Shown here: positions 1 through 64,000 of the stretch, in pieces
How the letters are laid out: every line of letters starts with the position of its first letter
Position numbering within the stretch: the first letter of the stretch is position 1
DNA from: Phycisphaeraceae bacterium
GTDB taxonomy: Bacteria > Planctomycetota > Phycisphaerae > Phycisphaerales > Phycisphaeraceae
Length of the DNA stretch: 64,000 nucleotides
NCBI GenBank assembly: GCA_029260615.1
Contig: JAJDCX010000016.1
Coordinates: 1,464 to 65,463, forward strand
Reading direction: 5' to 3'
Program-made: the position numbers and the translations under genes
The notes under the pieces: generated by a model
The model's input: only the letters and a program-made list of their open reading frames with translations
What the model was told of the DNA's origin: nothing
Databases searched by the model: none

Positions 1-251
1 CAAAGCCTTCCCGATGCTTGGAGAGCCCGGCCCCCGGCGGTAGCACTCGCCTTCCCGACGGCAGGACAGCCTCTGCAAGCCGTTTCTCAAGGTTGAGATT
101 CGCTAGCGATCCCATCGGTTGGCCTTGTAAAGACCCGCACCAAAACCCCTGTACCAAGGCCTTTCGAATCCTAACCCGCCCCAGCCGTGATCGAGGTTTG
201 GCATGGGTTTTGTAGTAGTTATCCCGACGCTTTGCATGAAAGGGACGGGCT

Positions 252-668
252 ATGACACATGTACGCATCAAGATGCTGATCGCCGGGCTGGTCCTGATCG
301 CCTCCGTGAGCTACCTGGCGGTCGCCGGGGTCAAGAGCGGCTGGGTCTACTACCTGCATGTGGACGACTTCGTGCAGGACAGCACCTATCAGGACCGGCG
401 GGTCAGGCTCTTCGGCCTCGTTGACACCGAGAATGTCGAAGTCGCCCCAGCCATGCTGACCGCGAAGTTCGACCTGCAAGGCGAAAGCAACAGCATCCCC
501 ATCCACTACCAGGGCGTCGTCCCCGACACCTTCAAGCCAGGCGGCGAGGTCATGGTCGAGGGCAAGCTCGACGACGCCGGCATCTTCCAGGCAGACACCC
601 TGATGACCAAGTGTGCCAGCAAGTACCAATCCGAAGAACATGCCAAGCGGCTGGAGGAAGCCCAATGA
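252..668 (+). CDS. ccmE: Cytochrome c maturation heme chaperone CcmE, cysteine-type (CxxxY) variant
   Basis: 138 aa. N-terminal membrane anchor (LIAGLVLIASVSYLAVAG), then CcmE-like OB-fold segments (RVRLFGLV, GVVPDTFKPGGEVMVEGKL). The C-terminal heme-attachment motif reads KCASKY (Cys codon TGT 612-614, Tyr 624-626), where classical CcmE has HxxxY. AAGGGA box at 240-245. Stop overlaps the ccmF start (ATGA 665-668). Confidence 0.85.
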   Translation: MTHVRIKMLIAGLVLIASVSYLAVAGVKSGWVYYLHVDDFVQDSTYQDRRVRLFGLVDTENVEVAPAMLTAKFDLQGESNSIPIHYQGVVPDTFKPGGEVMVEGKLDDAGIFQADTLMTKCASKYQSEEHAKRLEEAQ

Positions 669-2791
669 ACGGTTTAATCGGCAACCTGAGCCTGGCGGTG
701 GCTGTGCTGACAGCAGCCGGGGCGCTATTTACCGCAGTCGCAGCGGCAAAGTTTCAAGACGACCGGATGCTTCGATGGTCCCGCCGACTGCTCTATCTGA
801 TGGGTTTGGCCATCACGGTCGGGTCTGCGGCGCTGATGTCGGCGATGGTTAATAGCGACTTCCACAACGCCTACGTCGCCAGCTACACCGAACGCGCGCT
901 GCCGATGGGTTACAAGATCGCCGCCTTCTGGGCTGGTCAGGAGGGCAGCCTGATGCTCTGGACGCTGCTGCTGGTGGGTATGACCGCCATCGCGGCGCAC
1001 GGGTTCCGCAACCGTGAGCGCATCGAACAGTCCGCGATGCTCGGTGTACTGGCGCTGGTCTGTGGGTTCTTCTCGGCGTTGATGCTGTTCGCCGCCAATC
1101 CGTTCGTGCAGCTACCCGCACAGGCGGTCGATGGCCACGGCCTGAACCCGCTGCTTCAAGACCCGTACATGATCGCGCACCCGCCGCTGCTGTTCGTTGG
1201 TTATGCCGGGTACACGATCCCCTGGGCGATGCTGCTGGCGGCGCTGATCGCGGGGCGCAAGGACAATCAATGGATCGGCGCGACACGCAAGTGGCTGATG
1301 GTGTCCTGGCTTTTCCTGACCGTCGGGATCATCCTCGGTGCCAAGTGGGCGTACATTGAGTTGGGTTGGGGCGGTTACTGGGCGTGGGACCCGGTCGAGA
1401 ACGCATCACTATTGCCTTGGTTGACCGGTACCGCGCTGCTGCACTCGGTGATGGTCCAGCAGCACCGTGGGATGTTCAAGATCTGGAACGCATCCTTGAT
1501 CGCCGTCACCTTCCTGCTGTGCATTTTCGGGACGTATCTGACACGCAGCGGCGTCGTGCAGTCGGTTCACTCGTTTGGGGAGTCAGTGATCGGGACGTTC
1601 TTCCTGGTGTTCCTGGCCGTGTGTGTGCTGCTGAGCATCGTGGTGGTCGTCATCCGCCGGCAACTACTTAAAAGTGAAGACACCGTGCAGGGGATGATGA
1701 CCCGAGAGGGCGCGTTCATGGTGTTGAACGTGCTGCTGGTATTGATGACGCTGGCCACGCTGGTCGGGACGATCTTCCCGCTGATTAGTGGTGCGGTGAT
1801 GCCCCAGCCCGTGACGGTTGGCGCGGCGTTTTACAACAAGGTCGTGATCCCGCTGTCGCTGGTTCTGTTGGCTGTGATGTCGGTCGGTCCGTTGCTGAGT
1901 TACGGCAAGGGTGCGGGGCAACAGTTAATCAAGAGCCTGATTGTGCCGGGCATCGCGGCGGCGATCTCGGTAGTTGTGGCTTTGGCACTTGGCATGACGG
2001 ACCTGTGGGCGTTGGCCTGCACAGTCATCACGGTCGTCGCGGTTTGCAGCGTCGGTGTCGGGTTGACCCGCAGCGTCCGGCAACGTCGTAAGATCGAAGA
2101 CGAGGGCCCGTTGACCGCTACCCTCCGAGTCATTGATGCCAACCACCGCCGGTACGGCGGGCAGTTCGTCCACATGGGCGTGGTCATGCTGATGGTCGGC
2201 GTCGCCGGCTCGAGCCTGTTCGGTGTCAAGCAAACCTTCCAACTCGCGCCGGGTGAATCGGCCGGTTTCAATGACGAATACACCATCACCTTCGGTGGGC
2301 TGAATCAAACCCGCCAGTCCAATTACACCTCGGTCGAGGCGCATGTGACACTGACGACGTTGGGCGAAACCGGGGATACCGGGGGGACCGGGGGAGCGGG
2401 GCAGACTTTGCACCCTGAGATGCGATTCTACGACAAGTCCGAACAGCCCAGCGCCCAGGTCGCGTTGAACTCGTCGCTTTCGCGCGATGCCTATGTGACG
2501 CTCGCCGGCTGGGAAGACGACGGCCAACTGGTAGCCCTGCAAGTCATCGTCAACCCCCTGATCGCATGGATCTGGATAGGCGGGATCGTTATGACACTGG
2601 GCGCGATATTCTCACTGCTCCCGAGGTTGGTCAAAGCTACCGCCCGCGCCGGCTGCCCAGCCACGGCGGCTAAAGATCAACCTCATGCCCACGCACCGGC
2701 CACGGTCTCCCTGGGGCTCGCCGGGGAGGGCCGATGCGAATCACAAATCCAAACCACAACCACCACGCAATACGCGGAGGCCCCGAAATGA
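665..2791 (+). CDS. ccmF: Cytochrome c-type biogenesis protein CcmF (heme lyase component)
   Basis: 708 aa polytopic membrane protein with the WWD heme-handling motif WGGYWAWDPVENASLLPWL. I chose the ATG at 665 that overlaps the ccmE stop; the ORF-track start at 611 would overlap ccmE by 58 nt. Confidence 0.9.
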   Translation: MNGLIGNLSLAVAVLTAAGALFTAVAAAKFQDDRMLRWSRRLLYLMGLAITVGSAALMSAMVNSDFHNAYVASYTERALPMGYKIAAFWAGQEGSLMLWTLLLVGMTAIAAHGFRNRERIEQSAMLGVLALVCGFFSALMLFAANPFVQLPAQAVDGHGLNPLLQDPYMIAHPPLLFVGYAGYTIPWAMLLAALIAGRKDNQWIGATRKWLMVSWLFLTVGIILGAKWAYIELGWGGYWAWDPVENASLLPWLTGTALLHSVMVQQHRGMFKIWNASLIAVTFLLCIFGTYLTRSGVVQSVHSFGESVIGTFFLVFLAVCVLLSIVVVVIRRQLLKSEDTVQGMMTREGAFMVLNVLLVLMTLATLVGTIFPLISGAVMPQPVTVGAAFYNKVVIPLSLVLLAVMSVGPLLSYGKGAGQQLIKSLIVPGIAAAISVVVALALGMTDLWALACTVITVVAVCSVGVGLTRSVRQRRKIEDEGPLTATLRVIDANHRRYGGQFVHMGVVMLMVGVAGSSLFGVKQTFQLAPGESAGFNDEYTITFGGLNQTRQSNYTSVEAHVTLTTLGETGDTGGTGGAGQTLHPEMRFYDKSEQPSAQVALNSSLSRDAYVTLAGWEDDGQLVALQVIVNPLIAWIWIGGIVMTLGAIFSLLPRLVKATARAGCPATAAKDQPHAHAPATVSLGLAGEGRCESQIQTTTTTQYAEAPK

Positions 2792-4020
2792 AACGCTTGG
2801 TATCCCTGATAGCAACGATTGCCGCTGTGTCTATTTTTACCGTGTCGATGACATTCGCCGCCCCTGCCACGCAGCCTGCCGATCAGGCACAGGCACAAGT
2901 CGCCCCTGCCACGCAACCGGCCGACGCGGCGATGCCGCAAGGCCATCCCGATATTCCCGAAGGTCATGCCGAGATGCCAGCGGGCCCTGCAGGGATGCCG
3001 GGGCACGCGCCCGGCACCAGTGCATTGGGTTCGATCGCCGTGAAGGTGACACAAGGCACACAAGATGGCCCAGCGATCTCGGGCGGCCGTGCGGTTATCC
3101 GCCTCTATGAGCAGGGCCGTTTGATACACACGATGCATACCGAACTGGATGCTACGGGCATGGCGATCCTCGAGGGGATCCCGCTGGGCTCGGTGATCCA
3201 GCCGGTGGTTGCCTACGAGTACGCCGGTGCGACGTATGAATCTATCGGCCAACCGATGGGGCCCAGCGACCCGGACCGGCTTATCAAATTGAAGGTCTAC
3301 GAGACAACCGACGTCGAGCCGCAGTGGCGGATCGCGATGCGGCATGTGATGGCCAAGCGGATGGATAAGCACCTGCACATCACCGAGGTGTGGGCCATCA
3401 ACAACCCGGACGACCGCAGCTATGTCGGTGTGGTCGATAAGTCTCATGAGTCACACGACCACGCGAAGGTTGAGGATGCACACAATCAGGGCCGTACTAC
3501 TTTGACGCTCCCGTTGCCTGCTGGTGCGATGCACGTCCAGCCCGGCAGTGGGTTCAGTGCCTGCTGTGTCCGTGTCGAAGGCGGGCGGATCATCAACACG
3601 ATGCCGCTGCTGCCTGGCGCTACCGAGTTCCGGGTGGACTACCTGCTGCCAAATGAAGACGGCTCGTTTAACCTGGCGCTGACAACCCCCGCGGCGACGG
3701 ACCACCTGATGATCTTTCTCCCAGACGATGGATCGCAAGTCACCGCGCAGGGCTTGGAGACCGGCGACCCGTTTAAGGCTGGGGAACAACAGTTCAGGAT
3801 GTACAGCGCTAAGCAACTAGAGGCCGGTGCGGCTATGAGCCTGGTGATCGAGGTTGGCCAGGCGGTGATGGAAAGCATCACGGGTGCGGCGGGCCCCACG
3901 TCACAGGCCGACACGATCAAGATGATCGCCGGCGGGGGCGCGGGGTTGCTCGTGCTGGCGGGGACGTTTGTGCTGCTTAAGCCCGCAAAAAGAACCCGGC
4001 CAGACGGTGCGGCTGCTTGA
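2788..4020 (+). CDS. Uncharacterised secreted, C-terminally anchored protein embedded in the ccm operon (Met/His-rich N-terminal tract)
   Basis: 410 aa from the ATG at 2788, which overlaps the ccmF stop (ATGA). Signal peptide MKRLVSLIATIAAVSIFTVSMTFA, duplicated PATQPAD, tract MPQGHPDIPEGHAEMPAGPAGMPGH (2932-3006). C-terminal TM helix GGGAGLLVLAGTFVLL followed by KPAKRTR. No CxxC, CxxCH or TPR motif seen. Confidence 0.7.
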   Translation: MKRLVSLIATIAAVSIFTVSMTFAAPATQPADQAQAQVAPATQPADAAMPQGHPDIPEGHAEMPAGPAGMPGHAPGTSALGSIAVKVTQGTQDGPAISGGRAVIRLYEQGRLIHTMHTELDATGMAILEGIPLGSVIQPVVAYEYAGATYESIGQPMGPSDPDRLIKLKVYETTDVEPQWRIAMRHVMAKRMDKHLHITEVWAINNPDDRSYVGVVDKSHESHDHAKVEDAHNQGRTTLTLPLPAGAMHVQPGSGFSACCVRVEGGRIINTMPLLPGATEFRVDYLLPNEDGSFNLALTTPAATDHLMIFLPDDGSQVTAQGLETGDPFKAGEQQFRMYSAKQLEAGAAMSLVIEVGQAVMESITGAAGPTSQADTIKMIAGGGAGLLVLAGTFVLLKPAKRTRPDGAAA

Positions 4021-4040
4021 ACTTAATAGCGTATTAAAGG

Positions 4041-4802
4041 ATGACCGACGTGTCCGCGATTACCGCTGAATCCATCATGCCCCTAGCCGACGCCGTAGCC
4101 GATACGGTAAGCCCGGCTGTGCGGATGCGCGGGCTGAGCAAACGCTACGACGAGCGGTGGGTGCTGCGCGATATCACGCTGGATGTGCCGACGGGGTCGT
4201 ACCTGGCGCTGCTGGGTGCTAACGGCGCGGGCAAGAGTACGCTGCTACACACGCTTGCGATGCTAAGCCCGGCGACCCGTGGCGAGCTGAGTCTGTTCGG
4301 TGAGTCTGCGACCCGGCCCAGCCCCACGCTGCGTGCCAGGCTCGGGATGATCGGGCACCAGCCGATGCTCTACCGTGACCTTTCGGCGGTCGAAAACCTG
4401 GTCTTCTTTGGGAAGTTGTATGGCGTGTCGCGTCCAAAGCAAAGGGCGATAGACATGCTCGAGCGAGTCGGGTTGGCCGACCGTGCTCAAAGTGTTGTCA
4501 AGACGTTCAGCAGGGGGATGGTGCAGCGGTTGTCGATCGCACGGGCGTTGATGCACGCGCCGGAGCTGCTGCTGGCAGATGAGCCTTTCTCGGGACTCGA
4601 CGTTCCATCGGTGCAGGCGGTGTCGGCTTTGCTTGCCGAACTACACGCCGATGGGAAGACCGTGATCCTCACCAACCACGACGTGCGTCAGAGTCTTGAG
4701 CTCGCGCAGCGCGTCGTGGTTCTGGGGCGCGGCCGTGTTGTCTCGGATCGGCCGGTGCGTGACGCCGATGTGGATGACGTGACCCGGGAGGTGATCGGAT
4801 GA
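4041..4802 (+). CDS. ccmA: Heme exporter ATP-binding protein CcmA (ABC ATPase)
   Basis: Walker A GANGAGKST, ABC signature FSRGMVQRLSIARAL, Walker B LLLADEP. Operon context. Stop overlaps the ccmB start (ATGA 4799-4802). Start is uncertain; alternative in-frame ATGs at 4077 and 4125. Confidence 0.85.
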   Translation: MTDVSAITAESIMPLADAVADTVSPAVRMRGLSKRYDERWVLRDITLDVPTGSYLALLGANGAGKSTLLHTLAMLSPATRGELSLFGESATRPSPTLRARLGMIGHQPMLYRDLSAVENLVFFGKLYGVSRPKQRAIDMLERVGLADRAQSVVKTFSRGMVQRLSIARALMHAPELLLADEPFSGLDVPSVQAVSALLAELHADGKTVILTNHDVRQSLELAQRVVVLGRGRVVSDRPVRDADVDDVTREVIG

Positions 4803-5476
4803 CCCAGGTGCTGCGACAGATCGTGTTGCTTAGCGGCAAGGACCTGCGTATCGAGGCACGCAGCCGACAGACGCTGGGGCTGGTCGCGGTGCTGGGCGTG
4901 TTGATCGTGGTGGTGTTGGGTCTGGGTTTAGGCCCCGAGCGGGTGAAGTCGGGGATGGCGGCGACGGCTGTGTTGTGGGTGGCGTACCTGTTCGGCGGGG
5001 TGTTGTGCTTCGAGAAGACGATGGCGGTCGAGCGTCACGACGGGGCCTTGGCAGGATTGATGCTGGCGCCGATTGACCGGGGCGTGATTTATGCGGGCAA
5101 GCTCTTAAGCAACTTGACGCTGATGTTGGCGCTGGCGTTGATCGTTACGCCGGTGGCGGTGGTGATGTTTGGTTTTGACTTATCAGCCGCGCCGTTTGGG
5201 TTTGCGGCGATCATGGCGGGTGGTTTTGTCGGGTTCGCGGCGATCGGGACGCTGTTCGCTGCGGCGGTCAGTTCGACGCGTTCGCAGGGGGGGCTGCTGG
5301 CGATCGTGGTGTTCCCGGTGTCGCTGCCGTTGGTGATCGTATCGACGCAGATGATGATGAGATTGTTCGGTGAGGGCGAGCCGTTGGGCGCAGTAGGCCT
5401 GACGGTGTTGATCGCGTTTGATGCGGTCTACCTGGTTGTGAGCTGGCTGGTGTTTGAGCTGATCCTTGAACCCTGA
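4799..5476 (+). CDS. ccmB: Heme exporter permease CcmB
   Basis: 225 aa, about 6 TM helices, lies between ccmA and ccmC. The FEKTMAVERHDGALAGLMLAP segment resembles the conserved CcmB N-terminal box. Confidence 0.8.
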   Translation: MTQVLRQIVLLSGKDLRIEARSRQTLGLVAVLGVLIVVVLGLGLGPERVKSGMAATAVLWVAYLFGGVLCFEKTMAVERHDGALAGLMLAPIDRGVIYAGKLLSNLTLMLALALIVTPVAVVMFGFDLSAAPFGFAAIMAGGFVGFAAIGTLFAAAVSSTRSQGGLLAIVVFPVSLPLVIVSTQMMMRLFGEGEPLGAVGLTVLIAFDAVYLVVSWLVFELILEP

Positions 5477-6192
5477 TGAGGCGGATTATGAACACGGTGA
5501 AATCAAAATTGTGCATGGCGTACTGGCTGGTGACGGCGTCGCTGTTTGCCGGGGCGGTTGTGATGGTATTTGTCTGGACGCCTACCGAACAGACGATGGG
5601 CGTGGTGCAGAAGATCTTTTACCTGCATCTTCCGGTGGCGATCAACACATTTGCGGCGTGCATGGTCACGTTCATCGCCAGCATCGGCTACCTCTGGCAG
5701 CGGCGTCAGGTCTGGGACGACCTGGCGGTTTCGTCGGCGAAGGTCGCGGTGCTGTTGTGCAGCATCGTGTTGTTAACCGGGATGATCTGGGGTCACAGCG
5801 CCTGGGGTCAGTGGTGGACGTGGAGCCCGCGGCTGACGTTTAGCCTGGTGCTTTGGCTGCTTTATGTTGCTTACCTGGTGATCCGTCCGTCGATCGAGTC
5901 GCGTCAGCGAAGGGCGTTGGTCAGTGCGGTGTACGGGGTGGTGGCGTTTCTTGATGTGCCGTTGGTGTACCTGTCGGTCAAGCTGATGCCGGATATCCAC
6001 CCGTCGTCGATCGGGCTGGCCCCCGAGATGAAGACGACGCTGCTGTTCTGCTTCTTGCCGGTGACGATGCTGGCGGTTGGCCTGATCGCGGCGCGGTACC
6101 GACTGCAGCGGGCTGAAACACTATCAATGCAAGAAGCGGAGGACCCGCCGCTTGACACGATCGCGGCCGACCCCGCGGGAGGATTCACATGA
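5476..6192 (+). CDS. ccmC: Heme exporter protein CcmC
   Basis: 238 aa membrane protein with a WWD-type motif WGHSAWGQWWTWSPRLT. Start overlaps the ccmB stop by 1 nt (TGATG). Alternative start at 5488. Confidence 0.85.
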   Translation: MRRIMNTVKSKLCMAYWLVTASLFAGAVVMVFVWTPTEQTMGVVQKIFYLHLPVAINTFAACMVTFIASIGYLWQRRQVWDDLAVSSAKVAVLLCSIVLLTGMIWGHSAWGQWWTWSPRLTFSLVLWLLYVAYLVIRPSIESRQRRALVSAVYGVVAFLDVPLVYLSVKLMPDIHPSSIGLAPEMKTTLLFCFLPVTMLAVGLIAARYRLQRAETLSMQEAEDPPLDTIAADPAGGFT

Positions 6193-6341
6193 GCCCGACC
6201 ACCCACGCTATCGCCGCCTACGTTGTCACGATCCTGCTGCTGTGGGGTTATGCCGTGACATTGTGGCTGTCAGTCCGCCGACAGAGAAACAATAACCAAG
6301 ACACGCCGGGGACAATCGGCGAGGGGAGTGACCTGTCATGA
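6189..6341 (+). CDS. ccmD: CcmD-like small membrane protein (50 aa, not in the ORF track)
   Basis: Hand translation: MSPTTHAIAAYVVTILLLWGYAVTLWLSVRRQRNNNQDTPGTIGEGSDLS. One TM helix followed by a basic stretch, as in CcmD. The ATG overlaps the ccmC stop (ATGA 6189-6192) and the stop overlaps the hemA ATG (ATGA 6338-6341). Confidence 0.65.
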   Translation: MSPTTHAIAAYVVTILLLWGYAVTLWLSVRRQRNNNQDTPGTIGEGSDLS

Positions 6342-7597
6342 CGATCATGCTGATTGGTTTGAATCACCGGACGGCACCTGTTGATATCCGTGAGCAGTTG
6401 GCTTTCAGTGCCGAGGGCGTTTCTACTGCGCTGATGCTGTTGCGCAACCAGTACCCTGGCTGCGAGGCGGCGATCCTGTCGACGTGCAACCGCGTTGAGG
6501 TCTTGACCGCAACCGAGCAGGATCACCCGACCGAGAACGAGATTATTTCATTCTTGGCGCAGGCCCGCGACCTCCCGGTGCCATCTTTTAAGCAGCACCT
6601 CTACCGGCTCAAAGACGAGCAGGCGGTGCGCCACCTGTTCCGCGTTGCGTCGAGCCTGGACTCGATGGTCGTGGGAGAAAACCAGATCGTCAGCCAGGTC
6701 AAGGCCGCCTTCGCGCAGGCAAGCGAGCAGGGGACGACCGGCCGACTGCTGAACCGTTTGTTCCACCAGGCTTTCACCGCCGCCAAGCGGGTTCATAGCG
6801 AGACCGAAGTGGGTCGGCGCAAGGTCTCCGTGCCGTCGGTCGCGGTGGATGTGGCCAAGAGTATCTTCAGCAACTTCGCCGACAAGCATGTCTTGATCGT
6901 CGGGGCCGGGGAGATGGCGCAGCTTGTCTGTCAGCACCTACGCCAGGCCGACGCCCGCAACTTCACGGTCACCAGCCGGACGCTGAACAACGCCCGCGTG
7001 CTTGCCGAGGCCTGCGATGGTTCGGCTGTGCCCTACGACCAACTGGATGAGCAGCTAGCCAATGCCGACATCGTGGTGACCGCGACCCGCTGTCCCAAGC
7101 CCATCATCACCCCCGAGCGGATCGAAGCGATCCAGAAGAAGCGTCGGCGTCGGCCGATGTTCCTGATTGACCTGGCGGTCCCTCGTAATGTTGATCCAAC
7201 GGCGGGAGATATGGACAGCGTGTATCTCTACGACATCGACGAGCTGGGGCGTATCGTGGCTGAAAACCAACGGCAACGGATGAACCAGGTTGACCGTTGT
7301 GAGAAGATTTTGGACGAAGAGATCGACGCCTTTGAGCGTTGGCTGGCGGAGAGCCGTGCCCGGCCACTGATCCAGCAACTCTACGAGGACGCACAGGTCG
7401 TCCACGACCGCGAGTTGGAGGACCTGTTCTCGGCCTGCTCGGGCTTGACGGATCAGCAGCGAGCCGCGATCCTTGCGGCGACCCAGCGGCTGGTCAATAA
7501 GTTCATGCATCCCTGTGCCTACGCGCTGAAGCGTCACAGCGGATCGGGAGCGTCCACCACGCTGGCCCAGACGCTGCACGACATCGCGCAGAAGTAA
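6338..7597 (+). CDS. hemA: Glutamyl-tRNA reductase
   Basis: 419 aa. N-terminus MTIMLIGLNHRTAPVDIREQLAF is the typical HemA signature. NADPH-binding VLIVGAGEMA. Confidence 0.9.
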   Translation: MTIMLIGLNHRTAPVDIREQLAFSAEGVSTALMLLRNQYPGCEAAILSTCNRVEVLTATEQDHPTENEIISFLAQARDLPVPSFKQHLYRLKDEQAVRHLFRVASSLDSMVVGENQIVSQVKAAFAQASEQGTTGRLLNRLFHQAFTAAKRVHSETEVGRRKVSVPSVAVDVAKSIFSNFADKHVLIVGAGEMAQLVCQHLRQADARNFTVTSRTLNNARVLAEACDGSAVPYDQLDEQLANADIVVTATRCPKPIITPERIEAIQKKRRRRPMFLIDLAVPRNVDPTAGDMDSVYLYDIDELGRIVAENQRQRMNQVDRCEKILDEEIDAFERWLAESRARPLIQQLYEDAQVVHDRELEDLFSACSGLTDQQRAAILAATQRLVNKFMHPCAYALKRHSGSGASTTLAQTLHDIAQK

Positions 7598-7617
7598 CTT
7601 TATATCGGAGCCGGTCA

Positions 7618-8652
7618 ATGAACCCGTCCGCGGAACCTGTTAGCCAAACTGTTTTAGATGAGTTGGACAAGCAGCTGCTCAATGGGATGCAGTTCGATTT
7701 CCCGTTGACGCAGTCGCCTTGGGAGACATTGGCGCAGGGCATGGGGCTCACCGGTGCGCAGGTTCTGTCGCGGGTTAAGAAGCTCAAGGAGACCGGGATC
7801 ATCCGGCAGATCTCGGCGATCTTCGACACCAAGGCGCTTGGGTATACCAGCACGCTCGCCGCTGCGCGGATCCCGGATGATCGGCTCGACGAGGCCGCGG
7901 CCGTGGTCAGCCAGCACCCCGGGGTTAGCCACAACTACAAGCGTGAGGCCGAGTTTAATCTATGGTTCACCCTGGCGGTTCCGCCGGGAGAGTCACTTGA
8001 TGAGCATATCAAACGGTTGGCCGAGGAAGCCCGGTTCGAGGACTACCTGGCTCTGCCGACGATCAAGACTTTCAGGATCGGTGTGAAGCTGGATGTCGGC
8101 GGTGATCGCTCGGCTAAGCAGGCAGATACCCCACCCGCTAAACACCAACACCGTAAGACGGAACCGGTTGCGCTGACCGAGGATGACCGCGCCTATATCC
8201 GTGCGTTGCAGGACGATTTGCCTTTGGTCGATCAACCTTTTGAACAGGCGTGTCTGGAACTGGGTATTGGGTTCGATGAGTTGAGGTTCTGGATGCAGAA
8301 GATGCAGGGGGCCGGTGTGTTGCGGCGCTTCGCAGCGATCCTGCGTCACCGCCAGGCCGGGTTCACCGCCAACGGCATGGTTGTCTGGCGTGTTGCCGAT
8401 GAACACATCGACCAGGCGGGCAAGTTGGCGGCACAGGCCCCGGAGGTAAGTCACTGCTACCAACGTCCTTGTTCGGAAGCTTGGCCCTACAACCTCTACA
8501 CCATGATCCACGCCCGCAGCGAGTCGGACTGCCAACGTGTCATCGACCACATCGCCGACGGCTTGGCCCCCTTGGGCATGACAGCCCACCGCACGCTCTA
8601 CAGCACCACCGAATACAAGAAGCAGCGCGTGCGATACTTCACACAAGACTGA
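7618..8652 (+). CDS. Fused siroheme decarboxylase, AhbA/AhbB (NirD/L/G/H-type, Lrp/AsnC-like) two-module protein
   Basis: 344 aa with two tandem modules. Module 1: LDELDKQLLNGMQFDFPL...GIIRQISAIFDTKALGY...HPGVSHNYKR. Module 2: DRAYIRALQDDLPLVDQPF...GVLRRFAAILRHRQAGF...APEVSHCYQR. This pattern is typical of Ahb/Nir decarboxylase subunits. Confidence 0.7.
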   Translation: MNPSAEPVSQTVLDELDKQLLNGMQFDFPLTQSPWETLAQGMGLTGAQVLSRVKKLKETGIIRQISAIFDTKALGYTSTLAAARIPDDRLDEAAAVVSQHPGVSHNYKREAEFNLWFTLAVPPGESLDEHIKRLAEEARFEDYLALPTIKTFRIGVKLDVGGDRSAKQADTPPAKHQHRKTEPVALTEDDRAYIRALQDDLPLVDQPFEQACLELGIGFDELRFWMQKMQGAGVLRRFAAILRHRQAGFTANGMVVWRVADEHIDQAGKLAAQAPEVSHCYQRPCSEAWPYNLYTMIHARSESDCQRVIDHIADGLAPLGMTAHRTLYSTTEYKKQRVRYFTQD

Positions 8653-8994
8653 CTCAAGCGTAGCCAGCTTTGTCGAGGAGGTTGAAGAGGACCACCAGAA
8701 CCAAGAAGTAGCGGAGAGGGGGAGGGGGTGTTAGGATGGCACAGGTATCAGACAAAACCCTAACAGGGTGGGTAGGCGATTCGGTAAAAACTGCGTGGCG
8801 AAAATTGGAATTGACTATCCATCACTTGGTACCTATTAATCGAAAAGTGTGGCACACAGAGCCATGCACTCACTGATAAACGAATTATGCAGTCATTAAT
8901 AATCGTCTTTCGGGCATAGTTGGTAGGCTTGAGCCTTATGTAGCGAGGTTTGAGACCTGTTCTTGCCGTTCGACAACACACTTCGGAAGCACGG

Positions 8995-10743
8995 ATGCTC
9001 CGCGAACTACACATCCAAAACCTCGCTGTCATCGAGGACGCCAAGATCGAATTTGCGACCGGGCTTAACGTCTTTACCGGGCAGACCGGGGCGGGCAAGA
9101 GCTTGGTTATTGGAGCGTTTGAGGTTCTCCTAGGCCTGCGCACGGCTGGGGACATGATGCGAGCCGGGGCTGAGCAGGCACGGGTGACGGGGCTTTTTGA
9201 GGTCCACGATCCTGGGATCGCCCAGCAGATCGGGACGCTCTTGGATCAGCCGATCGAGCCCGGTGAAGAGGTGCTGGTCAACCGTAAGCTCTTCGCGTCC
9301 GGGCGATCTAGTGTTTCTGTTAACGGGCTGCCGGTGACCAACGCGATGGTCAAGCAGATCGGGCAACTGATCGTTGACATCCACGGCCAACACGACCACC
9401 AACACCTACTGAAGCCTTCTAACCAACTGCACATCCTCGACGCCTTCGCAAAATGTACGGAGGACCGGCTGCGTTTTGCCCAGGGGCTTGGTGATCTACG
9501 CGAACTTAATAAGACACACCGGGAGTTGACCACGGGCGCGGACCTTCGACGGCAGCAACTGGATCTTTACGAGTTTCAGGCTGACGAGATCGACGCGATC
9601 GAGCCGCAGCTTGGTGAGTTCCCCGAGTTGCAGGCGAGGCACCGAGTGCTCAATAGTTTGCAACGTATCAAGCAGGATGCGGGGGGTGCGCACGCCGCGC
9701 TGTATGAGGCGGAGGGGTCTGTGGCTGAGCGGTTGCAGGTCATCGCTCACCTGCTGTTGGAGTTGGCGGAGCTTGACCCGGACTTGGGTGAGATTGCGGA
9801 GCAGGTGCGCACCTCGACGTTGACTCTGCAGGAGTCCGCGTTTGAGTTGGGGCGGTATGTCGATCGGCTTGAGTACGACCCCGGCGAGGTGGATGAGGTC
9901 GATCAACGGTTGAACGTCTTGAACCGCTTGGTCAGCAAGTACGGCGACGGGCAGAAGTCGCAAGACCCGCTTGCGCATGTGATGGCTTACCGTCAGGAGA
10001 TCGGGGAGAAGATCGCCGACTTGCGTTCGATGGATAGCGACCTTGGTGGGATTGATGAGCGGATCGAGGTCTGCCGGGCCGGGCTGGTGACCACCGCCAA
10101 ACGTCTGACCAAGGCGCGTGTGAAGGCGGGGAAGCAGGTCCAGCCTTTGGTGGCGGGACAGTTCAAAGAATTAGGCATGGGGGAGGCGGTGTTCGACATC
10201 GCGTTTGAGTCGTTGGTGCTTGATGACCAAGCGGGGCCATCGGGTTTAGATGCGGTGGAGATGCTGGTTCAGACCAATCCGGGCCAGCCGATGCAGCCGT
10301 TACGGAAGATCGCATCCGGCGGTGAGATGTCGCGGATCATGCTTGCGCTAAAGTCGGTGCTGGCTGCGAGCGATCGGATCAGTGTGTTGGTGTTTGATGA
10401 GATCGATGCCAACATCGGCGGTCGGCTGGGGACGGTCATCGGCAAGAAACTCAGGCAGCTCGCCAACGGGCAGAGCCAGGGGGGCTCGGTCTCCGACTAC
10501 GCCCTGTCTCACCAGATCCTTTGTATCTCGCACCTCCCACAGATCGCGGCGTTTGCGGATAACCATCTGCGTATCAGCAAGGACGTCACAGGCAAAGGCA
10601 AGACACGGCAGACACACACAACAGTCTCTACGATCAAAGGCAAGACCCGTATCGAGGAGCTCGCGGAGATGATGGCGGGGAAACTGGTCACGGCGACGAC
10701 CCGTAAGCAGGCACGGGAGTTGATCACGGCTGCGGGGGAGTAA
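8995..10743 (+). CDS. recN: DNA repair protein RecN
   Basis: The N-terminus from the ATG at 8995, MLRELHIQNLAVIEDAKIEF...FTGQTGAGKS (Walker A), is canonical RecN. Long coiled-coil middle. C-terminal SGGEMSRIMLALK signature and VLVFDEID Walker B. Confidence 0.9.
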   Translation: MLRELHIQNLAVIEDAKIEFATGLNVFTGQTGAGKSLVIGAFEVLLGLRTAGDMMRAGAEQARVTGLFEVHDPGIAQQIGTLLDQPIEPGEEVLVNRKLFASGRSSVSVNGLPVTNAMVKQIGQLIVDIHGQHDHQHLLKPSNQLHILDAFAKCTEDRLRFAQGLGDLRELNKTHRELTTGADLRRQQLDLYEFQADEIDAIEPQLGEFPELQARHRVLNSLQRIKQDAGGAHAALYEAEGSVAERLQVIAHLLLELAELDPDLGEIAEQVRTSTLTLQESAFELGRYVDRLEYDPGEVDEVDQRLNVLNRLVSKYGDGQKSQDPLAHVMAYRQEIGEKIADLRSMDSDLGGIDERIEVCRAGLVTTAKRLTKARVKAGKQVQPLVAGQFKELGMGEAVFDIAFESLVLDDQAGPSGLDAVEMLVQTNPGQPMQPLRKIASGGEMSRIMLALKSVLAASDRISVLVFDEIDANIGGRLGTVIGKKLRQLANGQSQGGSVSDYALSHQILCISHLPQIAAFADNHLRISKDVTGKGKTRQTHTTVSTIKGKTRIEELAEMMAGKLVTATTRKQARELITAAGE

Positions 10744-10789
10744 ACGATAGATAGAAGAGTCAGGCTGTCGTGCTGTACATGGCAGTAGC

Positions 10790-10795
10790 TATACT
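10790..10795 (+). promoter_or_regulatory. Candidate -10 box TATACT, 6 nt upstream of the ATG at 10802 (predicted leaderless transcript)
   Basis: TATACT-GCATAC-ATG. No Shine-Dalgarno sequence. The same geometry recurs at six other gene starts in the window. Confidence 0.4.
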
Positions 10796-10801
10796 GCATA
10801 C

Positions 10802-11032
10802 ATGAACGATTCCAAGCGATTATTGCGAGGTCGGGTTGGATCGCCGGACCGTGTTCAGCGGCTGGTCATCGGGTTGCTCCTCATGGGCCTGAATATCACG
10901 GGCCTGATCCTTCATCCCGAGTGGCTTAGATGGGTTGCACTACTCGTGCAGGTGGAGTTGGTTTACACAGCGATGATCGGTTGGTGCCCGTTGTACTGGT
11001 CGTTTGGCACGCATTCATGTTCGATCCGCTGA
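10802..11032 (+). CDS. DUF2892 (YgaP-like) small membrane protein
   Basis: 76 aa, two hydrophobic helices. C-terminal IGWCPLYWSFG matches the conserved G-x-C-P-x-Y motif of DUF2892. Confidence 0.65.
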   Translation: MNDSKRLLRGRVGSPDRVQRLVIGLLLMGLNITGLILHPEWLRWVALLVQVELVYTAMIGWCPLYWSFGTHSCSIR

Positions 11033-11171
11033 GGTACGGCCGCGTGGTATTAACAGCGACCGCTTGAGTTATTTAATGCCCCCGGCTCCCCCCCAGTAAG
11101 GTTCCCGGATAAGATCCCCGGATAGGTCCCCCGTGATTCTCTTGGCCTCCGCTCCACTTCGGATTCCAAGG

Positions 11172-11828
11172 CTAAGAGACCCCGGCACCGCCGGCGAGCC
11201 TGTTGAGTTGTTGGCGTTGCACAGACATGCTTAGCTTATGAATGGCATTAACCAGTGGGTTTACTGGGTTGCTTGTTTTGACACAGTTGACTCCGTAACG
11301 GTATCGGCCTTGGGTCAGTTCTGTGACGCTCTGTATACTTGTTGGGCCGGTGTAGACATTGCCTTCCAACGTAATCTTGGTTTCGACGACCTGCCCGATC
11401 TTGTAGCTGGTCGATGAAGTGACGGCGAATCCTGTCTGGCTGATGTCGAGCATCGGGCAGTCGGGCTCATCACCAAACGATGAGATAGAGATATTGGTGA
11501 CCGACGTTCGGACTCGGTAGCACTGCCGGTCTTCGGCGGACATGGGGGAGCCCAAGGTCTGGAGGATGAAGCGTGGCCCGGATTCGCCATCAAACACGGC
11601 GTCCACCTTGACGGCTTGCTGCATGAACTGGCGGTTGTGATCGAAGTAGATCAGGAGCTCCATGCCTACTTCCAACTTCAGGGTCGAATCCAATGTCAGG
11701 CCGTCCTCTTGCGGCTGGATCATCAGGTTGTCACCAGCAGCCACCTCTGAGAGTTTCATGGGGTGTAGGATTCGGGCCTTGCTTTCGCTGGGAAGGCGGA
11801 CGAAGACGGTAGATCCTGGTGTTGGCAT
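11172..11828 (-). CDS. PilZ domain protein (YcgR-like, putative c-di-GMP receptor)
   Basis: 218 aa. The RxxxR motif (RQCYR in EDRQCYRVRT) and the D-x-S-x-x-G motif (DISQTGF), about 30 residues apart, are the two PilZ c-di-GMP binding signatures. An N-terminal beta-rich domain precedes them. Confidence 0.7.
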   Translation of the reverse strand: MPTPGSTVFVRLPSESKARILHPMKLSEVAAGDNLMIQPQEDGLTLDSTLKLEVGMELLIYFDHNRQFMQQAVKVDAVFDGESGPRFILQTLGSPMSAEDRQCYRVRTSVTNISISSFGDEPDCPMLDISQTGFAVTSSTSYKIGQVVETKITLEGNVYTGPTSIQSVTELTQGRYRYGVNCVKTSNPVNPLVNAIHKLSMSVQRQQLNRLAGGAGVS

Positions 11829-11844
11829 ATCACTTGATCCTGTG

Positions 11845-11850
11845 ATTCTA
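11845..11850 (-). promoter_or_regulatory. Candidate -10 box TAGAAT for the PilZ gene
   Basis: Minus-sense cTTAGAATCac, 16 nt upstream of the ATG at 11828. CTGTCA sits 17 nt further upstream as a possible -35. Confidence 0.3.
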
Positions 11851-12478
11851 AGATAGGTCGGCCTTTTGACAGATTGGTATCACCTACCAAGTATCGGCTC
11901 TGTGCGCAGGCCGCATAAACCTACCCGGTAGGAACGTATTTACAGGCAATTAGCGGTGTTCAGCAGTCCGATTTCGTATCTGGACCGCACAATCAAAAGT
12001 TAATGGTGTCTCAATATTCTTTTGTTCTATCGTCATCCTGCTATACACTTGCGGCCAATCGGGTCTTTGTAAAAAGACGTTTGTGAGGCCTCACGATTTT
12101 CCGGCGGTAACGGCAGGCGCGGGGTCAGCGGGACCGGGTCGAGCCCACGTCCTGTGATCCGTCATCTAGCCGGGACGATCCGCTACAACGTCCCCCCCGG
12201 GAGTGTTCGAATTTTCATTCGATTGGCTTCCGGTGGCCTCCGGTTGCAACCAGATGAAACCTGGAAAACAGCCGGGGGTGGGGGCAGCCCTCGAGTCCCG
12301 GTCCTTTTAATCTTTGGATACTCAGGGTAGCTGACGATCGTCGCCGTGAGGTTGTCGGCAGGCACGATTGAAAAATAAATCGCGTCTCCATAGTTGGATG
12401 ATGCGTCAGGTTTGTGCGCACAGAGGCGACCACTTTATCGCCAGAGAGGGTGTAAGTTGAGTTGGTAAGGGGGATAAG

Positions 12479-12502
12479 AAAATGTGCGATTCTGCACATT
12501 TT
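12479..12502. terminator. Symmetric A/T-flanked hairpin (possible bidirectional intrinsic terminator)
   Basis: AAAATGTGC (12479-12487), GATTCT loop, GCACATTTT (12494-12502). Perfect 9-bp stem whose arms supply a U-run on either strand. About 160 nt downstream of the dioxygenase stop. Confidence 0.4.
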
Positions 12503-12661
12503 TAATGGGAGAATCGGTCAGATTGTGCGCACGAAAGCGGGTTTTGGCCCCATCAATCTCCATCACCGACTTCAAGATTCCTGACACCTTTGTCGCACCG
12601 CGGAGAAGATGGGGGAGGCGGACAGGGGGGAATGTTGCGGTGAGGGTTAGTAGGTTGAACA

Positions 12662-13387
12662 TCAAGTTGGGGCGAGGATGATGTCGAAGGTGCCTGATTT
12701 ATAGGTGGTCTGGTCGCGCTTATGAGATTCGAGTTCGATGATCAGTGAACTCTTGATGAAGGGGTCTTTGGTTTGATGGGGGTCGCCCTTGAAATAGAGC
12801 TGAGTGATTAGTGTGTGGTAGCCTTGCGCACGGACGAGGTAGTGGATGTGTGGAGGGCGCCAGACGTTGGGGCCTGTTTGGTAGACACCGGGGTGGATGG
12901 TTTCGTATTCGTATTGGCCTTGCTCGTCGGTGAGTACGCGGGCGCGGTTGAGGAAGACGTCGGGGGCGGGGGGGTTGCGCGGGTCGTCGTTGTCGTAGCG
13001 ACCTTGAGCGTTGGCTTGCCAGATATCGAGGGTGACGCCGGGCAGGGGTTTCTTGGTGTCCAGCCCCCAGAGTGTGCCGCCGATGAGCAGGACGGTGCCG
13101 GGCTCAAGCGGGGGTGTGATCTTTCCGCGGTAGGGTGCGTGTTCGCGGTGGAAGGGGCCAAGGATGTTGGGTTCGGTAGCAGACCATTTCGAGCTTTGAT
13201 CGGTTGTGGTGGGCGGGGTGTCGATCGACTCGCCTTGGTTGGCCAGGTAGTCGCCGTAGGAGCCGAGCCCGCCGGAAGATTCGGTGGGTTGTGCCCCAGT
13301 TTTTAAGGTTAATCCGGAGGCTGTTGCGACGCCCAGGCCCAGAAGTGAATGTCGCAGGAAGGTACGGCGTGACGGGTGGGTTACCAT
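12662..13387 (-). CDS. Tat-exported intradiol ring-cleavage dioxygenase-like protein
   Basis: 241 aa. Twin-arginine signal SRRTFLRHSLLGLGVATASG. Core GVTLDIWQANAQGRYDNDD...HPGVY...RPPHIHYLV...LITQLYF matches the intradiol dioxygenase (protocatechuate/catechol dioxygenase beta-sandwich) family. Confidence 0.75.
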   Translation of the reverse strand: MVTHPSRRTFLRHSLLGLGVATASGLTLKTGAQPTESSGGLGSYGDYLANQGESIDTPPTTTDQSSKWSATEPNILGPFHREHAPYRGKITPPLEPGTVLLIGGTLWGLDTKKPLPGVTLDIWQANAQGRYDNDDPRNPPAPDVFLNRARVLTDEQGQYEYETIHPGVYQTGPNVWRPPHIHYLVRAQGYHTLITQLYFKGDPHQTKDPFIKSSLIIELESHKRDQTTYKSGTFDIILAPT

Positions 13388-13417
13388 GAAGAATCTCCCA
13401 GATATTACTTACTTAAC

Positions 13418-13423
13418 ATTATA
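13418..13423 (-). promoter_or_regulatory. Candidate -10 box TATAAT for the dioxygenase gene, followed by a GGGAGA Shine-Dalgarno box
   Basis: Minus-sense cccgTATAATgttaag...ctGGGAGAttcttcATG. Perfect consensus hexamer in an AT-rich patch. The SD box is at 13394-13399. Confidence 0.4.
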
Positions 13424-13476
13424 CGGGTGTGGACGTGTTGGGGTTCATTGGTGCGCGCGGGGGGCTAGTTACGAGG

Positions 13477-13836
13477 TCAGGTTAGCAGATAGACCAGCAG
13501 TGCAACCTGAAGGATGACGACGGCCCAGTAAGTGAGTTGGAATGATCGCTTAACGGTCTTGTGGCGGAGGAGTAGTTGTGCGAGGAGGGCGGCAGGAGAA
13601 CCGCCTATGAGGGCGAGGCCGTGGAGGGTTCGTTCGGGGATGCGGCGTTTTGACTTTCGGGCGGCGTGTTTGTCGTAGGCGTAGATCAGGAAGGTGATGG
13701 TGTTGATGGTAATCAGGTAAATGAGGGGCGCGTTCCAGCTAGGGTGCCAGTGCCAGAGCACATACCAACTGTCGTGCCTGCTGAGGCGGAGGGATAGTGT
13801 GAGGTGGGGAGAACTGAGGGAAATGGGGAGAGGCAT
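13477..13836 (-). CDS. DUF1294 membrane protein
   Basis: FLIYAYDKHAARKSKRRIPERTLHGLALIGGSPAALLAQLLLRHKTVKRSF matches the DUF1294 core (YxxDKxxAxxxxxRIPExxL...GG...HKTxK). The start could be internal. Confidence 0.7.
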   Translation of the reverse strand: MPLPISLSSPHLTLSLRLSRHDSWYVLWHWHPSWNAPLIYLITINTITFLIYAYDKHAARKSKRRIPERTLHGLALIGGSPAALLAQLLLRHKTVKRSFQLTYWAVVILQVALLVYLLT

Positions 13837-13998
13837 ACGAGTTTGAGATTGGGGTTAGGGGAGGATATCACGGAGGGCGCGGAGGCACTGGGGGGGATGG
13901 TGCCAACCGTGTCAGTCAGCGGGAGTGTAATCTTCCCCGTCCTGCGGGCGATCAAAAGTGGAGGGTTTGGGTGTCTGGTGTATGCTATTACCAGCCAA

Positions 13999-14361
13999 TT
14001 AAAATTCGTGTTCATTGACAATAAAGGCGGAAGACTTTGAATGATCTATGAAATTGCCTTCATCTTTCAGTAGATCAGCGCCCAGTTTCTGCCCCAGGGG
14101 TGAATTCATTCCTTCCATCAGGGCTTCTTCTGATTCAAACCACACTTCGGCGACCCCATCGTATTCGGGCAACATTCCTCTAGAAGTCCGTAGGCCCTCG
14201 TTCAAGGGCGTGTCAATGGTGTGTGATTGCACATACTTTATTGCGCCCATCGTGTCGGCATTACCCATGAAAAATGGGCCATGCTTATTCTTCCAATAAT
14301 CCCTGAATTCTTCGCGAGTCATATCTGGGTGTCTCGTTATACACATAACGAATTTGATCAT
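13999..14361 (-). CDS. EthD-domain protein
   Basis: 120 aa. MIKFVMCITRHPDMTREEFRDYWKNKHGPF...AEVWFES has the EthD family pattern. AGGAG Shine-Dalgarno box 9 nt upstream. The gene is visibly AT-richer than its surroundings. Confidence 0.65.
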   Translation of the reverse strand: MIKFVMCITRHPDMTREEFRDYWKNKHGPFFMGNADTMGAIKYVQSHTIDTPLNEGLRTSRGMLPEYDGVAEVWFESEEALMEGMNSPLGQKLGADLLKDEGNFIDHSKSSAFIVNEHEF

Positions 14362-14582
14362 CTTTTATGCTCCTGAACTTAGTGGGTGTTGTGAGGCTGA
14401 CTTGTGATTCTCTCATCAGGATGCGATGCGAAAACTCTGGCTGGTTCGATAGGCCTGTCCTGGCCCGAAGACGGAGTAGGGGCCTATGCCATAGTAGTAA
14501 TCGCTTGAGGCGACTTGATCCGTACCGTAGCTGGATTCAATATATCTGATCGAACACCGCAGATTGTCGATTGCCGCTTCTG

Positions 14583-15155
14583 TCAGCTTAGGCCGACGGT
14601 GATAGGCACGGGCTGGGGTTGGACGACATGGGTGGGTTGGACGGCGATGTTCAGGGGGACGCGTTTGCCGTCGGGGCCCTTGGGGGGGATGTTGTCTAGA
14701 TCGATGATGCGTTGGATGGCCATGACGGCTTCGATGAGTGTTTCGGGTCGTGGTGGGCAGCCGGGGACGTAGACGTCGACGGGGACGTACTGGTCGATGC
14801 CCTGGACAACGGCGTAGGTGTCGAAGACGCCGCCGGTGGAGGCGCAGGCGCCCATAGAGATGACCCATTTGGGTTCGGTCATCTGCTGGTAGATGCGTTG
14901 TAGGACGGGGAGCATTTTTATGCTGACTCGGCCGGCGACGATCATGAGGTCTGCCTGGCGTGGGCTGAAGCGCATGACTTCGGCGCCGAAGCGTGCGAGG
15001 TCGTAGCGGCTGGACGCGGTGGCCATGAGTTCGATGCCGCAGCAGGCGGTGGCGAAGGGCATGGGCCAGATGGCGGACCGGCGGGACCAGTTGATGAGTT
15101 TCTGGACCTGCGTGGTGATGATGCTGTCGGAGGGAAGTAAGGTTTCGACGCCCAT
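14583..15155 (-). CDS. nuoB: NADH-quinone oxidoreductase subunit B (isolated gene)
   Basis: [24 protein letters not shown] and VPGCPPRPE supply the four N2-cluster cysteines of NuoB/Nqo6. About 40-aa C-terminal extension. No nuoA or nuoC adjacent. Confidence 0.9.
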
Positions 15156-15316
15156 GTTTTGGTCCTGGGTCTAGGGGCTAGTGTCTTGGTGATTATCGGC
15201 CAGTTGAGCCGAGCGTATCCAAGTCTGATGGCAAATGTTAGGCGAAACGGGTGTTGGAGTAAACGGACGCTGGGAGTGTGGCGGGGGAACAGTCCAGTGG
15301 GGGGGGCGGGATGGCC

Positions 15317-15322
15317 GATATT
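15317..15322 (+). promoter_or_regulatory. Candidate -10 box GATATT, 6 nt upstream of the in-frame ATG at 15329 (predicted leaderless start of the glycosyltransferase)
   Basis: AT-rich island gatattgaatatATG in otherwise GC-rich DNA. Same N6 geometry as the other sites. Confidence 0.3.
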
Positions 15323-15328
15323 GAATAT

Positions 15329-16642
15329 ATGTCGAGAGATAGAGACGCCATGGTCTCGGGTGGGGTGCCCAAAGACATCGGTAGGACAACGACCCGGCTG
15401 ATCGTCTTCAGTGATGATTTTGGTCGGCACCCGTCTAGCTGCCAGCACCTGGTGGGTGAGTTGTTGGAGCGGAATTGGGACTGCTGCGGGAGCGGGGATT
15501 GCCCGGGGTGCCGGGTGTATCAGGTGCTGTGGGTGAACACGATCGGGACGCGGCGGCCTGGGCTGTCATGGGCGGACCTGTCGCGGGCTGCGGGTAAGCT
15601 GCGGGGATGGGTGGGGGCCCCGGATGGAACTACTGCGGATGGTACGGGAAGTCCTGAGGGGTTGACCGTGATTAATCCGAAGATGTGGCCGGGGTTCAGG
15701 CGTCCCTCTCAACGGAAATTTAATGCGCGGTCAATCACGCAAGCGGTGCATGGTGCGCTGGGTGAGCGTGTCCCGGGTGAGGAACGTATTGCGATCACGA
15801 CGTTGCCGATCACGGCGGACCTGGTTGGGCAACTGGATGTGGACCGGTGGGTTTACTATTGCGTGGATGATTTTTCTGTTTGGCCGGGGCTTGATAGCTC
15901 GGTGATGCAGGCGATGGAGCGTGAGTTGGTAGTCTCGGTCGATGATGTGGTCGCGGTGTCGGCGACGTTGGGGGGCCGTGTTGCAGGGATGGGTAAGGTT
16001 GCGGGTCTGTTGACCCATGGGATCGATGACCGGCATTGGGGTGTTGGGGGGGAAGCGCTAAGCCGCAAGCGGCTGGAGAGGAAGCCGGGATGGTGGCCTG
16101 ATGTAGCGGGCCCGGTGGCGCTGTTCTGGGGGTTGATCGATCAGAGGCTGGATGTTGGCTGGTGCCGGGCGTTGTCAGAGGAGCTTGGCCGGCAAGGGGG
16201 CAGTCTGGTGTTGGCGGGGCCTGAACAGAACGCTGATGCTACTATTCATGAGTTAGCGAACACGGTGCTGCCGGGTGCGGTGGCGTATGAGGCGTTGCCG
16301 GGGTTGGCTGCTGCGGCGGATGTGTTGGTGATGCCTTACATCGATGCGCCGGTGAGCCGTGCGATGCAGCCTTTGAAGTTTAAGGAGTACCTGGCGACGG
16401 GTCGGCCGGTGGTGGTGCGTGATCTGCCAGCGACGCGGGGGTGGGGGGATTGTTGTGATGTGGTTGGGGATGAAAATGATTTTGTGCGTGTTTGTCTGGA
16501 GCGGGCCATCGGTGGGATGCCGGGGAAGCAAGGCAAGTGCCGTGATCGCAGATTGCGGGGCGAGTCGTGGTCCGAGAAGGCGCGGCAGTTTGCGGGGATC
16601 TGGACGGGGGGCACGAACCCGCCGATGAGAATTGCCGCATGA
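15329..16642 (+). CDS. Glycosyltransferase (GT4/GT1-like, TuaH-like N-terminus)
   Basis: The N-terminal box RLIVFSDDFGRHPSSCQHLVGELL resembles TuaH-type glycosyltransferases. C-terminal VLVMPY...QPLKFKEYLATGRPVV is the GT-B sugar-donor domain pattern. Start is uncertain; the ORF is open from 15278, with ATGs at 15311 and 15329. Confidence 0.65.
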   Translation: MSRDRDAMVSGGVPKDIGRTTTRLIVFSDDFGRHPSSCQHLVGELLERNWDCCGSGDCPGCRVYQVLWVNTIGTRRPGLSWADLSRAAGKLRGWVGAPDGTTADGTGSPEGLTVINPKMWPGFRRPSQRKFNARSITQAVHGALGERVPGEERIAITTLPITADLVGQLDVDRWVYYCVDDFSVWPGLDSSVMQAMERELVVSVDDVVAVSATLGGRVAGMGKVAGLLTHGIDDRHWGVGGEALSRKRLERKPGWWPDVAGPVALFWGLIDQRLDVGWCRALSEELGRQGGSLVLAGPEQNADATIHELANTVLPGAVAYEALPGLAAAADVLVMPYIDAPVSRAMQPLKFKEYLATGRPVVVRDLPATRGWGDCCDVVGDENDFVRVCLERAIGGMPGKQGKCRDRRLRGESWSEKARQFAGIWTGGTNPPMRIAA

Positions 16643-17280
16643 CTATTGGACCAACAGATAATAACCCCCAGATAAGTAAGACGGTTGGGCGCACGGCCGG
16701 GCTGGTGCTGGCGCTGCCTAACTTGGTGGGGTATGTGCTGGGCACACGGATGCTAGGCAGGGATCGTGCGTTTGCGTTGGCCAGTGAACGGTTGGCAAAA
16801 CGCGGGGGGTTATTGGGAATCTATGTCAGGCAGGCGTTTTACCGCTACACGACGGGGGGCGTGGGGCGTGATGTTTGCTTTGGGTTTATGAGTGTGTTCA
16901 GTAAACCGGCGGTACGCATCGGCCAGCGTGTTTATATCGGGCGTTTCTGCTCGATCGGGTGGGCGGAGATCCAGGACGATGTGATGCTGGCGGACGGTGT
17001 GCAGATCCTGTCGGGGAGGCATCAGCACGGGGCAGAGTCGCAGGACGGTGGGGCTTTGCGAGATAATGAGCAGGTGTATCGGTGTGTCACGATCGGGCGT
17101 GGGGCATGGATCGGTGCGGGTGCGGTGGTGATGGCCGATGTGGGTGCGGGTGCGGTGGTGGCTGCGGGTGCGGTGGTGGTTAAGGCGGTGGCTGGCGGCG
17201 CGAAGGTCGGGGGCGTGCCTGCGAAGTCCCTTGGGTCGAGTAACGTTAAGCGGTCTGGGGTTAAGGCGATGGCGGCTTGA
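16639..17280 (+). CDS. Left-handed beta-helix (hexapeptide repeat) acyl/acetyltransferase
   Basis: Hexapeptide repeats IGRGAWIGAGAVVMADVGAGAVVAAGAVVVKAV. The ATG at 16639 overlaps the upstream stop (ATGA). Confidence 0.75.
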   Translation: MTIGPTDNNPQISKTVGRTAGLVLALPNLVGYVLGTRMLGRDRAFALASERLAKRGGLLGIYVRQAFYRYTTGGVGRDVCFGFMSVFSKPAVRIGQRVYIGRFCSIGWAEIQDDVMLADGVQILSGRHQHGAESQDGGALRDNEQVYRCVTIGRGAWIGAGAVVMADVGAGAVVAAGAVVVKAVAGGAKVGGVPAKSLGSSNVKRSGVKAMAA

Positions 17281-17413
17281 TCTTGATTGATTGCCTGGCG
17301 GGTCCGATAGCTCATCTCCAAAGTATTACACCCCGGGGACTCTTTAAGGCCGCCTTAGAGCGCCGATAGCAGTCATATGCCGATCTGCACAGTAGTTATC
17401 GTGCAGCGGTGTA

Positions 17414-18508
17414 TTGAGGGATCGCCCGTTCATGGCTGAGGTGCAGGTTATCCATCACATCGACGAATCGCTGGCGCATGAGGTGCGCCGGTTCCTTGCT
17501 GATGCGCCGGTTGGGGCGGGTGCATGCGGTGAGCACGATCCGGGTTGGCTTGCGGTGTTGCGCGAGTCGATGGGGCACATAACGATGGCGCTGATTGCAC
17601 GCGAAGAGGGTGCGGGTGGAATGATCGTGGGGTATCTGCCTTTGGCGTTGGTGAAGAGCCGGCTGTTTGGGCGCTTCCTGGTGAGCCTGCCTTACCTGAA
17701 TCGTGCGGGGATTGTGTCGGCCGATCCGGGAGTGCGCCATGAGCTGTTGGAGGCGGCGACCGAGTTGGCGGACAAGTTTGCGGTGCAGTACCTGGAACTG
17801 CGTCATCAGGAAAACTCACTGGAACATGTGTCGATCTCACAGAGCCGTGGGGACAAGGTGCAGATGATGCTTGGGCTGCCGGGGGAAGCGGAGGATTTGT
17901 GGACGGGGTATAGCGCGAAGGTTCGTAATCAGATACGCAAGGGGGACAAGGTTGGGCTGTCGATCCGTTTTGGTGGGCCAGAGTTGCTGGATGGATTTTA
18001 TGGTGTGTTCTCTACAAACATGCGTGACCTTGGGACGCCGGTGTATCCTCGGCAACTGTTTGGATCGATTCTAAAAACATTCAAAGGCGACGCCGAGTTG
18101 GCCGTGGCGAGTCACGACGGTCGGGCGGTGGCGGGTGCGTTGCTGATTCATGCCAGGGTGGATGGAGTGGTTGAGGCGCAGGTGCCGTCTGCCAGCAGTT
18201 TGCGCGATGCGAAGCACACGAATGCCAACATGTGGATGTACCATCAGTTGCTGATGCGTGCGGTGGGTCGTGGGGCCGGGGTGTTTGATTTTGGTCGATC
18301 CACGCCTGATTCGGGGACGTATCGGTTTAAGAAGCAGTGGGGTGCGAGCCCAAGGGCGGCGACTTGGCAGTATTATCTACGGGAGGGCGATGTCGGGGCG
18401 GTTAGGCCGGACAATCCGAAGTATCAACGGCGGATCGCTGCGTGGCAACGGCTGCCGGTGTGGGTGACCCGTCTGGTGGGCCCGAAGATCGTGAGAGGTA
18501 TCCCTTGA
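17414..18508 (+). CDS. FemAB-like / GNAT-fold acyltransferase of the PEP-CTERM-system-associated type
   Basis: 364 aa. C-terminal FDFGRSTPDSGTYRFKKQWGASP is typical of the FemAB-related proteins found next to exosortases. Alternative ATG at 17432. Confidence 0.6.
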   Translation: MRDRPFMAEVQVIHHIDESLAHEVRRFLADAPVGAGACGEHDPGWLAVLRESMGHITMALIAREEGAGGMIVGYLPLALVKSRLFGRFLVSLPYLNRAGIVSADPGVRHELLEAATELADKFAVQYLELRHQENSLEHVSISQSRGDKVQMMLGLPGEAEDLWTGYSAKVRNQIRKGDKVGLSIRFGGPELLDGFYGVFSTNMRDLGTPVYPRQLFGSILKTFKGDAELAVASHDGRAVAGALLIHARVDGVVEAQVPSASSLRDAKHTNANMWMYHQLLMRAVGRGAGVFDFGRSTPDSGTYRFKKQWGASPRAATWQYYLREGDVGAVRPDNPKYQRRIAAWQRLPVWVTRLVGPKIVRGIP

Positions 18509-20199
18509 GCGGCGAAGAAACTTCAAAACCCGAGTCGACGTCTGCGAGCTTGAGCGGGGCATCCGGGGTGCGGGTCTGGCCCGGGCTGACCGTGGTGGCG
18601 GTGTTGATGGGGCTGGCTTGGTATGGGACGTTTTCGCGTGTGTGGGTGCAGTGGTTCCCAGCGTGGTGGCGTGTAGATATGCCGTTGCTGGATCGTTTGA
18701 CCGGGGGGGATTCATATTACACACACGGGCCGTTGGTCCCGATTGTTGCGGTGGCGATTGCGTTTTACATCTACTCTCGGGTCGGCACGCCGGCCAAGCG
18801 GACGCGGGGATCGTCGATGCTGGGCTGGGCGGTGTTCGGGATGTTTCTGCTGGCACACCTGTTGTTTACGTTTTCGAGTGTGACGTTCGCGTCGGGGTTT
18901 GCGCTGCTGGGTGTGATGATGGGGGTGGTGCTGATCTGGGGTGGCTGGCCCCTGGTGCGTGCGTATGCGTTGCCGATCGCGTTGCTGTTTTTCATGGTGC
19001 CGTTGCCGTTGGCTTGGATCGACGGGATCAATTTTGAGTTGAAGTTGTTTGCCAGCAAGATGGCGCTGTGGTTGGCGAGCCATGTTTTCAGTGTGCCGGC
19101 GGTCGTGGATGGGAGTTATGTGCTGTTGAGCCCGGATGCGGATGGGTTGCCTAAAACGCTGGTGATCGAGAATGTCTGCGGCGGGTTGCGGAGCATCATC
19201 GCGTTGACTTTCTTTGCTGCGTTATTTGCGGCGTTGTGCAGGGCCACGGGCTTGTGGCGGTGGTTCTTGTTGTTGATGGCGTTCCCGGTGGCGATCGCGT
19301 GCAACGTGGTGCGGATCACCGGGCTGATCGTTGCGGCGCATCATCTGGGAACGGATGTGGCGGGTGAGCACGGGTGGTTCCACGACCTCTCGGGGATCCT
19401 CGTTTTTGCTTTGGCGCTAGGGATGATGTTCCTGCTGGAGTCGGGGGTGCTGGTGCTTGGGCGTATCCTTAAGCGGGACTGGTTCGACGCGAGGCTGTTG
19501 GGTTATCTCAATGCGATTGAGGGCGAGAAGCATGTGGCGGCGAGGACGTTGCATCCCGGTGTGCTCACGGGGTTGGTGTTGTCGGCTGCGTTGAGCGTGT
19601 ACTGGGTCAACCAGCCCCAGCCAGCGGCGGTGGGGGGTATGGCCAAGCAGGTTCTGCCTACTCGGGTCCAGGTTGGCGATGCTGTTTACACAAGCGGTGA
19701 CCTGGTGCTGGACGACAAGGTGCTGGCCATTTTGGAAACCGATGACTACGTTTATCGACGATTTGCCCGGGAGGTTGATGCGGGGGAGCCTGGGTTCGAT
19801 CTGTTGATTGTGTTCAGTAAGAATAATCGGCGGGGGACACACTCGCCGGAGCTTTGTATCCAGGGCAGCGGTGAGAAGATTGTTTCCAAGGGGCCGGTCT
19901 CGATCGGGACGGGGGTTGTGGAGAGTGGTGAGCCGCTTTCGATGCGTGAGGTGGTGAGCCAGGACGGTCGGCGGATGGTGTATTACCTCTACATCTTTAA
20001 GAGCGGTGATTCCTACACGACGAATTACACGATGCAGCAGGCGACGATCCTGCTGCACGGGTTGCTTAGGCGTGAGGCGGTGGGGGCGTTGATCCGTCTG
20101 ACGGTGACGGTGCAAGATGAGGACCTGGAGTCGGCACGCCGGCTTGCTCGGGACGCGGCGGCACGTCTGATGCCTATTATTGATAAGAACCTGCCTTGA
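18505..20199 (+). CDS. Exosortase (EpsH/Xrt family) fused to a C-terminal EpsI-family domain
   Basis: Polytopic N-terminal half with the exosortase landmarks YYTHGPLVP, catalytic-type Cys in ENVCGGLRS, Arg in NVVRITG and His-rich HHLG...HGWFHD. The C-terminal ~190 aa (DDYVYRRF, LLIVFSKNNRRGTHSPELCIQGSG) resemble EpsI. The start is either TTG 18505 (overlaps the upstream TGA) or ATG 18442. Confidence 0.8.
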   Translation: MSGEETSKPESTSASLSGASGVRVWPGLTVVAVLMGLAWYGTFSRVWVQWFPAWWRVDMPLLDRLTGGDSYYTHGPLVPIVAVAIAFYIYSRVGTPAKRTRGSSMLGWAVFGMFLLAHLLFTFSSVTFASGFALLGVMMGVVLIWGGWPLVRAYALPIALLFFMVPLPLAWIDGINFELKLFASKMALWLASHVFSVPAVVDGSYVLLSPDADGLPKTLVIENVCGGLRSIIALTFFAALFAALCRATGLWRWFLLLMAFPVAIACNVVRITGLIVAAHHLGTDVAGEHGWFHDLSGILVFALALGMMFLLESGVLVLGRILKRDWFDARLLGYLNAIEGEKHVAARTLHPGVLTGLVLSAALSVYWVNQPQPAAVGGMAKQVLPTRVQVGDAVYTSGDLVLDDKVLAILETDDYVYRRFAREVDAGEPGFDLLIVFSKNNRRGTHSPELCIQGSGEKIVSKGPVSIGTGVVESGEPLSMREVVSQDGRRMVYYLYIFKSGDSYTTNYTMQQATILLHGLLRREAVGALIRLTVTVQDEDLESARRLARDAAARLMPIIDKNLP

Positions 20200-20249
20200 T
20201 ACACCCCATCAAATCGCAGTGGTTGTCCTGCCGGGAGTGGAAGTGGAAC

Positions 20250-23200
20250 ATGACGATATACAGATACATACGAAAACTCGTCCGAAGTCGTGCCCTGTAT
20301 TTAACACCCGCTGCGGTGGCGGGGATGGTGATTTGCATGCTGCTGGTGGCCGGGTGCGGGGAGAGTGTTGAGTTACAACTCGAGCAGGCGCGGATTGCGA
20401 TGGCCAACGACCGTGCGGACCGTGCGTTGAGCCTTGTGGATGCGGTGCTTTCAGAAGACCCAACTAACCGAGAGGCGCTGCTGATCCAGGCGAGCGCCCA
20501 GGTCTCGCTGGGCAGGTTGGCACCCGCGAAGCTGGTGCTGGACAGGCTTGATAAAAGCCAGCCAAATGACCCGGCTATTTCCGGTGCGTTGCTTGCGTGG
20601 GCGGTCCACTCGGTGGATGAGATCCTTGCCAGCCCAACGTTTGCGCAGACGCCAAGCGAGGTGGATGCGTATGACGCAGCACGGTTAGTTGCCCAGACAC
20701 AGCTTGCGTTTCTTCGTGACCAAGAGGGTGTGGCTGATGAGGTGGGTTTTAGTCAGGCGTTGTTGTATCGCAGTGACCTGCGTAAGGGGCGTTTGCTTCT
20801 AAGGCAGGCCCGGCAGAAAATTGAAGAACTCGGCCAGGACGCGCTGGTGGGAGATAAGCCGACGGAGGGTGAGGGGCCGGGGCAGACGTATGGACATAAG
20901 TTAGCAGGGTTGGAGGAGCATCAGGCTAAGACACGCGATGATCTGATTGCCGGGCTGGAAGCGTTGCTCGATGAGAATCCTCGGCACACCTTAGCGGCGG
21001 ACATGTACCTGCGGATGGTTGCGGGGGGTGGGATGTGGGATCGGCTGATGGATCGGGCGGGCAAGTTTAGTGAGGTGACTGACCTGCCGGTGTTGATTGC
21101 AGACCAGACGTTGACGGTGCTGCTTGGGATGCCCGAGTCGGTTGTGCCGATGGCGGAGCGTATCGAGTTGGGTTGGAAACTCTTGCGGACAACTCCGGCG
21201 CAGGACGCCGAGTCTGACGTGAGGCGGGTCGCCAGCGCGAGGTTGTTTCTGGCTGGGGATCAGACGGACAAGGTCATGCCGATCCTGGATCAACTGATCG
21301 AGGAGGGATCGACCGATCCCGATGCGTTTTACATGTATGCTCAGGCTCTTTTTGCGACGGGGGATTACGAGAAGTGCCGGGAGGTGATGAGCCAGATGTT
21401 CCCGGCGATGGACTCGGTTGCGTCGGTGCAGACGTTGTACGGATTGACGCTAGCGCGTCTTGGCGAGGTGGCTGAGGCCCGGGTGGCGTTGCGTACAGCC
21501 AGCCGGTTGGACCCGACGAATAAAGTGGCTGCGGATGCTTTCGCCACATTGATGGCGCAGCAGGGCTTCATCGGCGCAAGCGGGGACGATGTCGATGCGT
21601 TTTATCAGTTGGACCCAACTAATCCCCGAGCGATCCAGTTCAAGCTGCAGCACGCGGCGGCCAGCGGGGACTCCCAGCAGGTCGCTGTGCTGTTGAGTGA
21701 GATCGAGGGCCGTGGGGAGCCTACGGCTGAGGAGATGGAGCTGTTATTTATTGGCAGCGACATGCTTGGCCGACACAACGCGGCGCGGCGTTGGGCGGGT
21801 GAGTTGGTGGCGATGCACGGGGATCGACAAGAGGCGTGGATGCGTCTGGCGTCGACCCAGTTGAGGCAGGGCGATGAGACGGGGCTTGCGGAGACACTCG
21901 ATCAGATCGCCCAGCGGTTCCCCGATGCGCCGGGTTCAGATCAACTTACCGGCGAGCTTTATTTACGGTCCCATCAGTACGAGCGTGCGGTGGCGGCGTT
22001 GGGCGTGGCGGTTGAAGCGGATGGTGGGAACACGGAAACCCGGATGGCGTTTGCGCGTGCGTTGGCTGCGGTGGGGCGGTTTAACTCGGCGTTGAAGCAG
22101 GTGCAGACGGTATTAGAAGCAGACCCGGGTGACACGGATGCACTAGCGCTTGGGGCGCGGATCGCCTACGCGGCGGGGCAGGGCGGGCTGGCGGATCAGT
22201 ACCTGGGGCAGATTGATTTAGATCAGGTAGACGTTGATGAAGACCCGGCGTTGGTTGCACAGATCCATCTTCGGCGGGGTGATCTGGACGCGGCGGTGGA
22301 GGTCTGCACGCGGGCGATCACGGGGGGGAACCTCTCGCCGATGCTGCGCCTGGTCTTGGCGGGGGTCTACCAGGAGCGGGGTGATATTGATCGGGCGGAG
22401 GAGCAGTTGGTTGCGCTGGTGAGGCATTACCCCAGCAGCTCCGAGGCGTTCGCGTGGCTTAGCCAGTTTTATGCGCGGTCGGGGCTGGTTGATCGGGGGG
22501 TGGTCAAACTAAAAGAACTTGAGGTCTATAACCCGACTCTTTCGGTGTTGACGCGGGCGGGTTTGCTTGGGGCGGCGGATCGGAAACAAGAGGCGATCGG
22601 TGTGTTGGACCCGCTGCTGGATCGGCTGATCCGGGAGCGGGATGCGATGGCGCCTGCGGTGGCAGACAAGGTTGCTGAACTGCACAAGCAGTTGGGCGAT
22701 GAGGCGGCGGCGATGGCGGTGTACGACCGGCTGTATGAGCAGCAGGCACGGGGCTCGTCGGGGTTGATACAGGAACTTATTGCCAGTTGGGACAGCGACA
22801 CGCCGGCGAGGCGTATGGCGAACCTGGACTCTGCGGCGGCGCGGGTGTCGGGCGATGACACGGCGGTGTTGATCGAACTAAGTCGGCGGTACGCGATGCT
22901 GGGGCGTGCGGACCAGTCGCTATTGGTTGTGCAGCGTGGGTTGTCCCAGAAGCCGGGCGATGAGGACTTGCTGGGTGTGAAGGCGGGGGTGCTGGTGATG
23001 CTGGGGCGCAACGGCGAGGCGGTGGATGTGTATCGGCAGGTGATCGAAAAGTCGCCTGAGAATGATGCGGCGCGTGTGCGTTACGGCAGAGCCTTGTCGG
23101 CGGATGGGAAGCGGTCGGAGGCGGAAGATGTGTTGACGGATTTGATCCGCAAGGGGGGAGCCGGTGGTCAGGCGGCGCGGGCGGCGTTGCTGGAGATGTA

Positions 23201-24791
23201 CCAGGAGCTTGGTCTGCACGGGCGGGTCGAGACGATGGTGAATGCTTTATTAGACAAGCTGGCGGTGGGTGAGGATGCGGGGTTGGATCGGGTTATTGGT
23301 AAATCGTTGATGAAGCAGGGCCGACATGCGGAGGCGCAGCACCGGTTGGGTGGGGTGGCGGCGGACTCGGCGTATTTCCCATCGGCACAGGTGTTGATGG
23401 CGCAGAGCCAGGCAGATGGGGGCGATATGCAGGGTGCGGCGTCGCGGGTTGGGGGCTTGGTGGCGGACCCGGTGATGGCGAGGCGTGTTGTGCCGGTGCT
23501 GTTGGGCATGGACTTGGGATCAAGTCAGAGCCGGTCGCTGTTGGTTAGGGCTGACAGTGAGATCAACGTGGACGCGTTGCCTTACGGTATGGCGTTGCGG
23601 TGGCTGGCGTTGCGGTTGAAGCTGGCGGATCTGCAGGGCGACTGGGCGTTGGCTGAGGCTACGCTCGAACGTGTAGCGAAGCTGGATGACGGGGATGATT
23701 CGGTGACGGCGTTGCGGGCGGTGCTGTTGTATCGTCGGGGAGAGCTACAAGAAGCGGCGGGGTTGTTGGCACAGTCGCCGAGGCTGGAGGGATCGGCGAC
23801 GGGGTCGCTAATTTCTCTGGCACTGGGTACGCAGGCACCTGAAGCGGGGCGGAAGCACCCGATGGCAGATGTGCTGGATGCGCTGACGGCGGGGGACCGA
23901 GATGGATTGGAATCGGCGGCGGCAACTTACACCGGGGTGCGCACGCTGTTTAGCGATGATGTGTTGGCTGGGTTAGAAATCCAAGGCGCTGGTGGCGGGA
24001 GCGTGATTGCGGCGTGTAAAGACCTGGCGATGGCGACGGTGGCGATGGAAGGGCAGATGCCTGGTTTGGCTGCGGCGTTGAGCGAGTCTGCGGTGGGGGA
24101 GGCCCCCGAGAGTTTGCCGGGGTATGCGATGCTTGCGGCGGCGGTGATTGAGAAGGGTGAGAGGATTAAGGCATTACACGGCCGGGTCCGGGGGTTTGCG
24201 GCAGACAGTTCGCTGGTGCTGATGTTGGATGCGATGGGTAAGGTGTCGGATGGGGATCACGGCGGGGCGGTCGAGCCTTTGCGTGAACTGGCGCAGCGTC
24301 ATCCGACCAATCCGCATCTGGCGTATCAACTTGCGCAGGAGCGGAATGCGGCAGGCCTGGCGGACCAGGCGGTGGAGGCGTTGACACCGATCGCAGGCAC
24401 TGATGGCCCTTACCGGCTGGCGGCTATGAATGATTTGGCTTACCTGTTGGCGGAGCGTGGTGGTGATGGGATCGAGCAGGCGGTCGGTCTGGCGCGGTCG
24501 GTTTTGGGTGCTTTGCCGAAGAGTCCGGCGGTGCTGGATACGGCGGGGTGGGTGGAGCATCGGCGCGGACGAGATAAAGCGGCGCTGGCGTTGATGGTGC
24601 AGGCCATCGGGTCGCTGTCGGATGTGCCCGAGGCGCACTACCACATCGGCACGGTGTATCACGCGCTGGGGCAGGACCGTTGGGCCCGGTATCACTTGGA
24701 GCAGGCGGCCTCTGGGCCAAGTGGTGCCAAGGGTGTTAAGCAGGCGGGGGATTTGCTCAAGCAGATGAGTGATACTCAAGCCTTGCCGTAA
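20250..24791 (+). CDS. Giant TPR-repeat lipoprotein (PrsT-like, PEP-CTERM system associated)
   Basis: 1513 aa from the ATG at 20250. Lipobox LLVAG-C. Sequence is TPR-like throughout (A/L-rich 34-residue periodicity, e.g. AHYHIGTVYHALGQDRWARYHLEQA). An alternative TTG at 20196 overlaps the exosortase stop. Confidence 0.7.
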   Translation: MTIYRYIRKLVRSRALYLTPAAVAGMVICMLLVAGCGESVELQLEQARIAMANDRADRALSLVDAVLSEDPTNREALLIQASAQVSLGRLAPAKLVLDRLDKSQPNDPAISGALLAWAVHSVDEILASPTFAQTPSEVDAYDAARLVAQTQLAFLRDQEGVADEVGFSQALLYRSDLRKGRLLLRQARQKIEELGQDALVGDKPTEGEGPGQTYGHKLAGLEEHQAKTRDDLIAGLEALLDENPRHTLAADMYLRMVAGGGMWDRLMDRAGKFSEVTDLPVLIADQTLTVLLGMPESVVPMAERIELGWKLLRTTPAQDAESDVRRVASARLFLAGDQTDKVMPILDQLIEEGSTDPDAFYMYAQALFATGDYEKCREVMSQMFPAMDSVASVQTLYGLTLARLGEVAEARVALRTASRLDPTNKVAADAFATLMAQQGFIGASGDDVDAFYQLDPTNPRAIQFKLQHAAASGDSQQVAVLLSEIEGRGEPTAEEMELLFIGSDMLGRHNAARRWAGELVAMHGDRQEAWMRLASTQLRQGDETGLAETLDQIAQRFPDAPGSDQLTGELYLRSHQYERAVAALGVAVEADGGNTETRMAFARALAAVGRFNSALKQVQTVLEADPGDTDALALGARIAYAAGQGGLADQYLGQIDLDQVDVDEDPALVAQIHLRRGDLDAAVEVCTRAITGGNLSPMLRLVLAGVYQERGDIDRAEEQLVALVRHYPSSSEAFAWLSQFYARSGLVDRGVVKLKELEVYNPTLSVLTRAGLLGAADRKQEAIGVLDPLLDRLIRERDAMAPAVADKVAELHKQLGDEAAAMAVYDRLYEQQARGSSGLIQELIASWDSDTPARRMANLDSAAARVSGDDTAVLIELSRRYAMLGRADQSLLVVQRGLSQKPGDEDLLGVKAGVLVMLGRNGEAVDVYRQVIEKSPENDAARVRYGRALSADGKRSEAEDVLTDLIRKGGAGGQAARAALLEMYQELGLHGRVETMVNALLDKLAVGEDAGLDRVIGKSLMKQGRHAEAQHRLGGVAADSAYFPSAQVLMAQSQADGGDMQGAASRVGGLVADPVMARRVVPVLLGMDLGSSQSRSLLVRADSEINVDALPYGMALRWLALRLKLADLQGDWALAEATLERVAKLDDGDDSVTALRAVLLYRRGELQEAAGLLAQSPRLEGSATGSLISLALGTQAPEAGRKHPMADVLDALTAGDRDGLESAAATYTGVRTLFSDDVLAGLEIQGAGGGSVIAACKDLAMATVAMEGQMPGLAAALSESAVGEAPESLPGYAMLAAAVIEKGERIKALHGRVRGFAADSSLVLMLDAMGKVSDGDHGGAVEPLRELAQRHPTNPHLAYQLAQERNAAGLADQAVEALTPIAGTDGPYRLAAMNDLAYLLAERGGDGIEQAVGLARSVLGALPKSPAVLDTAGWVEHRRGRDKAALALMVQAIGSLSDVPEAHYHIGTVYHALGQDRWARYHLEQAASGPSGAKGVKQAGDLLKQMSDTQALP

Positions 24792-24963
24792 AGCTTGTTC
24801 TTCAGTAGCAAACACTTGTCGCAGACCCGTATTCCAGGTGGATTGGGTGAGGGTTACCATAGTTTCATTTGTGTTGCTTCGTCCCGAAAGTGCCCGTAAG
24901 CGATGCTGTTGAACCCGCTGGCAATAAGCACGGCAAAAAATGATGGGTTATTGTGTCTATCTC

Positions 24964-24992
24964 TTGATATTCAATATACCGTCGGTTACACT
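24964..24992 (+). promoter_or_regulatory. Candidate sigma70-type promoter of the PEP-CTERM gene (TTGATA-N17-TACACT)
   Basis: TTGATA at 24964-24969, 17-nt spacer, TACACT at 24987-24992, in an AT-rich intergenic stretch about 100 nt upstream of the ATG at 25095. Confidence 0.25.
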
Positions 24993-25094
24993 CGACATGC
25001 CTGTCTACCAGTCAGGCTGGTTCCTTGGGGTGACGTGGAGGATGTGGGGACGTCTCTAACTGATCTGCGTATTGATTGCAGATGGGAGAAATCT

Positions 25095-26744
25095 ATGACT
25101 TGGATGTGGTCTAGGAGGTGCACTACCCGCATATTGTTTGTGATGGTATGGGCGTTACCGCTATTCGATGTGCAGGGTGCAGTTACATATCAGACACGTG
25201 CTTTGACCGGTGACGCTGCCCCGGACACGATAGCGGGTGTGGTGTACAGTAATTTATTTGTTCCTGTTATTAACGAAGCTGGGCAGACCGCATTCAAAGG
25301 CACTGTTACGGGCCCCGACGTTGACAGCACAAATAATATCGGTTTCTGGTCTGAAGGTGCGGGTTCTCTTGGTTTGGTAGCTAGAGCGGGTGACGCCGCG
25401 CCGGGCACGGAACCGGGGGTAAAGTATCGTGATTTTATCTCACCTGTACTCAACGGCTCCGGGCGCGTTGCTTTCCAGGCCATGCTCACGGGCCCGGGTG
25501 TCGATCTCGTTAGTGGTACGAATGACAGAGGTATCTGGTCGGAGGGCTCGGGTTCACTGGGCCTGGTCGCACGGGAAGGTGATGCCGCAGCGGGCACTGA
25601 GCCGGGCGTGGTGTACAGCTTCATTGGCGCACCAGCATTCAACGATGCCGGTCAGACCGCGTTTCAAAGCTCCGTGGTGGGGTCGGGTGTAGGTCAAGGT
25701 ATCTGGTCGGGTAGCTCCGGCTTACCCATGCTGGTCGCCCGATCGGGCGATGCCGCCCCGGGTGCAATACCGGGTAGAGTATTCAGCGGTCTTACCTCGC
25801 CAGCGCTCAACGGAACTGGGCAGACCGCGTTTATAAGCGGGCTTACCTATCCCGGAATGGATGGCTACGGACCCTTCGAGCAAGGCATCTGGTTGGGGGA
25901 CTCTGGTTCGCTGGGACTGGTTGCTCTGACAGGAGCAGCGGCCCCGGGTACTGAGCCGGGCACGCTGTTCAGTGATTTTAGTGGAAACGTAATCAATGGG
26001 GGCGGACAGGTCACCTTCATGGGCACGCTCACCGGCCCGGGTGTAAACGGCACAAACCATAGCGGCATATGGTCTGGGGATCCCGGTTCGTTAGGTTTGG
26101 TCGCCCGTACTGGCGACTCCGCGCCGGGTACGGTTTCGGGTGTGACATACAGCACGTTTATAGACGATAGTGTAGTGATCAACGGGGCCGGGCAGACCGC
26201 GTTTCTGGGTATCGTCACCGGCCCGGGTGTTGATAATACAAACGACCGCGGCATCTGGTTGGAAGGCTCGGGTTCCCTGGATTTGTTTGCTCGGGAAGGT
26301 GATGTGGCCCCGGGCACGGAGCTTGGCGTGCTGTTCAGCGGTTTCGACTTTAGCAACAAGCCCGTGCTCAATGCAGTGGGGCAGGCCGCGTTCCTAGGCT
26401 CACTCACCGGCCCTGGTGTGGATAACACCAACAACCGAGGCATCTGGGCGACAGACACCAATGGTGTTCTCACACTCGTTGCACGCACGGGGGATTTGTT
26501 CGATGTCAATGATGACCCATTGATCGATGATCTTCGCACAATCAGTTTGGTCAGCCTGATCGTGAACTCCGGTGGCCAAGACGGCCGTCCCACCTCCTTC
26601 AACAATGCGGGGCAGCTTGCTCTTCGCATCGAATTCTCTGACGCCACTGCGGGTATCTTTGTCGCGATAATCCCTGAGCCGGGGACCATGGTTTTGGTAA
26701 GTGTGGGGTTGGTGGTACTTATGCGAAGCAGGGGGGCGTGTTGA
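25095..26744 (+). CDS. PEP-CTERM-anchored secreted protein with about 8 tandem NxxGxxAF-type repeats
   Basis: 549 aa. GGGAGA SD box at 25084-25089. Signal peptide MTWMWSRRCTTRILFVMVWALPLFDVQGA. Repeats are GD(A/S)APGTEPGV.Y...(V/L)N..GQ.AF...TGPGVD..N..GIWS...GSLGLVAR. C-terminal sorting signal IPEPGTMVLVSVGLVVLMRSRG (PEP at 26673-26681). Confidence 0.85.
   Translation: MTWMWSRRCTTRILFVMVWALPLFDVQGAVTYQTRALTGDAAPDTIAGVVYSNLFVPVINEAGQTAFKGTVTGPDVDSTNNIGFWSEGAGSLGLVARAGDAAPGTEPGVKYRDFISPVLNGSGRVAFQAMLTGPGVDLVSGTNDRGIWSEGSGSLGLVAREGDAAAGTEPGVVYSFIGAPAFNDAGQTAFQSSVVGSGVGQGIWSGSSGLPMLVARSGDAAPGAIPGRVFSGLTSPALNGTGQTAFISGLTYPGMDGYGPFEQGIWLGDSGSLGLVALTGAAAPGTEPGTLFSDFSGNVINGGGQVTFMGTLTGPGVNGTNHSGIWSGDPGSLGLVARTGDSAPGTVSGVTYSTFIDDSVVINGAGQTAFLGIVTGPGVDNTNDRGIWLEGSGSLDLFAREGDVAPGTELGVLFSGFDFSNKPVLNAVGQAAFLGSLTGPGVDNTNNRGIWATDTNGVLTLVARTGDLFDVNDDPLIDDLRTISLVSLIVNSGGQDGRPTSFNNAGQLALRIEFSDATAGIFVAIIPEPGTMVLVSVGLVVLMRSRGAC
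25209..26640 (+). repeat. Coding tandem repeats (about 8 units of roughly 45-60 codons) inside the PEP-CTERM gene
   Basis: Recurrent peptide blocks GDAAPGTEPGV, NxxGQxAF, TGPGVD and GSLGLVAR, read directly from the translation. Confidence 0.8.
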
Positions 26745-26795
26745 AACACACCCTCACAGGATCAAATTGCGTTTAAGTGTATACAGAAAATTAAG

Positions 26796-28499
26796 CTACT
26801 TGGGTGTGCGGGGGTTGCTGCTTGTGGCGATCTGAGGCATGAGGGGTGTGGTGGGTTCGGTGAGTATCAGGGGGATGGTGAGGTGGAAGGTTGCGCCTTT
26901 GCCGGGGATGCTGTCGAGTGTGATTTGGCCTTGGAGGAGGTCGGCGAGTTCCTGGCTGATGGTGAGTCCCAGGCCGGTGCCGCCGTGTTCTTTGGTGACG
27001 CCGGGGTCGAGTTGGACGAATTTATCGAAGATGCGTTTTTGGTCTTCGTCGGGGATGCCTGGGCCGGTATCCTGGACGCTGATACGGATGTGCGTTGGGT
27101 CAGCCGGGTTTTTCGAGTGATCCCCATTCCCCCGGTTTCCCCAGGCTATCTCGGTGCCCCCGGTGCCGATGTGGATCGGTTGTGCCTGGACGGTGACCAT
27201 GCCCTGTGGCGGGGTGAATTTCACGGCGTTGGCGAGGAAGTTGAAGAGTATCTGTTGGAGTTTGCCTGCGTCGGTGTGGACCGGTGGTAGGTTGGGCTGG
27301 TTCTTTTGCTTGAGGGTGATGCCTTCTTTTTCGGCGAGGGGCTTGATGAGGTTTATCAGGCCTTCGAGTGTGTCGGTGATGCTGACCTGGACGACGCGCA
27401 GTTCCATGCGGCCGGCCTCGATCTTGGCGAGGTCAAGCAGGTCGTTGATGAGGTCCAGGAGTCGGCGGCTGGAGGTGATGATGTTGGCGGCGTAACGTCG
27501 GCGTTTTTCGTCCTTGGGGTCGTTCTTGCCGGCGAGGGCCTCGCCGAGCACTTCTGCGAAACCGATGATCGAGTTTAGGGGTGTGCGCAGCTCGTGGGAG
27601 ACGTTGGCGAGGAATTCGCCTTTGACTTTGTTTGCTTCGTAGAGTGCGACGTTGGATTCGGCGAGCTCACCGAGCTTGAGGTCCAGGCTCTTGTTGATGG
27701 AGCTGAGTTGGTCCTGGTTGCTCTTGAGGTTTTCGAGCATGGTGTTAAACATGTCCGAGAGGTTTTGGAACTCGTCGCCGGTGTTGATGTCCGAGCGTAT
27801 GTTCATGTCGCCCTGGGAGACCTTGGAGGCGTAGCCGTGGAGGAGTCTGACCGGCGAGAGGATGATGCGTGTGGTGATGAACCAGAAGGTGGCGATGGCG
27901 AGCAGGCCTGAGACCAGACCCGCGGTGACGAGGTAGATGATGTTGAGTGTGCGTTGCTTGGGCGCGTCTTCGTCACGGAGGTGGATAAGGAGGACCATTT
28001 CCAGAGGGTCGGTGAGTGCCGAGGTGCCGACGGCGGGGTTGAATCCTCCGGCGAGGCCGCCTTGGACCCGGGCGAGGTCTGACTTACGGATGGCGCGTGC
28101 GTAGCGGTAGTAGGTCTGCCCCTGTGCATCTTTGGCAGGGTTGAATAATTCCCGGCTGGCGGGCCGGGTCTGGAAGAGCTCGGTGGCCTGGGCGAAGAAA
28201 GGGTCTTTTTCCGCTTGGTAGTCGAAGCGGTCTTTGGGTATCAGTGAGACGGCCTTGGACACGCCGGGGGGTAGGCCGTCGGCGTCGTTCTGGATTTCGT
28301 TGAGTTCGCCACCGAATTTAATTTCGTCTGCGAGCCACCACTGTGCGAAGTCCTGAGCGCGTTGGTTTGGGCCGCGTTGGACCAGGGCTTGCATGCGCAG
28401 CGCGACGACTGCCAGTGCGGCGGTGAGGATCAAGACAACGGCAGCGCCGAACAACAACTGGCACTTGCTGGCGAGGCTGATCCGTAGGCGCTTGGGCAT
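26796..28499 (-). CDS. Sensor histidine kinase (periplasmic sensor - HAMP - HisKA - HATPase)
   Basis: Two TM helices flank a ~160-aa periplasmic domain. HAMP follows TM2. H-box SHELRTPLNSIIGFAEVL. N, G1 and G2 boxes (FNFLANAVKFT, DTGPGI, GGTGLGL). No response regulator adjacent. Confidence 0.85.
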   Translation of the reverse strand: MPKRLRISLASKCQLLFGAAVVLILTAALAVVALRMQALVQRGPNQRAQDFAQWWLADEIKFGGELNEIQNDADGLPPGVSKAVSLIPKDRFDYQAEKDPFFAQATELFQTRPASRELFNPAKDAQGQTYYRYARAIRKSDLARVQGGLAGGFNPAVGTSALTDPLEMVLLIHLRDEDAPKQRTLNIIYLVTAGLVSGLLAIATFWFITTRIILSPVRLLHGYASKVSQGDMNIRSDINTGDEFQNLSDMFNTMLENLKSNQDQLSSINKSLDLKLGELAESNVALYEANKVKGEFLANVSHELRTPLNSIIGFAEVLGEALAGKNDPKDEKRRRYAANIITSSRRLLDLINDLLDLAKIEAGRMELRVVQVSITDTLEGLINLIKPLAEKEGITLKQKNQPNLPPVHTDAGKLQQILFNFLANAVKFTPPQGMVTVQAQPIHIGTGGTEIAWGNRGNGDHSKNPADPTHIRISVQDTGPGIPDEDQKRIFDKFVQLDPGVTKEHGGTGLGLTISQELADLLQGQITLDSIPGKGATFHLTIPLILTEPTTPLMPQIATSSNPRTPK

Positions 28500-28505
28500 G
28501 GGGGT

Positions 28506-28511
28506 ATTCTA
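28506..28511 (-). promoter_or_regulatory. Candidate -10 box TAGAAT, 6 nt upstream of the histidine kinase ATG (predicted leaderless)
   Basis: Minus-sense gcTAGAAT-accccc-ATG. No SD sequence. Confidence 0.4.
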
Positions 28512-28587
28512 GCGGCTAACACCCGGGGTCAGGGTTACAAGAGGCTGGGTGGTTAGCACTCGTGAGCGGAATCTTGATATTGATGCT

Positions 28588-29196
28588 TCAGCCCGGTGGG
28601 AGGTCACTGATGTCGATGCCGGAGTCGTTTTGGGTTTCGGCGGCCACTTGTCGGCCTCGGTTGAGGCCTGGGCGTCGTCGGGAGTTACCCCGGGGCATGG
28701 CGATGACGCCCGTGCGTGCCAGCTCGACGATCCCGTAGGGGCGTGCCAATTCGGCGAAGGCTTCGACTTTTTCTTCTGAGCCGGAGAGCTCGATCATTAA
28801 TTGGTCTTCGCTGACATCGACGACCTTGGCGCGGAAGACCTTGGCGAGTTCGATCAACTCGTTGCGGTGGTGGCGGCCGCCGGGGTCTTTGCCTGCGGTG
28901 GTGACCTGGATAAGCATGAGGTCTCGCTCGACGAAGTCGACTTGCGAGTAGTCCACGACTTTGACGACGGGGACGAGTTTTTGCAGTTGCTTGCGGACCT
29001 GCTCGAGGACGGCTGCGTCGCCGTTGACGACAATGGTCATGCGAGAGAGTTCGGGGTTTTCGGTCCGGCCGACCACCAGGGAGTCGATGTTGAAGCCGCG
29101 GGCGGCGAACATGCCTGCGACTTGGGCGAGGACGCCGGGCTCGTTGGTGACCAGGGCGGCGATGACGTTGCGCATAATGGGGGTGGCGTTACTCAT
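28588..29196 (-). CDS. ilvH: Acetolactate synthase small (regulatory) subunit
   Basis: ACT domain N-terminus RNVIAALVTNEPGVLAQVAGMFAARGFNIDSLVVGRTENPELSRMTIVV is the canonical IlvH/IlvN signature. About 35-aa C-terminal extension. No large-subunit gene adjacent. Confidence 0.85.
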   Translation of the reverse strand: MSNATPIMRNVIAALVTNEPGVLAQVAGMFAARGFNIDSLVVGRTENPELSRMTIVVNGDAAVLEQVRKQLQKLVPVVKVVDYSQVDFVERDLMLIQVTTAGKDPGGRHHRNELIELAKVFRAKVVDVSEDQLMIELSGSEEKVEAFAELARPYGIVELARTGVIAMPRGNSRRRPGLNRGRQVAAETQNDSGIDISDLPPG

Positions 29197-29204
29197 AGCA
29201 GGGC

Positions 29205-29210
29205 ATCATA
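29205..29210 (-). promoter_or_regulatory. Candidate -10 box TATGAT, 8 nt upstream of the ilvH ATG
   Basis: Minus-sense cccTATGAT-gccctgct-ATG. Near-leaderless geometry. Confidence 0.3.
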
Positions 29211-29646
29211 GGGGGGGTTGAGTCGGAGCCCAAATTCAGTGGGTCGGTCGTGAAGGAGGGGGCGGGACGGGTCTCAGAGCGCAGAGCCCGGGGTTTGTGG
29301 AAAACGTGTGGGTTATATTGATTCGCCTCCTGTGGTCGATGCCGTGGGATCTTGTGCCGTGATGGGCGAGGTTGGCTTACGCTTGTGCTAAATCAGTAAA
29401 ACAATCTACAAGCCATTGGCTGGCAATAGATTACATCTTGATTGGGGTTTTTGTGAGCCAAAGAGGAAGCCTGATGGCAGAATAGTCTTTTATAATAAGC
29501 TGACCATGACCGGTTAATGTGGAAAAACACAACAAAAGCGTCTTTAAAGCCTCGCCTTTATGAGATTTAGGAGAGGTCTTTGTCAAGAGGCGACAAGTCG
29601 AGGCGAGTCATCTGGGGGAGGGCGGGCCCGTGGTGGGATACGCCAT

Positions 29647-31260
29647 TTAGTGGATGAATCGCATGTCGTCGAAGTTGGGGACGACGCGCATGCCTGTTTG
29701 GTTCCAGGCAAAGGGTGCGGGGAAGTAGACGAAGAAGGCCCGGCCCATCATGAGTTTGCCGGGGACGATGCCGTCGCGTGAGTTGTCATCCATCTCTTTA
29801 CCGAAGTATCGCTGGCGGACCCACAGGGCGCTTGGGCTGACATTTTCGCTGTTGTTTTTGATTGAGCCTGGGCTCCAGTACCGGCCATCATCGCTCAGGG
29901 GGTTGTTGTCGCCGATGCAGAAGAACTCATTGTCGTGAATCCGCATGGGGCGGATACGGCTTGCCAGGACGTTGCCCCGTGCGTCTCGGGCGAGGCCGCC
30001 TCGTGCGAGTGTTTGGTTGTTGTTGCTGGCGTAGTAGAGGTCGCGGTCCAGTTCCACGCGGTGGAGGGTGGCGGGGCCGCCGGACATGTTGATAGAGATG
30101 CTGGGCATCCTAAGTGGGCGGGGGCGGTTGATGAGTTGTTCGGAGGTGAGGTCGTCGGCGTAGAGGTATCGCAGTTCACGGCGGCCGTTGATCCAGATGC
30201 TCAGTTCCTGATCGACAGCCCAGAACTCGATGGGGGTGGACTGGCCGATCTTTAGGGCGGCGAGCTTGCGGCTCATGAGCTCGACGGGTTGGCCGGTCTC
30301 TGGGTCGTCTGCGGAGAGGGTGAGGGTGCCGTCGGCGTTGATCGTGGCGGTGACGGTCTGTGTTTCGTTTGTGAGTCGTGTCTGTGTGGAGAGGCTGATA
30401 GAGCTGTTGTCGGTCTCTGGCTGCAGGGCGACGGCCAGACGGATGTCTTCGATATCGTCGCTGAAGGCGGCTCGATCGTACTGGTTGTAGGGGTAGACTC
30501 CCGGCAGGGAGAAGTGGCTGCCTGGTCGGAAGTCAAAGGTGATTTGCCCGGGGTCGCCGCCTTGGTATTGGTAGCTGCGTCGGTTTTGAACGTCCCAATT
30601 GCCTGACTTAACGATCCAGGGGGTGGACCAGCGGTTTACGGCACTGCGTTCGCCTGGTCCCTTGAGGGCGCCGCCGTCCCGGGGGATGTACTGGCTGTGG
30701 TAGATGGGTTGCCAGACGGCCCGCTGGACCTTGGGCGAGTCGCTTTTGCGTGCGATGTTCCAGTTGGATTGGCCCTCGGGCTGCGTGTAGACATTGCCGT
30801 CCAGGAGTCTCAGGGACTCGTTGGGTAGGCCGACCAGGCGTTTGATGAAGTTGGTGTCGGGTATGTGTGGGGCCTTGAAGACCACCACGTCCCAGCGTCG
30901 AGGCTCGCTGAGGGTGTAGATGTACTTGTGCACGAGGATCCGGTCGCCGGGGAGTGGCCGTGCGTTTTTGGCCATGTCGATATCGTTGTGACACATGGGG
31001 CAGTCGGCCCCCCGGTTCCAGTTGTCTCTGGATTTGGTGTTGTAGTTGATCTTGAATTGGTAGCCGCACTGGTCACACTCGGCCCGGTAGTGTTCGCCTA
31101 AGAGGGTTGGGGCCATGGACCCGGTGGGGATGACAAAGGCCTCGACGACGTAGGCCCGGAAGACGAAGGCCAGGATGAAGGCGATGACGATGGACTCGAA
31201 GGTCTCTTTGATCGTCTCGTCGGGGGGCTGCTGTGCTGGGGCGGTGGTAGTTTGCTTCAC
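29647..31260 (-). CDS. lepB: Signal peptidase I (enlarged, with inserted CxxC...CxxC zinc ribbon)
   Basis: GTG start. TM helix, Ser box IPTGSMAPTLLG, Lys box FIKRLVGLPNE, C-terminal box FFCIGDNNPLSDDGRYW. CDQC...CPMC (nt 30991-31077) lies between the Ser box and box C. 537 aa. Confidence 0.85.
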   Translation of the reverse strand: MKQTTTAPAQQPPDETIKETFESIVIAFILAFVFRAYVVEAFVIPTGSMAPTLLGEHYRAECDQCGYQFKINYNTKSRDNWNRGADCPMCHNDIDMAKNARPLPGDRILVHKYIYTLSEPRRWDVVVFKAPHIPDTNFIKRLVGLPNESLRLLDGNVYTQPEGQSNWNIARKSDSPKVQRAVWQPIYHSQYIPRDGGALKGPGERSAVNRWSTPWIVKSGNWDVQNRRSYQYQGGDPGQITFDFRPGSHFSLPGVYPYNQYDRAAFSDDIEDIRLAVALQPETDNSSISLSTQTRLTNETQTVTATINADGTLTLSADDPETGQPVELMSRKLAALKIGQSTPIEFWAVDQELSIWINGRRELRYLYADDLTSEQLINRPRPLRMPSISINMSGGPATLHRVELDRDLYYASNNNQTLARGGLARDARGNVLASRIRPMRIHDNEFFCIGDNNPLSDDGRYWSPGSIKNNSENVSPSALWVRQRYFGKEMDDNSRDGIVPGKLMMGRAFFVYFPAPFAWNQTGMRVVPNFDDMRFIH

Positions 31261-31503
31261 AGGTGGGCTGGCCCTACTCTTTGTGCTTGAAATCGGCGGG
31301 TCTGAAAAGGTCCGCCGGGGCCGTACCCAGGCGTGGGTTGGGACGATTGTAACGGCATCTGTCGGGTGTTGCCGACGATGAAACCAGCACCGGGATACAC
31401 CCCCGGATGTTCCCAGATATATCTCCGGACACGCCCACAGGTTTTTCGGCTCACGGATGCAACGGCCTCCACACTACGGACCCATACGAGCAGAAGCAGA
31501 CCC

Positions 31504-32937
31504 ATGTTCACCCCGTTCTCCGCACAGTTCTTCGTCAGTTTGGTCCTGATCGCTATTGTCTCGCACATGATCCTTGGGGCGTGTGCGTACCTGATCTTCC
31601 TTGAGCGGAAGGTGGCGGCGTGGACGCAGGACCGGATCGGGCCCAACCGCACGAACTTCTCGTTTGGCCAGGACAATATCTGGCGTGGGCTTAAGCTGAA
31701 CTTCATGAACACCAGGTTCTTCTTCGGGCTGGGCCAGGCGTTGGCGGACGGGATCAAGCTGTTGGTGAAGGAAGACTACACGCCGCCGCATGTGGACCGG
31801 ATCTTGTTCTGCCTGGCACCGGTGCTGATGGTGATCCCCGCGATGATCGGGTGGGCGGTGGTGCCCTGGGGCGGGCTGTATGATTTCCCAGGGCTGTATT
31901 TACCCGTCTATGAAAATGTATGGATCATTGGTTCGGCCCTTCAATGGTTTGAAACGGTTTGGCTCATCGGGCCAATATTCTCATTCTTTAACGGGCTTCA
32001 CGTCGCCCAAGCTGGCCGGGTCATCGTGACGGTGGCACCGATCAGCATCGGGGTGATCTTCATGCTCGCGGTGTCTTCCCTGGGTGTGTACGGCGTGGTG
32101 ATCGCGGCGTATGCCTCAAACAACAAGTACTCGTTCCTGGGCGGACTACGTGCGACCGCACAGATGCTCAGCTACGAGATCCCGATGGGGGTATGTGTGC
32201 TGGTGGCGATCCTGTGCTTTAAGAGCAGCGACACGACCGTGATCGTCGCCCAGCAGGCGGGGGGGGCGTGGGGGATTTTCATGCACCCCTTGCTGGCGGT
32301 CATCTTCTTCACCTGTGTGTTGGCGGAGACGAACCGGGCACCGTTTGACCTGGCGGAGGCGGAACAGGAACTGGTCGGCGGGTTCCATACCGAGTACAGC
32401 TCGATGAAGTGGGCGCTGTTCTTCCTGGCTGAATACATGCACATGATCGCAGGCTCGGCGTTCTTTACGATCCTGTTCCTGGGCGGCTGGGATATCCTGC
32501 CGTTCATGGGGGTTCACCTCCTGCCGGAGGTCGCAGGGGCTGGGGGGCAGGCTTGGTGGGTGGCGTTGCTGATCGTGTTTATCAAGTTCAACGTGTTCGT
32601 CGGGAAGATCACACTACTGCTCTTCATCATGATGTGGATACGCTGGACGCTGCCGCGGTTCAGGTTCGATCAACTGATGAAGCTGGCGTGGCGCGGGCTG
32701 ATCCCGATCACCTTGGCGGTGATGGTGGCGACCGGCATCCTGGTCTTTTTGAAGTTTGATATCGCCACCTACTGGTGGGTCTACACGCTGGTGGATGTGG
32801 TAATCGGTGTGGGTGCCGCGGCGGTGGGCCCCTACATGCCCGGGCGCAGCGTCAACAAGCGTATCCCACTGGAAGGTTCACGCTTCTGCCCGCTGCCCAC
32901 GCCCCCGCCCCCGGGGGCCGCCGTCAGCGGGAACTAA
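31504..32937 (+). CDS. nuoH: NADH-quinone oxidoreductase subunit H (isolated gene, with insertions)
   Basis: LERKVAAWTQDRIGPNR, ADGIKLLVKED, SSLGVYGVVIAAYASNNKYSFLGGLRA, ETNRAPFDLAEAEQELVGGFHTEYS and RWTLPRFRFDQLM are the NuoH/ND1 landmarks. 477 aa from the ATG at 31504, longer than typical NuoH as I recall it. Confidence 0.9.
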   Translation: MFTPFSAQFFVSLVLIAIVSHMILGACAYLIFLERKVAAWTQDRIGPNRTNFSFGQDNIWRGLKLNFMNTRFFFGLGQALADGIKLLVKEDYTPPHVDRILFCLAPVLMVIPAMIGWAVVPWGGLYDFPGLYLPVYENVWIIGSALQWFETVWLIGPIFSFFNGLHVAQAGRVIVTVAPISIGVIFMLAVSSLGVYGVVIAAYASNNKYSFLGGLRATAQMLSYEIPMGVCVLVAILCFKSSDTTVIVAQQAGGAWGIFMHPLLAVIFFTCVLAETNRAPFDLAEAEQELVGGFHTEYSSMKWALFFLAEYMHMIAGSAFFTILFLGGWDILPFMGVHLLPEVAGAGGQAWWVALLIVFIKFNVFVGKITLLLFIMMWIRWTLPRFRFDQLMKLAWRGLIPITLAVMVATGILVFLKFDIATYWWVYTLVDVVIGVGAAAVGPYMPGRSVNKRIPLEGSRFCPLPTPPPPGAAVSGN

Positions 32938-33054
32938 CGCATTTTCAATTGTGTGGTGGCGCTGCTTTAGTCACAGGGGTCGATATATATCCGCAAACAC
33001 CGCCTATCCGCGAGGTGCTGTAACCAGATATCTCGGGGATTTTGAGGGTGAGGC

Positions 33055-33621
33055 TTACTCGCCGTCGGGCTTGTCTTGGCGGTAGAGGTCCAGGTAGAAC
33101 TCTAAGAGGTCTTTGCCGTGCATGCTCTTGGTGCGTGTGTGTTGGAAGCCGACGTTGTCGAACATGCCCACCGCGGTGTCGCGTTCGAAGCGGGTATCCA
33201 GTCGGACCTTAAGGTAGCCGTGGTGCTTGCAGTGTGTGATGGCGGTTTCTAAGAGTGTCGAGGCTATCGCCGTCTGCTGGTGGTCGGGGTTGACGCGGAG
33301 CCGGCGTATTTCTGCGGTGTGCAGCTCGTCGCTGGCGACCCCGATCATGGCGACGATCTGGCCGTCGATCTCGGCGACCCAGAAGTGGTGGCGCTCGTTG
33401 TCGAAGTAGGCTTCTCGCATGTTGTCGATGTCGGCACCGGAGTCGTTTGGGGCGATCTGGCCCGCCAGGAGCCCCTGGTCATACAGCTGCGAGACAGCCT
33501 GCTGGTCATTGGATTCAAACGACCGCACGGTCAGGCCGGGCATCGAGGTGTCTGAGTGTGGCTCGGTCATTGCTTGGGGTCTTGTCCGTCGGGGGCACCG
33601 GGGGTGCTGCGATTGAGGCAC
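33055..33621 (-). CDS. GNAT family N-acetyltransferase
   Basis: Motif A region EIRRLRVNPDHQQTAIASTLLETAITHCKHHGY. A start at the internal ATG (33570) is possible. Confidence 0.7.
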   Translation of the reverse strand: MPQSQHPRCPRRTRPQAMTEPHSDTSMPGLTVRSFESNDQQAVSQLYDQGLLAGQIAPNDSGADIDNMREAYFDNERHHFWVAEIDGQIVAMIGVASDELHTAEIRRLRVNPDHQQTAIASTLLETAITHCKHHGYLKVRLDTRFERDTAVGMFDNVGFQHTRTKSMHGKDLLEFYLDLYRQDKPDGE

Positions 33622-33698
33622 CGGGTGTTACTGCAGGTGCCGGGGTTTGCGGTTGGATGAGTCGTTTCAGTGTAGCCCATTTTAACACCCCGCGCTCT

Positions 33699-34244
33699 TC
33701 AACGGGCGGGGATTGTCAGGAATGTCAGATCGTCGGCCTGTGTATCCAATACGGCCACAGTGTAGCGGTGTGCCCGGCACAAGGCACCGGGGTTGATGAC
33801 CCGTGTGCAGCCGCTGCGTGTGTCCGATGCCTGGTGGGTGTGGCCGTGGCAGAGGTAGCGTGCCTCTTGTGCCAGTGCCTGGGTCATGACTTGGGGTTGG
33901 TGGCCGTGGCAGAAAACCAGTTCGCCGGAATCGGGGGCAACTCCGGGGGTAACTCCGGGGGTCAGGTCGAGGCGTCCGACGGGGTGGTCTACCTGGATGC
34001 CCAAAGTCTTGGCGTACTTTTCCAGGGGCTCGGCGTCCCAATCGGAGTTCCCAAAGACCAGCCGGGCGGGGACACGAGCGGCTGTGTTGGGTTGATGGAC
34101 AGCCAACTCGTCGATGACCTCGACGCTGCCGACATCACCCAGATGGATCAGCACGTCGATACCGCAGGCCAGCAACGCCTGGACGCCCAGCCGCGTGGTC
34201 ACGGCACGCCCGTGTGAGTCAGACAGCAGACCGAACCTTGGCAA
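33699..34244 (-). CDS. YfcE/MJ0936-type metallophosphoesterase
   Basis: TTG start. LLSDSHG, HLGDVGS, GNSD and HGHTH metal-binding boxes. TAATAT and GGAGA lie upstream. Confidence 0.75.
   Translation of the reverse strand: MPRFGLLSDSHGRAVTTRLGVQALLACGIDVLIHLGDVGSVEVIDELAVHQPNTAARVPARLVFGNSDWDAEPLEKYAKTLGIQVDHPVGRLDLTPGVTPGVAPDSGELVFCHGHQPQVMTQALAQEARYLCHGHTHQASDTRSGCTRVINPGALCRAHRYTVAVLDTQADDLTFLTIPAR
33939..33962. repeat. Perfect 12-nt tandem duplication (AACTCCGGGGGT x2) inside the phosphoesterase gene
   Basis: 33939-33950 equals 33951-33962. In frame, giving TPGV-TPGV in the protein. Confidence 0.9.
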
Positions 34245-34420
34245 TACGCAATCTCCACATCTATATTAGTACACAAACCGACCTTCCAGCCGAGTGTACC
34301 TGACCGGCCCGGGCTGGCAAACCCTCGATCGGGCACATCAGGCTCCGCATTTTCACCGACACGATCAGCGGCTATGCTTCTGGCCTATGTGACCGGCAAG
34401 CCATCCCAAGAGATCGATCC

Positions 34421-35230
34421 ATGACGGACATACTGGCCCGCATTGTGGCAGACAAAAAAGAAGAGGTGGCGGCGTCTCAGGTGGTTGCTCCATTGGAGGA
34501 ACTCAAGGCACACGCTAGCGACGCCGAGCCGCCCAGGAATTTCTTCGCCGCGGTGACTCGGCCCAAGGGTGAGCTGCGTGTGATCGCCGAGGTCAAGAAA
34601 GCCAGCCCCTCCGCCGGGTTGATCCGAGAGGACTTCGACCCCGTTGCGATTGCCAAGGCCTATCACGGTGCGGGTGCGGCCGCGATCAGTTGCCTCACCG
34701 ATGAGAAGTATTTCCAGGGCTCGCTCGACTACATCGCTCAGATCAAAGAGGCGGTCCCGCTGCCGGTGCTGCGTAAAGACTTCATCATCGACCCGTACCA
34801 GGTCTACCAGGCCCGCGCCGCCGGCGCCGACGCGATCCTCTTGATCGCCGAGTGTCTTGGCGAGCCGCAGTTGATCGACCTGTTGATCCTGGCGACCGAG
34901 TTGAAGATGACCGTGCTGTTGGAGGTCCACGACTACGAGAGCCTGATCCAGGTCAAGAGCCACGTCGGCTTCCCCCACCCCGGCTACCAGCTATTGGGGA
35001 TCAACAATCGTGACCTCAAGACGATGACGACCGATCTGAGTCACACGCTCAAATTAATTAAGGATGTGCCCGACATCGACATCCTCGTCAGCGAGTCGGG
35101 GATCAAGACCCACGACGACATCAAACGATTGCAAGAGGCCGGCATCCACCGCGTCCTCGTCGGCGAACACCTGATGCGGCAAGCGGATATTGGGAAGGCG
35201 CTGCGGGCGTTAATGGGTGTTGGGGAGTAG
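34421..35230 (+). CDS. trpC: Indole-3-glycerol phosphate synthase
   Basis: ILARIVADKKEEV, IAEVKKASPSAGLIR, LPVLRKDFIIDPYQV and LLEVH match TrpC landmarks. Confidence 0.9.
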   Translation: MTDILARIVADKKEEVAASQVVAPLEELKAHASDAEPPRNFFAAVTRPKGELRVIAEVKKASPSAGLIREDFDPVAIAKAYHGAGAAAISCLTDEKYFQGSLDYIAQIKEAVPLPVLRKDFIIDPYQVYQARAAGADAILLIAECLGEPQLIDLLILATELKMTVLLEVHDYESLIQVKSHVGFPHPGYQLLGINNRDLKTMTTDLSHTLKLIKDVPDIDILVSESGIKTHDDIKRLQEAGIHRVLVGEHLMRQADIGKALRALMGVGE

Positions 35231-35264
35231 GTTTTGTAGTACCTATTACGGGTTGCCTGACAAA

Positions 35265-36128
35265 TCAATCGATCTTTTTAGCTGTAGTGATTAAGCCCTG
35301 ATTATCGCGGATCTGTAGATTGCCTCGGCCATCAATTATCCAATGATCCCCGGTGTATGAAGCTATTGCCATGTTATAACGTTGGCCGATGGAGGATGGT
35401 TTCTCAAGTAGCTCCTCGGTGAGGGCGCTGCCATCTTTGAACGTCTGTTCGAAATAGACCTTTCCGCTATCACGGAAGATCGTAATACGGCCCCCAACAA
35501 ACGGACTCGAGTCCAACCACCGCCCTATAACCTCACGACTGTCGTGAGCAGGTTCTTTAGCGAGCATCTTCTCGGCTTCGGCAGTAAGCCCCAATACACG
35601 CACTTCCAGCTTGGGGTTGAAATGCGTGGTCGCCCATGCCCCGGCACCCACTGCCATATCTGGCAGGTAGTACGCAATGAAGGTCCGCTCGAAATCGCGT
35701 GGTTCATCGGCTTTCAGTTTGATCGCTATCGCACGAAGTGTTTCTTCGGAAACCGTTTTGTTTAACCGGATGTCAAGGCTCCGTTTGATCCCTGGCACGG
35801 TGTTTGTATCGATGGTCGTGAACGAAACATCGTCGGGTATGGCTGGGCCCTGATCAGTTGCCTGTTCTGGGGATGTCTCCGCAGGTGCTGGCGGTCGCTT
35901 CGCGGAAGAATTACGGGAATTTGGAGGCGGTAGGGATCCGTCAAAAGTGAGAACTCCCGTGCACACAACAGCAAACACGCCGAATATGATTATTGCAAGG
36001 CAACCCGTCAGAACACTCGTTCGCTTCTTAATGGGGGCGCCACACGACGGACAGGTTTTCGCTTTGGTGCTAACCTTGTTGCCGCATTCTTTACATTTGC
36101 AAAGTGCCACATGTCCCCCTGTAAGCAA
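35265..36128 (-). CDS. Hypothetical membrane-anchored protein with N-terminal zinc ribbon
   Basis: CKCKECGNKVSTKAKTCPSCGAP zinc ribbon, one TM helix (LTGCLAIIIFGVFAVVCTGVL), a Pro/Ser-rich linker, and a ~190-aa domain with no motif I recognise. Visibly AT-richer than neighbours. TTG start is uncertain. Confidence 0.5.
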   Translation of the reverse strand: MLTGGHVALCKCKECGNKVSTKAKTCPSCGAPIKKRTSVLTGCLAIIIFGVFAVVCTGVLTFDGSLPPPNSRNSSAKRPPAPAETSPEQATDQGPAIPDDVSFTTIDTNTVPGIKRSLDIRLNKTVSEETLRAIAIKLKADEPRDFERTFIAYYLPDMAVGAGAWATTHFNPKLEVRVLGLTAEAEKMLAKEPAHDSREVIGRWLDSSPFVGGRITIFRDSGKVYFEQTFKDGSALTEELLEKPSSIGQRYNMAIASYTGDHWIIDGRGNLQIRDNQGLITTAKKID

Positions 36129-36304
36129 GAGGTGCTAAATCAGACAGTTCATTAACAACTCAGACTACTTTGTAGGCTACCTCTTAGATGAGGGTGCGTC
36201 AAAAAAATCAACTGGATTAAAAGGCGAAAACAGAGAAGCATTAGGGAGGAGAATACGGCTCTAGAAGCTACATGCAGTTCTTGACACACGTCTGCCAGGC
36301 ACCA

Positions 36305-37123
36305 TCACCCATCACCTCCCAACTGCACCACCAACCCGTCATACGACAAGAACACCCCCTCTGGCAGCTTCGGCTCCAACTCCGCGTGCTTGATGTCGTG
36401 GGCCATGTGCGTGAGGTACGCCCGGCCGGGTTTGATCTGTTCGATCTGTTCAAGAGCCTGTTCGATGGTCAAGTGTGTCGGGTGATGTCGGTAGCGCAGG
36501 CCGTCGATGACCAGGACGTCGAGGTCTTGCAGTAGCGGGTAACTCTCCGGGGGGATTGCTGAGACATCCGTGCAATAGGCGATTGATTTGCCTGCAAAGT
36601 CGATACGGAAACCCAGGATCGGGAGTCGGCCGTGCAATAAGCGGATCGGGGTCCAGGTTGCGCCGAAAAAGTCCAGCATTCGGCCGGGCTCTAATTCGTG
36701 TGCGATCAGGGTCGGCACGAACGACGGGTTGATGTTGTTTTCAGGCGTGAACACATAGGGGAACATCTTTCTCAGTGATGCCAGTACCATCGGCTCGGCG
36801 TGGATGTCCACGGCGGTTTTCATCACGGCGTTAAATCGACGCAGGTCATCAAGCCCGAAGATGTGGTCGGCGTGGCCGTGAGTATAGAGGACGCCGTCGA
36901 TGCGGTTGATCTGATGGCGGATCATCTGCTGACGCATCTCGGGGGCGGTGTCGATCAGGAATTGGCGAGTGGGTCCCTCGCTGTCATCACGGTACCGCAC
37001 CAGCACGCTTGGTCGATCTCGATGGTCACGGGGGTCGTCGGAGGTGCAGACCGCACACTCGCAGCCGATCATGGGGACGCCTGCGCTGGTGCCGGTGCCG
37101 AGAAAAATAAGTTCGAAAGACAT
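36305..37123 (-). CDS. MBL-fold metallo-hydrolase (PhnP-like)
   Basis: MSFELIFLGTGTSAGVPMIGCECAVCTS and YTHGHADH motifs. The start at 37123 is supported by the -10 box geometry below. Confidence 0.75.
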   Translation of the reverse strand: MSFELIFLGTGTSAGVPMIGCECAVCTSDDPRDHRDRPSVLVRYRDDSEGPTRQFLIDTAPEMRQQMIRHQINRIDGVLYTHGHADHIFGLDDLRRFNAVMKTAVDIHAEPMVLASLRKMFPYVFTPENNINPSFVPTLIAHELEPGRMLDFFGATWTPIRLLHGRLPILGFRIDFAGKSIAYCTDVSAIPPESYPLLQDLDVLVIDGLRYRHHPTHLTIEQALEQIEQIKPGRAYLTHMAHDIKHAELEPKLPEGVFLSYDGLVVQLGGDG

Positions 37124-37129
37124 GGGTGG

Positions 37130-37135
37130 ATGATA
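37130..37135 (-). promoter_or_regulatory. Candidate -10 box TATCAT, 6 nt upstream of the ATG at 37123 (predicted leaderless)
   Basis: Minus-sense ttgcTATCAT-ccaccc-ATG. Confidence 0.4.
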
Positions 37136-37337
37136 GCAAGGGCGGGGGATCGGGGTTATGATGCCCTCCATGATCCTAGGTTTCGCCCCGGCGTCTGACT
37201 ACCGCAACCGCTTTAATCCGGCGGCAAGGTATCACCGCGCGAGGTAGGCGAACCAGACTTGATCGTAAAAAGTCGACTCGGCCCGTCTCGTGTGAGGCGG
37301 GCTTATTCTATGGGGCATTTTTCGCAGGAGACACGAC

Positions 37338-38153
37338 ATGGACGCGCGTTGGGATACAGCGACTCCCTACTACAGCCGATCTGGGCTGCACATCGAGATC
37401 TACGACACGATGACGCTCAACTCGTTCAACGACGACGTCTCGTTCCTGATCGATCAGGCGCGTGAGGCGGGTGGTCCGGTGCTGGAACTTGCCAGCGGAA
37501 CGGGGCGGGTGGCCTGGCCGATGGCAGAGGCTGGATTCGAGGTAGTCGGATTGGACTTGAACCCGGGGATGATCGCCGCGGCCGAGGCGAAGCGGTCAAA
37601 CTATCCCAGTGCGGTCAGCGACCGTGTGCGCTACGTGCAGGGGGACATGACCGGATTCAAACTCGATCAGCGGTTTCGGTATGTGTATATCACATACCGC
37701 TCGTTCCAGGCGTTGCTGACGCCGGAGGCGCAACAGGAATGTTTACGGTGCGTGTGGCAGCACCTTGAGCCGGGCGGAAGGTTGGTGGTCAACGTGTTCG
37801 ATCCGAAGCTTTCCAGATGCGATAAGGGGGCTGAAGGGCCACCGGAGCAGCAGACAGTGCGCAATCCGGTGACGGGGTTGGAAGTGGAGCAGCGATCGAT
37901 CGAGCGTGTGAACGATCCGTTGAGCCAAACGCTCAGCATGCTTTGGGTCTTGGAAGAAAAGGATGCCGAAGGAAACGTGGTCCGTGAAGAATGCGAACGG
38001 CTGGACCTTCGCTGGACGTATCGTTTCGAGATGAGCTACCTGCTGGAGTTGTGCGGGTTCGAGGTGCTGGCCGAGTACTCAGACTTTAATCGCTCGCCAC
38101 CGGCCTACGCGGAGGAACAGGTATGGGTCGCGCAGAAGCCGTGTGCAGATTGA
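37338..38153 (+). CDS. Class I SAM-dependent methyltransferase
   Basis: Motif I VLELASGTGRV, motif post-I VVGLDLNPGM. AGGAGA SD box at 37326-37331. Confidence 0.75.
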   Translation: MDARWDTATPYYSRSGLHIEIYDTMTLNSFNDDVSFLIDQAREAGGPVLELASGTGRVAWPMAEAGFEVVGLDLNPGMIAAAEAKRSNYPSAVSDRVRYVQGDMTGFKLDQRFRYVYITYRSFQALLTPEAQQECLRCVWQHLEPGGRLVVNVFDPKLSRCDKGAEGPPEQQTVRNPVTGLEVEQRSIERVNDPLSQTLSMLWVLEEKDAEGNVVREECERLDLRWTYRFEMSYLLELCGFEVLAEYSDFNRSPPAYAEEQVWVAQKPCAD

Positions 38154-38157
38154 GTCA

Positions 38158-39261
38158 TCACACCGACCCCGACGCGATGGCGGGGAGGTCCAGGTCGGCG
38201 AAGTCGTTTGCCTGGTAGTGCGTGTACGCAAGTCCGGCGATCATGGCGGCGTTGTCCAGGCAGTAATCGAAGGCCGGGATGCGGACGGTGAGCCCGAGTT
38301 GTTCACCCAGTTCGGCGACGCGGGTGCGCAACAGTGAGTTGGCGCTGACACCGCCGCCGATGACCAGTGATCGGGGGGGCTCATCGTGTTCGGCCATGTG
38401 TTGGGCTGCGCGTTTTAGTTTTTTAATGAGGGCATCCACAGCCGCTGCCTGGAACGAGGCTGCGATGTCGATCCTATGTTTTTCAGACAGGTCGTCGATG
38501 CTGCGCTCGAATCGTGCGGCGGCACCCCTGCCCTTGGGATGGCCCCGGACGGTGTAGAGGACGGCTGTCTTGAGGCCGCTGAAGGAGAAGTCCAGGCTGT
38601 CCTTGCCGAGCATCGAGCGGGGGAGGTCGTGCGTGGTGGGGTCGCCTTGCTGCCCGAGCTTGTCGAGTTTGGGGCCGCCGGGGTAACCGACGTTCAGGAT
38701 GACGGCCGCCTTGTCGTAGGCTTCGCCGACCGCGTCATCGATGGTCGAGCCGATCAGTGTGAGGTCGATGGGGGAGGTCATGCGATACAGACTCGTGTGG
38801 CCCCCTGATACGACCAGGCCAAGGGCGGGGAACGCAAGCGGGCCGGGGTCGTTTTGTGAGTCTTTTGAAACGGGGTCTGACCCCTTGATGGGTAAGAGCG
38901 TGGCGGCGTGTAGGTGGGCGCGGACGTGGTCAACGCCGATCAAGGGTTTGCCGACGGACCAAGCGAGGGTTTTGGCGGCGCTGACCCCGACCAGCAGTGA
39001 GCCGATCAATCCCGGACGGTGGCCGACTGCGATGGCGTCGAGGTCGTCGAGGGTGACCCCGGCTTGATCGAGTGTTTCGTGCAGGACGGGATTGATATTT
39101 TGTAGATGTGCCCGGCTGGCGATCTCGGGGACGACACCTCGGTAGCGTTCGTGGAGTTTGTGCTGGGCCGCGACGACGTTGGAGATAACGTATCGGCCGT
39201 CACGCACGATTGCGGCGGCGGTTTCGTCGCAACTGGTTTCCAGGCCGAGGATGAGTGTCAA
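38158..39261 (-). CDS. tsaD: tRNA N6-adenosine threonylcarbamoyltransferase
   Basis: LILGLETSCDETAAAIV, HLHAA-type His pair region, GGVSANSLLR. Start overlaps the ctpA stop (4 nt). Confidence 0.9.
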   Translation of the reverse strand: MTLILGLETSCDETAAAIVRDGRYVISNVVAAQHKLHERYRGVVPEIASRAHLQNINPVLHETLDQAGVTLDDLDAIAVGHRPGLIGSLLVGVSAAKTLAWSVGKPLIGVDHVRAHLHAATLLPIKGSDPVSKDSQNDPGPLAFPALGLVVSGGHTSLYRMTSPIDLTLIGSTIDDAVGEAYDKAAVILNVGYPGGPKLDKLGQQGDPTTHDLPRSMLGKDSLDFSFSGLKTAVLYTVRGHPKGRGAAARFERSIDDLSEKHRIDIAASFQAAAVDALIKKLKRAAQHMAEHDEPPRSLVIGGGVSANSLLRTRVAELGEQLGLTVRIPAFDYCLDNAAMIAGLAYTHYQANDFADLDLPAIASGSV

Positions 39262-41081
39262 GGCTGCGTCGCCGGCTCAAGGGTATTGGCTGGCGTAGAC
39301 GGTGCAACTTCGGCCTCTGCTTCAACCTCCACTTCAACCTTTATTTCGGGTTCAGTCTCGGGTTCCACGGCATCCTTGACTTGTTCTTTAACCTCTATGG
39401 GTTCTTTAACCTCTGCCTGAATCTCTTGCTGCAACACCGGGGTCTCGGTGGACGGAGCGTTAGGTTCGGAGGCGTCGGGAGTCACCACTTGGGGCTCTAC
39501 AGCCGGCTCGGTAATATCCTGGGTATCCGTTGCCTGGGGCTCTACGCTTTGGTCTTCTGTTTGGGCTGCGTCATCATCAGTCTGGGCCTCGCTTGATTCC
39601 CCATCTGACTCGGCTGTGTCATCCTCAGTTGCGTCATCGCCATCGGCCAACTCCGCTTCGACCCGGTGCAACTCCTCAAGCAGCAAACCGCGGCGGCGTT
39701 CCAACTGTTCGCGCTCGTGTAATCGCACCAGTTCCTCGGCGTTGGCGAGTCCGACGGTCGGCCAGGTATCGGTTTGGACCTTCCCCAGGACGGCACGCAG
39801 GGCGGCGGCGAGTTGGGGGTCGAACAACGTGTTTTCGATGTGGTCGGGCGTGATCTCCGCGGTGTCGCTGTGGCCGTTCTCTGCGCGGATGGTGTCTGCC
39901 TCGCGGCGGGCTTTGATCATCTCTTTGTACTGCTCGAAGCTCATTGGGACGTAAGCACCCTCGTCGGGGTCAACGCCCCAGACCTCGGCGTCAGGCTTTT
40001 TGTGGATGTTTCGGCCACTGGGGAGGTAGTAGTAGGCACCGGTGAGTTTCAAAGCACCCAAGCCGCTGTCGAGCCCGCGGACCTGCTGGACGCTGCCCTT
40101 GCCGAAGGTGCGTGTCCCGACGAACAGGGCCCGCTTGTTGTCGGACAATGCGCCGGTGACGACCTCCGATGCCGAGGCGCTGCCTTCGTTGGCCAGGACG
40201 ACAAGCGGCGTGTCCGGCATGACCGTGTCGTCGTCGGAGTCGAAGACCTGCTTGGGCCAGTTTCGGCCTTCGGTGGAGACAATCCGCTTGCCGCCGGTGA
40301 GGAACATGTTGCTGACATCGACCGCCGAATCCAGGAGGCCGCCTGGATCGAATCGCAGATCCAGGATCAGGCCCTTGGCGCCTAGTTCGTTCAGATGCTC
40401 CAAGGTCGAACGCAGTTCGCCAGCGGTCTTGTTGGTGAACTGGGAGATGCGGACGTACCCGATCTTGTTGACCGGGTCGAGCATGTAGTCGTAGCTCTGG
40501 TCGGCCGACCTGCGTGCACCCCGGACGGTCTGCACGGAGATCTGGGCCCGGGTGATAGTGATGTCCAGCTCTTCGCCGGTCGCGCGTCGAATGCGTAAGA
40601 TAACGTCGGTCCCCGCCTCGCCCTTGATCCGCTTGATGACGTCCATCTGGCTTTCATCCTGGGTCGTCTTGCCATCGACATCGAGGATGATGTCACCAGC
40701 CATGATCCCCGATTTCCAGGCGGGGGAGTCTTCCAGCGGTGTAACGATCTGTGGTCGGCCGTCCTGCATGTTAATCTCGGCACCGATCCCGGAGAACGAG
40801 CCGGTCAGTCGATCCGAGAACTGGTCCAGGTGTTTCGCGGGGACGAACACGGTGTACGGGTCATTCAGCGAGGAGACCATCCCCTGCACGGCTGCTTCGA
40901 TCAGCTCTAATTGATCCGGCTCCTCGACATAGCTCTCGACCAGCTCGTGGCGGACCTCGAGTATCAGGTCAAGCTGTTTGAAGACGTCGGCCTGCTTGGC
41001 GGCCCAGGCATCGGTCAACGCGACCATCAAAGCGGTCAGGGCCACGATGAAGGTCAGACGCCAGGCGGTGGTTTTATTCAT
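39258..41081 (-). CDS. ctpA: Carboxy-terminal processing protease (S41) with PDZ domain and ~129-aa acidic tail
   Basis: Signal anchor, PDZ (GIMAGDIILDVDG), catalytic Ser region NEGSASASEV, Lys region GTRTFGKGSVQ. The tail (39258-39647) is rich in E/D/T/P/Q. Confidence 0.85.
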   Translation of the reverse strand: MNKTTAWRLTFIVALTALMVALTDAWAAKQADVFKQLDLILEVRHELVESYVEEPDQLELIEAAVQGMVSSLNDPYTVFVPAKHLDQFSDRLTGSFSGIGAEINMQDGRPQIVTPLEDSPAWKSGIMAGDIILDVDGKTTQDESQMDVIKRIKGEAGTDVILRIRRATGEELDITITRAQISVQTVRGARRSADQSYDYMLDPVNKIGYVRISQFTNKTAGELRSTLEHLNELGAKGLILDLRFDPGGLLDSAVDVSNMFLTGGKRIVSTEGRNWPKQVFDSDDDTVMPDTPLVVLANEGSASASEVVTGALSDNKRALFVGTRTFGKGSVQQVRGLDSGLGALKLTGAYYYLPSGRNIHKKPDAEVWGVDPDEGAYVPMSFEQYKEMIKARREADTIRAENGHSDTAEITPDHIENTLFDPQLAAALRAVLGKVQTDTWPTVGLANAEELVRLHEREQLERRRGLLLEELHRVEAELADGDDATEDDTAESDGESSEAQTDDDAAQTEDQSVEPQATDTQDITEPAVEPQVVTPDASEPNAPSTETPVLQQEIQAEVKEPIEVKEQVKDAVEPETEPEIKVEVEVEAEAEVAPSTPANTLEPATQP

Positions 41082-41087
41082 TACGGG

Positions 41088-41093
41088 ATTCTC
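41088..41093 (-). promoter_or_regulatory. Candidate -10-like box GAGAAT, 6 nt upstream of the ctpA ATG
   Basis: Minus-sense acGAGAAT-cccgta-ATG. A2 and T6 are conserved; position 1 deviates from the consensus. Confidence 0.25.
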
Positions 41094-41260
41094 GTCGTGG
41101 GTGGGGGAAGGCTATTGGATTAAGTTGCAGATTGTAGGCGTGGTGTCGGCGGGCATCAAAAGCCTACATATGTTTGTGGGTAGGTTCGGGTTTAAAGGTG
41201 ATCGGGGCTCGGTGGGAGCAGGCAGCGTTGGCCGGGGTGGTCCAACCGGGGTGCAGGGCG

Positions 41261-41266
41261 TATGCT
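41261..41266 (+). promoter_or_regulatory. Candidate -10 box TATGCT, 6 nt upstream of the radA ATG at 41273 (predicted leaderless)
   Basis: gcgTATGCT-ggcggg-ATG. The ATG gives the canonical RadA zinc-finger N-terminus. Confidence 0.4.
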
Positions 41267-41272
41267 GGCGGG

Positions 41273-42682
41273 ATGGCGCGGACTCATGTGATGTTTATCT
41301 GTAATAGCTGCGGCGCGACGCAGGCCCGGTGGATGGGCAAGTGTCCTGATTGTGGCGGTTGGGACACACTCGACGAACACCGAGAGGCGGCTGGGGCGTC
41401 TGCGTCCAAGGACCGCCAGCGTGGCGAGTTGGTCACGAAGGCGGCGGCGGCGGTGCCGATCAAATCCGTGGACACCCGGGCCGACGACATCAAACGGTTG
41501 GCAACTGGGATCGGCGAGTTTGATCGCGTGTTGGGGGGGGCTGTTAACGGACAGCGTGCATCGAGCTATGGAGGATGCGGTTTTGTCCCCGGGAGCGTGG
41601 TATTGATCGGCGGCGACCCGGGGATCGGCAAGTCCACGTTGATGCTGCAGGCTGCGCACAAACTCGCGGATCAAGCCAGGCGTGTGCTTTATGTCAGCAG
41701 CGAAGAATCGGTGCAGCAGATCCGCCTGCGTGCGCAGCGCCTCAATGCCGATGGGGCTGATGAGTTGTTTGTTTTAGCGGACACCAATCTTGCTCGCATC
41801 ACCGAACAGATACGCAAGACCTCGCCGGACATGGTGGTGATCGATTCGGTACAGATGATTTATAAGGGCGACCTGCCCGCCGTCCCCGGCAGCGTGACGC
41901 AGTTGCGTGCCTGCTGTCAGGAACTGGTGTACATGGCCAAGAGTGCGGGGATCGCGATGGCTTTGGTCGGGCACGTCACCAAGCAGGGGCAACTCGCCGG
42001 GCCCAGGCTGATCGAACACATGGTCGATGCGGTGCTTTACTTCGAGGGCGACCGTTACCACAGCCACCGGGTGATCCGTGCGATCAAGAACCGCTACGGC
42101 ACGACGCTGGAGGTCGGCTTATTTGAAATGACCGACAAGGGGTTGACCCCGGTGGTCGATGGCAGCGGGGTGCTCGCGAAGGAATATCAACGCCGACCCG
42201 GGAGCGTGGTCTGCCCGGTGTTGCAGGGGTCGCGGTGCTTGCTGGTCGAGATCCAGGCGCTCACAGCCACAGGTTTTCTCGGTGCCGCCAAACGTAAAGT
42301 CAGCGGAGTCGATTCAAACCGGCTGGCGATGTTGATAGCTGTGTTAGAAAAGCGTGGCGGCCTGCGGCTTGCCGACCAGGACATCTTTGTCAGCGGGGTC
42401 GGGGGCATCCGTGTCACCGAGCCGGCGGCGGACCTCGCGCTAGCGATCGCGATCACCGGGGCCCATTACGACAGGCAGACCGATCCAGGGACTTGTGCGA
42501 TTGGCGAGATCGGCTTGGGAGGGGAGGTCCGCCATGTGCAGCAACTGGGGCAGCGCATCATCGAGGCCTCCCGGCTGGGGTTCAATAAAATCATCTGCCC
42601 GCCGACCGATGCCAAGGCACCCAAGGGGGCGGAACTGTTGCAGGTCAAGACGCTGGACCAGGCGATCGGGTTGCTCAATTAG
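41273..42682 (+). CDS. radA: DNA repair protein RadA/Sms
   Basis: N-terminal zinc finger FICNSCGATQARWMGKCPDCGGW, Walker A GGDPGIGKSTL, KNRYG motif, Lon-like C-terminal domain. Confidence 0.9.
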   Translation: MARTHVMFICNSCGATQARWMGKCPDCGGWDTLDEHREAAGASASKDRQRGELVTKAAAAVPIKSVDTRADDIKRLATGIGEFDRVLGGAVNGQRASSYGGCGFVPGSVVLIGGDPGIGKSTLMLQAAHKLADQARRVLYVSSEESVQQIRLRAQRLNADGADELFVLADTNLARITEQIRKTSPDMVVIDSVQMIYKGDLPAVPGSVTQLRACCQELVYMAKSAGIAMALVGHVTKQGQLAGPRLIEHMVDAVLYFEGDRYHSHRVIRAIKNRYGTTLEVGLFEMTDKGLTPVVDGSGVLAKEYQRRPGSVVCPVLQGSRCLLVEIQALTATGFLGAAKRKVSGVDSNRLAMLIAVLEKRGGLRLADQDIFVSGVGGIRVTEPAADLALAIAITGAHYDRQTDPGTCAIGEIGLGGEVRHVQQLGQRIIEASRLGFNKIICPPTDAKAPKGAELLQVKTLDQAIGLLN

Positions 42683-42702
42683 TTATTGGATACGAGAGAC
42701 GC

Positions 42703-44001
42703 ATGATAAATCGATCAGGGTTAAAGCTGTTCATCTGGGGTGTGCTGCTGCTTGGGTGCTATGCCCCGGTGTCGGCGCAGATGTTGGCGGGGCCCTGGCT
42801 GGTGGAATCAGAGAAGAAGATCGACGTGGCACGCAAGACTGATTTGCGTGTGATCGTGATGGACGGTTCGGGCCGGCCCGCACACGGCGTCGCGGTACGG
42901 ATCGAGCAGACCCGCAGTGCGTTTCATGTCGGGTTGGTCCTGCCGGAAACCGGTTGGCCTAAGCAGGGGTTGGGTGCGGAGACTCACACCGAGTTTTGGC
43001 GTTGTTTTAATGCGGTTTCATTGGAGCGGATGACGGGCTGGCCAGCGCTACAGGCCCAGCCGGGTTCGCAGTTTGATACGAAACGGGTGAGTTTAATAGA
43101 TAACACGCTGGATCAGGCCCAGGCGGGAGGCGTTTTTGTGCGCTGGGGCCCGATGGTATCTGCGGACGCCGGGCGCTTGCCGGGTTGGGTTGCCCAGTTG
43201 TCCGGGCAGGCATTGGCGGAAGCGGTGGCGGGGTACGGCGAACATGTCTGGCAGCACTTCGGCGGACGGATCGATCAATACGATGTGTATACCCAGACGC
43301 TGGACCACGGTTTTATCGAGGAGCTGGCTGGTATTTCGGTGGTGCGTCGGTTGTATGAATCAGTCCATGTGAATAGCCCCGGCGCGCAGGGCTGCGCCCG
43401 GTTTGATGACGGGCTGACGCTGGGCCGGTTCCAGAAGATGCAACGACGACTGACCGCGATGGGTGAAGCGTTTATCCCGTTCCAGACGGTGGCGATCGAC
43501 CAGCGGTTCGGCGGCACGGTTGAGAGACGCACGCTGGTTCGGATGCTATCAAAGATCGGCCAACTCCCCGGCCCGGTGGTCATCAGTGGGCTGGAGGTCG
43601 GAGCCGACAGCGAGGTCAACGCGGCGATCAATCTGGAGACGGTCCTACGCACCTTGATGGAGCATCCAAACATTGAAGGCATCTGGTTTTCCGGGCTGAC
43701 ACCGGGCATGGCTGGCGAACCCAGTGGCGCTTTGTTGGATGAAATGGGTTTGCCCACGCCGTCCGGGCGGCTGGTTGACAGCTTGTTTCATAGCCTTTGG
43801 CGCACAGACATCGATACCCAGGCCGACGGGTTGGGCAACGTCCGGGCAAGGGTGTTCCCCGGGGCCTACCGGATTACGGCGAAACTCCCCGATGGTTTAA
43901 ATCTGGTCACCGACGTATGGGTTGAAAAGTCAGCCGACCCGCGCGTGGTGCTTCTGGAGCCGTTGCGCCCGGGTGTGATGATCGGTGGGGCGTCAGAGTG
44001 A
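42703..44001 (+). CDS. Secreted/lipoprotein hypothetical, possibly a GH10-like TIM-barrel glycoside hydrolase
   Basis: Signal peptide with LLLGC lipobox. The N-terminal pattern RKTDLRVIVMDGSGRPAHGVAVRIEQTRSAFHVG resembles uncharacterised GH10-like proteins. The family call is weak. Confidence 0.3.
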   Translation: MINRSGLKLFIWGVLLLGCYAPVSAQMLAGPWLVESEKKIDVARKTDLRVIVMDGSGRPAHGVAVRIEQTRSAFHVGLVLPETGWPKQGLGAETHTEFWRCFNAVSLERMTGWPALQAQPGSQFDTKRVSLIDNTLDQAQAGGVFVRWGPMVSADAGRLPGWVAQLSGQALAEAVAGYGEHVWQHFGGRIDQYDVYTQTLDHGFIEELAGISVVRRLYESVHVNSPGAQGCARFDDGLTLGRFQKMQRRLTAMGEAFIPFQTVAIDQRFGGTVERRTLVRMLSKIGQLPGPVVISGLEVGADSEVNAAINLETVLRTLMEHPNIEGIWFSGLTPGMAGEPSGALLDEMGLPTPSGRLVDSLFHSLWRTDIDTQADGLGNVRARVFPGAYRITAKLPDGLNLVTDVWVEKSADPRVVLLEPLRPGVMIGGASE

Positions 44002-44034
44002 CTGCGGCCGTGAGTGGGTATTCAAAATAGTTTG

Positions 44035-46980
44035 TTACGGCTCGGCGCGGACCACTTCCACGAAGTGTTTGGCGGTTTCGCCGCAGCCGTCTTTGATTTG
44101 ATGACGGCAACTGAAGCCACAGGCGACGACGACGGCGTCACCGCTTTTCTCGCGGACAGCAGGAAACAGGCGTTGTTCGCCGATCTTCATGGACAGGTCG
44201 TGGTGCTCGTACCCGAACGAGCCCGCCATCCCACAGCAGCCGGAGTCTATTTCTCGCACATCGACGCCGGCGTGTTTGAGCAGGTGAGCCACGCCGTCGC
44301 TGGTGAAGAGTGATTTCTGGTGGCAGTGGCCGTGGACCAAGGCGTCTTTGAGATTACTAACTAGCTTGCCCTGCAATCGACCGGCGTCCAGTTCCTCGGC
44401 GAGGAACGTGTCAATCATCTTGACCTGCCCAGCAACACGTTTGCCCAACGCCTCATCATCGATCAGGTCAGGCAGGTCGTCGGCCAACGCGGAGGTGCAG
44501 CTCGGTTCGAGTGTGAGAATCGGCAGGCCCTGTTTAGCGTAGACATCCAGGTTGGTCAGGGTACGTGTGCCGTGGCGTTTGGCTTCTTTAACCAGGCCCT
44601 TGGATAGACGGGGTCGTTGGCAGCAGCCTGCCTTTGCGATGGTGACCTGATAACCCAGCCCCTCAAGTAGTTCGACCGCAGCCAGGCCAACCTCAGGCTC
44701 GTAGTAATTGGCGTACGTGTCGTCGAACAGCACGACATGTCGGCCGGGCTTGGCGTCCTGAACCTGACGACGCTTCAACAACCTGGGCAGGGTGTTCCTC
44801 GCCATCTTGGGCAACGGTCTGCGGCGGTCGATCCCCGTCAGCTTCTCGAACAAGAATTTAAAGGGCGGCAACGATTGCACGAAGTTCGCCAGTGGAGCGA
44901 CCGGACCCGCGGTCCACTTGACCATGTCCGGTGAACTCCCGATCAGGCGGGAACCCAGCGGTGTGCCGTGCTTGTCGTGGCGCATCTGAAGCACATCGCT
45001 CTTGAGCTTCGCCATGTCCACCGCGTTGGGGCATTCGCTCTTACACGCCTTGCAGGAAAGACACAGCGACAGAACTTCGTTTAGGCGGTCGTCGGTCAGG
45101 GCGTCGGGGCCCAGTTGCCCGCTCATCGCCAGGCGTAGCGCATTGGCCCGACCACGGGTGACAGCCTCTTCGTCGCGGGTCGCCATGTAGCTGGGGCACA
45201 TCGTCCCCGAGTCGGTCTTTCGGCAGGCACCCAGTCCGTTGCACTGCTCAACAGCGAGTGAGAAACCGCCCTGGTCGCGGTAGTGATAGTTCGACCTGAC
45301 CTCGGCGGTGCGTTGTTCGTAACCCGGTGTGCCGTAGCGCAGGTTCTCCGTCATCTTCGGCGTGTCGATGATCTTGCCGGGGTTCAGGTGGTTGCCGGGA
45401 TCGAATAGCGATTTAACCTGGCGGAATGCGTCGTAGAGTCTTGGGCCGAAGAAGCGTTCGATGTATTCGCCGCGCACCAGGCCGTCGCCATGCTCGCCGC
45501 ACCACGACCCGCCGTACTCCTTGACCATGGCGAAGGCCGCGTCGGCGATGGCGTGCATCTTCCTGACGTCTTCGGGTTTGTGCAGGTCCAGCAGGGGTTT
45601 GGGATGCAGCACACCAACGGATGCGTGGGCGCAGATCGAAACCTTGACGTGGTGTTCATCACAGACAACCAGCAATCGCCGGATATAATCAGCCAGGTGC
45701 TCGACCGGGATCGCCGCGTCATCGACAAAGTCCAGCGGCTTGGCGGAGCCTTTGATGTTAGATGCCAGGCCCACGCCGAGTTTGCGTAGCTCCCAGATGT
45801 GCCCGATGCCGATGGCGTCGCTGCGGATCACGGTGGTGTAGCCGACGTGGTTGTGACGCATCGCCTGGGCGAATGCTTCGGCACGTTCGTTGGCCTGGTC
45901 CTGAGTGTCGCCCATGAACTCGACGACTTGGACCGCCTTTGGATCACCCTCGAAGAAGTCTGCCAGGTGTGCGGACGACGGGTTGCGCCGGGCTTCTACG
46001 ATGATCGAGTCATCCAGCAATTCGACGGTGGACGGCTTGTGTTCGAGCATCGCCGGGACGTGCTGTAGTGACTCGATGATGTCATCAAAATGGACCACGC
46101 AGACCGCGGTGGCCTTGGGGTTGTCTACGAGGCGGACGGTGGCTTCCAGCAGGATCGCCAGTGTCCCCTCGCTGCCGACGATCAGGTTGCAAAGATTCCA
46201 AGCCCCGTCCCCGGATGCGCCCTTAGAATTATTTCCCGGTTCGGGCCCCGTGTCTGCTTCGCCTGTGAACGCATCGAGGTTGTAGCCGCTGACACGGCGC
46301 ATGGTCTTTGGGAACCGTGCCTGGATCTCGTCGCGGTTTGCGCGGAGGACCTCGCCGATGCCGCGGTAAATTTCTGCCTCCCGCCCTTTGCCGGCACTCC
46401 GGTCTGACCATTGGTCGGCATCGCAGGCGTCAAGGGACAGGACCGTGCCGTCGGCAAGCAGCACCTTCATCGCGAGGATGTGGTCGATGGTTTTGCCGTA
46501 GACGATCGAGCGTGTGCCCGAGGAGTTGTTGCCGATCATCCCGCCGATGTTGGCTCGGCTTGAGGTCGCGGGGTCGGGGGCGAAGTGCAGGCCCGATGGT
46601 TTGAGTTGCGCGTTGAGTTGGTCTCGGACGACGCCGGGCTGCACGCGGGCCCAGCGTTGCTCCGCGTTGACCTCAAGGACAACGTTCATGTATTTGGAGC
46701 AGTCCAGGATCATCCCCGGGCCGAAGGTCTGACCGGCGAGGCTGGTGCCGCCGCCGCGTGCGGTGATCGGCATGCCGTGATCGACGGCGATGTGCACGGC
46801 GGCGATCACGTCGTCCTGGTCCATCGGCACAACCACGCAGGCCGGCATCATCTGGTAGTGGCTGGCATCGGTGGCGTGGATGCCCCGGCTGACAGGGTCG
46901 GTGAGTACTTCACCCCGGACAGCGGCGCGCAGGGCAGCGGCCACGGCGTCGTCGGGTGCTTGTGTTAGTGGGGTGGTCAT
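44035..46980 (-). CDS. Fused FAD-linked oxidase / Fe-S / CCG-domain protein (YdiJ-like, GlcD-GlcF fusion type)
   Basis: 981 aa. N-terminal FAD-binding PCMH domain (ITARGGGTSLAGQ), ferredoxin-type CLSCKACKSECP, and C-terminal Cys-rich CCG-like segments (CCQRP, GCCGMAGSFG). Confidence 0.75.
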   Translation of the reverse strand: MTTPLTQAPDDAVAAALRAAVRGEVLTDPVSRGIHATDASHYQMMPACVVVPMDQDDVIAAVHIAVDHGMPITARGGGTSLAGQTFGPGMILDCSKYMNVVLEVNAEQRWARVQPGVVRDQLNAQLKPSGLHFAPDPATSSRANIGGMIGNNSSGTRSIVYGKTIDHILAMKVLLADGTVLSLDACDADQWSDRSAGKGREAEIYRGIGEVLRANRDEIQARFPKTMRRVSGYNLDAFTGEADTGPEPGNNSKGASGDGAWNLCNLIVGSEGTLAILLEATVRLVDNPKATAVCVVHFDDIIESLQHVPAMLEHKPSTVELLDDSIIVEARRNPSSAHLADFFEGDPKAVQVVEFMGDTQDQANERAEAFAQAMRHNHVGYTTVIRSDAIGIGHIWELRKLGVGLASNIKGSAKPLDFVDDAAIPVEHLADYIRRLLVVCDEHHVKVSICAHASVGVLHPKPLLDLHKPEDVRKMHAIADAAFAMVKEYGGSWCGEHGDGLVRGEYIERFFGPRLYDAFRQVKSLFDPGNHLNPGKIIDTPKMTENLRYGTPGYEQRTAEVRSNYHYRDQGGFSLAVEQCNGLGACRKTDSGTMCPSYMATRDEEAVTRGRANALRLAMSGQLGPDALTDDRLNEVLSLCLSCKACKSECPNAVDMAKLKSDVLQMRHDKHGTPLGSRLIGSSPDMVKWTAGPVAPLANFVQSLPPFKFLFEKLTGIDRRRPLPKMARNTLPRLLKRRQVQDAKPGRHVVLFDDTYANYYEPEVGLAAVELLEGLGYQVTIAKAGCCQRPRLSKGLVKEAKRHGTRTLTNLDVYAKQGLPILTLEPSCTSALADDLPDLIDDEALGKRVAGQVKMIDTFLAEELDAGRLQGKLVSNLKDALVHGHCHQKSLFTSDGVAHLLKHAGVDVREIDSGCCGMAGSFGYEHHDLSMKIGEQRLFPAVREKSGDAVVVACGFSCRHQIKDGCGETAKHFVEVVRAEP

Positions 46981-47063
46981 GCCTTCGCGGTTTCCGTCGA
47001 TACGTTGCTACGCCCTGGGTTCAGCTACAGAACCGGGCTGGTTCTGCCCCGGCTGTGCGGATT

Positions 47064-47426
47064 CTAACCCGGCGTGCCGTCTTGTGTAGCGCGGAGGGCT
47101 TGGCGGGCGTGTTCGACGTCGGCAGACAGGTTCAGGATCGAGCCGAGGTTCATCAGTTCCAGGACCTCAAAGACGGCCCCGGTCGCGCCGGCGATTCGGA
47201 TCTCCCCGTCGGCATCCTTTACCCGGCGGTGCAGAGTCACCAAGGCACCGATCCCAGAGGATGAGACGTAGGTCAGATTGGCGCAGTTAAGGATGATCCG
47301 CAGCCGGCCCACATCCAGGAGTTTGTCGATGCTGTCGTGCAGCTCCCGCAGGGAGGCGCTGTCAAGGCCGCCCTCGAGCTCGATGAGGGTGAGGTTTCCC
47401 TCGATTTCCTGGATATTCAAATTCAT
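47064..47426 (-). CDS. STAS-domain anti-sigma factor antagonist
   Basis: 120 aa. LDSASLRELHDSIDKLL...ILNCANLTYVSSSGIGALV matches the SpoIIAA/RsbV pattern, with the phosphorylatable Ser in YVSSSG. Confidence 0.75.
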   Translation of the reverse strand: MNLNIQEIEGNLTLIELEGGLDSASLRELHDSIDKLLDVGRLRIILNCANLTYVSSSGIGALVTLHRRVKDADGEIRIAGATGAVFEVLELMNLGSILNLSADVEHARQALRATQDGTPG

Positions 47427-47589
47427 CTAGGGCGCGTCCGCCGAGGTCTTGTAGGTTACACCGGGGTTTTTAGGTACATGGGTAAAGCCCGCACATTGTA
47501 GCGGCGGCAGACACGACAGGCCGCGGCCCTTGGTTTGATTGATATCAAAAGCAAGGGTGGGACGTACTCTTCTGCGGTTGTGTCACCGG

Positions 47590-47958
47590 TCAGCGGACGG
47601 CTTCGCGGTACTCTCTGCGGTAGGTCGTGGAGTAGAATTGATCGCGGACGTGGCCGTTGTTGCTGTACTGGCGGTCGCGTGTGATGGTGACACTGTTCTG
47701 GACGGTGGGCTGTGCGTAGCCTGCGTTGGCGGCGGGTGTGAGGTCGTTGCGGTTGGCGTACCAGGGCAGGGCCTGTGCGTTAGCTTGCCGGGAGTCGATG
47801 TAGTGCAGCAGGGGCGTATCCAGCACGACCGATCGGCGGTGACCGTCGGCATCAAGTTGCGGGCCCAGGTCCACCGGGTGGATCTGTTGGCAGCCGGTGA
47901 GGACCAGTAGACTGGCCAAGCAAAACATCAGGGATAATAGTTGGATAGCACGCATCAC
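47590..47958 (-). CDS. Small lipoprotein, unknown function
   Basis: Lipobox LVLTG-C after a hydrophobic signal. No recognisable domain. Confidence 0.5.
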   Translation of the reverse strand: MMRAIQLLSLMFCLASLLVLTGCQQIHPVDLGPQLDADGHRRSVVLDTPLLHYIDSRQANAQALPWYANRNDLTPAANAGYAQPTVQNSVTITRDRQYSNNGHVRDQFYSTTYRREYREAVR

Positions 47959-48158
47959 CTTTGGGGTAGCTAATACGGTGCCGGCGAAGAGGTGGGGGGC
48001 TGGTCCGCATTGAAATGTACGGGTAATTACATGTGTATCAATGAATTACGGGCGTAAAACAGGCGTTGGCTCCGCAGGCATTGCAGGACGGGTCGTGCCG
48101 GTTGTAGCTCTAAGGCAACACACGGTGTTGGATCACACCGCGATGGGTGGGCTGCACT

Positions 48159-48689
48159 TTAGTTGGTTGTGACGTGGCCTTCGCCCGGGCTCCAGTTGCA
48201 GGCGCACAGCTCGCCGCTGTGCACCGCATCGATCACACGCAGGGCTTCCGGGACGCTTCGGCCGACGGACAGGTTGTTAACGGAAACCCACTGAATCACG
48301 TTGTCAGGATCCACCAGGAACGATGCGCGGAGGCAGACGTTCTCTTTAGGATCGAGGATCCCCAAGTCGCCCGCTAGCTTCTGGGCTGCGATCAGCGGGT
48401 AGGGCAGGTCCTTGAGCCCGGGGTGTGACATCCGCCACGCCTGGTGGGAGAACTCGTTGTCCGTGCTGCCGCCGATCAGGACGACGTTGCGATCGTCAAA
48501 CTGCGGGGCGGCCTTGGCGAAGTCGATCAACTCCGTGGGGCAGACAAAGGTGAAGTCCTTGGGGTAGAACAGGAACAGCTTCCATCGGCCCTCGTAGTCG
48601 CCGGTCTGGATCACGGTTAGGTCGTCGATTGTCAGGCCCGAGCAGGCCTGGCAGTGGAATTCGGGGAACGTTTGGCCGACGGTCAGCAT
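48159..48689 (-). CDS. Typical 2-Cys peroxiredoxin (AhpC/Tsa family)
   Basis: Peroxidatic Cys motif DFTFVCPTE. Resolving Cys region GELCACNWSPGE near the C-terminus. Confidence 0.85.
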   Translation of the reverse strand: MLTVGQTFPEFHCQACSGLTIDDLTVIQTGDYEGRWKLFLFYPKDFTFVCPTELIDFAKAAPQFDDRNVVLIGGSTDNEFSHQAWRMSHPGLKDLPYPLIAAQKLAGDLGILDPKENVCLRASFLVDPDNVIQWVSVNNLSVGRSVPEALRVIDAVHSGELCACNWSPGEGHVTTN

Positions 48690-48746
48690 GGGGATATTCC
48701 ATCTTTGGGCTATGGGTGTTCAGCGGTTTGTACGAGTAGGGGCGTA

Positions 48747-48772
48747 AACAGAAGTTATGTATATCTTCTGTT
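48747..48772. promoter_or_regulatory. Inverted repeat AACAGAAG-N10-CTTCTGTT upstream of the peroxiredoxin gene (candidate operator)
   Basis: Perfect 8-bp arms at 48747-48754 and 48765-48772 with an AT-rich spacer, 58-83 nt upstream of the ATG at 48689. Confidence 0.3.
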
Positions 48773-48891
48773 GCCACTAGGCGAAGATTAGAACAGCCAC
48801 ACACCGAAGTCAAACCCTACGGGGCTTGTTTTTATGTTTCTTGGTGATGATCGGCTTGTGGACAGCAGTGGGGCGGTGCTGTCGTATAGCC

Positions 48892-48897
48892 TAGAAT
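48892..48897 (+). promoter_or_regulatory. Candidate -10 box TAGAAT, 6 nt upstream of the larE ATG at 48904 (predicted leaderless)
   Basis: gccTAGAAT-gctgtc-ATG. No SD sequence. Confidence 0.4.
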
Positions 48898-48903
48898 GCT
48901 GTC

Positions 48904-49764
48904 ATGGGAATCCCGGATACACCTCATGACGATACGTCAACCATGCTAGCACGCCTGCAAGAGGTGGTACGTCTGCGCGGGCGGGTGATGACAGCCTATT
49001 CCGGCGGGGTGGACTCGACTCTGGTCGCTGCGGTCGCCCGAAGGGTGCTTGGGAAAGATAACGCCCCGGCAGTCATCGGGGATTCGCCTTCGCTGCCACG
49101 TTACGAACTGCAGCGGGCCCGGGCTCTTGCGCAGGATCTAGACCTTGAGTTGATCGAGGTTCGGCCCGGCGAGCAGGACGATCTGGGGTATCGAGCCAAC
49201 GCGGGAGACCGCTGCTACTTTTGCAAGACACACCTCTATGACTCACTGAAGCGTCTGACTAAGGAGCTTGGGTTCCAGTACATCGCCAACGGGACAAACA
49301 CTGACGACCTGGGCGATCACCGTCCGGGGCTGATGGCGGCGGATGAGGCGGAGGTTATCTCGCCACTGATCGAGGCGGGGCTTAATAAGCAACAGGTACG
49401 CCTGGTGGCCAAGCACTTGGGGTTGGCCAACTGGGACAAGCCAGCCGCAGCGTGCCTGGCCAGCCGGGTGCCTTATGGCAGCGAGGTGACGCCCCAGCTT
49501 CTGGGTCAGATCGAGCGTGCGGAGCAGGTGCTGCGCGGGCTTGGGTTCACCGGTTTCAGGGTCAGGCATCACGGGGAGGTCGCGCGGATCGAGTTGCCGA
49601 TAGACCAGTTGGGTCGGCTGATGGAGGATGACGTGAGGCAAGCGGTCGCGGAGGGGGTGCGGGAAGCCGGGTATCTTTATGTATCACTCGATCTTGAAGG
49701 GTTCCGTAGCGGCAGCGGGAACCTGGTGCTGACGGTCAGCGCGCTGGGACGCGGTGGCGGGTAA
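48904..49764 (+). CDS. larE: PP-loop ATP-dependent sulfur transferase, LarE-like
   Basis: PP-loop AYSGGVDSTLVA, CYFCK, and conserved AACLASRVPYG, the position of the sacrificial Cys in LarE. Confidence 0.7.
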   Translation: MGIPDTPHDDTSTMLARLQEVVRLRGRVMTAYSGGVDSTLVAAVARRVLGKDNAPAVIGDSPSLPRYELQRARALAQDLDLELIEVRPGEQDDLGYRANAGDRCYFCKTHLYDSLKRLTKELGFQYIANGTNTDDLGDHRPGLMAADEAEVISPLIEAGLNKQQVRLVAKHLGLANWDKPAAACLASRVPYGSEVTPQLLGQIERAEQVLRGLGFTGFRVRHHGEVARIELPIDQLGRLMEDDVRQAVAEGVREAGYLYVSLDLEGFRSGSGNLVLTVSALGRGGG

Positions 49765-49785
49765 GTCACACAACGGAGCCTTGGT

Positions 49786-50784
49786 TTGCGAACGATGCAA
49801 GCATCACTGACGTGTTGGGTCTTATTGGCAGCTTTCCTGTCAACCGGCGTATCGTCGGCCGAGGGATTGGACCGGCAGACCAGGCAGCTATGGGAACGCC
49901 ACTGGCGGGTGTACGCCCAGCAGTGCGCGGTGTTTGAAGAAGGGTTCTTGTGTTGCCCGGCGTACAACAAGCGATACCCAAGCTCGACGGGGATGACCGT
50001 GCGCCAGGCCAGCAACGAGCTATCTGAGAGGATCAAAGTCGGCGGTGGTGGGATCGTGGTGCATAAGACCGTGAAGTTGCCGATCGAAGAAGCCGAAGCG
50101 ATGTCCAAGCCCATCCCAAAGATTTCAGCCGGGCAGTACGGGTATCTGACGTCGGCCCAGGTCGTTGAGGTTCTGGGGCCCAAGTCGATGATGGTTAAAA
50201 ACCTGTATCTGTACGACCCGATCGCTCTACGCCGGGATTTCAAGGCCGACCGCGCCAAGGCCAAAAAGGCGGACGACAAGGACGCAGCGGAAGCCGATCT
50301 AGAACACATCTACAAACGCCGACAAGCTCTGGCGGAACGACACAAAGATAGGAAGCACAGAAAAATCGTCCTGCGGCTGGAAGGTTTTTCGACGGCCGGC
50401 CTGGTGGCGGAGGATCGCTGGGCTGGGCCCAGGGGAGAAGGATTTGCCGTGTTGATCGTCAAGCCCGAAACGTACGGCAGCAAGCGGCGGTCCCGGCAGA
50501 GACTGGTCGCGGTGTCCATCAAAGACATCCGTTGGGGCCTGGATGAGGACACGTTTATCAAGCTGCTGGACTCCCGTGGTCTGGACCCGCAGAGTTTTAT
50601 CGAGATGCTTATGGAGATGATGGCCCAAGACAACCCCAAAGCGGCGAAGGGGCGTGTGTTCAGTGCGTTGCTCCTCGAGAAGCAAGAGCCCGATGAACCC
50701 GATGAGTCCGATGAGCCGATACAAACCACCGACCCGCCCCCGGTTACCAAGCAGACCCCGGATGACGGGGACACGGGGCAATAA
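49786..50784 (+). CDS. Hypothetical secreted protein with charged, acidic C-terminus
   Basis: Signal peptide MQASLTCWVLLAAFLSTGVSSA. No motif recognised. Start is TTG 49786 or ATG 49795. Confidence 0.5.
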   Translation: MRTMQASLTCWVLLAAFLSTGVSSAEGLDRQTRQLWERHWRVYAQQCAVFEEGFLCCPAYNKRYPSSTGMTVRQASNELSERIKVGGGGIVVHKTVKLPIEEAEAMSKPIPKISAGQYGYLTSAQVVEVLGPKSMMVKNLYLYDPIALRRDFKADRAKAKKADDKDAAEADLEHIYKRRQALAERHKDRKHRKIVLRLEGFSTAGLVAEDRWAGPRGEGFAVLIVKPETYGSKRRSRQRLVAVSIKDIRWGLDEDTFIKLLDSRGLDPQSFIEMLMEMMAQDNPKAAKGRVFSALLLEKQEPDEPDESDEPIQTTDPPPVTKQTPDDGDTGQ

Positions 50785-50805
50785 GAGCCGTTTGAGATTT
50801 AGGTA

Positions 50806-50834
50806 TTGATGCCGGGCCGCTACACCCCTAGAAT
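50806..50834 (+). promoter_or_regulatory. Candidate promoter TTGATG-N17-TAGAAT upstream of mcsA
   Basis: TTGATG at 50806-50811, 17-nt spacer, TAGAAT at 50829-50834, 46 nt before the GTG at 50881. Confidence 0.35.
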
Positions 50835-50880
50835 CGGGCGGCGTATTACCCATGTTCTTCCCCGGTGTCCCATGTGAGGC

Positions 50881-51393
50881 GTGAATTTGAAACGTAAGTG
50901 TGACCGATGCGCACGCCCGGCGACCCACCACTCGGTGGAGATTATCCAAGGCAAGAAGATCGAGAAGCACCTGTGCGATCAGCACGCCGCCGACGAGGGG
51001 CTTGCGATCAAGTCCATCCAAACCCCGATCAATGAGCTTCTGACGAACTTTGTAAAGATCCACAGCAGCGGCGAACCCGATCGTCCGATCCCAGGCGGGG
51101 TGTGTGAAAATTGCGGGCTGACATTCGCCCAGTTCCGTAAGGACTCGCTTCTGGGATGCCCGGATTGCTACAAAGCGTTTGAGCAGCCGTTATCGACCTT
51201 GCTAGAGCGGGCGCACGAAGGCGGGACACATCACATCGGCAAAGTTCCCCGCCGGGCTGGCGCGGGTGAGCAACGCCAGGCGATGCTGATGCGGATGCGC
51301 AAGAAACTCAACGCCGCGGTGGTGGGAGAAGACTACGAGCTCGCCGCCCGGCTACGCGACGACATCCACCGGTTCGAGGAGGAGCCCCTTTGA
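50881..51393 (+). CDS. mcsA: Protein arginine kinase activator McsA (zinc fingers + UVR motif)
   Basis: CDRC...C..H, CENCG...CPDCY zinc-binding pairs, and C-terminal UVR-type helix EDYELAARLRDDIHRFEE. Confidence 0.75.
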   Translation: MNLKRKCDRCARPATHHSVEIIQGKKIEKHLCDQHAADEGLAIKSIQTPINELLTNFVKIHSSGEPDRPIPGGVCENCGLTFAQFRKDSLLGCPDCYKAFEQPLSTLLERAHEGGTHHIGKVPRRAGAGEQRQAMLMRMRKKLNAAVVGEDYELAARLRDDIHRFEEEPL

Positions 51394-52463
51394 GCCTGCA
51401 GAACTACACCGACCACGCCGGCGAATGGCTGCGCGGGACCGGGCCTCACAGCGAAATCGTGATCTCCAGCCGGGTTAGGCTGGCACGCAACATCGCGGGG
51501 TTTCCCTTTGTTGCCCGGGCAAGTCAGCGTCAGCGGCACGAAGTACTTGCAGCCTGCAAGGAACGCATCGTCAGCGATCGGCTCGCACCTAACATCCTCT
51601 GGGTCGACCTCTCACAAAGCTCGGGGATGGACCGCCAACTCCTGGTCGAGCGGCACCTGATTAGCCGTCAGCACGCCAACGCGGACGGTGATTCCCCCCG
51701 TGCCGTCGCGGTTGGTGCAGACGAAACTTTTGCGATCATGGTTAACGAGGAGGACCATCTGCGGATGCAGGTCATGCGCAGCGGCCTGCAACTCTCCGAG
51801 GCGTTTGACCAGATCAACCGGATCGACGACATCCTCGAAGACCACATCGACTACGCCTACGCCCGGCGGTTCGGCTACCTCACCGCCTGCCCGACCAACG
51901 TGGGCACGGGGCTGCGTGTCAGTGTGATGCTCCACCTGCCAGGCCTGAAGATCACCGGCGAGATCGACAAGGTCCGCCGGGCCGCCCGGGACATGCACCT
52001 GGCGGTGCGCGGCCTGTTCGGCGAAGGGTCCGAAGCACTGGGTGACCTCTACCAGATCTCTAACCAGACGACGCTGGGCAAGTGTGAGGAGGAAGTGCTC
52101 GCCGACTTCCAGAACACGATCGTGCCCCAGATCATCGCCTACGAGCAGCAGGCCAGGCAGGCTCTGATGCGTCACCGTGAGGCCGAATTTGATGACAAGC
52201 TCTGGCGTGCCTGGGCGGTCCTGACCCATGCCCGGGTGATGGGCGGCGAGGAAGTCTTGTCCTTGCTGTCGCACCTGAGGCTGGGGGTGAATCTTGGCCG
52301 GGTGAACCGCACGGACATCCGCACGATCAACGAATTGTTCCTGCTGACCCAGTCCGCCCACCTCCAAAAGATCTCCGGCTGCGAGATGGACGCCCCGACC
52401 CGCCGTGCCGCCAGGGCCCGCTTATTGAGACAGCGTCTCGGCGGCAACGCGGATCACTCATAA
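51390..52463 (+). CDS. mcsB: Protein arginine kinase McsB (ATP:guanido phosphotransferase)
   Basis: TTG start overlapping the mcsA stop (TTGA). MSLQNY...SEIVISSRVRLARNIAGFPF, NEEDHLRMQ, GYLTACPTNVGTGLRVSVMLHLP and RGLFGEGSEA match McsB/guanido kinase boxes. Confidence 0.85.
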   Translation: MSLQNYTDHAGEWLRGTGPHSEIVISSRVRLARNIAGFPFVARASQRQRHEVLAACKERIVSDRLAPNILWVDLSQSSGMDRQLLVERHLISRQHANADGDSPRAVAVGADETFAIMVNEEDHLRMQVMRSGLQLSEAFDQINRIDDILEDHIDYAYARRFGYLTACPTNVGTGLRVSVMLHLPGLKITGEIDKVRRAARDMHLAVRGLFGEGSEALGDLYQISNQTTLGKCEEEVLADFQNTIVPQIIAYEQQARQALMRHREAEFDDKLWRAWAVLTHARVMGGEEVLSLLSHLRLGVNLGRVNRTDIRTINELFLLTQSAHLQKISGCEMDAPTRRAARARLLRQRLGGNADHS

Positions 52464-52718
52464 TCACACGTCATAAGGCCTCTCACATCTTCACCAGGTC
52501 ACACAGATACCGTGGCTACGGCTGCATTTTGAGCCATCTCTAAATCTTTGTGAAGTCAGCCGGTTATCGTTTTGTTGCCCCGTATTTTCCACAACATGTC
52601 CCGGCCCGTATTTTCCTTGCCACCGGCCTGTAAATGCTTAAAATAGATGTGTCAGGCATGTCATGGCGGATGATTGCGGGGATACGACTTGGATTCGGGG
52701 CAACAGATCAGGAGACCT

Positions 52719-53192
52719 ATGGGACTGCGCGAAGACATCATGAATGAGACGGTCGCACAACTGCCGCTGCGCAAGGCGGTCACGGTGACGGCCGATTTGT
52801 CGGCCAAAGAAGCGATCCGGTTGATGCGTGATAGCAAACTGGGCTGTGTGTTCGTCATCGACGATCAGGGCCGACCGATGGGCAAGTTCACCGAGCGGCA
52901 GGTACTCAAGCTGGTCTGTGGCTGCGTGCCCTTGGACCAGCAGGTGGGCAAGCACATGGTCAAGATCCCCGAGTGTGGCTGCGTGCGTCTGACCGACCCC
53001 GTGGTCAAGGTACTCGAGGGCATGAAGCAGACCCGGCTGCGTTTCCTTTGTGTGGTCGATGACGCGGGCAAAGTCGTTAGCCTCACCGGGCAGAAGGGTC
53101 TGATGGAGTATGTCGCCGACCACTTCCCCCGTCAGATCAAGGTGCAGGTGATGACATCTAAATTACACATGAACACGCGGGAGGGCGCATAG
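52719..53192 (+). CDS. CBS-pair domain protein
   Basis: AGGAGA SD box at 52710-52715 precedes the ATG at 52719. Two CBS motifs (VFVIDDQGRPMGKFTERQV, LCVVDDAGKVVSLTGQKGL). Confidence 0.7.
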   Translation: MGLREDIMNETVAQLPLRKAVTVTADLSAKEAIRLMRDSKLGCVFVIDDQGRPMGKFTERQVLKLVCGCVPLDQQVGKHMVKIPECGCVRLTDPVVKVLEGMKQTRLRFLCVVDDAGKVVSLTGQKGLMEYVADHFPRQIKVQVMTSKLHMNTREGA

Positions 53193-53194
53193 CC

Positions 53195-53680
53195 ATGGGA
53201 CGCATACGCAACCCCGTCGAGCCGGGCGAATTTGAAGACCCGCTGCACAACTACGATCCGCCAACTCATTCCGATGAGCTTGAGCGGGTGCTCTGCGATT
53301 CCCAGGTCTCGCAGATGCCGATCACGCCGTTGGCCTATATCGAAAAAGACGCCACGGTTCAGGACGCGTTGGACGTGATGGCCAAGTACGAGTGTTCCTG
53401 CGTAGTCGTGCAGGATGCCGGCCGGGCCGCTGGGATCTTCTCGGCACGGGACGTACTAAACAAAATCGCCCACGACCCCGCCACACGAGCCAAGCCGATC
53501 ACCGAGTTCATGACCCACGGCCCCAGAACGGTGTATGTCACCGATTGCCCGGCCAAGGCCCTGAACCTCATGGCCGTCGGCGGGTTCCGTCACATCCCAG
53601 TGCTGGATGTCGATGACAAGGTCGTCGGCATCTTAGGCCCACGCCGCACCACCGAGTTCTTACAAGAACACCTGATCTGA
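53195..53680 (+). CDS. CBS-pair domain protein
   Basis: Two CBS motifs (CVVVQDAGRAAGIFSARDV, IPVLDVDDKVVGILGPRR). Only 2 nt separate it from the preceding CBS gene. Confidence 0.7.
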   Translation: MGRIRNPVEPGEFEDPLHNYDPPTHSDELERVLCDSQVSQMPITPLAYIEKDATVQDALDVMAKYECSCVVVQDAGRAAGIFSARDVLNKIAHDPATRAKPITEFMTHGPRTVYVTDCPAKALNLMAVGGFRHIPVLDVDDKVVGILGPRRTTEFLQEHLI

Positions 53681-53707
53681 TTTCGCGTTTCGGCACCCTA
53701 CGCCCAC

Positions 53708-54847
53708 TCAACTCTCTTTAAGAACCGCAACCGCTTTGCGCTGAGGGTTTGCTATTGGCAGATCGTCGAGCTTACCGAGGCTGCGCCAAACACCGACTCG
53801 CGGACGCAGACGCCCCGACATAGCCGACGCATGCCAGAGGTGAAATTCGATGCTGCGGTGGGTCGTCTGGTGTGTAAACAATCTCAACGGTTTCACAACA
53901 CGGGCCACCAATCCAAACCGCGACTTGATCCAAGCACGCAGCGCAGCAGCCTTAGCCTGTGCGGTCACCTCCTCAGCGGTAGGCATCTGCCACATATTCG
54001 ACCACAGCCCCTCGGTCGGCCGTTGCTCAAACAGGAACTGCCCGCGGCGCTCAATCGCGATGATGTGGTGATGCACCGTGACGGGGCGTTTACGTTTGGC
54101 GGGCACGGGCACCTCCGAGACACGGCCGGCTCGCAGCGCTTCACACTCACCCGACAACGGACAATCCCCGCACGACGGGTTGGCCTTGGTGCAGATTAGT
54201 GCGCCCAACTCCATCACCGCTTGATTAAAGTCGCCGGGCCTGCGCACCGGAACCCAGTCCTCCGCCAGCCGCCACAAAGTCTTACGCGTGTCGGTCCCAT
54301 CGATGGGTTGGTCGATCAGGTAGACCCGTGACAGCACGCGGGCGACATTGCCATCCAGGATCGGGGCGGCACGCCCAAACGCGATCGAGGCCACAGCCCC
54401 GGCCGTATACCGCCCCACACCCGGCAAACTCAACAGGTCAGTGACATCCCCAGGCACCCGGCCCCCGTACTCGGCAACAAGAACCCGCGCCGCCGCATGA
54501 AGATTCCGGGCCCGGCGGTAGTAGCCTAGCCCCTGCCATAGACGCAAAACCGCCTGCTCATCGGCCTCGGCCAGGTCTCGCACCGTGGGGAACGCCTCGA
54601 TAAACCGCCCGTAGTACGGCAACACCGTGGCGACCTGGGTCTGTTGGAGCATCGCCTCGCTGACCAGAACCCGGTAGGGGTCGGGTGTTTCGTCAGGCTT
54701 AACCCGCCAGGGAAGCCGCCGGCGGTGGGTGTCGTACCAGGCAAGCAGACGCCGACGGACGCTCCGGGTTTTACTTGGGGAACCGGGGGAACCGGCGGTG
54801 GGGCCGGTAGTGGCATCGCAGGTGGTAGGGGGGGAGGTTTTGGGCAT
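53708..54847 (-). CDS. mutY: A/G-specific adenine DNA glycosylase
   Basis: HhH-GPD core VSEAMLQQTQV, LPGVGRYTAGAV, Fe-S cluster loop CTKANPSCGDCPLSGEC, Nudix-like C-terminal domain. Confidence 0.85.
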   Translation of the reverse strand: MPKTSPPTTCDATTGPTAGSPGSPSKTRSVRRRLLAWYDTHRRRLPWRVKPDETPDPYRVLVSEAMLQQTQVATVLPYYGRFIEAFPTVRDLAEADEQAVLRLWQGLGYYRRARNLHAAARVLVAEYGGRVPGDVTDLLSLPGVGRYTAGAVASIAFGRAAPILDGNVARVLSRVYLIDQPIDGTDTRKTLWRLAEDWVPVRRPGDFNQAVMELGALICTKANPSCGDCPLSGECEALRAGRVSEVPVPAKRKRPVTVHHHIIAIERRGQFLFEQRPTEGLWSNMWQMPTAEEVTAQAKAAALRAWIKSRFGLVARVVKPLRLFTHQTTHRSIEFHLWHASAMSGRLRPRVGVWRSLGKLDDLPIANPQRKAVAVLKES

Positions 54848-54970
54848 GGATCGGTCGGTTTTGCAGGCTCAGGCGGTGAACGTCCGATCATAACAAGGCC
54901 CTTGGTCGACCACAGGCGTTGCAGGGCGGATGGTCTTTGAATTCACGAATCCCACACAGGGGCGAATCGC

Positions 54971-55369
54971 ATGGTAGCCAGCCGACAGTCACTCACCCCG
55001 GTCAGGGATTCAGTCACGCACAAGTTCCAGATCATGGGCCACGAGGGCTACCTGACCGTTGGGCTGTTTGAGACCGGCATGCCCGGCGAGGTCTTCATCA
55101 AGATGTCGAAGGAAGGCTCGACCCTGTCCGGGCTGATCCAAGCCTACTGCCGGGCCTTCTCCCTGGCGATCCAGTACGGCCTGCCGCTGGATGAAGCATG
55201 CCGACGATTCAAGGGCATGCGCTTCGAGCCGATGGGCACCACGTCCAATCCCGACATCCCCGAAGCCTTGAGCATCATCGACTACGTCGCCCAGTATCTC
55301 CAACTGCATTATGTAACAGCTTCGGCCGACCGCGCGGGTGTTGCGGAACTTCTCGCCGAGGCCGGCTGA
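54971..55369 (+). CDS. Stand-alone protein homologous to the extreme C-terminus of class II (B12-dependent) ribonucleotide reductase (TSCPD-type domain, TSNPD variant)
   Basis: 132 aa. THKFQIMGHEGYLTVGLFETGMPGEVFIKMSKEGSTLSGLIQAYCRAFSLAIQYGLPL...RFEPMGTTSNPDIPEALSIIDY closely follows the NrdJ C-terminal pattern (HKF.I.GHEGYLTVGLYEDG.PGE.FI.M.KEGST.SGL...LQYG.P...F.P.G.T.NP.I..A.S..DY). Confidence 0.65.
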   Translation: MVASRQSLTPVRDSVTHKFQIMGHEGYLTVGLFETGMPGEVFIKMSKEGSTLSGLIQAYCRAFSLAIQYGLPLDEACRRFKGMRFEPMGTTSNPDIPEALSIIDYVAQYLQLHYVTASADRAGVAELLAEAG

Positions 55370-55500
55370 TACGTTGCGCACGGCTTCCCCAGCGTTCCAC
55401 GCTTGAATCACACATCAATCACATCAGTCTTGACCCTGTGCGCGGTGGCGGCTACTGTCTGGACTTCGGCCTCCAAGCCCACTCCCCTGCCCACTCCTCT

Positions 55501-56922
55501 ATGGATGACCAGACCAAACACAAGTGTGGCGTCTTCGGGATCTGGGACGATCCCGATACCGCGCATAAATGCTATACCGCCCTCTACGCCCAGCAGCACC
55601 GCGGGCAGGAGTCCGCCGGCATTGCCGTGGTCGATGACGGCCAACTCAACGCACACACCGGCATGGGCCTGGTCGCCGAGGTCTTCGACGACCAGACACT
55701 CGCTCGCCTCACGGGTAACGCCGGGATCGGGCACAACCGCTACTCCACCACCGGGGCCAGCCGGTCCTGCAACGCACAACCCCTCCTGCGTGAATACGTC
55801 GGCGGGCAAGTCGCGCTAGCCCACAACGGCAACCTCATCAACGCCGATCTACTAAGACAAGAATACGAATCACGCGGGCACATGTTCCAGACATCCACAG
55901 ACACCGAGGTGATCCTCGTCCTGCTGGCGTCGCACCACCTGGCCAAGGAAGACGCCCTGGCGGAGGTGCTGCAGCATCTTCAAGGGGCATACTCGCTGGT
56001 ATTCCTCTTCAACGACCGGATCGAAGCCGCACGCGACCCCTGGGGCTGGCGCCCCCTGGTGCTGGGCAAGACCGAGGCCGGCGCTCCCTGTGTCGCCAGC
56101 GAGACCGTGGCGCTGGACGCGATCGGGGCGACCTATGTCCGTGAGGTCGAGCCCGGCGAGATCGTCACGCTGTCAGACAAAGGCGTGCAGAGCCGACGCT
56201 TCGCCAAGCCCCAGCCCCCGGCCCACTGCATCTTCGAACACGTCTATTTTGCCAACCCCTCGTCGATCCTGTTCGGTGATACCGTTCAAGTGATCCGTGA
56301 AAAGTTCGGCGAAAAACTGGCAGAAGAGTCCCCGGTCGATGCCGACTGCGTGATCCCCATGCCCGACTCAGGCCGAAGCTCGTCGATGGGCTACGCACGC
56401 GCTAGCGGATTGCCCTACAAAGAAGGCATCGTCCCCAACCGCTACGTCGGCAGGACGTTTATCAAGCCCAGTCAGGCCCAACGTGAGGTCGCCGTCCGTC
56501 TCAAGCTCAACGTGGTCAGAGAGATCGTCAAGGACCACCGCCTGATCGTGGTCGATGACTCCATCGTCCGCGGCACCACGACCCGTTTCAAGATGGCGCA
56601 GCTACGGCGGGCCGGTGCTAAAGAAATCCACCTGCGTATCAGTTGCCCCCCGATCCGCCACGGCTGCTACTTCGGCGTGGACTTCCCCGACCCCAAGGAC
56701 CTGATCGCCAACGATAAGAGCGTGGATGAGATCGCCGAATTCCTCGACGTCGATTCCCTGGCATTCCTGTCTCTGGAAGGCATGCTCTCATGCGTAAGCC
56801 TGCCCAAAGAAAACTACTGCACCGCCTGCTGGTCCGGCAACTACCCCATTGACGTCGAACACCCCGTCAATAAACTAGACCTCGAACGTCACCAGTTGCG
56901 TATGTTCTCGCCGGACAAATAA
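55501..56922 (+). CDS. purF: Amidophosphoribosyltransferase
   Basis: MDDQTKHK propeptide then CGVFGIW (N-terminal nucleophile Cys), HNRYSTTG, PRPP-binding loop LIVVDDSIVRGTT, C-terminal Fe-S cysteines CYFGVD...CTACWSG. The ORF-track extension to 55198 overlaps the preceding gene and is rejected. Confidence 0.9.
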   Translation: MDDQTKHKCGVFGIWDDPDTAHKCYTALYAQQHRGQESAGIAVVDDGQLNAHTGMGLVAEVFDDQTLARLTGNAGIGHNRYSTTGASRSCNAQPLLREYVGGQVALAHNGNLINADLLRQEYESRGHMFQTSTDTEVILVLLASHHLAKEDALAEVLQHLQGAYSLVFLFNDRIEAARDPWGWRPLVLGKTEAGAPCVASETVALDAIGATYVREVEPGEIVTLSDKGVQSRRFAKPQPPAHCIFEHVYFANPSSILFGDTVQVIREKFGEKLAEESPVDADCVIPMPDSGRSSSMGYARASGLPYKEGIVPNRYVGRTFIKPSQAQREVAVRLKLNVVREIVKDHRLIVVDDSIVRGTTTRFKMAQLRRAGAKEIHLRISCPPIRHGCYFGVDFPDPKDLIANDKSVDEIAEFLDVDSLAFLSLEGMLSCVSLPKENYCTACWSGNYPIDVEHPVNKLDLERHQLRMFSPDK

Positions 56923-56927
56923 TATCT

Positions 56928-57027
56928 AGGCCACCTCTAATAATTGAACTCTCTCCGCGAAAAAGCCGCTTGCGGCTTAGCGGGGCCCCATGGATGACCT
57001 CCGTGTGTGTATTTTTAGAGGTGGCCT
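56928..57027. repeat. 100-bp element bounded by a perfect 13-bp inverted repeat (AGGCCACCTCTAA / TTAGAGGTGGCCT)
   Basis: Arms at 56928-56940 and 57015-57027 with a 74-nt spacer that contains a terminator hairpin. It fills almost the whole gap between the convergent purF and DUF4340 genes. Confidence 0.6.
56959..56978 (-). terminator. Intrinsic terminator for the minus-strand ABC/GldG/DUF4340 operon
   Basis: Minus-sense AAGCCG-CAAG-CGGCTT followed by TTTTTCGC. 6-bp GC-rich stem, tetraloop, U-run. About 50 nt after the stop at 57028. Confidence 0.55.
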
Positions 57028-59244
57028 CTACTTAATCAGTGCCTCGGCACCCGTCAGCGGGGCACGCAGACGATCTACAGCATCTCGGTTTAACGTGAAC
57101 CACCCGGTGTGGCTTTCACCGTGGGACGGATCCATCGTAACGGTTACCGTTTCGTCGTCGCCGTGAATGAAACGCAGCGTCCATGTTTCCTCACCCGTCG
57201 TGGTCAACTCGATTGAAAAGTCGATATCTTCCGGGCGCAGATGCAACGGCGCGACATATCGCTCCACACGCAGCCCAGCCAAGGCGTCAAACACCCCAGC
57301 CGCCACCGCTTGGTCCACTTCGCCTTGGTCACTGACGAAACGCTGCCCGTCGAGCGATACCATGATGTCCGTTGTATCACTGGCGATCCTGGCCGAAGCA
57401 ATCTCTTCGAGGGATACCGTAAGAACACTGCGGTCGCGGTACTCGGCGTTGAATAAATCGGCTACAACTCCCGGCAACACAAACCCCAAGTCGATGCCCG
57501 TCAACACAGCTTGCCCATTAACAGGGTCGATCGACAGCGTCTTGGGCGATCCCTCCGAGAGATTAATCGTCAACTCGATCTCACCGGTATCTGGTGTAAT
57601 CGGATCGGCCAGCCATTTGGTGGCTCTTAATGGATTCAGTGAGCCGAGCAAGGCGTCGAAGCTGGTATTCTCAAACTGATCTTGCCCGGTGAGCGTCCAA
57701 CCCGTTTCAGCGTCTGAGGGGATGAACTCATAGACCACGCCATCCGCGCGGCGCAGCGTCATGCCGGTGATTTTATCACGCGAAATATCCATGATCGTGC
57801 GTTTACGCAGCCCAAGCGGTGGCCCAAGCAGCAGATCCAACCCCGAGACTTTGACCAGGTAACCGACCCCCTCGCCACGGTTAACGATGATCCGGTCGTC
57901 GCCGCTGCCGTAAACATTGAAGTTCACTTCGCCGCCGCCGGCCGCCACGCCGAGTTGGACCTGTACGATCGGGTCGCCAAGCTCGCTAAGTTCTGTGGTG
58001 TACCGAGTCGTTTCAAGGCCGCAAACATGTTGGATCAAAGCATGAGCGGTGCTGTAATCGACGTCGAAATCGGGCTGCGGCTCGCCGAAGCGGTAGCCGG
58101 ATTGCGGGTCACGGATCAGGTGCAGCGTCGTCTCGCCCGCTTGCTGCACCACCAGGTCTCTAACGTCTTGCGGTGATGCAACGACTACACGCGGGTCGCG
58201 CAGATCGTCTACGCTCCGTACCAGCGCGTCGGCACTGGAAGCGTCCACCGTGAAGACCACCAGCGTCGGCTCATCGTCTCGCGTCCATGCGGCGTACCGG
58301 GTGTTGCCTTCCAGAGCGGTTCGGCCGATCTTCAACCTGCGTGTGACAGTATCAATCCGCGCGACTTGGTTATCAGTTGGAGGCAGCAGGGCGGGGGACT
58401 CGATGATTAATTCCAGGTGAGGCTTGCCCAGCCCGTAGATCGCCAGACTGTCGGGGTTGTCTTCGGTGAAGCCGTTGATCCACACCTGATCTGCCGCAGC
58501 GACAAGGTTGTTAATCGCCTCTTCGCTGGCGCGTTGTACGCCTTCGCCATCGATCCGCCACCGCCCGTCGGCTTTCGTCAGCCCGATCACCGCGCCGTCC
58601 TGGTGTAACCCGATGTGTTCTATGGCGGATGCGGCCTGGATACCCAGCGATTTACTACGCCAGTCGTTGACCTGCTGATCGAGCACCGCCCCGTGCAACG
58701 CCGGATCGACGACGTAAGCCATCATCTCACCATCGACTTGGACATACCCGTGGCCATCAACCGTTTGTCGGCCCAACTTCAATGTCCAATGCTTATCACC
58801 AACCCAAACCGTGACAACGGCACGCGGTTTATCCAGCCCCATCTGCGCCGTGGTCGCCCCCCCCCCGGATTTCACGCCCACGGCTGCACCCGAAGCGTCG
58901 GATTCCATCTGCTGTATGTAACGCAGCTCGGCGAACCGTCGGGCGATCGCATCCGGGGTGGATGTTTCAAGGGCAAACCGCACTGGCTGGGTCTGGAACC
59001 ATTGGCCGCCGTGCTTTTCGATTGTGACCTCACGACCGCCCCGTGTGATCTGTATGCGGTCGATTGAATCCAAGGCCGGTGTGTCGTCAGCAAAAACCAG
59101 TTGGCCGGCGGTCTGTGTGGTTTCATCGGCTTGTTGTTGTTTGTGGACTTCATACCGGCTGGTCTGGCCGTACTCAACGAAGTAGAAATACCCGCCGACC
59201 ACCGACAACAGTAGGACCAGGGCGAGCGTGGTTTTGAAATTCAT
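57028..59244 (-). CDS. DUF4340-like protein (N-terminally anchored, periplasmic, multi-repeat)
   Basis: 738 aa. N-terminal TM LALVLLLSVVGGYFYFV. The position immediately after a GldG-like gene is the usual DUF4340 context. The family call rests mainly on context and architecture. Confidence 0.55.
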   Translation of the reverse strand: MNFKTTLALVLLLSVVGGYFYFVEYGQTSRYEVHKQQQADETTQTAGQLVFADDTPALDSIDRIQITRGGREVTIEKHGGQWFQTQPVRFALETSTPDAIARRFAELRYIQQMESDASGAAVGVKSGGGATTAQMGLDKPRAVVTVWVGDKHWTLKLGRQTVDGHGYVQVDGEMMAYVVDPALHGAVLDQQVNDWRSKSLGIQAASAIEHIGLHQDGAVIGLTKADGRWRIDGEGVQRASEEAINNLVAAADQVWINGFTEDNPDSLAIYGLGKPHLELIIESPALLPPTDNQVARIDTVTRRLKIGRTALEGNTRYAAWTRDDEPTLVVFTVDASSADALVRSVDDLRDPRVVVASPQDVRDLVVQQAGETTLHLIRDPQSGYRFGEPQPDFDVDYSTAHALIQHVCGLETTRYTTELSELGDPIVQVQLGVAAGGGEVNFNVYGSGDDRIIVNRGEGVGYLVKVSGLDLLLGPPLGLRKRTIMDISRDKITGMTLRRADGVVYEFIPSDAETGWTLTGQDQFENTSFDALLGSLNPLRATKWLADPITPDTGEIELTINLSEGSPKTLSIDPVNGQAVLTGIDLGFVLPGVVADLFNAEYRDRSVLTVSLEEIASARIASDTTDIMVSLDGQRFVSDQGEVDQAVAAGVFDALAGLRVERYVAPLHLRPEDIDFSIELTTTGEETWTLRFIHGDDETVTVTMDPSHGESHTGWFTLNRDAVDRLRAPLTGAEALIK

Positions 59245-59261
59245 CGTGAATCAATCCTGTA

Positions 59262-61367
59262 TTACGCCCGGCGTCGTACCCACCAGACACCCAGCCCAAG
59301 CAGCAACGCCCCCGCAGGCATGCCGGCGAGCAGGGCGGTTTGGTGCCACCATAGCGCGTCCGCGGTCATAGGCTTGATCCGCGGCACATCCTGTGACCGT
59401 GGGCTCGCGGCGATCAGGTCTTCCAAACCGGCGAGCCAGAACACACTGTTAATAAAGAGTTCGCTGTTGGCCGGGAACGCGGCACCGGTGAGTTCAGCGG
59501 TGCCGGGGCCCAAGAGACCCAGACCCGTCATCGGATCGCTGGCCCAGATGGTTTCAGCAACCGTGACCAGTCGCTTGCCGGCTTGTTCGGATGCCACACC
59601 GATGGTGAAAGATTCGGCGCTGTCCGGCTCGCTGAACTTAGCGTTCTGCACCGCTTCGGGTGATGAAAGATCGCTGTGCGCCCAGAGCCTGCTGCCTTTC
59701 AACTCGATTAAGCGGTGGTGTACCACGTCCCCGTTTTGACTAAGCAGGATCGGGCACGCCACACGGAAGCCGGCCTGCATCCCGTTAAGCGCGGTGGTGA
59801 TCGCCAGCCCGTCCGGCCAGGTATCGACCAGGAACTGCAAGGAGGTAGCGGTACGCCGGTTGTCCTGCTGAATCTCCTCAAGCACGATCCGGTCCAACTG
59901 CGGGGTCAGCCCCCAGTTTGCAAGCAAGTCGGTGATGGGGTTGGCGACGGCAAACGATGCGGCACCGTCGGCAGAGAGCAACAGCATCGCGGCGTCCCCT
60001 GCGTCTAACCGCTCCTCCAACAGGTCCGCGATCTGCTGACGGGGGTTAGCCATCATCATCATGGGGTTATTCATCTGGTCCCCGGGCGTGGGCAGCACGA
60101 CCCAGATGGTTTTCTGCCCGGGCTCGGCCTGGGGCCGCGGTGCCGGGGGTGTGGGCTGACCCATCGAACTCATCTGCCCGGCGGGGTTCCACTGCGTTAC
60201 TCGGAAGTCGGCGCTCTGTAGCCGCTGCGCCACGATGTTGTACCGTCCCCGCTCGCCCAGCGCCGGGCCGCCGCCGGAGGTGATGAACACCACCATCGGT
60301 GGCTGCGTAAGCGTCATGCTCAGTAACGCCCCGGTGAGTTTTTCTTCGATCAGGTACTGCGGCTGGGTCCGCCCGGTCTCCTCGTAACCCCGCGCATCCT
60401 CCCGCCACATCTCGCTGACCGGGACGACCTTCACACGGTCAGCACCCAGCACCACGACCGACGCGCCGGTGGTCAGGGAATACAACACCTGGTTGTAACG
60501 CGGCGAAGGCTCGACGGCATCCATCTGTTGCAACGGCGCGACGAGTTTTTCTTGGGCCTGCCTACACAACTCGACAACCTGCAGCAGCCGTTCCTTGTCG
60601 GCATCCTTGCTTGTGTTGTCTCGGGCAAGTTGTCCCCCACGGTCGGCCACCACGCCCAGCACCGCGTCGTAGTCTGTTAGCACAGCCTGGATCTGCCCCT
60701 TGATCCCCGCATAGTTCACCAGGACCTGGTCGAGTAATTCATCGGTCTGTTGACCGGCAAGCTCGGCGGTCTGGCTGATCTCTTTACAACGGGTCGCCGC
60801 CACCTGGTACAGGTTCTGCGCCGGGTCCTCAGTGGGGGCCTGCTCCGTGTCGAGCCCCGCCATTAAGACAGCAATGAGTTCCCCATTGAGCGGGCCCAAC
60901 TCCTTCAGTGCCGTCCGCCCCAGGCCGATCGCTTTGATGACCGGGGCTAATTCATCGCCGAACGCCTGGGCAATCGCGGCGTTGAGTTGCTCGGCCTTAA
61001 AGATGTCACCGCGTGCGTCCAGATGCTCGGCCGTGACGTGGTCGGCATAACGTGCGTATTCATCCGACAGATCCCGGACCCGCCGATACACCAACGCCTC
61101 CTGCCCGCGGGTGACCTCAAGATCATTCGGCAGCAGCGTGACGATCCGGTAGTCACCCTCCAGCTTGTGCAGCACAGCCTTGGACTGCGCGGACAGGCTG
61201 TAGCTACGATCCTGTGTCAGGTCCAGACGCAGGTACTGCCGGCTGGCGATCCAGTTCACCAGCACCACGATCCCCAACGCGGCGACCACAGCAACCGTGA
61301 TGTTCAACCCGAACTTCAATCGGCGCACAGCCTGCGAGTCGGTTGATGGTTTTTGTTTACGACTCAT
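59262..61367 (-). CDS. GldG-like ABC-transporter auxiliary component (ABC-type uncharacterised transport system)
   Basis: 701 aa with N- and C-terminal TM anchors and a large periplasmic part. Follows an ABC-2 permease and an ATPase, as in gldAFG-type modules. Confidence 0.6.
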   Translation of the reverse strand: MSRKQKPSTDSQAVRRLKFGLNITVAVVAALGIVVLVNWIASRQYLRLDLTQDRSYSLSAQSKAVLHKLEGDYRIVTLLPNDLEVTRGQEALVYRRVRDLSDEYARYADHVTAEHLDARGDIFKAEQLNAAIAQAFGDELAPVIKAIGLGRTALKELGPLNGELIAVLMAGLDTEQAPTEDPAQNLYQVAATRCKEISQTAELAGQQTDELLDQVLVNYAGIKGQIQAVLTDYDAVLGVVADRGGQLARDNTSKDADKERLLQVVELCRQAQEKLVAPLQQMDAVEPSPRYNQVLYSLTTGASVVVLGADRVKVVPVSEMWREDARGYEETGRTQPQYLIEEKLTGALLSMTLTQPPMVVFITSGGGPALGERGRYNIVAQRLQSADFRVTQWNPAGQMSSMGQPTPPAPRPQAEPGQKTIWVVLPTPGDQMNNPMMMMANPRQQIADLLEERLDAGDAAMLLLSADGAASFAVANPITDLLANWGLTPQLDRIVLEEIQQDNRRTATSLQFLVDTWPDGLAITTALNGMQAGFRVACPILLSQNGDVVHHRLIELKGSRLWAHSDLSSPEAVQNAKFSEPDSAESFTIGVASEQAGKRLVTVAETIWASDPMTGLGLLGPGTAELTGAAFPANSELFINSVFWLAGLEDLIAASPRSQDVPRIKPMTADALWWHQTALLAGMPAGALLLGLGVWWVRRRA

Positions 61368-61408
61368 ATCGGTTCCGTCTGAACTTTATGCTTGTGGCAC
61401 TTGCGTGG

Positions 61409-62134
61409 TTAACGCCAACGTCGGCTCTGCAGGGTCAAGGTGGCGAAGAACAAGAACAGCCCGGTCCCGCTGACGAAGAACACGACCCGCCCCAGGTCGA
61501 TGATCCCCTTGGCGAAGTCCTCGAACTGCCCAAATACATTGATGTAGAAAAGCCCCTGCTTGATCCACGGATGGTCCGCGACCCAGCCCGCCCGGGCCAG
61601 CAGCACCGCAAGCGGTGAGAACGCCAGCACCATCGCGGTCGTGAGTAGGAACGCGATGATCTGGCTCTGCGTGATGGCCGACGCAAAGGTTCCGATAGCC
61701 AGGTACAGCCCCCCGACCATCAGCAACCCAAGCATCCCAACCAGGATCGGGCCCAAGTCCGGGTTTGAATTCAGACCAAGCACCGCAACCAACACCGCCA
61801 CCGGGATCATCAGTGTCAGGAAAAAACCCATCGCCCCCAGCCACTTGCCCAAGACCACCTGCGTGTCGCTGATCGGTAGTGTCATCAGCAACTCAATCGT
61901 GCCAGCCCGGAACTCCTCGCTAATCAGCCGCATGCTGATCGCCGGGACCAGTGGGATCATCAGCCAAAGCACCGACCACTGGAGGTTGCGCATCTCCGCG
62001 GGCGCACCGGGGGCAAAGCCCGCCAGGAACAGCAACGCCGTGCCGAACCCAAACAGCCCCAACACGACATAAGCAACCGGGCTAAAGAACAGGCTGGTGA
62101 GTTCGCGTTTGGCGATGGTTAGGACGTGATTCAT
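61409..62134 (-). CDS. ABC-2 type transporter permease (GldF-like)
   Basis: 241 aa, six hydrophobic helices. N-terminus MNHVLTIAKRELTSLFFSPVAY is typical of ABC-2 permeases. Confidence 0.75.
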   Translation of the reverse strand: MNHVLTIAKRELTSLFFSPVAYVVLGLFGFGTALLFLAGFAPGAPAEMRNLQWSVLWLMIPLVPAISMRLISEEFRAGTIELLMTLPISDTQVVLGKWLGAMGFFLTLMIPVAVLVAVLGLNSNPDLGPILVGMLGLLMVGGLYLAIGTFASAITQSQIIAFLLTTAMVLAFSPLAVLLARAGWVADHPWIKQGLFYINVFGQFEDFAKGIIDLGRVVFFVSGTGLFLFFATLTLQSRRWR

Positions 62135-62169
62135 GGGTCTAGGGTCTGGGGTTCAGGGTCTAGGGTTAG
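62135..62169. repeat. Five tandem 7-nt units GGGTCTA GGGTCTG GGGTTCA GGGTCTA GGGTTAG abutting the permease start codon
   Basis: Read directly from the sequence. G3-N4 periodicity on the + strand satisfies the G-quadruplex motif. On the mRNA (minus) strand it is a C3-N4 tract ending ...CCCTAGACCC-ATG. Confidence 0.9.
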
Positions 62170-62255
62170 GCAACGCCGGTTCTGAGCGAAGCGAAGGGCC
62201 GGGTGTTCCCGGGGCTCGGGTATCGGAAAATATTGTTAGGTCTGGGCTCTTTTAT

Positions 62256-63212
62256 TTATGCGATGGCCTTGGCGGCGCCCTTGTCGTTCTCTTGGAAGAG
62301 TTGTAAGTAGTAATCTTCAAGGTTGGGCTTTCGGCGGGTCACTTCCCGCACCGGCATGCTCTTCTCGGTGAGTTTCAAAGTCAGTGCGTCGGTCAGATCA
62401 TCCTTCCCGGCGGGGGTGACTTCAACACGGCACCAGCCGTCGTGGGGGATGACCTCGACTTCTCGCACACCCGTCACCTCGCCAAGCGCCGCCTGCACCG
62501 CCCCAGCCTCGGCCTGCACATCTAACAACACGCGCGAGCCGCCCTGGACCTTCCCGCACAACTCGTCGGTTGTCCCATCGGCTACCAGTTCGCCTTCTTT
62601 AAGGATCAATACCCGGTCCACAGTCTTCTCGATCTCCGTGAGGATGTGGCTCGACAGCAGGATCGTGTGTTTGTCCCGCAACTCCCCGAGCAACTCGCGG
62701 AAGTGCTTGATCTGATTAGGGTCCAGCCCCGCGGTCGGCTCATCTAAGAAAAGTACCGTCGGCTCATGCAGCAACGCCTGGGCAAGCCCGACACGCTGGC
62801 GGTTGCCCTTGGAAAGTTGCCCGATCAGCCGCCGACGGATGTGGCTAAGCGAGCAACGGTCACAGACCTCGTTAATACGCCGGACACGACCGCCCCGAGA
62901 CATGTTCAACAGCTTCCCGCGATAGTCCAAGTACTCCTGCACCCGCATCTCCGGGTACAACGGCGTGGACTCCGGCAGATACCCGATCGCCGCCCGCGCC
63001 GCTTCGGATTCTTTCAGCACGTTGTGCCCCGCAATCCAAGCCGAGCCCGAGGTCGGCGGCAGATACCCGGTCAGCATCCGCAGCGTCGTACTCTTGCCCG
63101 CACCATTAGGCCCAAGGAACCCGACAACCTGACCTTTGGGTATAGCAAAACTCAGCCCCCCCACGGCACGGGTCGGCCCGAACCATTTCACCAACTGCTC
63201 GGCTTGAATCAT
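62256..63212 (-). CDS. ABC transporter ATP-binding protein (GldA-like)
   Basis: Walker A GPNGAGKSTT, signature LSKGNRQRVGLAQAL, Walker B VLFLDEPTAGLD. Confidence 0.85.
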   Translation of the reverse strand: MIQAEQLVKWFGPTRAVGGLSFAIPKGQVVGFLGPNGAGKSTTLRMLTGYLPPTSGSAWIAGHNVLKESEAARAAIGYLPESTPLYPEMRVQEYLDYRGKLLNMSRGGRVRRINEVCDRCSLSHIRRRLIGQLSKGNRQRVGLAQALLHEPTVLFLDEPTAGLDPNQIKHFRELLGELRDKHTILLSSHILTEIEKTVDRVLILKEGELVADGTTDELCGKVQGGSRVLLDVQAEAGAVQAALGEVTGVREVEVIPHDGWCRVEVTPAGKDDLTDALTLKLTEKSMPVREVTRRKPNLEDYYLQLFQENDKGAAKAIA

Positions 63213-63537
63213 ACGAAAAAACCCTTGATCGCGAACCGGTCCCAGCCCTTTGCAGGCATTGTACAGTCTGACTTACGCGGGGCGTGGGGTCAAGGTTCGC
63301 TCGGATCAGCGGTTAACGGGCGTGTCGGGTTCATGAACGCCGGGCCGTGGCGCTAGAGCCTGGTCAGGCCGACCCCCGGGATAGCCAGGCATTCTAGGTC
63401 GGTGGTGGGGCGTGGCGCTTGGGGGTTCGGCGGGAAGTCCGGGGGAAGTTCGGCGCAGACGTAGGTCCGGGCTTGCCCGGACATGGATGCGCCACCCCAC
63501 AACACGTGTCCTACGGAACTATCACAAACAGGACACA

Positions 63538-63873
63538 TTAAAGGAAGACGGCCACGATACCACATGCCATTGCTAAGATCAGTGCTAAGTTTGATCCAAG
63601 GGGAGCGTATTCACTTAGCTTTGGGTGCTCACTCCAGTAGTGAAGTATATGGGACCAGATTGCGATACAAATCCAAAATAGGCTTGCAAATACTGCGGAA
63701 GACCCCGTGACCATCATAACTGAGTCACCCGTTGCAGACGATCCCGCACTTCCAAACATAACTGAATTGCCTGTTAATAAACCAACCGTGCCAAAGAGAA
63801 GCGGGATGGTCGGCGCAATTAGACCGAGCCACAAAGGAGAGCCAAAAGGTGGTATCAGATATCGTTTTTTCAT
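63538..63873 (-). CDS. Small hypothetical membrane protein in an AT-rich patch
   Basis: 111 aa, 3-4 hydrophobic helices, no motif recognised. Composition is visibly AT-richer than the flanks. Confidence 0.4.
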   Translation of the reverse strand: MKKRYLIPPFGSPLWLGLIAPTIPLLFGTVGLLTGNSVMFGSAGSSATGDSVMMVTGSSAVFASLFWICIAIWSHILHYWSEHPKLSEYAPLGSNLALILAMACGIVAVFL

Positions 63874-64000
63874 TGCTTAAACTCAAATGTAAGTAACCAT
63901 TATCCGTCACGGAGGAAGAAAAGGGCATCAGGCCCGACGCGGGACCGTCGGTTAGTTCGAATTCCGGATCACGCCCATAAACGCGGAGCCGTAGCGTTTG

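Follow-up and report, generated by a model that had tools for sequence, protein, structure and literature searches.

What is a gene of no named family doing in the middle of a cytochrome c maturation (ccm) operon? System I, with its components CcmA-I, has been studied in detail for decades. In the stretch of Phycisphaeraceae DNA analysed here (64 kb in full, hereafter the window), such a gene, which we call X, lies between ccmF and ccmA (Table 1). We asked whether X is a genuine gene, how far its family extends, and which role its neighbours and its architecture support.

Table 1. Gene X, the parts of its product and the neighbouring operon genes (nt positions in the window)
Feature	Position	Strand	Remarks
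ccmE, Cys-type heme chaperone	252..668	+	PF03100, E 4.5e-26; TKCASKY (CxxxY; CASKY), motif read from translation
ccmF, heme lyase	665..2791	+	PF01578 and PF16327, E 1e-56; TIGR00353; ATG overlaps ccmE stop
gene X, Ccm-operon protein without family name	2788..4020	+	410 aa; 0 matches in Pfam, NCBIfam, PDB sequence
X: signal peptide, aa 1-24, MKRLVSLIATIAAVSIFTVSMTFA	2788..2859	+	hydrophobic, signal-like; AF2 helix 3-20; putative cleavage site
X: disordered Pro-rich linker, aa 25-76	2860..3015	+	2x PATQPAD and His repeats; pLDDT <50 over aa 12-76
X: beta-sandwich domain 1, aa 79-170	3022..3297	+	QGT motif aa 89-91; AF2; carboxypeptidase-regulatory-like
X: beta domains 2-3, conserved core, aa 181-355	3328..3852	+	alignments A1, A2; AF2 pLDDT >90; Foldseek
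X: C-terminal TM helix, aa 373-396	3904..3975	+	AF2 helix; conserved K378 and G384 (KxIAGxGA…)
X: short basic cytoplasmic tail, 14 aa, KPAKRTRPDGAAA	3976..4017	+	CcmI-like helix of Chloroflexota relatives missing here
ccmA, ABC ATPase	4041..4802	+	PF00005; NF010061 and TIGR01189 matches under cutoff
ccmB	4799..5476	+	PF03379, E 5e-26
ccmC	5476..6192	+	PF01578; TIGR01191
probable ccmD, 50-aa single-TM ORF	6189..6341	+	overlaps ccmC stop and hemA start; window ORF without match
hemA, glutamyl-tRNA reductase	6338..7597	+	translational coupling to ccm genes; tblastn identity 57-96%

Gene X within the operon

X overlaps ccmF by 4 nt, its ATG (2788-2790) sharing bases with the ccmF stop codon TGA (2789-2791) in the sequence ATGA. 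At the other end, 20 nt separate the X stop codon (TGA, 4018-4020) from the ccmA ATG at 4041. A first-pass annotation of the window had reported both the overlap and the gap, and the sequence bears it out. X is a real gene. A chance open reading frame was rejected: 215 representative relatives are found at E<=1e-30, and the GC content of X is that of its neighbours, a uniform 0.61-0.63. Because the GC content is uniform, a horizontally inserted island was rejected as well. A promoter scan found no sigma-70-like site, and a terminator scan found nothing terminator-like on the plus strand between X and ccmA; both are uninformative.

The assignments of two downstream genes draw on related loci. 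GlutR_N, Shikimate_DH and GlutR_dimer are present in the hemA orthologs of L001, L002 and L023, and the L023 ORF in the slot of the probable ccmD matches PF04995 (CcmD) at E 7e-4, under the cutoff. Searches of the 64-kb window agree with the earlier remark that CcmG, CcmH and CcmI are missing here: CcmH and CcmG were absent by motif (WCxxC, LRCxxC) and by tblastn with their Chloroflexota counterparts, as was CcmI-N-like sequence by tblastn with Chloroflexota CcmI-N. The +/-7-9 kb on either side of Phycisphaerae loci likewise contain no CcmH or CcmG.

A widespread family and its relatives

An exhaustive HMMER search gave 1063 representative clusters, annotated as 'hypothetical' or, in Chloroflexota, as 'c-type cytochrome'. 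In searches against Pfam, NCBIfam and PDB sequences, neither window X nor 49 relatives or their profile gave a usable match. NCBIfam gave 0 families at E<=1 for window X, and we judged the top PDB profile match, NohD (E 0.33), to be due to chance. The family is large, widespread and nameless in all libraries searched (Pfam, NCBIfam, PDB sequence), in keeping with its first description as an unknown protein; profile and structure searches gave no confident match to an unrelated family, the Foldseek resemblances being weak. Literature searches on the repeat peptides and on ccm in Planctomycetes/Phycisphaerae found nothing relevant. Genome and metagenome scans yielded 8 and 9 loci, respectively, with one narrow pattern from alignment A1 and are therefore not a census; a word-indexed search with alignment A2 returned few proteins.

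The order ccmF-X-ccmA is kept in 24 of 24 Phycisphaerae-type loci (the window included) wherever flanks exist, at X identities from 100% down to 26%. The 4-nt ATGA overlap of the window recurs in L002, L020, L026 and L027. CcmE is Cys-type in every X-linked locus seen, with TKCASKY in each of the 16 related loci in which ccmE is included, and the CcmE of a Chloroflexota relative is likewise Cys-type (KCPSRF). Homologs thus recur in the ccmF-ccmA slot and their co-resident CcmE is always Cys-type, which favours the original suggestion of an accessory factor of the Cys-type CcmE pathway. D. vulgaris, however, has a Cys-type CcmE and no X. Only one locus tag lies between its ccmF and ccmB (DVU1050, DVU1048), and therefore there is no extra gene there; Desulfovibrio operon content was inferred from reviews and D. 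vulgaris locus tags. A ccmI gene between Desulfovibrio ccmF and ccmA, which we also considered, did not hold up. The Desulfovibrio ccm operon is functional in E. coli (PMC3601427). X is not a general requirement for Cys-type CcmE.

X evolves much faster than the ccm genes; between L002 and the window, X is 54% identical and the ccm genes 82-92%. This rate would suit a generic membrane-anchored periplasmic scaffold or cytochrome stalk that plays no part in maturation, being a client of the pathway or just a neighbour, and whose Chloroflexota form is simply an anchored cytochrome c. The same can be said of the tolerated domain loss and tandem duplication (two bodies in P0021, three in P0019), of the multiheme cytochrome genes that often flank the operon, and of the two of five Chloroflexota relatives found outside ccm clusters. 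Yet the exact ccmF-ccmA slot, with its start/stop overlap, is kept down to 26% identity, linkage to ccmF or ccmH is seen in three separate lineages, and relatives carry a CcmI-N-like tail. We consider a scaffold of this kind unlikely. The tandem bodies are also compatible with a binding module.

In a profile comparison, the X family and the Chloroflexota family annotated as 'c-type cytochrome' align across 315 columns, TM helix included (hhalign probability 99.8%, E 7.6e-28). Where X has its repeat tail, these relatives have an N-terminal cytochrome c domain with an invariant CxxCH. Two of the five Chloroflexota loci read ccmE-ccmF-ccmH-ccmG-orf128-[cyt c-X']-ccmABCD, and in a third ccmA lies two genes downstream. 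The remaining two relatives do not adjoin ccm genes, an arrangement that counts against a subunit role. The TM helix and cytoplasmic tail of the Chloroflexota proteins resemble TIGR03142, the CcmI N-terminus, in 6 of 16 cases, all under threshold (best E 9.3e-6); P0185 scores 23.8 bits and the adjoining orf128 27.3 bits (E 3.6e-6), each against a cutoff of 29.3.

A third lineage, represented by P0243, combines the body with a CcmI-like tail (under threshold) and has no cytochrome c domain and no repeats. Its locus reads ccmF-ccmH-orf107-P0243, where orf107 is small and CcmI-N-like, and ccmABC was not found nearby. Since P0243 lies beside ccmF-ccmH without ccmABC, its locus links the module to the lyase half of the pathway. 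In both Chloroflexota and the third lineage, the homologous module occurs together with CcmH (and CcmG). The X body is homologous to ccm-linked proteins of both groups. All CcmI-tail matches in relatives fall under the curated cutoff, and window X has neither a CcmI-like tail nor a TIGR03142 or TPR match; both observations count against a CcmI-like subunit role.

Body, cysteines and His-Pro repeats of X

The signal peptide, the duplicated PATQPAD (aa 26-32, nt 2863-2883; aa 40-46, nt 2905-2925), the tract MPQGHPDIPEGHAEMPAGPAGMPGH (aa 49-73, nt 2932-3006) and the C-terminal TM helix with its basic tail all read as first described, the TM helix in agreement with AF2. In some homologs a lipobox Cys takes the place of the plain signal peptide. 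A C-terminal hydrophobic stretch is present in 95% of 151 full-length members.

Modelled on its own, the body is a compact, all-beta, three-part beta-sandwich (AF2 pLDDT 94.4, pTM 0.86). Domain 1 gives weak PF13620 matches, under cutoff, in the relatives P0243 and P0197 and none in the window protein. It is dispensable in a close subclade, aa ~72-169 having been lost in frame in L004 and L011. That domain 1 and the His repeats can each be dispensed with in some clades, and that X is fast-evolving, counts against a subunit. Conserved features of the core are W180-x3-MRH186, NPxDR206-210, C259-C260 and an invariant Y285. The top PDB resemblance by Foldseek is Ost1/ribophorin I (probability 1.0, E 3e-8), and domains 2-3 superpose on the M1 aminopeptidase N-terminal domain over ~210-220 columns at an rmsd of ~5 A. 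Because the fold matches are weak (TM-score 0.30-0.42, 9% identity), the likeness to Ost1 is architectural only; X has no Pfam Ribophorin_I match. The X and Chloroflexota families have no conserved catalytic-looking site in common; what they share is chiefly Pro, Gly and turn motifs.

The only cysteines of window X are the adjacent pair C259-C260, which had gone unmentioned in the first-pass annotation. That annotation placed X in the slot of thiol-redox or apocytochrome-handling partners, and a vicinal pair could let X act as a thiol-disulfide oxidoreductase in place of CcmH/CcmG, which are missing from the window and the Phycisphaerae loci. The pair occurs in 60% of members, and one subfamily conserves a WCC form. 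However, it is missing in 40%, 15 of 151 full-length members are entirely without cysteine, and P0004, 54% identical to X and in the same operon slot, has GG instead of CC. Reading the sequence of window X revealed no CxxC or CxxCH, and Pfam returned no TPR match for X or the 49 relatives, as the annotation had said of the body; CxxCH is absent from all Phycisphaerae-type members and occurs only in the Chloroflexota fusion relatives. X has no match to PF03918 (CcmH) and no thioredoxin-like match or WCxxC motif (CcmG), nor did we see either fold. Because 15 of 151 members are Cys-free and, in Chloroflexota, CcmH and CcmG are present alongside the module, we rejected a thiol-redox substitute as very improbable. 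Of the two kinds of partner, apocytochrome handling, as by CcmI, fits better.

The linker had been described as a Met/His soft-metal tract. Across 232 units the repeat consensus is LPxGHP[PD][ILV], in short [L/M]PxGHP, with P, G, H and P fixed; the window units are MPQGHP, IPEGHA and MPGH. The first position is Leu in 84% and Met in 15%, and a Met follows GHP within 8 aa in 36% of units versus ~24% expected from composition. The conserved feature of the disordered tail is His-Pro, not Met. These counts speak against a periplasmic copper or soft-metal chaperone working through a Met/His tract, for which window X offers, within 25 aa, three pairs each of Met-Pro and Gly-His, and its closest clade a His/acid-rich loop (aa 216-233). 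Given besides that Pfam and NCBIfam hold no CopC, CusF or PCuAC-type match for X and that its operon partners are all heme-related, we rejected a copper role as extremely improbable.

Repeats are present in 77% of 151 members, 58% having at least two. Apart from X, just one protein encoded in the window and ~450 kb of loci has multi-copy repeats; it is secreted and NTF2-like, and its gene directly follows ccmC-ccmD in L020 and L027; in both of these loci X itself has no repeats. Such a pattern would suit a relay in which the histidines bind heme (or its iron) transiently and assist its transfer to CcmF or the apocytochrome from Cys-type holo-CcmE, with the body as an anchor only. The true cytochrome c domain at the same N-terminal position in Chloroflexota and the Cys-type CcmE of all X-linked loci seen are consistent with a relay, which partly overlaps a CcmI-like role. 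On the other hand, 23% of members have no repeats, and in L026 X is without them and no NTF2-like gene was found nearby. The repeat region is disordered (pLDDT <50), X matches no known heme-binding family, and a His-Pro repeat could instead bind Zn, Ni or Cu or serve as a docking peptide. We therefore view a heme relay as rather doubtful.

Proposed role and comparison with known systems

X has a membrane-anchored periplasmic topology, a beta-sandwich body and a fixed operon position. Because its widespread family is almost always found inside cytochrome c maturation operons, X is probably a helper subunit. Judging from sequence and gene order, we give roughly even odds (about 0.5) to X being a System I subunit that acts at the CcmF heme-lyase step as a CcmI-like accessory without TPRs. 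X would be exported by its signal peptide and tethered to the inner membrane by its conserved C-terminal TM helix, probably packing against CcmF. On the periplasmic side it would display a rigid three-part body and a flexible His-Pro tail, and might act as a docking site or chaperone that keeps apocytochrome c and/or holo-CcmE in place at the active site of CcmF. We infer that X associates physically with CcmF and binds apocytochrome, CcmE or heme. More tentatively, X may be a new System I component, non-orthologous to CcmH and CcmI, whose single-TM beta-sandwich form was recruited to the CcmF lyase in at least three lineages with Cys-type CcmE; its His repeats or fused cytochrome c could then directly hand over heme from an unusually stable Cys-linked holo-CcmE.

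CcmH (LRCxxC, three-helix bundle) and CcmG (thioredoxin-like) are likewise periplasmic, membrane-anchored and usually encoded beside ccmF, but X shares neither their fold nor a CxxC motif, and has no cysteine that is conserved. Ost1/ribophorin I, a lumenal subunit of eukaryotic oligosaccharyltransferase, also has exported beta-sandwich domains ahead of one C-terminal TM helix, and adjoins a polytopic enzyme by which unfolded secreted chains are modified. It belongs to another pathway and another domain of life, however, and the analogy is one of architecture. Unlike M1 aminopeptidases, X has no peptidase domain or zinc motif.

CcmI/CycH (the C-terminal half of E. coli CcmH; paralog NrfG) is, as we propose for X, a membrane-anchored CcmF accessory with a large periplasmic module. 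CcmI has been published as the apocytochrome-handling partner in CcmFHI. The likeness extends to relatives of X: the TM/cytoplasmic helix of the Chloroflexota proteins and P0243 resembles TIGR03142 under threshold, and a small CcmI-N-like gene adjoins. The periplasmic module, however, is TPR in CcmI and an all-beta sandwich in X, and the topology is reversed, X running from signal peptide through body to one C-terminal TM helix and CcmI running TM1-loop-TM2-TPR. The TM helices and cytoplasmic leucine-zipper-like loop of the TIGR03142 domain have no counterpart in window X, with its 14-aa tail.

One of the closest known arrangements is System I* (e.g. Desulfovibrio ccmEFABC(D)), which like the window has the order E-F-…-A-B-C-(D) in a cluster without ccmH or ccmG. 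The window CcmE shares its Cys-type motif (CxxxY), in which Cys takes the place of the heme-binding His. Phycisphaerae operons differ in that they insert X and couple hemA and an ahbAB-like gene downstream. In System I* CcmI is described as helpful but dispensable, and according to a review CcmH is present in one third of bacteria with Cys-CcmE. The literature asks whether non-orthologous proteins replace CcmH/I (PMC9084895) and how the thioether-like CcmE-heme bond gets released (PMC3601427). With 1063 representative clusters, the X family deserves a name and a profile, and X is a concrete test candidate for how Cys-type-CcmE systems without CcmH/I work.

Gene X and the ccm operon of the window

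Gene X, the unnamed gene between ccmF and ccmA, lies exactly where the first-pass annotation had placed it. Its ATG (2788-2790) overlaps the ccmF stop codon (TGA, 2789-2791), and a gap of 20 nt separates its end from the ccmA start at 4041. In addition to ccmE and ccmF, we identified ccmA, ccmB and ccmC as neighbors with Pfam and NCBIfam. Start and stop codons overlap at nearly all junctions of ccmE-ccmF-X-ccmA-ccmB-ccmC-ccmD-hemA, and GC content is even throughout the region. The ccmD gene in this series was missing from the earlier gene list and is a probable assignment. The window ORF has no match of its own, and the ORF in the equivalent slot of locus L023 matches Pfam CcmD below cutoff (PF04995, E = 7e-4).

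The ccm genes are directly followed by hemA and a fused NirD/L-like gene (AhbA/B-type, siroheme decarboxylase-like), an order that recurs in loci L002, L004, L010 and L023. Given this arrangement, alternative-route heme synthesis and heme attachment appear to be co-transcribed.

The main features described for the 410-aa product hold up: a signal-like hydrophobic start, a duplicated PATQPAD, the His tract, and a C-terminal hydrophobic helix followed by KPAKRTRPDGAAA. CxxC and CxxCH are both absent, and the adjacent pair C259-C260 are the sole cysteines. The full-length AF2 model has four segments. Modeling the body alone with a deeper alignment gave a pLDDT of 94.4 and a pTM of 0.86, indicating that the body is one compact unit. 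The best Foldseek match in the PDB was Ost1/ribophorin I of oligosaccharyltransferase (probability 1.0, E about 3e-8), with a TM-score of only 0.30-0.42 and 9% identity; the second-best was the M1 aminopeptidase N-terminal beta domain (about 215 columns). As judged from the predicted structure, both likenesses are architectural and do not indicate family membership. The body also contains a second His/acid-rich element in a low-confidence loop. This element is restricted to the closest clade, for example GHGHTQDAQAHE in homolog P0020 and DEHDEHDEHGEEDPH in homolog P0022.

Table. Positions of genes and protein segments in the window
Feature	Window position	Residues of X	Strand	Basis	Remark
ccmE	252-668			Pfam/NCBIfam	CASKY motif
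ccmF	665-2791			Pfam/NCBIfam	
Gene X	2788-4020		+		
PATQPAD, two copies		26-32, 40-46			
His tract	2932-3006	49-73			MPQGHPDIPEGHAEMPAGPAGMPGH
Disordered N-terminal linker		12-76		AF2	
Confident all-beta body		77-357		AF2	
Second His/acid-rich element	3433-3486	216-233			VVDKSHESHDHAKVEDAHNQ
Disordered hinge between body and helix				AF2	
C-terminal helix		373-396		AF2	
Probable ccmD	6189-6341		+		50-aa single-TM ORF, MSPTTHAIAAYVVTILLLWGYAVTLWLSVRRQR…; overlaps ccmC stop and hemA start
hemA and NirD/L-like gene	6338-8652		+		
608-aa ORF	29650-31473		-	Motif scan only	Single CPMCH; may be a c-type cytochrome

An undescribed family with His-Pro repeats

Searches of Pfam, NCBIfam and the PDB sequences with X from the window gave no match. 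Likewise, 49 diverse relatives yielded no Pfam match, and a profile built from them produced no credible PDB match. When 1.84 billion representatives were scanned exhaustively with HMMER, 1063 clusters reached E ≤ 1e-3 and 215 reached E ≤ 1e-30; most are 350-450 aa long and share a common layout. Where the sources name these homologs, the label is "hypothetical protein", with Planctomycetota or Phycisphaerales as the origin. Our literature search found no paper on the family or on its LPxGHP repeat. X is an undescribed protein family within a variant of a known Ccm system.

We compared the window with 23 independent loci carrying a Phycisphaerae-type X (24 in total). Eight came from GTDB genomes (labeled Phycisphaerae, Phycisphaerales, Tepidisphaeraceae or Planctomycetota), nine from JGI metagenomes and six from exact-protein look-ups. 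At all loci, wherever the flank is on the fragment, ccmF is directly upstream and ccmA directly downstream of X, at identities to the window protein that range between 54% and 26%. The TKCASKY motif is present at each of the 16 loci where ccmE is included. In the complete genome CP070772, ccmF-X-ccmABC is intact and ccmE is not adjacent. No other gene of the cluster evolves as fast as X, whose L002 copy shares 54% identity with that of the window, versus 82-92% for the ccm genes. No CcmH, CcmG or CcmI-N-like sequence was found in the window or in the flanks of the Phycisphaerae loci. Multiheme cytochrome genes (Paired_CXXCH_1 / Cytochrome_C7-type) and NHL-repeat proteins occur repeatedly just upstream of ccmE (L002, L020, L023 and L027 flanks).

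Among 151 full-length members, 95% have the C-terminal hydrophobic helix. The near-invariant body residues are chiefly Pro and Gly, plus Q89, T91, W180, H186, D209 and Y285. The subclade nearest the window, with 78-91% identity in CcmA, has lost beta domain 1 (aa ~72-169) in frame (L004:7001-8032, L011:2817-3608 and P0005-P0009), indicating that this domain is dispensable. Whole beta bodies occur in tandem before one C-terminal TM helix, two in P0021 (635 aa) and three in P0019 (915 aa). In one further homolog, P0081 (529 aa), the reading continues as a CcmA-like ATPase and after that as Arg/Pro-rich nonsense; the probable cause is a frameshift in the assembly or gene call, not a genuine X-CcmA fusion.

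The first-pass annotation had described the N-terminal tract as Met/His-rich. Of the 151 members, 77% have at least one [LMIVF]PxGH[PA] unit and 58% at least two. Across 232 units the consensus is LPxGHP[PD][ILV], with Leu at the first position in 84% and Met in 15%, so that the Met content is only a local flavor of a His-Pro repeat. A copper role for X, which we also considered, lacks family-wide support.

In about 450 kb, made up of the window and 32 loci, X and one other protein are the only ones with LPxGHP in multiple copies. The latter is secreted, 220-267 aa long and encoded directly behind ccmC-ccmD (L020:11491-12153 and L027:12633-13436). It carries one to four repeats followed by a weakly NTF2/SnoaL-like domain; the two copies are 40% identical, and neither has an above-cutoff Pfam match. 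In both loci X itself has no repeats. The repeats behave as an operon-specific module. In Chloroflexota relatives a cytochrome c domain takes the equivalent N-terminal position, and together with the repeat distribution this points tentatively to a tail function connected with heme. Against this, 23% of members have no repeats, and locus L026 has neither repeats nor an NTF2-like gene nearby.

Distant relatives and the CcmF step

The first search recovered P0018, a 635-aa "mono/diheme cytochrome c" (E = 1.5e-4), and a profile search expanded this hit to a whole Chloroflexota family. In these proteins a lipoprotein signal is followed by CxxCH cytochrome c domains, one invariant and one variable; then come a body like that of X, a TM helix and a ~50-aa cytoplasmic helix. 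A profile-profile comparison showed body and TM to be homologs of those in X over 315 columns (probability 99.8%, E = 7.6e-28). Of the near-invariant residues, only T91, D209-R210 and Y285 are retained. Two of five Chloroflexota contexts read ccmE-ccmF-ccmH-ccmG-orf128-[cyt c-X-like]-ccmA-B-C-D, one has ccmA (above the curated cutoff) two small genes downstream, and two have no ccm neighbors. In locus L028, CcmE (4738-5271) contains KCPSRF, a Cys-type motif with Phe instead of Tyr, as already noted for Chloroflexi in the literature. The same operon encodes CcmH with LYCPVC and CcmG with WCGPC, and is a Cys-type system that retains its thiol-redox partners.

In 6 of 16 fusion proteins, the TM and cytoplasmic tail gave a below-threshold match to TIGR03142, the model of the CcmI N-terminus (best E = 9.3e-6), as did the adjacent orf128 at E = 3.6e-6 (27.3 bits, under the 29.3 cutoff). 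Both orf128 (L028:8587-8973, 128 aa) and orf107 (L032:3246-3569, 107 aa) encode one TM and a cytoplasmic helix and lie between ccmH/ccmG and the X-like gene. From their sequences, the two look like stand-alone "CcmI-1" fragments.

A third kind of relative, P0243, has a signal peptide, body, TM and CcmI-like tail, with neither cytochrome nor repeats. Its locus reads ccmF-ccmH-orf107-P0243, with no ccmABC nearby, and by eye orf107 shares the helix motif. By its contexts the module therefore goes with the CcmF/H/I (lyase) half of System I, not with the exporter half.

As the first-pass annotation had proposed, X is a candidate, and on these data a strong one, for an accessory factor of Ccm associated with Cys-type CcmE. 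Its further proposals, a thiol-redox slot and a Met-rich soft-metal site, did not stand. The CC pair is present in 60% of full-length members, 15 of 151 have no cysteine at all, and GG replaces the pair in an ortholog of 54% identity; moreover, the module coexists with CcmH and CcmG, so a thiol-redox role is disfavored. The best-supported reading, at a probability of about one half, makes X an accessory subunit at the heme-lyase step of CcmF, similar to CcmI but lacking TPRs. Four lines argue for it: the position in the operon, the translational coupling, the homology to ccm-linked proteins whose tails are CcmI-N-like, and the absence of any conserved site that looks enzymatic. X would be anchored beside CcmF through its conserved TM helix (K378, G384), with its rigid beta scaffold and flexible His-Pro tail available to apocytochrome c, holo-CcmE or both. 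That X is instead a neutral scaffold hitch-hiking in the operon is unlikely, since the slot is kept down to 26% identity and three lineages are linked to ccmF. The CcmI-like, His-repeat picture should replace the earlier mechanistic hints.

Comparison with known Ccm systems

The window operon resembles System I*, with Cys-type CcmE, the order E-F-A-B-C-D, and no ccmH or ccmG found in the window. In D. vulgaris, only one gene, presumably ccmA, separates ccmF (DVU1050) from ccmB (DVU1048), and X is therefore an insertion relative to Desulfovibrio. According to reviews, one third of bacteria with Cys-type CcmE retain CcmH, and CcmI in System I* is enhancing and not required. An archaeal study has posed the question of whether CcmD, CcmH and CcmI are replaced by non-orthologous proteins (PMC9084895).
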